Shown: positions 1 through 64,000 of the stretch, one piece after another
Numbering within the stretch: the first letter of the stretch is position 1
Layout of the letters: each line of letters starts with the position of its first letter
From: Anaeramoeba ignava BMAN
Lineage: Eukaryota; Protista; Anaeramoebae
Length of the DNA stretch: 64,000 nucleotides
Reading direction: 5' to 3'
Assembly: GCA_028826165.1 (NCBI GenBank)
Contig: JAPDFW010000136.1
Location: forward strand, 434,001 to 498,000
Made by a program: the position numbers and the translations under genes
Notes under the pieces: generated by a model
The model's database searches: none
What the model saw: only the letters and a program-made list of their open reading frames with translations
Told to the model about the DNA's origin: nothing

Positions 1-7339
<7,339 letters not shown>

Positions 7340-7469
7340 TTAATAATTAAAAAAAATAATAAAATAATAAAATAAAAAAAAGAAAAAGAGAAAAAATAAA
7401 TTTCATTTTTTTCTTTTCAAAATAAAAAATAAAAAAAAAATTTTTTTATTAAAATAATTTAAAAATAAA

Positions 7470-9221
7470 ATGAATCAAGACGAACATTATCGGTTATTTA
7501 AAATTAATAAAACAATTCTTCAAATGCTTCATGATAGAAAATATATTGTAGAAAAAGGATTAGTTGAAAAATCATTTGAAGAATTTAAAGAATCACATCA
7601 AGGAAATCCAACGTAAAAACATTTCCAAAACACTTAATCAATTTAATAATCAATTTAATAATCAATTTAATAATCTTTTTAATAATAAATTTAATAATCA
7701 ATTTAATAATAATTTTAATAATAATTTTTATAATCTTTTGTAGCCGAGAAGATTTACAAAGAATGGCAACAAAAATTGAAGATCCTTCTATTCATATTTT
7801 TATTTTTTTTCCTCCTAAAGAAACTGTTGGTATTGATCAGATAAAGGAATTTGAAAAAAAAATGGCAGATGGTGCTGTTCATCGTGCTATTCTTGTTATT
7901 CAAAACAAAGTTTCTCCATTTGCGAAAAAAGTAATTTTGATTTAAATAATTTGATTTAAATATTTTGATTTAAATATTTTGATTTAAATATTTTGATTTA
8001 AATATTTTGATTTAAATATTTTGATTTAAATAATTTGATTTGAATATTTTAATTAAATATTTTGATTTAAATATTTGATTTAAATATTTTGATTTAAATA
8101 ATTTGATTTAAATATTTTGATTTAAATAATTTTGATTTAAATATTTTGATTTAAATATTTGATTTGAATATTTGATTTGAATAATTGATTTAAATATTTT
8201 GATTTAAATAATTTTGATTTAAATATTTTGATTTAAATATTTGATTTGAATATTTGATTTGAATAATTTGATTTAAATATTTTGATTTAAATAATTTGAT
8301 TTGAATAATTTAAATATTTTGATTTAAATATTTGATTTTTGAATATTTTTGAATATTTGAATTTTGATTTGAATATTTGATTTGAATAATTTGATTTAAA
8401 TATTTTGATTTAAATAATTTGATTTAAATAATTTGATTTAAATATTTTGATTTAAATAATTTGATTTGAATATTTTGATTTAAATATTTGATTTGAATAT
8501 TTTGATTTAAATAATTTAATTTAAATATATTAATTGAATATTTTAATTAAATAATTTTAATTGAATAATTGATTTGAATATTTGATTTAAATATTTGATT
8601 TGAATATTTTAATTTAATAATTGATTTGAATATTTTAATTTAAATATTTGATTTGAATATTTTGATTAAATAATTTGATTTAAATAATTTGATTTAAATA
8701 ATTGATTTGAATATTTTGATTTAAATAATTTGATTGAATATTTTAATTTAAATAATTTGATTTGAATATTTGATTTGATAGTATATTGTATCTCTTGCTC
8801 CAGAAAAGATAATGGAAATTTTTCATGAAAATGAATTACTAGTTAATATTACAGAACATAAACTTGTTCCAAAACATGAACCTCTTACTGATGAAGAGAA
8901 AAAAGCTTTATTAGAAAGATAGTAAATATAATTTTTATAAAATCAAATTTCTCAAAAAAAAAATTTCACATCTTTTTAATTTATTTTTTTTACAATAAAT
9001 TTAAAAGTAAATTAAAAGAAACTCAATTACCAAGAATTAGTGTAGATGATCCTGTTGCACGTTATCTTGGTTTATCAAAAGGACAAGTAATTTAATTTTA
9101 TTTTAATTTTAATTTTATTTTAATTTTATTAAAATTTAATCCAAAAAAAAAAAAGGTAGTAAAAATTAAAAGACCAAGTGAAACTGCTGGAAGATATGTT
9201 ACTTATCGATTTGTTTGTTAG
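7470..9221 (+). CDS. RPB5: DNA-directed RNA polymerases I/II/III shared subunit RPABC1
   Basis: Five exons: 7470-7612, 7744-7930, 8782-8921, 9008-9086, 9156-9221, all GT-AG. Spliced product includes 'QMLHDRKY', '[19 protein letters not shown]', '[17 protein letters not shown]' and '[18 protein letters not shown]'. Confidence 0.96.
7931..8781 (+). repeat. RPB5 intron 2 filled by a degenerate ~14-15 bp tandem repeat (ttgatttaaatatt)
   Basis: GT at 7931 and AG at 8780-8781; the interior is tandem copies of the unit. Confidence 0.9.
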
Positions 9222-9578
9222 ATTGATTTCAATTTCATTCCAATTTCATTTCAATTTTATTTCAATTTTATTCCAATTTTATTCCAATTTTCTTTTAAAT
9301 AAAAAACGGAAAAAGTTTTTTTTTTTTTTTTTGATGTTTTCTAAAAAAAAATTTTATTCTCTTGTATGATAAGAAGAAGAAAAAAAAAATTCAAAAAAAA
9401 AATTTGTTTGGATTTCAAAGAAATGAATTAAAAAAAAAATAGTTGAAAGATTGTATTAAAAATTGATTTGAATTAATTTGAATTGATTTGAATTGAGTTA
9501 AAGTTGGAAAAAAAAGAAAAAGAAAAGTGAAAAGTGGAAAGTGGAATGTTAACCAAAAAGAAAGAACTGAGAAAGAAT

Positions 9579-10776
9579 TTACCAATTTCCATCTTTTTTA
9601 GAATCTTCATTATCCCAATCACTATCACTATCACTTTTATCATCAGGTTTTGTTTGGTCAGCGTTATCTTGGTCAGCAACTTCGTTATCACTTTCATCTT
9701 GAGCTTGATCTTCAGCTTCTTGTTTTTTTTTTTCTTCTTCTCTTTGTTGTTTTGCCTTCTCTTCTCTTTCTCTTTCTTTTTCGTTCTCTTTTTCTTTTTG
9801 TTGTTGTTGTTCAATTTCATCAGGATCTCGATAAATGAATAAATCAACTGAAACATTCCATTGTTGTTTTCGAGAAATTTCTCCTCTAAGTCTAAGTACT
9901 TCTCTTGCAAGCATCCAATAGAGTAATCCAATACTTAATTTTCCTTTGTTATTGGATGGGATTGCAATATCAACAAAACGAAGTGGTGAATCAGAATCAC
10001 AGAAAGCAATTGTTGGGATATTAACATAACTTGATTCAACAATAGCCTAAAGTATTTTTTTTAAATTTCATGTTAAGTTTATTTTTATTAAAATATTTTT
10101 TTTAAATTTCATGTTAAAATATTTTTTTAAATTTCATGTTAAAATATTTTTATTAAAATATTTTTCTAAATTTCATGTTAAAATATTTTTTTGAAATATT
10201 TTTCTTTGTAGTTGAAATGTTTTGATTTGTATTGAATTTATGAATAAAACAAACCTGATGATCAATTCTTGGGTCGGTTGCAATCAATAAAGTGGGTTCA
10301 ATATATTTCTTTTGGATATAATTAGTGAAAGTACCTGGAGTAAATCTTCCAGCAATAGCATGAGTACCAGTATATTTAGCGAACTTAAGAACAGCTCTTT
10401 GTCCATAAGGTCTTGCAGAAATAACACAAACATTTTGAGGATTTTTAACGCCAGCAATGATTCTTGCAGCAAGATGAAGCTTTTCCCAAGTGACTGCTAA
10501 GTTAATCAAGTTCAAACCATCTTTTCTTTGTTTGAAAATGTAAGGAATCATCATGTTTTCTAAATTGTGAGTTCCTAAATGAACTGAACATGCAAGCATC
10601 ATCTTTAAATCTTCTTTTCTTTGTTCTTGACTGATGTAAGTCAATGCAGTTCTTTGAGTTACTTTTTGTTTTTTTTGTTTTTTTTCTTTCTTTGTTTTTT
10701 TTGGTTTTGTGATTTCTGGTTTTTTTTCAAGTGTTTCTTCTGTTTGTTTTGGAGTTTCTACTACTGTGTCAGTCAT
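9579..10776 (-). CDS. RPSA: 40S ribosomal protein SA (uS2)
   Basis: 'MLACSVHLG', '[15 protein letters not shown]', '[12 protein letters not shown]' and '[12 protein letters not shown]'. One GT-AG intron at 10047-10254. Lys-rich N-terminal and acidic C-terminal extensions. Confidence 0.97.
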
Positions 10777-10927
10777 TTTTTTTTTAAATTTTTAAGAGAA
10801 AAAAAATGAAAAAAAAAAATTTTTTTTAATTAAAAAAAAAATAAATTAAAAAGGAGAAAAAAAAATAATTTTTTTTAAATTTTCTCCTTTCTTTTTTTCA
10901 TTTTTCTTTTTTATTTTTAAATATAAA

Positions 10928-12725
10928 ATGTTTTTTTCTTTATTTTTAATTTTAATTGGGTTTTTTTCTGCAATTTATTTATTTTTAGAAGGAATTAGAA
11001 ATTATTTTCTTCACATTTATAAATCAAACCCAAATTCAAATACAAATTCAAATACAAATTCAAATATAAATTCAAATTCAAATTTAAATTCAAATATAAA
11101 TTCAAATATAAATTCAAATATAAATTCAAATATAAATTCAAATTCAAATATAAATATAAATTCAAACTCAAATATAAAATCAAATTCAAATTCAAATACA
11201 AATCCAAATATAAATTCAAATCCAAATATAAATTCAAACTCAAATTCAAATTCAAATTCAAACTCAAATATAAACTTAAATTCAAATACAAATATAAATT
11301 CAAACTCAAATACAAATATAAATTCAAATTCAAATATAAATACAAATACAAATTCAAATTCAAATTCAAATTCAAATTCAAATATAAATTCAAATATAAA
11401 TTCAAATATAAATTCAAATTCAAATTCAAATTCAAATTCAAATATAAATTCAAATTCAAATTCAAATCCAAATTCAAACTCAAATATAAATTCAAATTCA
11501 AATTCAAATTCAAATTCAAATCCAAATACAAATTCAAATTCAAATTCAAATTCAAATTCAAATTCAAATTCAAATTCAAATTCAAATTCAAATTCAAATA
11601 CAAATTCAAATTCAAATCCAAATATAAATTCAAATACAAATTCAAATTTAAATGAATCAACCAAAATTGAATTTACAACTGAAATTCAAAATTTTAAAGA
11701 AACTTCTTCTTGGTTAAATTTATTATTTAATCATATTTTTAAGGAAATTGTTAATCAAGAATTTTTTATTTTGGTTGAAAATTTAATTCAATCAAAAATC
11801 AAATCATCAAAAATTCCACCTTTTATTGTAATTAAATTTTACATTTAAATTTCAAAATTTAACTTGATTTTCTTTTGAATTTAATACTTTTCTTTTCTTT
11901 TAAATATAAAATCAAAAGGATAATATGATAATAAATGATTTAAAAATTGGACCATTATTTCCAATAATAGAAGCAATTAAAATGGAAAAAATTAATGATT
12001 CTGATGATCTTCAATTTTTAGTTTCAATACAATTAGATCTTGAAAAAGAAAAAGAAAAAGAAAAAGAAAAACAATCAAAATCAAAACAAAATTTAATACA
12101 CAATTTCAATCATAATTCCATTCATAATTCCATTCATAATTCAATTAAAAATTCATTTCAAAATTCAATTCAGAACTCAATTCAAAATTTGATTAAAAAT
12201 TCAATTCAAAATCAAAATCAATTTCAAAATCAATTTCAAAATCAAAATCAATTTCAAAATCAAAATCAAAATCAAAATCAAAATCAAAATCAAAATCAAT
12301 TTCAAAATCAAATTCAAAATCAAATTCAAAATCAAAATCAAATTCAAATTCAAAATCAAAATCAAAATCAAAATCAAATCAATTTTTTTAGTTTTTCTTC
12401 TTCAGCTGAATTTGTTGTTAATTGGCCAGCTCAAAGATTTGCATATTTACCAATAAGTTTCCATTTTGAGATTGAAAAATTATTTCTTTATGCAAAAATA
12501 ATTATTCCCAATTTAATTAAATCTCCAATCAAATTAATTTTAGATCAAGAAACAGATATTCAAATTAATCTTAATTGTAAAATTGGAAAAGAAGATCCAG
12601 TTGAAAATTTTGAAGCTTTAATTCAATTTGTTAAAGAACATTTACATATGATTTTAGAAGAAATTATTCTTGAACCAAATGAGTTTTTATTTAACTTAAA
12701 AATTCCATTTAGAAAAGAAATGTAA
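10928..12725 (+). CDS. SMP/TULIP lipid-transfer protein, Mmm1 (ERMES)/PDZD8-like, with N-terminal TM and a long (NS)n linker
   Basis: Hydrophobic N-terminus. SMP motifs 'ETSSWLNLLF', 'IPPFI|DNMIINDLKIGPLFPII' and 'VVNWPAQRFAYLPISF', the last resembling the Mmm1 'LNYPKP...LPVSL' motif. Intron 11828-11918. Confidence 0.75.
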
Positions 12726-12853
12726 AACAATAATAATTATAATAATAATTATTAAATTCTTTTTATTTTTCTTTTTCTTTTTCTTTTTAAAATAAACTCA
12801 CTTTTAAAAAAAAAAATTTTTTTGTTTTTTTGTTTTTTTGTTTTTTAAAAAAA

Positions 12854-12946
12854 AAGAAAACTCAGATAATTTATGAGAGAATGTTTTCTCTTCATACAAA
12901 ATTGTCAGATGAGCTGGGTAAATTCGTATTTCTTCATCGTTTTCTT
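12854..12946 (-). ncRNA. Probable box C/D snoRNA guiding LSU rRNA 2'-O-methylation
   Basis: Minus strand shows an 8-bp terminal stem (aagaaaac/gttttctt), box C ATGAAGA, guide ACCCAGCTCAT, D' CTGA, C' ATGAAGA and D CTGA. The guide is complementary to conserved LSU rRNA TGAGCTGGGT. Confidence 0.8.
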
Positions 12947-13071
12947 TAATTTAAAAATTATTTTTAAAAATAAAAAAATAAAAAAATGAAAAACTATTTA
13001 AAAAATTTTTTTTTTCTTTTTTTTTTTTTCTTTTTCATTTTTTTTCTTTTTAAATCAAAATTTTAAAAATA

Positions 13072-14395
13072 ATGCTTTATTCAAAAGTTTCACTTGAAGA
13101 AATAATTAATTCAAGAGTTGTAGTTTTTGATACAGAAACAACTGGATTAACTTCTAAAGATAAAATAGTAGAAATTGGTGCAAGTAATTTAATAAATTAA
13201 AAAATAATTAATAAAAAATTTAATAATAAATTTTAAATAAAAAATTTTAGTTGAAGTTATAAATGGAAAAATTGGAGAAAAGAAATTTCATTCTTATGTT
13301 AATCCTCAAAAAGAAAGTCATCCAAGAGCATTACAAATACATAAACTAAATAACCAATTTTTATCTCAATTTCCAACAATTGAAAAACCACTTCTTGAAT
13401 TTTTGGATTTTGTTGAAGGAAGTATTCTTGTTGGATTTAATGTTGCTTTTGATTATAATATGTTATTAAGAGAATTAAAGAAATTAACAACTAAAGTTGA
13501 ATTTAAAATTGATTTTTTAAAGGAATTAAATCAAGAAAATGAATTAAAACAAGAAAATGAATTAAATCAATTAAATGAATTAAATAAACTAAATCAACTA
13601 AATGAAGATAAACAAATGATTATTGAGAATATTCAAGATATTCAAGATATAAATGAAAATATTCAAAATATTCAAGATATAAATGAAGATATTCCTTCAA
13701 AATCTAAATATATTAATTTGAAAATTGATCTCAAAATTGAAAAATTCAAAAAATTTTCAGATTGTAAATTCTTTTGTGTTAGACAAGGCTTTTATAGATC
13801 TCTAAAAAAATCAATTTCTTTTTCATCTTTGAATCAATTTTGTAATTTTTTTGATATTTCACTTGATTCAAGAAAAGATCGGCATGGTGCTCTTGTTGAT
13901 GCAGAATTAACAGCAAAACTTCTTATTAAATTAATTGAATTATCAAAATCAGATGAATTACTTGATAAATATGTAAATCAAATAATCGAATCAGCAAATA
14001 AAAAAACTATCAAAAAGGAAGTCAAAAATTTACAGCTTTTTGAGATAACAATTAATGAAGCTGAAGTTATGAGAAGAAAAGCATTAGAATTTTTTAATAA
14101 TTCAACAGAAGAAAAACTTATTAATGCTCGTTATATCACTTCAAAAAATGTTAAATTAATTACTGATTTAAGACCATTTAATTCTTTTAATGATCTTTGT
14201 CAAAAAATTAATTCTGTAAAAGGAATAACTGCAAATATTGTTTATTTATGGGTTCAAGATAATTTTACAGTTCTTGATAATATTATAGAAAAAGAAAAAG
14301 GAAATGAAAATGAAAAAGGAAATGAAAAAGAAAATGAAAATGAAAATGAAAAAGAAAAAGAAAAAGAAAAAGAAAAAGAAAAAGAAAAGATTTAA
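13072..14395 (+). CDS. DnaQ-like (Pol III epsilon-type) DEDDh 3'-5' exonuclease with C-terminal HhH-like domain, copy 1
   Basis: Exon 13072-13183, intron 13184-13250. ExoI 'VVFDTETTGL..KIVEIGAIEV', 'FHSYVNP', ExoII 'LVGFNVAFD', ExoIII 'RHGALVDAELTA'. C-terminal 'FFNNSTEEKL...LITDLRPFNSFNDL..KINSVKGI'. Confidence 0.9.
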
Positions 14396-14534
14396 ATAAC
14401 GATTTTTTTTTATCATAAATTATAATTGTTTTTTATAATAAAATTTAAATTAAAATTCTTCAACAAACATTATTTAACACTTACAAAAATTTTTTTTTCA
14501 TTTTTTTTCTTTTTAAATCAAAATTTTAAAAAGA

Positions 14535-17301
14535 ATGCTTTATTCAAAAGTTTCACTTAAAGAAATAATTAATTCAAGAGTTGTAGTTTTTGATACAGAA
14601 ACAACTGGATTAACTTCTAAAGATAAAATAGTAGAAATTGGTGCAAGTAATTTATTAAATTAAAAAATAATAAATCAAAAATTTAATAATAAGTTTTAAA
14701 TAAAAAATTTTAGTTGAAGTTATAAATGGAAAAATTGGAGAAAAGAAATTTCATTCTTATGTTAATCCTCAAAAAAAAAGTCATCCACAAGCATTACAAA
14801 TACATAAACTAAATAACCAATTTTTATCTCAATTTCCAACAATTGAAAAACCACTTCTTGAATTTTTGGATTTTGTTAGAGGAAGTATTCTTGTTGGATT
14901 TAATGTTGCTTTTGATTATAAAATGATATTAAGAGAAATAGAGAAATTCCAAAGCAAAGTTGAATTTAAAATTGATTTTTTAAATGAATTCAAACAAGAA
15001 AATGAAGATAAACAAATGGATATTGAGAAAAATGAAGATAAACAAATGATCATTGAAGAAAATGAAAATATTCCTTCAAAATCTAAATATATTAATTTGA
15101 AAATTGATCTCAAAATTGAAAAATTCAAAAAATTTTCAGATTGTAAATTCTTTTGTGTTAGACAAGGTTTTAATAAGTCCCTAAAAAAATCATTGCCACT
15201 TTCATCTTTGAATAAACTATGCAATTTTTTTGATATTTCACTTGATTCAAGAAAAGATCGGCATGGTGCTCTTGTTGATGCGTATCTAACAGCAAAACTT
15301 CTTATTAAATTAATTGAATTATCAAAATCAGATGAATTACTTGATAAATATTTCAATCGAAAAGGTGAATTAGAAAATAAAAAAAGGAAAAAGAAAGCTA
15401 AACCTGAACCAGTTTGTGAGATAACAATTAATGAAGCTGAAGTTATGAGAAGAAAAGCATTAGAATTTTTTAATAATTCAACACAAGAAAAACTTATTAC
15501 AACTCCTTTTATAACTTCAAAAAATGTTAAATTAATTACTGATTTAAGACCATTTAATTCTTTTAATGATCTTTGTCGAAAAATTAATTCTGTAAAAGGA
15601 ATATCTTCCCGTATTGTTAATTTATGGATTCAAAACAATTTTAAAATTCTTGAAAATATTATAGAATTAGGAAATAATTTAAATGAAAAAGAAAAAGTGG
15701 AAGAGGATAAATTTCAAAAAAAATCAAATTCAAATTCAAAATCAAATTCAAATTCAAATTCAAATTCAAAATCAAAATCAAAATCAAAATCAAATTCAAA
15801 TTCAAATTCAAATTCAAAATCAAAATCAAAATCAAATTCAAATTCAAAATTAAAAAAATATTCAAAATCAAATTCAAATTCAAATCAAGAATTTATTACA
15901 AAATTAAATCAAGATCTTATTTCAAGATTAAAAACATTTTATAATCCAAAATCAAATCAAAACTCAAAATCAAAATTAAACAAATATTCAAATTCAAATT
16001 CAAAATCAAATCAAGAATTTATTACAAAATTAAATCAAGATCTTATTTCAAGATTAAAAACATTTTATAATCCAAAATCGAATCAAAATTCAAAATCAAA
16101 ATTAAACAAATATTCAAATTCAAAACAAAAAATTAATCAATCAAATCAAGAAATAAATCAAGAAATAAATCAAGAAATTAATCAAGAAATGAATCAAGAA
16201 ATTAATCAAGAAATAAATAAATATTCTAATACAAAATCAAACCATTATTTTAATCCACAATTCTCTCAAAATCTTATCTCAAAATTTCAGATATTTTCTA
16301 ATCTAAAATTAAACCAATTTTCTCATAAAGAAATTAATCAAGAAATTAATCAAGAAATAAATCATTCAAATCAAGAAATAAATCAAGAAATAAATCAAGA
16401 AATAAATCATTCAAATCAAGAAATTAATCAAGAAATTAATCAATCAAATCAAGAAATTAATCAAGAAATTAATCAAGAAATTAATCAAGAAATAAATCAA
16501 GAAATAAATCATTCAAATCAAGAAACAAATCAAGAAATAAATCAAGAAATAAATCAAGAAATAAATCAAGAAATTAATCAAGAAATAAATCATTCAAATC
16601 AAGAAATTAATCAAGAAATAAATCAATCAAATCAAGAAATAAATCAAGAAATAAATCATTCAAATCAAGAAACAAATCAAGAAATAAATCAAGAAATAAA
16701 TCAAGAAATAAATCAAGAAATAAATCAAGAAATTAATCAAGAAATAAATCAAGAAATAAATCAAGAAATAAATCAAGAAATAAATCAAGAAATTAATCAA
16801 GAAATTAATCAAGAAATTAATCAAGAAATTAATCAAGAAATTAATCAAGAAATTAATCAAGAAATAAATCAAGAAATTAATCAAGAAATTAATCAAGAAA
16901 TTAATCAAGAAATTAATCAAGAAATTAATCAAGAAATTAATCAAGAAATAAATCAAGAAATAAATCAAGAAATAAATCAAGAAATAAATCAAGAAATAAA
17001 TCAAGAAATTAATCAAGAAATTAATCAATATTCTAATCCAAAATCAAATCATTATTTTAATCCACAATTCTCTCAAAATCTTATCTCAAAATTTCAGATA
17101 TTTTCTAATCTAAAATTAAACCAATTTTCTCATAAAGAAATTAATCAAGACTCAAATCAAAAAATTAAAACTCATTCTAATCCATTTTCCAATTATTTTA
17201 ATCCAAAACCAAATAACTCTTCCAATGAAAAAATAATTAATTATTTTAATCCATTTTCTTTCTATATTGATCCATTTCTCTATCCTTTTAATGAAAAATA
17301 A
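14535..17301 (+). CDS. DnaQ-like DEDDh exonuclease + HhH-like domain, copy 2, with a long (SN)/(QEIN)n repeat tail
   Basis: Near-identical 5' region and the same intron position (14647-14713). Same catalytic motifs, followed by a ~530 aa low-complexity tail. Confidence 0.88.
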
Positions 17302-17412
17302 AATGAATTTTTAAAATGAATTTGATTTTAAATTTTTTATTGAATTTTTTATTTTTGATTTAATTTTTAATTCCTTATTTCTTTTAATCTTGATTAGATT
17401 TTTTGATTGAAT

Positions 17413-19495
17413 TTATAATTCCTTATTTCTTTTGATCTTGATTTTGGAAGAAACATTCTTTTTTAAAAATTCAGCCATAGATTTTGATGTTTTCTCTCCT
17501 TCATATACAATATACTTTGGTTTATTTTTTGCAGTAAAAAGAACCATAGTTGGATATTGAGATAAAGCATAATCAAATTTAAGATTATTTTTAAATCCAT
17601 CAATTTTAGCAAATGTTAATTTTTTTGTTTTGGATAATTTTTTAGCTAATTCTTCAAATTGAATTGAAACTTCTTTGCATTCTTGACATAATTCTGAGTA
17701 AATCATAAGAAAAACATCATGATCTGGTTTCATTATAATATCATCCCAATTAGAATAAACTACTTTCTTAATTATATTAGAATCTTGATTTTTTGGAATT
17801 GGTTCGCTTTTGATTGAAAAAGATAATTTATTTTCAAGAAATCTAAATGAATTCAATAAATTAGAAAAAAATTTTTTATATTCCAATTTTTGATAAATAA
17901 ATAAATAAATTTTGAATGCTTTAGAATTATTTTTTTCAGATTTGATTACTTTGAAAAAAAGTCTTTAAGTCTTTCATATGAAATTTTTCCATTTTCATTA
18001 TCTAATCTATGAAAGTTTGACTAAATTTTTGATTTTGATTTTGATTTTGATTTTGATTTTAATTTTAATTTTGATTTTGATTTTGATTTTAATTTTGATT
18101 TTTGATTTAGATTTTGATTTTGATTTTAATTTTAATTTTAATTTTAATTTTAATTTTAATTTTGATTTTGATTTTAATTTTGATTTTGATTTTGATTTTA
18201 ATTTTGATTTTGATTTTGATTTTTGATTTAGATTTTGATTTTAATTTTGATTTTGATTTTGATTTTGATTTTGATTTTGATTTTGATTTTGGATTTGATT
18301 TTAATTTTGATTTTGATTTAATTTTAAATTTTAATACAGGATTTTTCCGATCTAATAAAACTAAAGATGGAAATGAAAAAACACCATATTTATCAGCAAA
18401 AGTTTGTAATTCAGGACCTTCAATCCAAGTAAATAAAATTTCACCTTCAAATTCAGTCGAAATTGCTTCAATTGAATCCAACAATTCATCTTTTGAGAAA
18501 AAATCAAGAAATATAATTGAAAGTGGCTTTGAAGAAGAGAAATACTTCTTTGTATTTGATAGAGTTAACTCTTCATAAGGTGGATTGCGATATTTGAAAA
18601 TAAATGATTTCAAATCATCAATATTATCACTTTTTAAAAAAAGTGTTTTATTCGAAAAATCTCGATAAAATTCAACTAATGGAAATTCTTTAACATGCAA
18701 TTCCTCAGAAATCTCTTTATTTTTCACAATTCCAATCTTGATTTCATTCATTTCTTCTTCATCTTTTATATTCTTTAATTCTTCAATATCTAAAATTGGA
18801 TTTTCCAAATAAAAAAAGATGTATAAATATAAATTTTGTTGGTCAATTTCCTGGATTAATAAATACATAAATCATCACAATCTGGTTTATGAATAATCAC
18901 AGATAATTTATGAGAAGTTGAAAACATTTGCGCTTGTTGAGCGCTATTGATCTGGATTAAGAACGGCATAATAAGACTAAAAGGAATAGTTTAAATAAGT
19001 ATATTTAAATAACTAGAAGATAGAAATAATCTAAGAGACATACCCTCGAATGTACTGGAGAATATCCTTTGAAGTTCTTTTACCGAAATATGTGTCATAT
19101 TGTTCTCCTTCTTTGTATATTTTGATCGTGGGAAAACCTAATAGTCGATATTTCGTTCTTAATTTCTGCGAATCTGAAGCATCAATCATCCCAAATCCAA
19201 CGCGTGAAGAATTTAGGAATGAAGCCACCTCTTCAAATACTGGAAGAGACTTTGCAATTACAAATCAAAAAAATTGATATTTTGTTTTGGAAAAATTTTT
19301 ATATTCAAAATATTTTATATTAAATACTTCGATTGATTTTGAACTGCTTTTAGAATGAAAATAAATAACCATCCATTGATAATCCCCAACAACTTGTTCT
19401 AACTCTTGGTCATTTAAATCTAATACCGACTTCTTACAATTCAAAGAAGGGATGAAAAAGGAAGAAATTAAAAGAATAAGATAAAATTTAATCAT
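17413..19495 (-). CDS. Protein disulfide isomerase-like protein (a-b-b'-a' thioredoxin folds)
   Basis: Signal peptide, 'YRLLGFPTIKIY..Y.GKRT', 'IKSEPIP', 'YSELCQECKE', 'FAKIDG..N', 'YPTMVLF' and C-terminal NKEL. GT-AG introns near 19250-19327, 18977-19043, 18790-18867, 18021-18336 and 17843-17949. Confidence 0.88.
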
Positions 19496-19558
19496 TTTAA
19501 ATTAATGAATAAAAAAAATGAAATAATTTAAATTGAAAATATTTTTTTGATTTATTTT

Positions 19559-21508
19559 TTAATAATTTGAAGAAGGATTTAAACGAAAATCTAAAAAACT
19601 TGATTCATTTAAAAGAAAGTAATCTTTTGTTTCTTCTAATTCTTGTTTAACAGATGAATTCAAATGAGAAGGGAATTTATCAGTATAAAAAAAATGAATC
19701 AAATTTTCCATTGTTTCAAACGAGTTTCCGCTATAGTCATGCACAGTATCAGATTCGTCATTAACAGACAAAAACATTCCTCGAAATAATTCACTTCTGG
19801 CAATTAAAATGAGTCTGTGAACTTTGATTTTCTTCTCTTCAACTATGATTCCAAAATCCTTTGTATCATTTGATTTGTAAAGCCGAATATAATCTTTGAG
19901 AAGAGAATGTTTAGGTCTGCTTGGATTTGTCCAGCCCTTGGGAATAAGCTTTGCATTCTCAAGCACGCTGATAAAATCCAAATACTCAGTTGATCCAAAA
20001 GGAATAAAAGCAGAATAAACAAATTCCATAAATCTCGAAACAGTCACTATTGGGAAATTGGAGAATATTTGCATCATCTCCTGCATTTTTTCTTTGTCTT
20101 TAAATACTGGGAGCCTGAATTCCAAAATCAATTTATGGGCGTAAATGGATCCATCTTTACATTTAATCTGATAGTCTGTAAATTCACCTTTTTGGAACAA
20201 TTTAAGAAAATCCTGTTGAAAAGAAGAATAAGAAGAAATAAATTGCAGAGTTTGATCTTTGGGATAGAAATCTTCTTCTAAACGGCGAGGAAGATCAAAA
20301 GATAACAAAAGCTTGAAAATTTTGAGGTTTTTTTTTTTGAGCAAATCTTGGAAAATATAAATCAAACTTTTGGATTTTTTAATTTCAAAATCCAATTGTT
20401 TTTTAAGCAGTAGTTTCATTATAGACTTTGAATTATTGTTATAAGCAATGTTTAGAAGATTTCTATTCAAAGAATAATGGGAATTTATCTGTGTATCAGC
20501 GTTATTTTTCAATAAAAATTTGATACAATTTAAAGAAGCATTATGTTTTATTGCAAAATAAATTGGAGTTTTAGATCGATATGTTTGAGAATTTACATTT
20601 GTGCCTTTCTTAATCAATATCTGCAACATTTCTAGGCTAGGTTTCTTTTTACAGACTTGATGAATCAACTGGTTTCCCTTGCGAGCTGTATAGTAAATAG
20701 ATGCACGATGATCAATTAGAAAGTTGAAAATATCGATTGAACTCTTTTTGAAACTCAAATAAAAAATTGGAGATAAAAAATTTGAATCCTGAATATTAAC
20801 ATCAGCTCCATTTTCCACAAGAAATTTAATCAGCGAGAATTGGGAGTTGGAACACAAATAATGAAGAGGGGTTTTCCCACTTTTATCTTTAAGATTCAAA
20901 TTTGGATGATATTTGAAAAGTAAGTGAATTTTTGCGGATAAATCATTTGGATTGGAACAGCAAAGATGATGCAAAGGAGTTTTTTTGGTATCATCAATAA
21001 AGTTCACGTTTGCGCCTTTTTCTAATAAAAACTCGATCACATCAAGATCTGCTTGGTTTTGACAAGCAGCAATTAAAGAAGTTTTTGTTTGGAAAATAAT
21101 CTGATCAATTGGAAAATTTGGGCCGATGAATAATTTGATTAAATCCAAATTCGACTTTTGATTAAATAAATGGAAAACTGGCAATTTTGAAGATTTATCA
21201 ACAATTTTTGGATCAGCTCCATTTTCAAGTAATAATTTGAGGATTTCAAATTGAGGGTATTTTTCACAAGCCAAATGAAGTGGATTTTTCCCGAAATCAT
21301 TAACTGCATTTATTTTTGCTCCTGATGAAATCAAGTATGAAATGATCTCAATATTTTTCTGTGTTGCAATGCAAAAATGAAGTGGAGTTTGTGCGTAATT
21401 TCCTTTACAATTAACAGAAGCGCCTTTCAAAACCAATTTTTGGATTTGATCCAAAGTTCCTTGTTGAAAACAAATTTGAAGAAGAGAATTATTCAAAGAA
21501 TTTTGCAT
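19559..21508 (-). CDS. Ankyrin-repeat protein with two C-terminal BTB/POZ domains
   Basis: Intronless. About 10 ankyrin repeats (TPLH/NPLHLAC/GADVN). BTB motifs 'FTDYQIKC..IYAHKLIL' and 'KDFGIIVEEKKIKVHRLILIARSELFRGMF'. First ATG at 21508. Confidence 0.92.
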   Translation of the reverse strand: MQNSLNNSLLQICFQQGTLDQIQKLVLKGASVNCKGNYAQTPLHFCIATQKNIEIISYLISSGAKINAVNDFGKNPLHLACEKYPQFEILKLLLENGADPKIVDKSSKLPVFHLFNQKSNLDLIKLFIGPNFPIDQIIFQTKTSLIAACQNQADLDVIEFLLEKGANVNFIDDTKKTPLHHLCCSNPNDLSAKIHLLFKYHPNLNLKDKSGKTPLHYLCSNSQFSLIKFLVENGADVNIQDSNFLSPIFYLSFKKSSIDIFNFLIDHRASIYYTARKGNQLIHQVCKKKPSLEMLQILIKKGTNVNSQTYRSKTPIYFAIKHNASLNCIKFLLKNNADTQINSHYSLNRNLLNIAYNNNSKSIMKLLLKKQLDFEIKKSKSLIYIFQDLLKKKNLKIFKLLLSFDLPRRLEEDFYPKDQTLQFISSYSSFQQDFLKLFQKGEFTDYQIKCKDGSIYAHKLILEFRLPVFKDKEKMQEMMQIFSNFPIVTVSRFMEFVYSAFIPFGSTEYLDFISVLENAKLIPKGWTNPSRPKHSLLKDYIRLYKSNDTKDFGIIVEEKKIKVHRLILIARSELFRGMFLSVNDESDTVHDYSGNSFETMENLIHFFYTDKFPSHLNSSVKQELEETKDYFLLNESSFLDFRLNPSSNY

Positions 21509-21594
21509 TTTAAGAAAAGAAAAAATGAAAACCAAAACTAAAATTTTTTTCATTTGCTTTTTTTTCAATTGAAATTTTATTTGAATTTTTTCTT

Positions 21595-24500
21595 TTAGTT
21601 TTTTTTCGCTTCAAATTGAAATGAACGTTCAAACATTTCAGTTTCATCAAAAACATTCGAAACTGAAGATTCTATAAACTGTCTAATCTCTTTAACAGGC
21701 TGAAAAAAATAAGGGAACTGTTGATATTGTTGGATTGTTTCGATCACTTTCGAAATTTTTCGACATTTTTCAAAATTGACAAGTTCTTTGGTTCCATTTT
21801 TTGAGGGAAGTGTATCTTTATTTCCGGAGCCAAGAAACACCAGATCAGTAAAATAAACACCGAGATAAGGGATACAAGGGGGATTTTCGTTTTGGATTGC
21901 GTCTCTGAAACCTTTATAGTTATCTTCAAGCGACATGAGCGAAATAAGTTGTTCGTGAATTCGGAAAATTTTTTCAGGAACAGACTGTGAAATTTATTTT
22001 TTAATACATTTAGATCAAACAAAGATAGAAAGTCAGTGTGAGTTTTTATTTATGCAAATAATTATTTTGGATGGGAACACAAACCTCCCATGTTTTTTTC
22101 AAGCGGTAAATTGGCGAAACCTCAAGTCCTGCAATAATTTCTTGAACCGTATTAAAATTATGGAACTCTCTGCACTTTTTTTCCACTTTTATAAAATATG
22201 TGATTGTCTGGACTCTGTCCCGCAATTTCTCGCATTTAAGTATCTCTGTCGCAGCCCAAAGACCAACCTAAATACAATATAAATACCGGTTGTTATTTTT
22301 TTTTAAGCGCAAATCGTGTTGAAAAAAAATGCAAACTTGATTGAAAAATTTGGTAAATTTCACAATGTTTGGAGACCGAATCTCCTTATCTTTTTTCAGC
22401 CATCCTTCTGACAAACACTCCTTCGGTTCGATTGCGCAGAACAAATCAAACTCAATAAGTGTTAATTGGCGAGCAAGTTCTTCGTGATGAATATCGAGTG
22501 TCTTGAAGCTTGTCAATGATTTTGGAAGAATGGGTTTTGGAATTTCCTTCGAAACTGAAATAATCACCTTCTTCTCGCGGCTCTCAAACTGTTTAGCAAT
22601 CATACTTTTCACATGCTGTGCTGGTTTCTTGAAAATTTCAAGCTCGATCGCTTCATCCAAGAAATTCGATATTTCTTTTTGAAGTGATGGATCGTTTGTG
22701 AAATCATAAAAATGAGATTTGATCCATTGATTTATAATGCTGATGATTCTGTGTGTTTGTTTTGATTCCCCATGTTTGGATGTTTTGTTTCAAATTGTTT
22801 ATATTTTAATCGGTTCGCAATAATTTTGATTTTTGATTGTTTTTTTTATTTTTATTTTTTTTACTTTAAACGAGTGATATTTTGTTTTTTATGGAAATTT
22901 TCTTGTTCGTGATTATCGAGATATCTTGAAGGTTGCTCATAAAATCTTTGAATTAATAAATTAAGAAATTCAGTTGGTGTTGAAAAAGAACGATAAGTTA
23001 ATAAAAATTGTTTCAAATAAGCAGGATCTAAAAAAGTGGAACAAAAATGAAAAAAATCAATAAAAAATCAAAAATCAAAAAAATCAATAAAAAATCAATA
23101 AAAAATTGTTTTTTTCTTTAAAAACCTGTAGCACTTTCTTTCGTAAGCAATTTAACTAACATTTGAACAGTTCCTGCTCTAACATGCCATTTATTTTTTT
23201 CGGGATCAAATATTATTATAATATCTTCTTCTGAATCTTCTTTATCCAAAAAATCTTGGCCATAATTAGTTTCATCTTCCATCATAAAATCTAAAATTTA
23301 AATCAAAAAAAAATTTAAATCAAAAAAATTTTTAAATCAAAAAAAATTTAAATCCAATTTTTACGTGTTGAAGAAACACTTTTACGAAGTAAATTAGTCC
23401 AGCATTGATCAGTTAAAAATCGGTCTTTTGTTTCTGTAGATCGAGGTTCCATACTTTGAGAAATTTGAGAAATTGTTTCAAAAGGAATTAATGGGATATT
23501 TTTCAATTGATTTTGAATATTTTCATTTTTTGGTGAAGAATATTGCTTTTTGTTTTTGAATATTAAATTTTAAATTTATTTCATTTTAATTATTTTGGAT
23601 ATTAAATTTTAAATTCATTTCATTTTAATTTTAAATTTTAAATTTATTTCATTTTAATTTTGGATATTATATTTTAAATTTATTTCATTTTAATTTTGGA
23701 TATTAAATTTTAAATTTATTTCATTTTAATTTTGGATATTAAATTTTAAATTCATTTTGATTTTGGATATTATATTTTAAATTTATTTCATTTTAATTAT
23801 TTTGGATATTAAATTTTAAATTCATTTCATTTTAATTTTAATTTTGAATTTATTTCATTTTAATTTTGGATATTAAATTCATTTCATTTTAATTTTGGAT
23901 ATTATATTTTAAATTTATTTCATTTTGATTTTAATTTTGAATATTGATTTTGATTCTACTTTATTAAAAGATCGAAGAAATATCATTATTTGGTTTATTT
24001 GATGAAGTTTAGCAAAATCAACAATTGATTTCCGATCAATTAAAGTTGGATATTTCATGTAAAGTAATGAAATATCATATAAAGAAAGATCTTTTTATTA
24101 TTTTTATTGAATAAATTTTTAAGAATTGCAAAAAAATAATTTTTCTCAAATAAGAAATAAACTAATACCTAAAAAAGGAATACTTGGAAGAGCACATTCC
24201 TTTATTCTTAATCTATATTTTCTATAATTATTTGCAGAAGAAACAAAATGGAATAATTTATTACATTTTCTTCTTTCTGAAATAGTTAAACCCTAAATTT
24301 TCAAAAATAAAAATAGAAACAAGTTTAAAAGAAATTTTAAAATCATAACATGAAAAAGGAAAAAATCAGTATTACTTCCCAAGTTTGTCTTAATCTATAA
24401 ATTTGGTCATTTTGAAGTGCTGAAGAAAGAGCAAAAACTGAAAAGAAATTATTAAGATTATAGCATTCCTATTTTTAGAAGAATATTGAATTAAATTAAA

Positions 24501-27500
24501 TTAAATTAAATTAAATATTTATATTTTGAATTAAATATATATTGAATTAAATTAAATTAAATAGAATATTTATATTGCAAACTTGAATTAAAGAAATAGT
24601 TTTAGAAAGTAATGATGTTCTAGTTTTAATTTTATCATGATTAACAATTTGGAACATTGCCCAATTTCTTAAAGAATCAAAATGATTGAAAGTTTCTTTA
24701 AGAGAAGGACATTTTCATCAAGAATTAATTCTTTTGTCCATTCTTCATTAAGAATTTCAATTCTTGGAATATTTGAAAAAAGTTCCATTTGATAGATTGA
24801 TAATTGCATAGCAAACTCTTTTGGAGAAATATCTGCAAGTTCAAGTGGTTTTAGATTTTCGAGTGATTTTATTGATTCTTTTGATATTGAAAGATTGTTA
24901 AAAGGTTTCTTAATGTTTTTATTTTTATTATTATTTGAATGAATAATTTTGAAACATCAATTTTTTTTTACGATTGTTTTACAATTGATTCTAATCGAAC
25001 TTGTAATTGTTGTGCTGCTTTATCATATTCTTTTTTTAATTCATTTATAAATTTTTGAGTTTCTTCTAATAAAATAGGAGAATCTTGAAAATCCATAGGA
25101 TAACATTTGATCCATTCTAATAAAGCTTGAATTACTCTATTATTTTTAAATTTCATTATAAATTTTAATATAAATTTCCAAATAAATTTCAATATAAATT
25201 TTAATATAAATTTTAATATAAATTTTAATATAAATTTTAATATTAATTTTAATATAAATTTTAATATAAATTTTAAAATTAATTTTAATATAAATTTTAA
25301 TATAAATTTTAAAATTAATTTTAATATAAATTTTAATATTGATTTCAATATAAATTTCCAAATAAATTTTAATATAAATTCCAAATAAATTTCCAAATAA
25401 ATTTTAATATAAATTTTAATATAAATTTTAATATAAATTTTAATATAAATTTTAATATAAATTTTAATATAAATTTTAATATAAATTTTAATATAAATTT
25501 TAATATTAATTTTAATATAAATTTCCAAATAAATTTTAATATAAATTTCAATATTAATTTTAATATTAATTTTAATATAAATTTCAAATAAATTTTAATA
25601 TAAATTTTAATATAAATTTTAATATAATTTGAAATAAATTTTAATATAAATTTTAATATTAATTTTAATATAAATTTTAATATAAATTTTAATATAAATT
25701 TCCAAATAAATTTTAATATAAATTTCCAAATAAATTTTAATATAAATTCTAATATAAATTTTAATATAAATTTCCATATAAATTTTAATATAAATTTTTA
25801 ATATAAATTTTAATATAAATTTTAATATAAATTTCAAAATAAATTTTAATATAAATTTTAATATAATTTTAAAATAAATTTTAATATAAATTTTAATATA
25901 AATTTCCAAATAAATTTTTAATATAAATTTTAATATAAATTTCCAAATAAATTTTAATATAAATTTTAAAATAAATTTTAATATAAATTTTAATATAAAT
26001 TTCAAATAAATTTCCAAATAAATTTCCAAATAAATTTCCAAATAAATTTTAATATTGATTTTAATATTGATTTTAATATAAATTTTAATATAAATTTGAA
26101 TATAAATTTTAATTTAAATTTTAATATAAATTTTAATATAAATTTTAATATAAATTTGAATATAAATTTTAATATAAATTTTAATATAAATTTTAATATA
26201 AATTTTAATATAAATTTGAATATAAATTTTAATTTAAATTTTAATATAAATTTCAATATAAATTTTAATATAAATTTTAATATAAATTTTAATATAAATT
26301 TTAATATAAATTTCAAATAAATTTCCAAATAAATTTTAATATAAATTTTAATATAAATTTTAATATAAATTTTAATATTAATTTTAATATAAATTTGAAT
26401 ATAAATTTTAATATAAATTTCATTATAAATTTTAATATAAATTTTAATATAAATTTCCAAATAAATTTCCAAATAAATTTCCAAATAAATTTCCAAATAA
26501 ATTTCCAAATAAATTTTAATATAAATTTTAATATAATTTTAATATAAATTTTATTATAAATTTTAATATAAATTTTAATATAAATTTTAATATAAATTTT
26601 AATATAAATTTCCAAATAAATTTTAATATAAATTTTAATATAAATTTTAATATAAATTTTAATATAAATTTTAATATAAATTTTAATATAAATTCCAAAT
26701 AAATTTTAATATAAATTTTAATATAAATTTTAATATAGATTTTAATATAAATTTTAATATAAATTTTAATATAAATTTTAATATAAATTTTAATATAAAT
26801 TTTAATATAAATTTCAATATAAATTTTAATATAAATTTTAATATAAATTCCAAATAAATTTCCAAATAAATTTTAATATAAATTTTAATATAAATTTTAA
26901 TATAAATTTTAATATAAATTTTAATATAAATTTTAATATAAATTTTAATATAAATTTCCAAATAAATTTCCAAATAAATTTCCAAATAAATTTTAATATA
27001 AATTTTAATATAAATTTCAATATAAATTTCCAAATAAATTTTAATATAAATTTCCAAATAAATTTCCAAATAAATTTCCAAATAAATTTAATATAAATTT
27101 TAATATAAATTTTAATATAAATTCAAATAAATTTTAATATAAATTTCAATATAATTTTTAATATAAATTTTAATATAAATTTCCAAATAAATTTTAATAT
27201 AAATTTGAATATAAATTTTAATATAAATTTCAATATAATTTTTAATATAAATTTTAATATAAATTTTAATATAAATTTTAATATAAATTTTAAAATAAAT
27301 TTCCAAATAAATTTCCAAATAAATTTCCAAATAAATTTCCAAATAAATTTAATATAAATTTCAATATAAATTTTAATATAAATTTGAAAATAAATTTTAA
27401 AATAAATTTTAATATAAATTTTAATATAAATTTTAATATAAATTTTAATATAAATTTTAATATAAATTTTAATATAAATTTCCAAATAAATTTTAATATA

Positions 27501-27905
27501 ATTTTAATATAAATTTGAAATTAACCGAAGCTTTGTTGGTTGGATCTGAGTTGCTCGAAAATAATGTAATTCCAAATTATTTCTTGATATTTGAGGTGGT
27601 GGTTTCATATGAAATCTATTCTTTAAATGGTTTAATAATTGATGAGAAGACATAAGACAAGGATAAACCATAAAAAATTCTTTCATAAAATTATAATCAG
27701 GATAATTTCGAAAAGTTAATCTTTTAATTAATTCAGGAATAGTTGCAGATTCAATAATTTGTGCACCTAAATATTCAGATAAAGTTGTTGGAGGTTTTGG
27801 TAAAGGTTTATATTTTTTAGGTGATTGATTTTCATTTTGATTTTGATTTTGATTTTGATTTTGATTTTGATTTTGATTTTGATTTTGATTTTGATTTTGA
27901 TTCAT
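21595..27905 (-). CDS. Ras guanine-nucleotide exchange factor with tandem REM-CDC25-REM-CDC25 architecture
   Basis: REM1 '[23 protein letters not shown]'. CDC25-1 '[32 protein letters not shown]'. REM2 '[32 protein letters not shown]'. CDC25-2 '[45 protein letters not shown]'. About 11 GT-AG introns; one frame break near 24713. Confidence 0.88.
25137..27525 (-). repeat. 2.4 kb RasGEF intron made of a 12-bp minisatellite (aaattttaatat and variants)
   Basis: GT-AG termini join 'TKLR|VIQALLEW'; the interior is tandem 12-mers. Confidence 0.92.
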
Positions 27906-28187
27906 AATAATAATAATAATAAAAAAAAAAAGAAAAATGAAAAAAAAATAATTTGTTTTTAAAAAAAAAATAAAATTAAAAAATAGAAAAATAAACTTGT
28001 TAAAAGTTTTGGAAAGAATGAATTTCATTTCTTAAACGACGGGGATAAGAGAAAAAATCCAAAAAGAAAAAAAAAAAAGATGTGAAGTAACACAAACATC
28101 ACTTCCAAAAAGCAATTTCAGAAAAAGAAAGTAAGTAAAGAAAAAAAAAAGAAAAAGAAATCAAAAAAAAAAGGAGGTGCAAGAAGC

Positions 28188-29113
28188 TTAATAGTCATCG
28201 TCGTATTGTTGATCATCACCATAATCTTGTTGGTCACCATAGTCTTGTTGGTCACCATAATCTTGTTGGTCACCATAATCTTGATCTTGTGCTTGTTGTT
28301 GTTGTTCAGCTTGTAATTGTTCTTCACTCTTTGGTTCTCTGTAAACAGCTCCAGATTTTTGGATGCTCTTATCAGCAGCTAAATTAAAAATTTAAATTAA
28401 AAAATTAATATTTAAAAATTAAAAATTAATGATTTAAAAAATTTTCCGTTAACAAATTAAAAAATAATAAACAAAAAGAAAAAAAAAAAAAAGCAAAAAT
28501 TTTTTTTTTAAATTTTTTTTTGCTTTTTTTAATTAATTTTAATTTACTTTCTCCATGTTCGCTGACATTTGGATAATGTGCATTGCAGTATGGTTTTCCA
28601 TCAAGAGCTCTGTATGATCTCATAGTCAAAACTGTTCCACAAACTGTGCATTTGAAGCATCTCTTGTGATATTCTCGGCCCAGTGCAGAAATGAAAATGA
28701 AAATCAAAATGAAAATAAAAATAAAAATGATCAAAAAAAACGTAATAAAAAAGATAAGCCTTTTGTTTTATAAAAAAAGAAAAAATTAAAAACAAAATTT
28801 TAAACACTTATAGATTGCGAGTTTCTCTTTTTCGTAAACCTAATTTAAATAAATTAAATTAAAAAGAAAAAAAAATATTTAAAATATAAAAATTAGTAAA
28901 ATTGGTTCAAATTTAATAAAAATTTTTATTAATATTTATTTTTATTATTTAATTTTTCATTTTAAAAAAAATAAATCATAAAACAAAAAAAAAAAAGCAA
29001 AAAAAAAATTTTTTTAATATTTTTCAATTTATATTATATTTATATTAATATTTTTATTATTTAATTATTTAATTATTTACTGTTTTTCCGCAAAAGTAAC
29101 ACTTGTAAGACAT
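28188..29113 (-). CDS. Small single-LIM-domain protein (LASP/CRP-like LIM) with a (QDYGDQ)n acidic tail
   Basis: Exons 29113-29081, 28839-28812, 28682-28548, 28378-28188 give MSYKCYFCGKT|VYEKEKLAI-L|GREYHKRCFKCTVCG..DGKPYCNAHY.. with C-x2-C-x17-H spacing. Intron 2 is AT-AC. Confidence 0.9.
28683..28811 (-). other. Non-canonical AT-AC spliceosomal intron (ATAAGT...TGCAC), 129 nt
   Basis: Removing it restores exact LIM spacing; retaining it gives an in-frame TAA. Confidence 0.78.
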
Positions 29114-29191
29114 TTTTTTTTTTTATTATTATTAAAGAAAAGAAATGAAAAAAAAAATGATTTTAAAAAAATTTTTTTTTTAAATTAAAAT

Positions 29192-29222
<31 letters not shown>

Positions 29223-30014
29223 AACTTGCAGGCAAAAAAATTTAAATTAAAAAATCAATTTAAGTTTTAATTGTAATTATAATTTAAAATTTATTTTAAA
29301 ATTAATTTAAAACCCAAATTAAAAAAATTTTTTTTTTCTTAATTTTTTAAATTAAAATTTAAATTAAAAAACGATCATCAAAAAAAATAAAAAATAAAAA
29401 TAAAAATAAAAATAAAATAAGTAAAAAAAAATCTCTTATTGTTATATTAAAAACCAATCCCTCTTTAAAAAACCTTCAGTCATAAAAAAATTTTAATTAA
29501 ATTGAAATAAATCAATTTTAATTACGATCAGTTTAAAAATTAATTTAAATTTTAATAAATTCTTAAATAAAAAAAATTTTCAATTATTTTTTTAATTAAA
29601 AACACCCTCAAATAAAAATCCATTTTTTTTTTATAATTCATTTTTATAATTCATTTTTAATTTATTTTATTTTATTAAATTAATTTAAAAAAATTTTTTT
29701 TTCTTTTTTTTTTTTTTTGCTTTTATTCTTTATTTTTAAAATTAAATCGAAAAAAATATTTCTTTTCTTATTTTAAACCTTTTAAAACCTTTCTAATATT
29801 TTTTTTTATTAAAAATTAATTAATTTTCTTAAAGAAAATTTAAATAAAAAAAAAATAAAAAAACAAAACTTAAAAAAATGAGTTTTTCTCTTTTTTTTTC
29901 ATTTTAATAAGCCAATAATTTTAATTTAAATTTTAATTTAATAAATTATAAAGAAGATAAAACATAGATCAATAAAAGAAATCTTTTTTTAATTATTTTT
30001 TTTTTTCAAGAGAA

Positions 30015-31494
30015 GTAAATTTAATTTTTATCCGATTTTCAATTCATCAATATTTAATAATAAATCTAATTTAATTAATTAATATTTAATAATAAATTTA
30101 ATCTAATTCATTAATAATAAATTCAATTTAATTTTTATCCGATTTTCAATTCATTAATATTTAATAATAAATTTAATTTAATTAATTAATATTTAATAAT
30201 AAATTTAATAAATAATATTTTATCCGATTTTCAATTCATCAATATTTAATAATAAATCTAATTCAATTCATTAATATTTAATAATTAATTTAATAAATAA
30301 TATTTTATCCGATTTTCAATTCATCAATATTTTATCCGATTTTCAATTCATTAATATTTAATAATAAATTTAATTAATAATAAATTTAATTCTAATTAAT
30401 ATTTAATAATAAATCTAATTCAATATTTAATAATAAATTTAATCTAATTAATAATATTTTTATCCGATTTTCAATTCATCAATATTTAATAATAAATCTA
30501 ATTTAATATTTAATAATAATTTAATTCATTAATATTTAATAATAAATTTAATTTAATTCATTTAAATTTAATTAATTCAATTCAATAATATTCTAATAAT
30601 TAATATTTAATAATAAATTTAATATTTTATCCGATTTTTTCAATTCATTAAATTTAATAATTAAATTTAATAATAAAATCTAATTAAATTATTTAATAAT
30701 AAATTTAATTTAATAAATTTAATTTAATTCATTAATATTTAATAATAAATTTATCCATTAAATTTAATTTATTAATATTTAATAATAAATTTAATTTAAT
30801 TCATTAATATTTAATAATAAATAAATTTAATTCAATTTTAATAAATCTAATTTATTAATATTTAATAATAAATTTAATTCAATTCATTAATATTTAATAA
30901 TAAATTTAATTTAATTAATTAATATTTAATAATAAATTTAATTTAATTAATTAATATTTAATAATAAATTTAATTAATAATATTTTATCCGATTTTCAAT
31001 TCATCAATATTTAATATTTAATTAAAATTAAATTTTAATTTATTTAAGATTTAATAATAAATTTAATTCAATTAATTAATATTTAATAATAAATTTAATT
31101 CAATTCATTAATATTTAATAAATTTTAAATTTTAATTCAATTAAATTAATTAATATTTAATAATAAATTTAATAAATAATATATTTTAATACTAATTTTC
31201 AATTCATTAATATTTAATAATAAATAATTTATCCGATTTTCAATTCATTAATATTTTAATAATTAAATTTAATCAATTTATTAATTTAATAAATTTAATT
31301 TAATTAATTAATTTAATATTTTAATATTTTAAATTTTTTAATTTAATTAATTAATATTTAATATTAAATTTAATTCAATTCATTAAGATTTAATAATAAA
31401 TTTAATTCAATTCATTAATATTTAATAATAAATTTAATTTAATTCATTAATATTTAATAATAAATTTAATTTAATTAATTAATAATATTTTAAG
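30015..31494 (+). repeat. Nearly AT-only degenerate repeat array with a recurring 'tatccgattttcaattca' motif, bounded by GTAAAT...TAAG
   Basis: About nine copies of the tatccgattttcaattca motif within ttaatatttaataataaattt units. Confidence 0.8.
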
Positions 31495-31569
31495 TTATTT
31501 GGTTTGTTTTTGGAGTGATCATTTTATTTTCTTAAAAAAATTTATTTTTCTTTATAAACTAAAAAATTC

Positions 31570-33292
31570 TTAAAATTTAAAATTAAATTTAAATTTGGGA
31601 ATATTGATATCTTTCTTTGTTTGAAGAGGAGGAGGAATACTTGATAATAAATAATTTAAATTTTGTTGAAGAGATCGTGTATTTGAATTGTAATTTTCTG
31701 TTCGAATTTTTTTGATATCATTTTGTTTTTGATTTTGATTTTGATTTTCATTTTCATTTTCAATTTGATTTTGATTTTGATTTTGATTTTGATTTTCATT
31801 TTGATTTTCATTTTGATTTTCAATTTGATTTTCATTTTGATTTTGATTTTGAATTTGAATTTGAATTTGATTTTGATTTTCAATTTGATTTTGATTTTCA
31901 TTTTCATTTTCAATTTGATTTTCATTTTCAATTTGATTTTGATTTTCATTTTCAATTTGATTTTGATTTTCATTTTCATTTTGATTTTCATTTTCATTTT
32001 CATTTTCATTTTCAATTTGATTTTCATTTTCATTTTCAATTTGATTTTCATTTTCAATTTGATTTTCATTTTCATTTTCATTTTCATTTTCATTTTCATT
32101 TTGATTTTCATTTTCATTTTCATTTTCATTTTCATTTTCAATTTGATTTTCATTTTCATCAATATCTTTTTTCCTTTTCTTTTTCTCATTTTTCTTTTTC
32201 TCATTTTTCATTTTAATTTCAGATCTAATTTGATTTTTAATTTTATCAATTTCAGATTCTTCTTTGTTTTCTTGAAACTCTTTCATTTTCAAATCATAAT
32301 CACGAAGTTTTTCATCAACTTCGTCTTGAGATCTAAGATTATTATTAGCCCAATCCAATTTAGCTTTTTTATTATCAAACTGAAGATTATTATGAAGTCT
32401 AACAGCAGCATCCTCAGCATTTTGCCTTGATTTAAAAGTAACAAAAGCAACAGCTTTTTCACGATATAAAGTAATTTTTTCAATTTCTCCAAAAGGTTCA
32501 AATTGTTCAGAAATATCATCAACTGAACAATCAGGATTAAAAATATTACTTATAAAAAGAGTTCTTATTGATTTGTCATCTGGTGATTGTAATTTTCTAA
32601 GATCCTTAAGTTCTTGAATGATTCTATCTCCCAATTTATCTTCTTGTCCATAATACCGATTCCGAATGTTTATTACTGGATTTCCTTTTGATATTTCATC
32701 ATCATTTGGTAGTTCATGTCGGAATGGACATGAATCACCTCTTCGGCAATTCCCTTTAAGCCAAAATGAACAAACTGGTGTTTGATTGTTTACTAAATTG
32801 GGATATTTTTGAATAATTTGTAATAAAATATCATCTGCTTGATAACTTGCATATTGATGTTGACTTTTTTCAAGCTAAATAATTATAATTTTATAAATGA
32901 ATTTTAATTTTATAAATGAATTTTAATTTTAAAATTACATCATGAACTCTGAGTTGCATTTGAAATTCTCGATTAACCATATTAATTGGCATTGTAGAAA
33001 TTTTTTGTAATAAAAAATCAAGAACTTTTAAAGGTAAACCAAATTTCAAATCCAAAATACAAGATTGACAACAATTTTTTGCACGAGCACAAGTATAACA
33101 AATTTTAGTTCTATTATATTTTCCATGAAAAGAAGTTTTCCAAGTAAAAACAGAAAAAGGTCGACCACAAATAGGACATTCTTCATGAAATTTACGTTTC
33201 ACCATTCTTATATTTCTTTCTGGACCAAGACATTTTTGACATAAACATGGAAACTCACTATCTTCCCAACCTCTTGGATCAAAATTAGCCAT
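31570..33292 (-). CDS. RBM22: Pre-mRNA splicing factor RBM22/Ecm2(Slt11)
   Basis: 'WEDSEFPCLCQKCLG..IRM', 'CPICGRPFSVFTW', 'CYTCARAKNCCQSCILDLKFGLP', CCCH finger 'CSFWLKGNCRRGDSCPFRHELP' and RRM 'SIRTLFI..FGEIEKI..AFVTF'. Intron ~32876-32938. Confidence 0.93.
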
Positions 33293-33343
33293 TTATTTAT
33301 TTATTTTTAGAAAAATAGAAAAATGAAAAAATGAAAAAATGAA

Positions 33344-34282
33344 TTATTTTTTCTTTGTTGTTTTTGTTTTTGTTTTTTTTGTTTTTTTCTTTCTTTCTTT
33401 TTTCCGTTTTTTTATCTTTTCATTTTCTGAAGAATTTTCTGAATCATTAACAATTCTTTTCTTTCTATTTTTTCTTGGTTTCTTTTTCTTTTCTTTTTCC
33501 TTTCTCTTTTTCTTTTTCTTTTGATTTGATTTTTGATTTGATTTTTGATTTGATTCTTCTTTTGATTCTTCTTTTAATTCTTCTTTTAATTCTTCTTTTA
33601 ATTCATTTGATTTTTGATTTGATTTTTGATTTGATTCTTCTTTTAATTCTTTTGATTCTTCTTTTAATTCATTTGATTTTTGATTTGATTCTTTTTTACT
33701 AATTCCAAATGATTCTAATGTTGTTTTCTTTTTTTTATCGTTCTTATTTTCTCCTATTAATCCAATTGACTTAAAAGCTCTTCTAAATCCTTCCAATTTT
33801 TGTTCAAAAGTCATTGCTGCATAAGCTGGTGAAGGAGATGGTAAAACTTTATATGTATAACCATTAATATTTCCAACATGTTTTTTAAATAAATTTTGAG
33901 CATTTTTTGAAGTGAAAAAAATTGCTTTAATTTTTGGATGATTTTTTAATAAATTTCGAATATCATTTGGTTCTTTTGTGGTTAAACTTGAATCCAAACT
34001 AGATTTATTTTCTCTTTCACATGATTTAATTACATCCCAAATTGCGATCCCATTTTCAAGTGCAAGTTTTTTTCGTTCAGAATTCGACATTTTTGTTTTT
34101 CTTTTTGGTTCGAAAATTTTTTGAAGAATTGGCCAAAATACATTTTGAGGATGACCATAATATAAGTTATTTTTAAAGCTTTTGATTGATGGAAATGTTC
34201 CAAGTATTAATACTTTGGAATTGTCATCAACAAGTGGTTGAAATGGATGAGTTTCATCATCAACAATCTTCTTTTCTGTCAT
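33344..34282 (-). CDS. Uracil-DNA glycosylase superfamily, family 6 (hypoxanthine/deoxyinosine DNA glycosylase), with a Lys-rich tail
   Basis: Intronless. 'HPFQPLVDDNSKVLILGTFPS..YYGHPQNVFW', 'IAIWDVIKSCER..SSLDS', 'EPNDI' and 'LPSPSPAYA'. Confidence 0.88.
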   Translation of the reverse strand: MTEKKIVDDETHPFQPLVDDNSKVLILGTFPSIKSFKNNLYYGHPQNVFWPILQKIFEPKRKTKMSNSERKKLALENGIAIWDVIKSCERENKSSLDSSLTTKEPNDIRNLLKNHPKIKAIFFTSKNAQNLFKKHVGNINGYTYKVLPSPSPAYAAMTFEQKLEGFRRAFKSIGLIGENKNDKKKKTTLESFGISKKESNQKSNELKEESKELKEESNQKSNQKSNELKEELKEELKEESKEESNQKSNQKSNQKKKKKRKEKEKKKKPRKNRKKRIVNDSENSSENEKIKKRKKERKKKTKKTKTKTTKKK

Positions 34283-34378
34283 TTTTATTTTATTTTTTTA
34301 TTTTTTTATTTTAAAAAAAAAAATAATTTCATTTTTTTTAATTTCATTTTTTTTTTCTTATATTTCAATTTAATTTAA

Positions 34379-37300
34379 ATGAGCTCAATAAAAGAAACAC
34401 AAATCGAAAAAGATCTCATTGAAACTTTTCAAGTTTTGGTTTGTGTTTTTTTTTCTTTTTTTTTTATTTAAAGAATTTTCTAAAATTATTTAATTAAAAA
34501 AATAAATAAATATAGCAATTAATTAAAAGAGATATAATAGATAAACACGAAAATCATTCTAATATCCAAATATACCTTTATAATATCATCGAACAAACCA
34601 ATACAAACCAAAACTTATTCCAAAAATTGGAAGAATGGAAAATTTCTCATTTATTTTCTCCGTTAATTTCTTTACTTAATATTTTATCAGAAAGCAATAT
34701 TCAACTCAACCAAAAACAAACAGAATTTATCATTCATTTGATAAATACTTTATCTAAGCGAATAATTGATATCAATTGGAAAGACAAATCTTGTAAATTA
34801 ATTTTCTACTTTATTTATTTTATATATTTATTTTATACATTTCTTTTCATAGATACTTTTAATTCACAATTTGTGATCACAATCTTAAATTTATCTTCCT
34901 CCTTTATTAATTGGTCATTGAATTTCCTTAAAAACCACTTATTAGAAGACTCACAAAATACCAACGAAAATGACCAAAAATATTTGCAAAATAACCTTCA
35001 AATTTCACAAAATCTTTTCATTGAATTATTGGATTCTTTGACAACTTTATGTTCAAATATTAATCACAACATTTCTCAGCCATTAGTGCTAGAAGACATT
35101 CCCGACTTCCAAATCTCTCTGGATTTAGATCTAGATGTAGATCTAAAAAATCAAAAAATCACATTCGATCAAATTATGGAATCATTTAATCCAAAAAGAA
35201 GTTCTGAAAAACCGTCAAACGAAGTTGATAACGAGCAATCAAATCTACAGAGTATTCTTCTGGAATTAAACACAGAAACCTTAATTCCAGACCAACCACT
35301 TAAACAAACAACTTTTCTTTCAACTCAGAAATTGCCTCAAAAAAACGCAATTATTACAGAGTCTCATATATTTGAAACAGATTATCTGATACAATTTTCT
35401 TCATCTTTATTACAACAAAATTCACAAATTTTACTTGATTTTCCTCAAAGCCTCTTTTCTTAAATCAATTTCAAACAAAAACTCACAAAATATACAAGTA
35501 ATCAATAAATTATTCGTTCTCATTGAGGCAATCCCAAAAGACATCATATTATCCGACGTCAGAATAATTTCCTTTTTCTTTCAACAACTAAATTCATACC
35601 TCTTAAATTTTTTGCAATCTCCTCATCAATCTCTATTTGATATTTTAAAAGAATTCTTAATTTTCCTGATGTACACATTCCCAGAAAATTTGAATGATAA
35701 TGTCTTTTTGCTTGTTCTTCTCCAAATTTCACAGTTCTTCGATAAAAATGCAGTCAAAATACAGGATCAACTCTCAGAAATAATTCAATCTCAAACAATA
35801 CAACCTCTTGATATCGGAAATATAAATGAAATGATTTTGATATTACATCTTTATCAAGAAATTTTCCAGGATTTCTTCACTCTGCCATCAATCCCCCAAA
35901 TAGAAATTAACCAACAGTTATCCGAATTTCTCGAAAGTCAACGAAATTTACTAAAATCTCAAGATTTATCTGAAGATAATAAACACGATAAGCAAATTAT
36001 GATTATGGATGAGAACTTTAATCCTGAGAAAATTAAATGTGAATTCCAAATCAACCCTAATTTATCATTTGATTGCTTGCTAATTCACAACACATTTGAA
36101 TCACATCTATCGTTTCTTTTATCAGATAACAATTTTTCAAAATTGTTTCTCAATTCAATATTTATTTCAGTCACATTCACAACTTCAATACTTTATTTAG
36201 AATATTCAAATACTGTCAATGAAAGAGAAGCTGAAAAGCAAAATATCATGAAGAATCAAGAAAAAGAAAAACAAAAGAAGAATGAACAAAAACCTGCTTT
36301 TGATTCAAAATCAGATGATGAATCAAGCGTTGAAGAAAATTTACAATTTGATTCTTTATTCGATGTTTTCTTCTTCAATGACAAAAAACCCGAAGAAAAT
36401 TTAAAAGAAAAATCACAAGATCTCCAAAAATCCAAAATTGAAATATGCACTCCAATATATATCGACTTCGATTTATTCTGGAAAATAACTGATGAATTCC
36501 ATGAAAATCTAATTCATAGTTTAAAGCAAAATATGAACAAATTTCATTTAAATTGTTTATTGTTTATTGGAAATATACAACAGAAATTTCTTCCTTTCGA
36601 AGCTATAAAATTTTTGGTTTCAAATTTTTTACGTGAATTTCATTTATTTCTTGTTTCTAAAGATATTCTCTCTCAAGACTTAATATCATATCTCTTACAA
36701 ATTACTCTTCAAAATCATTCAAATTTCTTTCAAATTTCTTTAGAAAATTTATCATTTGTTGCAAGATTAATCTTTCAGAATCAATTAAAAAACAACAAAA
36801 AGCAAAAAGAATTAATGAATGATTTTGACAACGAAAAAAAAGATTTAGAAAATGAGGATCAGGATAATTTATTCATTATTTGGAATCATTTTATTGATCA
36901 AATTAAAAAAAATATACAAAATCCAGAAATTAAAGAAAATCAAGAATTAAAAGAAAATCAAGAATTAAAAGAAAATCAAGAAATAAAAGAAAATCAAGAA
37001 TTAAAAGAAATTAAAGAAAATCAAGAATTAAAAGAAAATAAAGAAAATCAAGAATTAAAAGAAAATCAAGAAACTAAAGAAAATCAACAAAATCAACAAA
37101 ATCAACAAAATCAAGAAATAAAAGAAAATCAACAAAATCAACAAAATCAACAAAATCAACAAAATCAAGAATTAAAAGAAATTAAAGAAAATCAAGAAAT
37201 TAAAGAAAATCAAGAAAATCAAGAAACTAAAGAAATTAAAGAAAATCAAGAAACTAAAGAAAATCAAGAAACTAAAGAAAATCAAGAAACTAAAGAAAAT

Positions 37301-40300
37301 CAAGAAACTAAAGAAAATCAAGAATTAAAAGAAAATCAAGAATTAAAAGAAAATCAAGAATTAAAAGAAAATCAAGAATTAAAAGAAATTAAAGAAAATC
37401 AAGAAACAAAACAAATTCAAGAAAATAAAGAAATCTAAAAAAATTCAAGAAAATCAAGAAACTAAAAAAATTCAAGAAACACATGCTTTATTTATGGTTT
37501 CACTTTTCTATATTAGTCAATCAAAAATTAAAATTAAAATTTTGGAAAAATGTATCAAACTAATTTCAAATTGTAATCAAATTCCCTTCAAATCAATTAG
37601 TTCTTTTCTCTCACTTTTTATTAATTTTCCAACAAATCATCTTCCATTTCGAAAATATCCCATCATTTATCACACTTCGTATAAAAAAAGATTTACTTTT
37701 CAAAATTATTGAATTTTCGGAAAAAAATCCAGAAGAAAGTTTATATTATTTATGGGATCTTGAACAACAAAATATACCCAAACCAAATATTTCTAAACAG
37801 GTGCAGCAAATCCCTAACTTTAACACACTTTTTGATATACTGAGTAACTTCATTTCAAAAATTTTTGCTTTGGAAAATGATTCAAATTCCAAAGAACAAA
37901 GCTATTTTCTCTTTATTTTATGGAATATATTATTCAAACTTCAGAAATCTAACCCAGAATTTCTTCCACCTTTTTCTCAATATTTAAAGCAATCTAATAT
38001 TATAAAAGAACCTGCAAAAACAATAATCTCAATATTTGAATTCCAAAAAGATATAAGCGCATTGAATATCAAAGATTTCCATCAAATTCTTGTGAATATT
38101 ATCAATGAAATTACTGAAAATATTGGATATATATTCATTTCTGAAAAAAAACCCAATAATTATTTATTAAAAATGAATTATTTACTCTCAGAATTTGTTC
38201 TTCATTCAATCAAAAATGAACCAAAAAATCTTCCTTTACAAAATCAAACCCAAGAAACTGAAAATATTGTTTCCGACTCTTCCTCCACTAGAGAAATAAT
38301 TAAGTCTTCTTTATTGAAAATATTATTCTCATCCAAGAAAATTTTGAGTGAAACATATCTTCTGAAAATGAAAGACAAAGAAAATGAGGGATATCAAGAA
38401 ATATTTGAATTTATTTGGACAAAGTTTATTCCTCTTGATTTTTTATCGAGAATCATCACTTTATCAAATTCAGAAACAATTTCCACAAACATCATTTCTT
38501 TTTGCAATTTTCTTCCTTCAAAAGAAAATATTTTCCTCAAGAAAACGAATGATTTTTTCAATTTTTTTTCACAAAACGATTCTGATTCACTTTCTGACCA
38601 ATTCTCAATATTTCATTTCCAACAAGCATTGTCAAATATCTTTGAGTCTCTATTGCTCGTTTTTGATGATGAAATTAGAATTAATGAAAATACTAATAGA
38701 AGTACTTTGTTGACACAACTGATTCAATTTCTTAGTCATGCTTTGAATGATTCAAGGTTTTCCATGTTAGAAAATCAAGCAAACAATTTGCTACAAATCT
38801 TGCATATAGAAGAAGAATCTAACAAATATACTCTTGAAATGTTATTCAAGACTTTTTATCAAATTAAACAAATTAAACTTAAATTTATCAATTCCCAAAA
38901 TGTTGATAAAAATGAAAATAAAGATCAAAATTCCCCAAACATTCAGGAAAGTATTCGTGATCAAGAAAAACAATTCATGGAAATTTCAGAAATTATTATC
39001 TATCGAGGTTTTGAATTTATTTCGAAGTTTATTCAAAAACCAGACATATTGCTCAATTTCAACGACTTTTCTCTTATTGTTGATTTGGCAAATTTAATTC
39101 CTAAAACTTTCAATAACGCTTATAAAATACTTGATGATTTGATGAAAATTGAAAATGTTAATTTTCATAAACAATTTTTGGAATCTTTTTCATCAAAAAC
39201 CAAAGAGCAAATGAATTCATTAATTTGTTCTCATATTTCATATAGTGAAAAACCAGAAATTCAAGAAGAAATGCAAATCCTCTTTCCATTTGTTGAAAAA
39301 TTATGTGAAAATGATTTAATTTTCCAAATTTTCATTGATTGTCTTTCATTTCCCAATGATAATTTTATTGATTATTTCAAATTTATTGAAATTTTTGCAA
39401 GAAAAGATCCAAGTGGGAATCGGTTACTTAAAATTCTCGAAAAGAGTCGAGAAATTCTATTAGAAGTTTCTTTCAATAATAACAATAACAACAACAACAA
39501 CAATAACAATAACAATAACAATAACAATAACAATAACAATAACAATAACAATAACAATAACAATAACAATAACAATAACAATGAATTGATTATATCAAGA
39601 AAAATTGATATTCCTTTTAACTCTTTATTTTTGCATTTAAATCCAATTATTCATTTCATTTCGGATGTTCAAACTGCAAATCATTTAATGCAAGTCCAAG
39701 AAATTGAAAAAGATGAAAAAGATGAAAAAGATGAAAAATTGAAAAAGATGAAAAAGATGAAAAAGAAATTAAAATTGAAAAAGATGAAAAAGAAATTGAA
39801 AATGAAAAAATTGAAATTGATGATTCATATAATGACGAATGGGAATCGGATTCAGAAAATAATCAATACTCAGAAATTCCTAATGAGGAAACAAAAAATA
39901 CAAAAATAGATGCAAATGAAAAACCACAAACTAGTACTTCAAATAAAGAGTATACATGCACATTTCTGAAAACAGGAAATAATTATGAACCACAACATTT
40001 ATATAATTGTTATACATGTGGATTAATCGCAGGTGAAGGTTGCTGTTATCCTTGCGCAATTTTATGCCATTTAGTAAAGGGTCATCAAGTTGAATATCAA
40101 GAATATGATTCTGTATATTGTGATTGTGGTGGCGAAAAGCCACAAACTTGCGAATGCTTAAAACCAAAAAAAATTGAAGAGAAATATTTATTTGTTCCTC
40201 ATAAAAAGATTAATCTCCGTTTCACTGACAATTTCGATCAAAATGAAACCATCAAGGAAAAAGATGAGAAAAATACAAATTTAAAGAGTTATATTCCAAT

Positions 40301-43300
40301 TTATCAACAAATAATTGAATCTAATGATGATTTCCAACAAAGTTATTTCCAAATCACAACAGATGAACAAATTCTTTCCATATTTATCAATCTTATTAAG
40401 CAACTTTCAACAACTATTATAGAATCACAAACAAAAAAATTAACAGAAAATAACCAAAAAACCATTTCATTGCAAAAATCTGATTCAAAGCAAAATGAAA
40501 TTGAAATTGAAATTGAAAATGAAAAACAAAATGAAAATGAAATTGAAAATGAAATTGAAATTGAAAATGAAATTGAAATTGAAAATGAAAATAATAATAA
40601 TAATAACAGTAAATTTTTGAAATGGAATTCAGAAGAAAAAAATATATTTTCTAAACACAAACATTACGAAACTTCGACATTTGAAATGTTTCTTGATCTC
40701 TCAGGAGGAAGTGGACAATTCCTCAGAGATTTATTACTAAATGAACAAACTATCGATCGATCAGTAATGGGAATTTGCTTTTCAAAATTTTTAATAATTG
40801 GGGAAAAAGATCATTTACAAATTTTCAATGCAGCAGAAACAATTTCTTATCGCGAATCACTTCCAATTTCAAAACAAGACAAGAAAAGTCTTTTGGATTA
40901 TGATCTTCCCTTCCAAATACTAAAAATGAAAGTGAATCAAATCAATCAAAGTTATGTTGCTTTTTCTGGAATTAAGCATTGCTGTGTTTTGGTTTTGGAT
41001 GAAAATATAAAAATTCTCAACCAACTTGCAGTGGAATTACTATTAGAAATGATTGGAGAAAATTTATTTATCATAGATATCCAATGGATACCAGATTCTC
41101 AAGTAGAACTTGCAGTTGTAACAAATGAATTTATCAAGGTTTATGATTTATCAAAAGATGCAATGTGCCCAGTAAGTTATTTAGTCCCGCCAGAGTCATC
41201 AATAACAAGCGCTATTTTCCTCAAATCAAAACAAAAAGATGCAGTTTTGACTCTTGTTGCGACAAAGAAGGGAAAACTTTTCTTCCAAGAACTTGTCCCA
41301 GTAACAAATGATGGTCCGTGCTTTTTCACTCAAGAAATTACCATTCCTGAAATTTATACTTCTTCAAATTCTCGATTGAATATTGATTATTGCGACAAAA
41401 ACAACCAGATTCTATGTAGTTTTCTAAAAACACAACCTCAAGAAAACATAAATATTTTTGACGAAGAACCGTTTTCAATTGAGAATTCTCCAACTTGCTT
41501 TATTGGAGAACTTTCAGATACTCTTGATTCTTTGACTTCTATTTTCCCACTGGATTCAATTTTCCCTGAAAATTACCATAAATATTTACCCTTGATTTCT
41601 GTTTCCGTTGTTCCAAATTATCCAGATCTTTATTTTGGAAAATCTCAACCGTTTCCAAATGCTTTAATTTTTTTCACTATGAATCCAAACCACGCTTATA
41701 TACAATCATTTTCTAACTCTGGAAGAGGTAGAATTGTTGGCATATCTGCCATGTCAGACACAGGAAAAAACACATACGAGGGTTTATTCAGTGAAATTTC
41801 CGATCTCGTTTATGGAGAATCCAAAAAAATTGAAACAAACAATTACATTTTTGCATTATCCGATGATGGAACACTAAATTTCTTCGAAATGAACAAGGAA
41901 TTCAAGACTCAAGACCAGGCAAATAAGATGCAAAACGACGACACAAGCTTGCTTCATTTCTCGTTAAAAATTATTCCTGATTCTGAAAGCTCAGCTTATT
42001 CATTCAGAACTTTGGGTTCTTCGGAAACGAAAGAGAAAAGTGAAGAAGAAACAAAGAGAGTTTCAAAAACAAAAGACAAGAACAAGAAAGAAATCATTAA
42101 GAAAATCACATCCCAGAAAAAAAAGAAAAAGCCACTACTTTTTACTGAAGACGAATTATTTTCATTTTTCATGAATGAAAACTTAATCGAAAGTGAGGAT
42201 GAATCAATTTCAAGTGAAAAAGAAGTTATTCCTGAAGAAAAAACAAAAACCACAGAAAACATATTTATTGCCGAAAAGCTTATGCTTCACTTACCAAACA
42301 CAACACCCACTTTTGCAATCAATTACTTTGAAAAAACGCGCAAAACATCCTTAGCAGAATTTTCTTTTTCTGGAGCAATTGTGGAAGAAGAATCAACTGA
42401 TAGGGTGATTGAGAATCTCTCGGCAAGAAACTACCAATCGGTTTCCTGCTCTCCGTCGGATTCCAAAAAGCGATACGACTTGGTGATCAGAAACACAAAC
42501 CCAACGGCTCTTATTGCTGGAATAAGAATTCTTTTGGGATACAATTATTCATCATCAATCCCAAAAACAATCAGAATTTTTAATCGCAAAATCAGAACAA
42601 AACCCGAAGAAGCAAGATGGTATAATATCCCCTTTACCGTTGAAGAGAGTATTTCATGCATAAGAACTTTAGTTGTTCTGTTTTCACGTTCTCATTATCC
42701 TGAAGAAAGTATTAATCTTGATTGTTTGGAAATTTACACAATTACGAAAGAAGACTTTGGATGGGATGAAAAGCTCGCTCAAATCAAATCAAAACTTAAA
42801 CCTGGTCTTCAGAAATCGCAACAAAGAACTCAGTCATTTGAAAGTGATCTCAACTACTTTAACTTCCAGTTTTATAAAGACAATACAAAGGTGATTCCAC
42901 TCAAATCACTTGAACAACATCTTCAATTCAGAATTTTGCAATCTCTTTTGAATATCGATCCAGATATTTTAACTACTTTTCCTCAAATCAAAGACCAATT
43001 ATTCTTCATCTTAAATCAATCTTATTTGAAGCTTTTCCATCAAATTTCTCGTAAAATTCTCCGCATCATTTTCACTGGAAAATCAAAGCAAGAATATTAT
43101 AAAGAAAAAGACTTTTTCAAATTGAATGATTTTCTTCTTAAACTCCAAAACAATGATATTATTAATATTTCAGATTTTGAATATAGATGTTTTGGAACAG
43201 AAAAGATTCTTTGGAAAAGAAGAAGAAATTTACAGGAATTCATATCTAAAAACACTCAATTTTATTCACTTCTTTTTGAGAAGTTTCAACAATTTTCTCT

Positions 43301-43367
43301 TCAAAAAGAAATTCTTCCATTTTCCTCTTTAATAACAAGTTTATATTTTATGGTTTTTGATAAATAA
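34379..43367 (+). CDS. UBR4/BIG/Pushover-like protein, N-terminal half only (UBR box, beta-propeller, DOC-like domain)
   Basis: UBR box at ~39955-40165 'CTFLKTG..QHLYNCYTCGL..GCCYPCAILCH..GH..YCDCG'. Also 'IIDIQWIPDSQVELAVVTNEFIKVYDLSKD' and 'RWYNIPFTVEE'. Introns near 34439-34515 and 34793-34853; frame breaks near 35460, 37435, 37685 and 39740. Confidence 0.82.
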
Positions 43368-43476
43368 TTTTTTTAAAAAACAACAAAAACCAAAATTAAA
43401 ATCAAAACCAAAATTAAAATCAAAATCAAAATTTTTTCTTTTCATTTAAATTGAAGAAAATAAAATTCAAAAAAAA

Positions 43477-45053
43477 TCAATTTTTTGTTACTTTAAATCC
43501 AGAATTTTTTGGATTTATAAGAAATTGTCGAAGATAATCAAAACCAGACATAAAAGAAGTTGCAGTTGTTGTTACAATTAAAAATTCAATAACTTTACTA
43601 ATTTTTTTAGGATGAGAAATGAAAGATTTAGAAATTAGAATTGACATCATTAATAAAATTTGAGAAGCAACATTATATTTTCCAAATTTTGAAGGATGAA
43701 CTGATATTGTTTCATCTGGAGAAATTTTAGATTTTAAAGATAAATAAAATGCAACAAGTGATATATCTTTAAAAAGGAAAAATGCAACTAAAGGAACTAA
43801 TTATTTTAAATTTAATTTCATTTTAAAATTTAATTTCATTTCAAAATTTAATTTCATTTTAAATTTAATTTCATTTCAAAATTTAATTTCATTTTAAATT
43901 TAATTTCAAAATTTAATTTCATTTTAAATTTAATTTCATTTTAAAATTTTTAATTTCATTTTAAATTTAATTTCATTTCAAAATTTAAATTTATTTCAAA
44001 ATTTAATTTCATTTTAAATTTAATTTCATTTTAAAATTTAATTTCATTTTAAAATTTAATTTCATTTTAAAATTTAATTTCATTTTAAAATTTAATTTCA
44101 TTTCAAAATTTAATTTCATTTTAAAATTTAATTTCATTTTAAAATTTAATTTCATTTTAAAATTTAATTTCATTTTAAAATTTAATTTCATTTTAAAATT
44201 TAATTTCATTTCAAAATTTAATTTCATTTCAAAATTTAATTTCATTTCAAAATTTAATTTCATTTTAAATTTTAATTTCATTTTAAAATTTAATTTCATT
44301 TCAAAATTTAATTTCATTTCAAATTTAATTTCATTTCAAAATTAATTTCATTTCATTTTAAAATTTTAATTTCATTTTAAAATTTAATTTCATTTCAAAA
44401 TTTAATTTCATTTTAAATTTAATTTCATTTTAAAATTTAGAAATTAACCTGGAAGAAGTCTTTTTATTCCCATTACAATTGACATAGAACTTGTCATAAC
44501 TTTATCAGCAAAAGGATCTAAAACTGTTCCAAGTGTTGATTCTTGATTATATTTTCTTGCCAGATATCCATCCAACTTAAATTTAATTTTGATTTTGAAT
44601 TTTAATTTTGATTTTGAATTTTAATTTTAATTTTGATTTGAATTTTAATTTTGATTTTGAATTTGAATTTGAATTTGATTTTGAATTTAATTTGATTTGA
44701 ATTTAAATTTGAAATTGATTTTGAATTACAAAATCTGTTATTGATGAAAATGTAAATAATAATAAAGATGTTTTTGGTTTATTATTATAAAGTTCATATG
44801 CACTTAATGGTCCAGTAAATAATCTTATTGTTGATAATGCATTTGGAATTGTTAAAATTTCATTTTTTTTGATTTGTTCATCATTTTCATTTTTAAATTT
44901 ATTTTCATTTTCATTTTCATTTTTTGATTTTGATTTTGAGAAAATTTTTGATAGAAAATTTAAATTTTTAATATGAAAATTCTTTTGTAAAATTTTTTGA
45001 ATTATCAAAGAATTTTGTGATTTAATTGAATTATTTGTTAAATTTCTTAACAT
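43477..45053 (-). CDS. CDP-alcohol phosphatidyltransferase, cardiolipin synthase (Crd1)/PGP-synthase-like, with an N-terminal presequence-like extension
   Basis: 'LTIPNALSTIRL' and the signature 'TDF|LDGYLARKYNQESTLGTVLDPFADK'. Introns ~44576-44729 and 43797-44448. Confidence 0.88.
43797..44448 (-). repeat. Intron filled with a ~18-bp tandem repeat (aaatttaatttcatttt/c)
   Basis: Tandem copies lie between the splice sites. Confidence 0.9.
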
Positions 45054-45279
45054 TATAAAAACAGAAATATTCCTCAAAAAATAAAATATAAATTTGATGA
45101 AAAGAAAAAAATGAAAAAAATGAAAAAAATAAAAAGTTGATTTTTCAAAATTTTTTTTTAAAATTTTTCTTTTTGGAAAAATTTAAAAAAACTAAAATAA
45201 TTGAAAATAAAAATTTGAAAAAAAAAAATTGAGAGAAGACTGTTCTCTACTTTCTTGAAAAAAAATTTACAAACTTGAA

Positions 45280-46010
45280 AATTAATTTGGAAATTGATTT
45301 AAAATTGAATTGAAAATTGATTTGGAAATTGATTTAAAAATTGATTTGATTTAAAAATTGATTTGAAAATTGATTTGGAAATTGAATTGGAAATTGATTT
45401 GGGAATTGATTTGGAAATTGATTTTGAAATTAATTTGGAAATTAATTTGAAAATTGATTTGAAAATTGATTTGGAAATTGATTTAAAAATTGATTTGGAA
45501 ATTGAATAAAGTTTTTGAAATTGATTTGGAAATTGATTTGGAAATTGATTTGGAAATTAATTTAAAAATTGATTTTGAAATTGATTTTGAAATTGATTTT
45601 GAAATTGATTTGGAAATTAAATTGGAAATTGATTTGAAAATTGATTTGAAAATTGATTTGTAAATTGATTTGGAAATTGATTTTGAAATTGATTTGGAAA
45701 TTGATTTGGAAATTAATTTGGAAATTGAATTGAAAATTGATTTGTAAATTGATTTGAAAATTGATTTGGAAATTGAATAAAGTTTTTGAAATTGATTTGA
45801 AAATTGAATTGAAAATTGATTTTGAAATTGATTTTGAAATTGATTTGAAAATTGATTTAAAAATTGAATTGAAAATTGAATTGAAATTGATTTTGAAATT
45901 GAATTGAAAATTGATTTTGAAATTGATTTAAAAATTGATTTGGAAATTGATTTGGAAATTGATTTGGAAATTGAATTGAAAATTGAATAAAGTTTTTGGA
46001 ATTGAATTGA
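45280..46010. repeat. Intergenic/3'-UTR 12-bp minisatellite (ggaaattgattt variants)
   Basis: Tandem array directly visible downstream of the BEACH stop codon. Confidence 0.9.
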
Positions 46011-46040
46011 AATAAAATTTTTGTAAAGAATGCACTTAAA

Positions 46041-49000
46041 TTAAAGATTTTGAATACAAAATACAATAATAGTTCCATCTTCACAACCAGCAAGAATATG
46101 TTTTGAATCTCTTGTTATTATAATTGATAATACAAGTCTTTTTGAAGGATATGAACAAATAAATAATAAATCTTCAATTTGATAAATTTCTACAAAATGT
46201 TTCTGATTTGCAACAATAATATACTTACTATCTGGAGTTGTACAATAACAAGTTATATCAGAATCAATTTTTCTTTGAGCTAATAATTTTCCATTAATTG
46301 AAAAAAGAGATATAGCTGGATCATTTGTTGAAATTACAATAATTCTTCCATCTTTACATAAACGAATAAGTCGAATTTGATTTTTTTTATCATGTTCAGA
46401 ATCTAAATAGATATCAAGTTTTAAATCTTTTTCTTTTTCTTTTTCTTTTTCTTTTTCTTTTTCTTTTTCTTTTTCTTTTTCTTTTTCTTTTTCTTTTTCT
46501 TGATTTTTTTGATTTTGTTGATTTTCTTGATTTTCTTGTTGATTTTCTTGATTTGATTTTGATTTTCTTGATTTTTTTTCTTTGATTTTTGAGTTTGAAT
46601 TTGTTGTTGATTTTGTTGTTGATTTTTTTTGATTTGATTTTGTTGTTGATTTTCTTGTTGATTTTCTTGTTGATTTTCTTGATTTTGATTTTGATTTTGA
46701 TTTTGTTGTTGATTTTGTTGTTGATTTTCTTGATTTTGATTTTGATTTTGATTTTCTTGTTGATTTTCTTGATTTTCTTGTTGATTTTCTTGATTTTCTT
46801 GATTTTGTTGATTTTGTTGATTTTGTTGATTTTGATTTTCTTGTTGATTTTCTTGATTTTTATTTTGATTTTCTTTCTTTTTCTTTCTTTTTCTTTTTCT
46901 TTTTGTTCTTGATTTTTTTTCATGAAATAATTTAGATTAATCGTTCTCAAATATTTCCCCGAATACATTGAATGAATAACAACAGTTCCATCATTTGAAC
47001 CACTAACAATTATATCTAGATCAGAACTCAAAGCAACACAAGTAACTTCATTATCATGTTCATAAAAAGTAAATATTTTTTTCAAATCCATTAATTTTTT
47101 ACTAGATTTAACAATTTCCCATAAAATAACAGTTGTATCACGAGATCCAGTAACAATAAACCTATTCAAATGCAAAGCAACACAAGTTACAACATCTTTG
47201 TGTTGAATGATCGAATTCAATAATTGTGAATTTTCGGCATTGGATATTTTGAAGCTATTATCCCAATATCCACAACTGACTAAAAAGGATAATTCAATTG
47301 AAAAAACAAAACAGTTTTGGAAACTTGAAAAATCTTCGCCAAAAGAAAGTCCTATTTTTTTTCGTTGTTTCATTGCTGAATCCTTCTGAATAATAAACGG
47401 CATCTTTGTTGTTGATACTGTTTCTGTTTTTGAAAACGGAAGCCAATTATGGATCCCGATTTTTCCATCATCTCCAAATGTGACAAAATGCTCCAAAACT
47501 CCAATAAAAGAAAAATCAGCCTTTTGTTGAGAAAAAGAGATGCTTAATATTCTACTTTGCGAGATCCTGACCAAAAACGCCTTCATTGATAAAAACTGTT
47601 TTGGATCAATTTGCAAATTGATTTCATATTGACTATTTGCATTTTTGCTTATTCTTGAAGGATGTGGTTTAAAAAACAATTGTGAAGGTGTTTGTCCAAA
47701 ATTTTCCATATATGTTGTTGCCATTTTTCTTTGGGAATCATTGGAAACAGAGTTGATATCAACTGATCCTTCGTATGTCAAATAGAAGAACACATTATAT
47801 GAGTCTTCCGCTGCCTTTCCTTGTTGTTTATAACCGAAAATCAAGTCAATCCATTCATTCAAATGCTTTGATACATACTCGCTTTCAAGCGCCTCTCGAT
47901 TGATTCGGATAAAATCTTCGGCGCTTTTTGCCCATTTGGGAAGCTCTACATCATTCACTCTGAATCCTCCATATTGATTTCCAAAATCAAAGTTTTCTGT
48001 GTTTTCTAAAAATTCAGGGAAATAAAAAAATTCTGGAATCAATTCTTTGACATCTGAAGAATTCATTAAACATGATTTCCATGTTGAAATAATGGAAAAA
48101 AATATTCTATCTGGATGATCAAATTTGTTTCCATGCAAATTGATAGAATATGTTGTAAAAGGTTCTATACGGATTAAATAATAAAGGATAACAGCTATTC
48201 CAAAAAATAAAAGAAAATATTTTAATTTTAATTTTATAAATTAATTTTAATTTTAATTTTATAAATGAATTTTATAAATGAATTTTATTTTAATTTTATA
48301 AATTAATTTTAATTTTATAAATGAATTTTATTTTATTTTAATTTTATAAATGAATTTTATTTTAAATTTTATTTTAAATTTAATTTTATTTTAATTTTAT
48401 AAATTAATTTTAATTTAATTTTATAAATTAATTTTATTTTAATTTTATAAATTAATTTTAATTTTATAAATTAATTTTGATTTAATTTTTATAAATTAAT
48501 TTTATTTTAATTTTATAAATTAATTTTATTTTAATTTTATAAATGAATTTTGATTTAATTTTATAAATTAATTTTGATTTAATTTTATAAATGAATTTTA
48601 TTTTAATTTTATAAATTAATTTTATATTTCTTTGTTTGTATGTGTGTGATTTTTACCTGCACTTGAATAATGTGATCCATAGAAAAAGGGTGGTAATCCT
48701 GGATTAGTAAGTTTGAATTGAGAATATCTCTCCTTGAAAATTTTCAACCTTTCTTCATTTAAAGCACCTACTGGCTTTGAAAGATCGCGATAAAATTTCG
48801 GATCATTCAAATCAAGACTTTCTGATTCATAGTCGGAAATGATCCATGGAAACACAGGATATTGAGAAAGATCATTGTAGGTTCTTCCAGCAATTGTGTT
48901 GAGTTTCATGAGATAGTCAAAATTGGATATTTTCCGTTCTTGCCATGCTTTTGTGATTTTGGGAAGATTTTGGATTGAATCGATATCCTTATTCAAATTA

Positions 49001-52000
49001 TGAAGTTTTAAAGAAAATAATTTATGAACAACTTCTTCAATATCATCTTTCTCAAAATTGAACAGGGCGCTTTTATGGTCAGCAAAGAATATTTCAAGTG
49101 ATGTTGGTTGGAAATGTATTTTGCGTCGATGAATTTCCAAAATTGAGTTCAGATCCCATTGTTTGTCTTTTGAAACTTCATTTTGTTTTTTTTGTGGTTT
49201 ATCATCTTTATTTTCTTGTTGTTTTCCAAAGAAAAATAAGTGCGCCGAAGATATTTCAAATGTTCCTTCTTGATGAGTGATTTGGGAATACAACCAACAT
49301 TTTTTAGTGAATAAAATTTCCTCCATTTGAACTTGGATTTCTCGACTCAAGTTGCTATTGCTTGTGTTGTTGGGATCGAGTTCTTCTTTTGGATCTTCTC
49401 TTGAATTTTCAATGTTTTGATTTTGATTTTGATTTTGATTTTGATTTTGTGGTGAAATATTTGGATTTTGCAACCTCGCTTTTTGTGAAGAGTGTGATTG
49501 ATTTCGCAAAGAAGGTGCTAATTGCTTTGAGAGATCTAATTGAAGTTTCTTTCTATTATTTTCTTGGTTTCTTTTACTATCCAAAAAATGTTCAACTGAA
49601 GAATTCAAATGCAAATCAAAATGGAAATTGATTTTCATTTTACGTCTTCTTCTTGAAGAGTCTTCAATCTTATCGAGCATGTAATGGATATCATCCTCGT
49701 TCATCTCATGAAGCGATAATCCCCAAGGCGCGCGCGGATTTCTTAAGCTGCGGTATATTTTTTTCCATCTGAAACGAACCAGTTTGTTGTTCAGATTGTA
49801 TTTTTTCTCTTGCTCATCAAATTCTGCACTATATTTTGAAGATTCCTCAAAAGGTCGAATGAAAAATGCTTGACGAAATTCTTCTCTTTCTTTCTTCTTC
49901 ACTTTTTTTATTTCCAAAAGTGCCATTGCATTTTGTTTGAATAAATCAAGTGAATTCCGAATAGGCAATTTAAGTAATTTAAGAAGTGATGAAATGAATT
50001 TCTTTTTCGGTTTGGAAAATATTGTTTTTCGAACATATCTCCAGTTCGGAGAGTTGAATAAAAACATAAGGTTTTCTTTTGAAGAAGTGAAAATTTCGGA
50101 CTTGCTTTTTTCTTTTGGAAGAATTCGCTTTCCGTTTTCGTCTTTGAGTTTACGAGAAAAAAAGCTATATTCGGAATTAAATATCTTGATGATTGATAGC
50201 AAAACTTGGAATTGTTTTTGGGTCAAAACTCCCGTTGAGAAATGAGTCGATTTCTCAAAAGACTCAGTGTTTGTGGATGGGGGACTTGATTTTGTTCGTT
50301 CTACATCAGCGTTATTTTGGAAAGGAATGTCGAAATCGGAGACTTCCTGCGAATCTAAATCTTGAGTATGGTCATTCTCGTTATCAGCACCTCCGTCATT
50401 TTCTGAGAAGATATCACTTTGAATTTCTGAATTTTCCTTCTTTTCACTGATGCTATTGTTGCTGCTTTTTTTCTGTGTAGATGTTTGTTTATTTTCGGTA
50501 GAATTTTCGTAATTTTTTTTGAATAATCGAGAATTATCCGATTCAAATTCAGAATCTGTTCTTGGTCTTTCTTGGAAGTCTTGGCTATCGAGATCGAATT
50601 CGATAAATTCATCGCTTTCGAATTTATCTCCAGAATCAGTAAGGGAGCTTTCAGAAAACAAGCAGCTAAAAAGCAATCCCATTGAATGAATGAATCGGGT
50701 ATTGTTTTGTATTTGTCCGAGGATAAGCTCATTTGCATACTGTGTGTATTCCTTTGTTTTGTGTCCATTGAGCTCAGGAATAATCAATAGGCACATTGCA
50801 AGTGTTTTGTGATGAATCGAATATATCTTTTTTTTATCAAGCGAAATCCATCTTTTTGCAGTGAAAAGATTGAATTTCTTTGTCATTGAATAAACGCTTT
50901 CAAAAAGCCAAATATCCATAAAATGGTTCCTTTTGACTGAAAGAGTTTTGCCAATTTTCTGTTGTTTTATGTCCATTTTTGTTGAAAGTATTACTTGCTT
51001 TTGTTCGTTCATTGTCCGGTAATTCCAATCAAAGAAGAAATACTGAGTTACCATCAAAAAAAGATGGTAAATGTTGTTTAGAATAACTGCGAAATTGATT
51101 TCTTTTGTTTCCTTCTTTTTTTGGATATTTTTGTAAATATTCTCCATAATCTCGCACATCAGCCGCCGAACAATAATCAATTCTTTATGAGATTGCAAAT
51201 CAGTACTTATTTGGATAAAGGAAATTATTTCATCAAAAATTTTCCCCCATGTTTTATCTATGAGAATAGTTTCCAAAAGTATCCATCTCATTATTTCAAT
51301 AACCTCTTCATTAATTTCTTTTTGCGATTGATATGAATCCGCGATTTCTTTGCCAAATTCATCATCACCAAGCGGTGAATTTTTTAAGGGAGTTGAATAG
51401 ATTTTCTCGTTTCTTGTTGTGTCTAAAATTCTGAGTCTCGAAGTAATATTGTGCCGCTCTTCTTGTTCCAATAACTCAACATCTAGAAGATCCAAAAAAT
51501 TCTTTGACCATCCGATTTGCTGAGTTAGTTTCAATGTGTTTTCCTTGTCGGATTTCAATAGAATAAACACCTCTTTTAGTAGTTGCAACGTTAAATGGCA
51601 TGTTTTCTTCTTCACAAATTTTAAAATTGTATAGATGATATTTGGATTCTGCAAAACTACAGAACTCCGTGAAAAACGAGCAGTATCAAAAGAAATATCG
51701 AAAAGTATTCTTGATAGATTTTTGGTGATCGAATAATGCAATAGAATTTCGTGAATTGAAAAATATCCTGCTCCAAATTGGAATCGAGAAATCATTTGGT
51801 TTTTGTTTTGAATGATTCTTGCATCTAATAAATATATAATTTCAGTCATAATTTCCCGAATTTTATCGTTTGATGTATTTAATAAGTGAATGAAAAAATC
51901 AATGAAAGAAACTTCCAGTCCGCATGTTTCAAAAAGAGGTAGCAAAGATTCTGCTTGTAATATATCTCGAAATGTTTGAAGCGCGTCGTAAATCTCGCTT

Positions 52001-55000
52001 TTATTTGTTATAACCAAAAAATACTTAGTCAGAGAAAAAATTGCTTCTTTAAGATCATTTCGACCAAAAATTGTCATTCTTTCTGGGATTTTTTTGATAA
52101 ATTGGAACGAAATTATCGAAAGAAGCTTTTTTCTTAATTCATAAATGTTTTTTAATTCAGGACGAAATCTTGTTTTTGTTACTTTTCCTCTTGAAAATTT
52201 TTCTTGGTGAATCCAATAATATAATCTTAAAATATCGATTAATTTATCAATTCGAATTTCTATTTGTTTTTGGGGATTTTCTTCGATTTTCAAGCTTTTG
52301 TTAATTATTTTCCCAATATAATTCAAGCATTCAGTCTGAACTTCAACACTACAATAAATCCAAATATCAAAATTCATTAAAACATTATCAAATATTCTTT
52401 TTGAGAATTCGTTGTTGATTGGTTTTGAAATGAGATGATATATATCCTTAATAATAAAAATTGAAATATGTTTTGGATCAATATTTTGTAATAAATAACT
52501 AAATAAGGAAAATCCATATTTGTTTATCATTTCGTTTTGGCTATATTCACTTGAAAGTAAGAATCTAGAAATGAGACGAAAAGTGAGTGTGAAGAAGTTC
52601 GAATTTGATTTTGTTTGATTATTTTCATTTTGATTTTCATTTTGATTTTCATTTTGATTTTGATTTTCATTTTTTTCATTATTTTCATTATTTTCATTAT
52701 TTTCATTTTGATTTTTATTTTGATTTTGATTTTGATTTTGATTTTGATTTTTATTTTCATTTTGATTTTCATTTTCATTTTTATTTTCATTTTGATTTTG
52801 ATTTTCATTTTTTTCATTTTGATTTTGATTTTTATTTTTTTCATTATTTTCATTTTTTTCATTATTTTGATTTTCATTTTGATTTTCATTTTCATTTTCA
52901 TTTTTATTTTCATTTTCATTTTGATTTTTATTTTCATTTTTTTCATTATTTTCATTATTTTCATTTTGATTTTTTATTTTGATTTTGAATTTCATTTTGA
53001 TTTTTGATTTTCATTTTGATTTTCATTTTTGATTTTTCATTATTTTGATTTTCATTTTTTTCATTATTTTCATTTTCATTTTTCATTTTGATTTTGATTT
53101 TGATTTTGATTTTGATTTTGAATTTCATTTTGATTTTGATTTTGATTTTGAATTTCATTTTGATTTTGATTTTGATTTTCATTTCATTTTCATTTTCATT
53201 TTGATTTTGATTTTCATTTTGATTTTGATTTTCATTTTCATTTTGATTTTGATTTTGATTTTGAATTTCATTTTGAATTTGATTTTCATTATGATTTTCA
53301 TTTTCATTTTCATTTTTATTTTCGTTTTCATTTTCATTTTCATTTTCATTTTTATTTTGATTTTGATTTTGATTTTGATTTTGATTTTGATTTTGAATTT
53401 GATTTTCATTTTTATTATTTTTATTTTGATTTTCATTTTCATTGTTTTCATTGTTTTGATTGTTTTGTTGTTCATTTTGTTCAATGTGTTCAATTTCTTG
53501 ATCAACTTGAAGAAATAATGGGAAAAATACTTTGATACCACCTAAACATTGAATAACATCACCAATATCATGAGAAAAGCATTTGAGTATTCCTGTCATA
53601 ATTCCATTTTTGGGTGAATCAATAGAATTTTTACTTAGATCTAAACAAATATTTCCATTTGATGCACGAATATGATAAAACAAAAACGATTTCTTATGAA
53701 TATATTTAGAAACTTCTGAATTCTCACTATTATCAAATGAAAAATCTACTAAATCAAACAATGGATCCCATTGAGGCCCAAATTTCAACATTTGTTTTGG
53801 AAAGGAAACTTCAGTAATTTCTTCCAAAAAGCAAATAATTCCCAATTGACCAAAATATGATTTTTGTTTGTAAACTAATTTTCTAGCATTTTTTTTGCAA
53901 ATTTTTAGTTTTTCATTTTCGATCTGCAAAATATTTGCTGAATCTTTTGATTTATCTTTTGATTTATCTTTTGATTTTACTTTTGATTTTTCTTTTGATT
54001 TGAAATCACTATTTTGATTAAAAATAGATTGATCATTTTCTTCACTCAACCATTGCGATCCAATAATGTTTTTTGTAAGAGGAGAATCAAAAACAGGATA
54101 ATCAATCGATGGTTGTTCTGTGAAAAAATCATTAATTCCAATTTTGACAGAACTTAACGACCAAGGAGTTTTTGTTGATTGAGAAAAAATTATGAAATTC
54201 CATTTCCTTGTTGGGAAAATGTAGGAAAAAATCAGTTCGGAAGATTTTTGATCTTTGATTATTTTCAGCACAAAATTTAAACGAATGGAATGTTTTTCCA
54301 TTTCTTCTTGATCATTATCATTCACATTTTTTTGCAAATAAAATTCAATTCCGTCTCCTTTATCAGTTAAGAAACTAAACAAACGAGGTTGATAGTTTGG
54401 GTCTTCAAAGGAATATAATTGATCTATATGCATCCATGTAAAAAAGCTCCATCCGCGAGTTGGGAATTTATCAATCGGCGGCGCAATTATTTCTCCGTAA
54501 TTAAAATCAAAAAAGCATCTTGGCGCGTTTTTAAATCCATTATTTTCATTTTTTTGCACCATTTTTTCAACTGCTTCAAGTAAAATCAATCCAGATGACG
54601 GACGTTTCCCTTCTTTTGTACTTTTCATAAGCGTAAATAACCTCTTCATTTCTTTTATTGTCACAGAATAAGATCCAATCAACCCCAAAAATTTCGAAAT
54701 TAGATTTTGATGTATTTGAGAATCAATTATTGTCAGGAGTTTTGCCAAAAATGTTATTAATCCAGAACTGCAACAAGCCCAAGAATTATGTATGGATTTT
54801 TTGCAAATGATTATGAAATTCTGGATAAGCTTAATAAATATTGAACTATTCCATTTCTTTGAATAAGATTTAAAAAGAAGTAAAATGATGTATTTGTTTC
54901 TGATGATAAAATTATTTTTGATATTAAAATCTCCATTGCTGACAAGCATTTCGAATAATTGCTGATGAACTTTTGATTCCAGACTTGGATTTGTTGATAT

Positions 55001-58000
55001 TTCAATCAGTTCTTGAAGCTTTCCAAATCCTACTTTTTCTTCAAACAATTCTATATTTTGGGGATTATTATAAAATAATTGATTCAAAAAATCAAGGATT
55101 GAAGACAAACAAAAACTATTTAAATTGGATATTGATAATATTAAACAAATCATGTCAAAAGCTGAAGTTTTGGGGAGTAATTCTTGTAAATTTTCGTTGT
55201 TTTTTTTCAATGAATTGACTAGAATATGGATTAAATTTCTAGTTAGAGTATGTATAGATTGGTGATTTTTGAATTTTTCTTCATATTTTTTAAACCCCAT
55301 AGCAGTTTCTTGAACAATTCTTTGTATGTCTGCATTTTCTATGTTGATTTTTGGCAATTCTGCTTCAATTTCTTCATTATTGTTGCTTTGAATTATTTTT
55401 TGGTTCTGTCCAAATTCTCTTTCGTAGTATGCAAGACTTAAAATCAAACCAATAAATGCTTCAAAGAATTCCAGATCAAAACTTGTAAAATTGCTTGGAA
55501 TAGATATCATCATTTTGAATATCATATTGATTGAATATATTTGTATTTTGGGATTAATAAGTAGATAGAAAAGTGTTTGGATCCATTGAATATCTTCTGT
55601 AGCTTTTCTTCGAATGCCATCATTTAAAAAGAGGAATTCAAGTAACTCGAAAATTTTAAAGCGAGTTTGATGGAATAAATTGGATGAAGAGTGCTTTCCA
55701 TTGTTGCCTGATGTTCCAATTCCAAACAAAAAGCGAATAATAATATGATAAATTCCAAATCCATCAATTTGGTGCATGTGATTTGAAAATGTAGTGATAT
55801 CTGTTTTGAGTATTAAAAGTAAAGTTTGTGCCACATCAAAAATAATATTTAGTTTTGTTGGGTTTCTTTTTACGAGTTCGATAAGAGCAAACAATTCATA
55901 AGAACTTGAATCTGGATTATTAGTAGCAATACTAGCAAGAGATTGGTGAGTATATTTTTTCATTCTTATTGCCATAGAATCTTCGCCAATTCCAATATCC
56001 TAACAAAAAAGAATATCAAAATTAAAATATTAATTTAAATATTTTTTTAATATTTTTTTAATATTTGATTTTATATTTAATTTAAATATTTTTTTAATAT
56101 TTAATTTTTAATATTTGATTTAAATATTTTTTAAATATTTGATTTAAATATTTTTTTAATATTTTTAAAATACATGATAAATATTTGATAATAAATTAAA
56201 CCAAAAATTATTTGAGTGTATAAATTGTATTGCTGCTAAAGGAGTCCAGAATTTTAAAATATAATTAAGCGTGTAAATCCGGAATAAATTATAAAATTTT
56301 GATTTTGATGATTGATTGTGGCAAAGTAATTTCGTGAAAATTTCAATCATTTTTGTCGCCAAATTTTCACTTTGTGAAAAATTTTTAGAAAGAATTTCCA
56401 CATTTGATTCTTTCACAATCGCTCTTAAAAACCGTTTTTTAATTGCCATTTTCTGAATAATTTCTTGTTCTTTCTTGTTCTTTTTGCTCTTTTTTGTTTT
56501 AGAGCTTTGCTTTTGTTTTTTCTTTTTGTTTTTATCTTTTTCCTTCTTCTTTTTCTTTTGATAATTCTCTTGGATTTTCAAATTTTTCAAACTTATGCAA
56601 GTTATTTCATCTAATTTTTCAAATAATTGCTGGAGTTCAATGTTATAAAAGAATTCAAATGATATTTTAGGGAATTGAATAGGTTTTGTTTGCCGAATAT
56701 TTTTTGTTAATAATGGAACATCATGTGGAAGTTCTTTTGAGAATTCTAAATAAAAATAAAATAAATTAAAATTTAAAATTCAAATTAAAATTCATATATA
56801 TTTCTTAGAAGTTTACTTTTCGAACTTTTTTTAGAATTGATTTCTGTTTTTTGAATCACTTGATATGAATTATCGATATCTATAAATGATTCGTTGTTAT
56901 CGATATTATCAGTTGAAATATTTTCGTTTGTGTCTTCGATTCCTAATATTATAGGATCTTCTTGTTGTTCCTCTTTTAGTGCTTCCTTGATTGTTTGAAT
57001 TAAAGTTGTTCCGATCCAAAGCATTGAATCTGTCAAAAAAGTGATTTCAGGATTTTGACAAAAAAAAGAATCAATAATTGGATTGCTATCAATTAAAGTT
57101 TGCATAATTTCAAGGCCAATCATTTTGGTTTGGAATTCTTGATGTAGAATTGATTGCTCATCCATTTCGGAAAAGAACTCTTCAAATCCGAAATAGGGAG
57201 ATGCTTTAAAAATGCAATTTTCTTTTCTTTTTTCTTTCATTTCGTTTAATCCTTCTATTTTTGATAACGAATTTTTTGGTGGTTCAAAAAGTTTTAATAT
57301 TATACTTGACACATATATTGGCTCTCTTTTTTGGAATGTTTTGTGATCCAAAAATTCCTTTATTAAGGAAAGAATATCAAATCTTATTGAATATTGTTGG
57401 TGATAAAAATTAAATAATTTGCGGAAATGGATAAATTGAAGAAGTAAATCTTTTTTTCAATTAAAATTTAAAATTCAAAATTTAAAATTAAAAAAAAATT
57501 CTTATTATTTGTTGGATAATAATTACATATTATTGAAGTGTTCAATTCAGTTAAAATAGAAGATTGGAATTGAATAGAAGCTATTGGATTTTGATAAGAA
57601 GTTAGTATTTGAGTTAATCGATGAATTATATATTGAATTAATTGGAAATTTAAAAGGAATATAGAATCTTGTTTTTCTTTTTTTGTTTCAAACTATTGGA
57701 AAAAAGAAAAGAAAAGAAAAGAATTAATAAATTTGTTTTGTTTTTTTGGAAGTATCAATTTATATTCAAAAATTAATGAATAAATGATAAATACCATATA
57801 AATCATTTTCCCAAAAAAAAGAACTGATTGTTTAAATATTGGGACTAAAATATCAAATAAACCAAGTTCGATAAATTGGAATTGATTATAATTTGATTTT
57901 GATAAAATCAAAAGAACCTCAATAGAAATCAAACAAGATTGTAAAGATAAGGTTTTCGGTTCAAATTCTTTGGTTTTTTTTTTTTTTGAAAAAGGAATTA

Positions 58001-58523
58001 TTTATATAAGAATTTTGCTTTTTGCTTTTTTGTTTTTTTTGCTTTTTTTTTTACCAAATTTAACAACATCAAATACTTTTGAAAGCATCCATAATGTTTC
58101 TTCAATAATTTGTGGTGAATGAGCTTGGTCAGATTTAATTAATTGAATTAAATCTTTTTCTTCAAGTGGATTTAAAAGAAAATTTTGTATTGTTATTTTA
58201 TCTAATTTTTTTGGTCGCCACTCTTTGTAGCTTTGAATAAATAATAATGCAAATTCACAAAACCAATCAATTTTATTTTGCTATAAAATTGAAAAACAAT
58301 TTTTAATTTAATTTTTTAAAAAAAAATTTCGAAATGAATGAATAATTAATTTTCAAATTACTTCGTCTGTTATAATTTTATGTTTTTCCCAAACTATTTG
58401 TAAATCATTTCCATTTGGTTCATGTTGTAAAAAATAGGTTAAGTTTCGATAATCTAAATTTGATTTTGCTGCTTTTTTTGTTTTTTTTGATTGTTTTTTA
58501 TTTAAATTTTTAAAGACTGACAT
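46041..58523 (-). CDS. Complete BEACH-domain protein (ARM, ConA/LamG, PH-BEACH, WD40), neurobeachin/LvsA-like
   Basis: 'WQERKISNFDYLMKLNTIAGRTYNDLSQYPVFPWI', 'YGSHYSSA', 'DVKELIPEFFY', 'WIDLIFGYKQQG' and WD40 'IVTGSRDTTVILW'. ATG at 58523, stop at 46041. Several GT-AG introns; frame breaks in low-complexity tracts near 53000-53200 and 46400-46900. Confidence 0.93.
48220..48625. repeat. AT-only tandem repeat in BEACH intron 48195-48656
   Basis: Repeated ttttataaattaa units. Confidence 0.85.
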
Positions 58524-58703
58524 TTTAAAAAAATTATTGAATTGAATTGAATTGAAAAAAAAACAACAAAAAAGAAAAAAAAATAATCAAAAAAAAATGA
58601 AAAAAAATGATTTGAAAGAAAATGAAAAAAAAAAAATTTTTTGAAAGAAAAATAAATTCAATTTAAATTTTTCACTTCTTTTATTCTTTTTTCTTTTCTT
58701 ATT

Positions 58704-63153
<4,450 letters not shown>

Positions 63154-63277
63154 TTTAATTTATTAATTTTTTAATTTATTTTCCAAACAAAGAAAAGCAA
63201 AAAAAAAAAGCAAAAAGAAAATAAAAAAAATAAAATTAAAAAAATCATTTTTTTTCCATTTTTTTTTTTAATCTTTT

Positions 63278-64000
63278 TTAATCATTTTGGTTTGTTTCAT
63301 TTTGTTTAATCATTTTTAATGTTTCAATTTCTATTTATTGTTATTTTTTTTTAAAAAAAAAAAAAATAATAAATTTGATGAAAAATTTATAAAATAAAAC
63401 AAATTAATTTTCATTTTATTTTACCTTCTTTATTTAAATCAAATAATTTTGGAAGAGAATTTCCATTTGGTAATTTTGAATCAGTATTTTTTAATTCATC
63501 AAAAAAAGGATGAGTACAAGCAATAAGTGGATCAATTCTTTGACTTGGTGACCATTTTAACATTTTTGATAATAAATCAATTGCATTTTGAGAAACTTGA
63601 TTTTCAAAAAATTCATTCCAATCTTTTTTTTTGAAATCGGGAATTCGATGTTGAGAAAATGGATTCATTTCTTTTACTTCTTCTTCATTTGGATTGCCTA
63701 AAATCAATATAATTTTTTTTAATTGATCAACTCCATTTTCTCCTTGAAAGATTGGTTTTCCAAGGATTAATTCTGCAAAAACACAACCTAAAGACCAAAT
63801 ATCTTGAAAAATATTTTATATAAAATTTGAATTTAAAATTTGAATTTAAAATTTTGATTAAAATTTTGATTAAAATTAATTTAAAATTAATTTAAAATTG
63901 ATTTAAAATTGATTTAAAATTTGAATTTAAAATTGATATAAAATTGATATAAAATTGATTTAAAATTGATTTAAAATTAATATAAAATTGTTTTAAAATT
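63278..64000 (-). CDS. GSK3: Glycogen synthase kinase-3/shaggy-like kinase, 3' exons
   Basis: 'DIWSLGCVFAELILGKPIFQGENGVDQL..LGNP..MNP' and 'HPFFDELK..LPNGNSLPKLF'. Last exon ~63278-63330. Confidence 0.88.

Follow-up and report, generated by a model that had tools for sequence, protein, structure and literature searches.

A probable major-type AT-AC intron in a small LIM-domain gene of Anaeramoeba ignava

The analysed stretch of DNA (hereafter the window) comprises 64,000 nucleotides of the Anaeramoeba ignava BMAN genome and carries, on its minus strand, a gene encoding a protein with a single LIM domain (Table 1). All four exons of the gene are intact. Exon 3 matches the Pfam LIM family (PF00412, E value 2e-11) over profile positions 19-55, and exon 4 matches no Pfam family. 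Because exon 3 alone covers this part of the profile, exons 1 and 2 must contribute the first zinc knuckle free of insertions. LIM domains conform to the pattern C-x2-C-x16-23-H-x2-C-x2-C-x2-C-x16-21-C-x2-(C/H/D). When exons 2 and 3 are joined across AT-AC ends, the spacing counted in a script is C-x2-C-x17-H-x2-C-x2-C-x2-C-x17-C-x2-H, in agreement with this pattern.

Table 1. Coordinates of the LIM gene and its parts within the window.
Feature	Position	Strand	Description
Gene	29113-28188	minus	four exons, single LIM domain; Anaeramoeba ignava BMAN, contig C126:462188-463113
Exon 1	29113-29081	minus	ATG and first zinc knuckle, MSYKCYFCGKT
Intron 1	29080-28840	minus	GTAAAT...TTAG, 241 nt, 5.4% GC, phase 0
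Exon 2	28839-28812	minus	VYEKEKLAI, then T (first base of the Leu codon)
Intron 2 (candidate AT-AC)	28811-28683	minus	/ATAAGTGTTT...TTTCTGCAC/, 129 nt, phase 1, 16.3% GC
Intron 2, 5' splice site	28811-28806	minus	ATAAGT, i.e., GTAAGT with A at +1
Intron 2, 3' part	28757-28683	minus	T-rich hexamer repeats and branch candidates, then TTTCTGCAC; terminal AC at 28684-28683
Exon 3	28682-28548	minus	TG, GREYHKRCFKCTVCGTVLTMRSYRALDGKPYCNAHYPNVSEHGE, then A; remainder of the LIM domain (GREYHKRCFKC...SEHGE)
Intron 3	28547-28379	minus	GTAAAT...TTTAG, 169 nt, 7.7% GC
Exon 4	28378-28188	minus	acidic, Gln-rich tail with QDYGDQ repeats; TAA stop at 28190-28188

Read directly from the minus strand of the window, the 129 nt of intron 2 have the ends ATAAGTGTTT...ATTTCTGCAC. 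The GC content of this segment is 16.3%, compared with 36-41% in the flanking exons. A sequence-only reading of the window had described an AT-AC intron with a donor of the major-spliceosome type at this position, and its coordinates, together with all of its sequence statements, proved exact when the window was read again.

The host gene is the sole small LIM-domain gene of its type in A. ignava BMAN, and no other close copy occurs in the genome. We found no paralogue sharing intron 2; in the nearest one (contig C137, locus L006), the intron sits at a different position, behind CFK. When metagenome contigs were scanned for exact occurrences of a 32-nt segment of exon 3, none was found. In three A. 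ignava runs, approximately one third of the words sampled from a 1.25-kb region are present, which is close to the exon share; this proportion would fit RNA composed of exons only, and we regard it as a hint of expression only.

All joins between exons 2 and 3 were enumerated over every donor and acceptor position, and GT-AG, GC-AG and AT-AC were taken as terminal pairs. Among these known pairs, the C-x2-C-x17-H spacing is given by AT-AC at 28811/28683 only, and the enumeration thus reproduced the earlier claim that AT-AC splicing restores this part of the LIM domain. The splice joins ...GCA ATC T to TG GGC CGA..., and the product reads ...A-I-L-G-R-E-Y-H.... There are 27 stop-free registers in which 129 nt are removed, and a known terminal pair, AT-AC, is found in one of them only. 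Retention of the intron leads to a stop codon, as had been stated, since read-through from exon 2 reaches TAA after 17 codons. Given the word frequencies of the window itself, ATAAGT combined with AC in a compatible position, in any of the 27 registers, is expected approximately 1.4e-4 times.

It is very unlikely that a junction other than AT-AC is used at this site. Two registers adjoining the AT-AC register, TA...CA and CT...GC, encode an identical protein with the same I-L-G, and homology alone therefore cannot set the junction to the base. To our knowledge, neither TA-CA nor CT-GC is a splice-site pair, and both lie outside the set of known pairs. The second candidate is a GT-AG intron of 48 nt (28807-28760), which had been noted in the sequence-only reading and is indeed the sole GT-AG alternative that is in frame and stop-free. 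Removal of these 48 nt would leave 27 extra residues in the first zinc finger and give C-x2-C-x44-H, a spacing that exceeds the LIM range and is unlike that of four orthologues found in the sister lineage. An intron of 48 nt would also be much shorter than the modal length of 76 nt, and the 6-nt period of a hexamer microsatellite accounts for the open frame across the 3' part of intron 2.

This microsatellite occupies the 3' tract of the intron (28757-28689) and consists, on the gene strand, of the units TTTTCA, TTTTGA and TTTTTA, with 143 matches in the genome. Repeats of this kind, which are common in the genome, keep one frame open and thereby mimic coding potential. An origin of intron 2 from an introner or another mobile element was considered and discarded, as its genome matches are to the hexamer microsatellite only. 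Introns of BMAN (32,108 in total) have a mean GC content of 8.1% and a modal length of 76 nt (PMC11550330, Supplementary Note 1). The 16% GC of intron 2 exceeds this mean of 8%, which counts against the reading as a major-type AT-AC intron.

A protein search with exon 3 identified four LIM proteins of A. flamelloides featuring 79-81% identity. All four orthologues read MSYKCFACGKTVYQTEVLKILGREYHKRCF..., and the counterparts of exons 1 and 2 are MSYKCFACGKT and VYQTEVLKI-L, respectively, in the joined context ...KILGREYH.... In the A. flamelloides genes (L001 and L002), the corresponding sequence, ...AAA ATT CTT GGA AGA GAA TAT CAC..., is uninterrupted and no intron is present at the site. The sequence-only reading had named orthologues in related species as a means of checking the intron, and ILGREYH is unbroken in all four A. 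flamelloides copies. Since the orthologues are uninterrupted, exactly 129 nt must be removed in A. ignava to obtain I-L-G-R-E-Y-H. Intron 2 is absent from the four copies, and in the absence of an outgroup this pattern fits either a gain within A. ignava or a loss on the sister branch. A 2026 preprint gives an intron count of only 22 for A. pumila, the species nearest to A. flamelloides.

Introns 1 and 3 lie near, though not at, the intron sites of A. flamelloides (L001, 1526-1690 and 1859-2080). Intron 1 is in phase 0 after Thr11 in A. ignava and in phase 1 inside Gly9 in A. flamelloides, the two positions being 8 nt apart. Intron 3 is located one codon later than its A. flamelloides counterpart, in the same phase. 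Sliding or independent gain of introns, or small indels at their boundaries, could explain these offsets. The C-terminal tails of the LIM proteins also vary. The tail consists of QDYGDQ repeats in A. ignava and of EEQQEY repeats in A. flamelloides (P0001-P0004), and the sequences are unrelated. Tails of both species are nevertheless alike in being acidic and Gln-rich, in having regularly spaced Tyr residues and in ending in Y or YY.

The degree of conservation bears on whether the locus could be an artefact, either through assembly or polishing errors at both intron ends, or through decay into a pseudogene with a disabled GT-AG intron. Exon 3 differs from its A. flamelloides counterpart in 24 of 44 codons, and 15 of these differences are synonymous and 9 non-synonymous. 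Orthologous proteins of the two species have a mean identity of 37.3% genome-wide, and the approximately 80% identity of exon 3, along with the 15 synonymous changes among 24, makes a pseudogene or a double error unlikely. The gene is probably alive, as indicated by its intact exons, its conservation far above the genome average and its status as the sole close copy. Two errors would have to fall on exactly the two terminal bases and to yield the one known compensatory pair, and the sequence-only reading rightly held such a coincidence to be unlikely: the chance expectation is about 1e-4, and the same ends recur in an intron of the cysteinyl-tRNA synthetase (CysRS) gene. Moreover, 33 AT-AC introns are annotated in the genome, in an annotation with mapped RNA-seq. 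The one observation in keeping with an artefact or a dead gene is that the protein search, from which records of the species' own genome were possibly excluded, retrieved no public A. ignava protein with exon 3. Overall, we consider such an origin most improbable.

The donor of intron 2, ATAAGT, differs from the U2-type consensus GTAAGT at +1 only, and it is thus U2-type by the criterion of Sheth et al. (2006, PMC1557818). Branch candidates of the yUnAy form (TTCAT or TTGAT) are found at -10, -17, -24 and -31, and a pyrimidine tract follows, the intron ending in TTTCTGCAC. Positions +2 to +6 of ATAAGT are complementary to the universal 5' end of U1. Quick covariance-model searches of the genome for the U1 (RF00003) and U12 (RF00007) RNAs of A. 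ignava returned neither. These blanks are uninformative, as a U1 must exist; the U1 of A. ignava itself not having been found, the pairing relies on the universal U1 sequence. The single genome match to ATACTTACCTG was rejected as a U1 gene, as it sits in a region coding for leucine-rich repeats.

The remaining LIM-gene introns, as well as those of one paralogue, begin with GTAAAT or GTAAAA. A heuristic that places donor sites in the window by drops in GC content was too noisy to provide a 5' splice-site consensus. Two matches to RTATCCTTT in the window, as well as ATATCCTA at position 55995, were evaluated as U12 introns and rejected.

The U12-type donor, RTATCCTT(T), is not present in the LIM intron, in which positions +4 to +7 are AGTG and not TCCT. 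Compared with the U12 motif ATATCCTTT, the donor ATAAGTGTT matches at 5 of 9 positions (+1 to +3 and +8 to +9) and at none from +4 to +7. The last 40 nt of intron 2 contain no U12 branch box, whether resembling TTCCTTAAC or the TTCTTGAAT box found in the U12-type intron of an MPDU1-like gene of the same genome. The absence of the box is weak evidence, because the authors of the genome study found no conserved branch motif in the U12 set of A. ignava (PMC11550330).

AT-AC introns are a regular, if rare, component of this genome. According to Jerlström-Hultqvist et al. (2024, PMC11550330), who mapped poly(A)+ RNA-seq to the genome for its annotation, BMAN has 33 AT-AC introns, and 32 introns begin with (G/A)TATCCTTT, 27 of them with A. 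From these counts, the U12 motif ATATCCTTT is present in 27 of the 33 annotated AT-AC introns, which leaves six without the motif that the authors do not discuss. No AT-AC introns occur in A. flamelloides (PMC11550330). Of the 32 U12-motif introns in A. ignava, 27 have AT-AC ends, whereas all 8-10 such introns are GT-AG in both A. flamelloides strains (PMC11550330, Table S3B).

Our genome searches, in line with the scan for snRNAs and further AT-AC introns suggested by the sequence-only reading, identified both a U6atac candidate and other AT-AC introns. The U6atac candidate (C71:58882-58994; L016, 1501-1613) scores 29.9 bits (E 1.6e-4), the Rfam gathering score being 33, and carries the boxes AAAGGAGAGA and GGUUAGCA. 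Its AAAGGAGAGA box pairs with the U12 motif ATATCCTTT and not with AGTGTT. A genuine U12-type AT-AC intron of 423 nt, /ATATCCTTTT...TTCTTGAATATAC/, is present in an MPDU1-like PQ-loop gene (L029) and has the TTCTTGAAT box. Judging from the U6atac candidate and the U12-type introns, A. ignava does have a minor spliceosome, and AT-AC ends as such are not foreign to it.

A second AT-AC intron with a major-type donor interrupts the CysRS gene (C96; L021, 1603-2226). This intron, /ATAAGTTGAA...AAAAACAC/, is 624 nt long with 4.8% GC, and its borders, /ATAAGTTG...AAACAC/, split the conserved sequence ...NVTDIDDK|IILRSRE.... Both introns have been re-read, and ATAAGT...CAC is common to them. G at +5 is compensatory in GC-AG introns. 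By analogy, and given the GTAAAT and GTAAAA donors of the other introns, the G at +5 of the LIM and CysRS donors may be compensatory as well. At the NELF-B locus (L023), ATAAGCTT was not found on either strand, nor was ATAAG on the plus strand, which is the gene strand.

Given this background, removal of the LIM intron by the minor (U12-dependent) spliceosome, tolerating a degenerate 5' splice site, has to be weighed. The 27 U12-type introns among the 33 with AT-AC ends and the presence of the U6atac candidate are in its favour, as are the little weight carried by a missing branch box and the U12-like distance of 10 nt between the nearest branch-candidate A and the 3' end. We nevertheless regard it as unlikely. 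AGTG at +4 to +7 of the donor cannot pair with AAAGGA of the U6atac candidate, and a clear pyrimidine tract together with several yUnAy sites are features of the major type. The U12-type intron of the MPDU1-like gene has both ATATCCTTTT and the TTCTTGAAT box, and the LIM intron has neither. In addition, ATAAGT, which corresponds to the U1/U6 consensus, occurs in two independent introns, those of the LIM and CysRS genes.

We therefore favour the reading that 28811-28683 is a real spliceosomal /AT...AC/ intron, most likely removed by the major spliceosome, with a probability of roughly 0.7. As to the U2-type AT-AC intron proposed in the sequence-only reading, the donor, the branch candidates, the pyrimidine tract and the LIM frame all speak for it; the spliceosome itself is assigned from motifs only, and use of the junction in transcripts is likewise predicted from sequence. 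The additional suggestion that splicing of this intron is a regulatory, rate-limiting step finds no support.

The proposed mechanism is modelled on the AT-AC introns of human SCN4A and SCN5A and on a yeast precedent, and would involve the major spliceosome (U1, U2, U4, U5 and U6). Positions +2 to +6 of ATAAGT would pair with U1 and later with U6, as in the consensus GTAAGT. A TTCAT or TTGAT site (yUnAy) 17-31 nt upstream of the 3' end would serve as the branch, followed by the pyrimidine tract. In the second catalytic step, A at +1 and C at -1 would take the place of the non-Watson-Crick contact between G at +1 and G at -1.

It is conceivable, although doubtful, that both spliceosomes of the A. 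ignava lineage tolerate A...C intron ends to an unusual degree. The idea is based on the fraction of U12-motif introns that are AT-AC (27/32, 84%), compared with none in A. flamelloides, and on the existence of up to six major-type AT-AC introns, the two re-read sharing ATAAGT...CAC; a quick search also returned no Dim protein of the DROL1/TXNL4B type. In Arabidopsis, splicing of AT-AC introns depends on this factor. The quick six-frame search for it, which covered the whole genome, gives a lower bound. One gene of the DIM1 family was found (C5:67408-68350; L024 and L025), and its product has the GTGNNN loop of the DIB1/TXNL4A subfamily. If the lineage were so tolerant, the shared catalytic core might be altered (U5/Prp8 or second-step proofreading), or GT-AG introns might be converted to AT-AC by mutation. 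The introns of the LIM and CysRS genes would then be the visible outcome.

U2-type AT-AC introns have formed a recognised class since the 1990s. Since the class is long established, the LIM intron leaves known splicing biology unchanged: this kind of intron is already documented, and the LIM intron adds one member. Nor is the kind new in this genome, where six AT-AC introns lacking the U12 motif can already be deduced from the counts of PMC11550330. If transcripts confirm the junction, the intron would provide a clean major-type AT-AC example from the Anaeramoebae, a deep-branching group in which both intron systems coexist. For annotation, the consequence is that gene finders restricted to GT-AG introns will break or miss a conserved LIM gene.

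Major-type AT-AC introns account for at most 6 of the 32,108 introns of A. ignava (0.019%). In human, mouse and fly, the class has a share of 0.003-0.008% of all introns, with 15 of 185,966 (0.008%) in human (PMC1557818). The AT-AC introns of human SCN4A and SCN5A have been shown experimentally to be U2-type (Sheth et al. 2006, PMC1557818). The LIM intron resembles them in its predicted AT-AC ends, in agreement with the U2 consensus except at +1, in its pyrimidine tract and in lacking a U12 box. In contrast, the LIM intron belongs to an anaerobic, deep-branching protist whose genome is 80% A+T, and the dependence of the intron on the major snRNAs is predicted from sequence. The LIM intron is also absent in the sister lineage, whereas the borders of the SCN introns are conserved from human to puffer fish.

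Within A. ignava, the LIM and CysRS introns have the ATAAGT donor and the ...CAC end in common, and both interrupt a highly conserved motif. They differ in length (129 and 624 nt, respectively), GC content (16% and 4.8%) and exon end (TCT and AAG). With the U12-type AT-AC introns (the 27 with ATATCCTTT, and that of the MPDU1-like gene), the LIM intron shares its predicted terminal dinucleotides and the organism. Unlike them, it lacks both a ATATCCTTT donor and a box resembling TTCTTGAAT near the 3' end; its donor is of the major type, and it has a pyrimidine tract. In yeast, a change of the first intron base from G to A is rescued by a change of the last base from G to C (cited in PMC1557818). 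This suppression would explain how the major spliceosome completes the second step on an A...C intron, although the yeast pair was engineered, whereas the pair in the LIM gene is natural.
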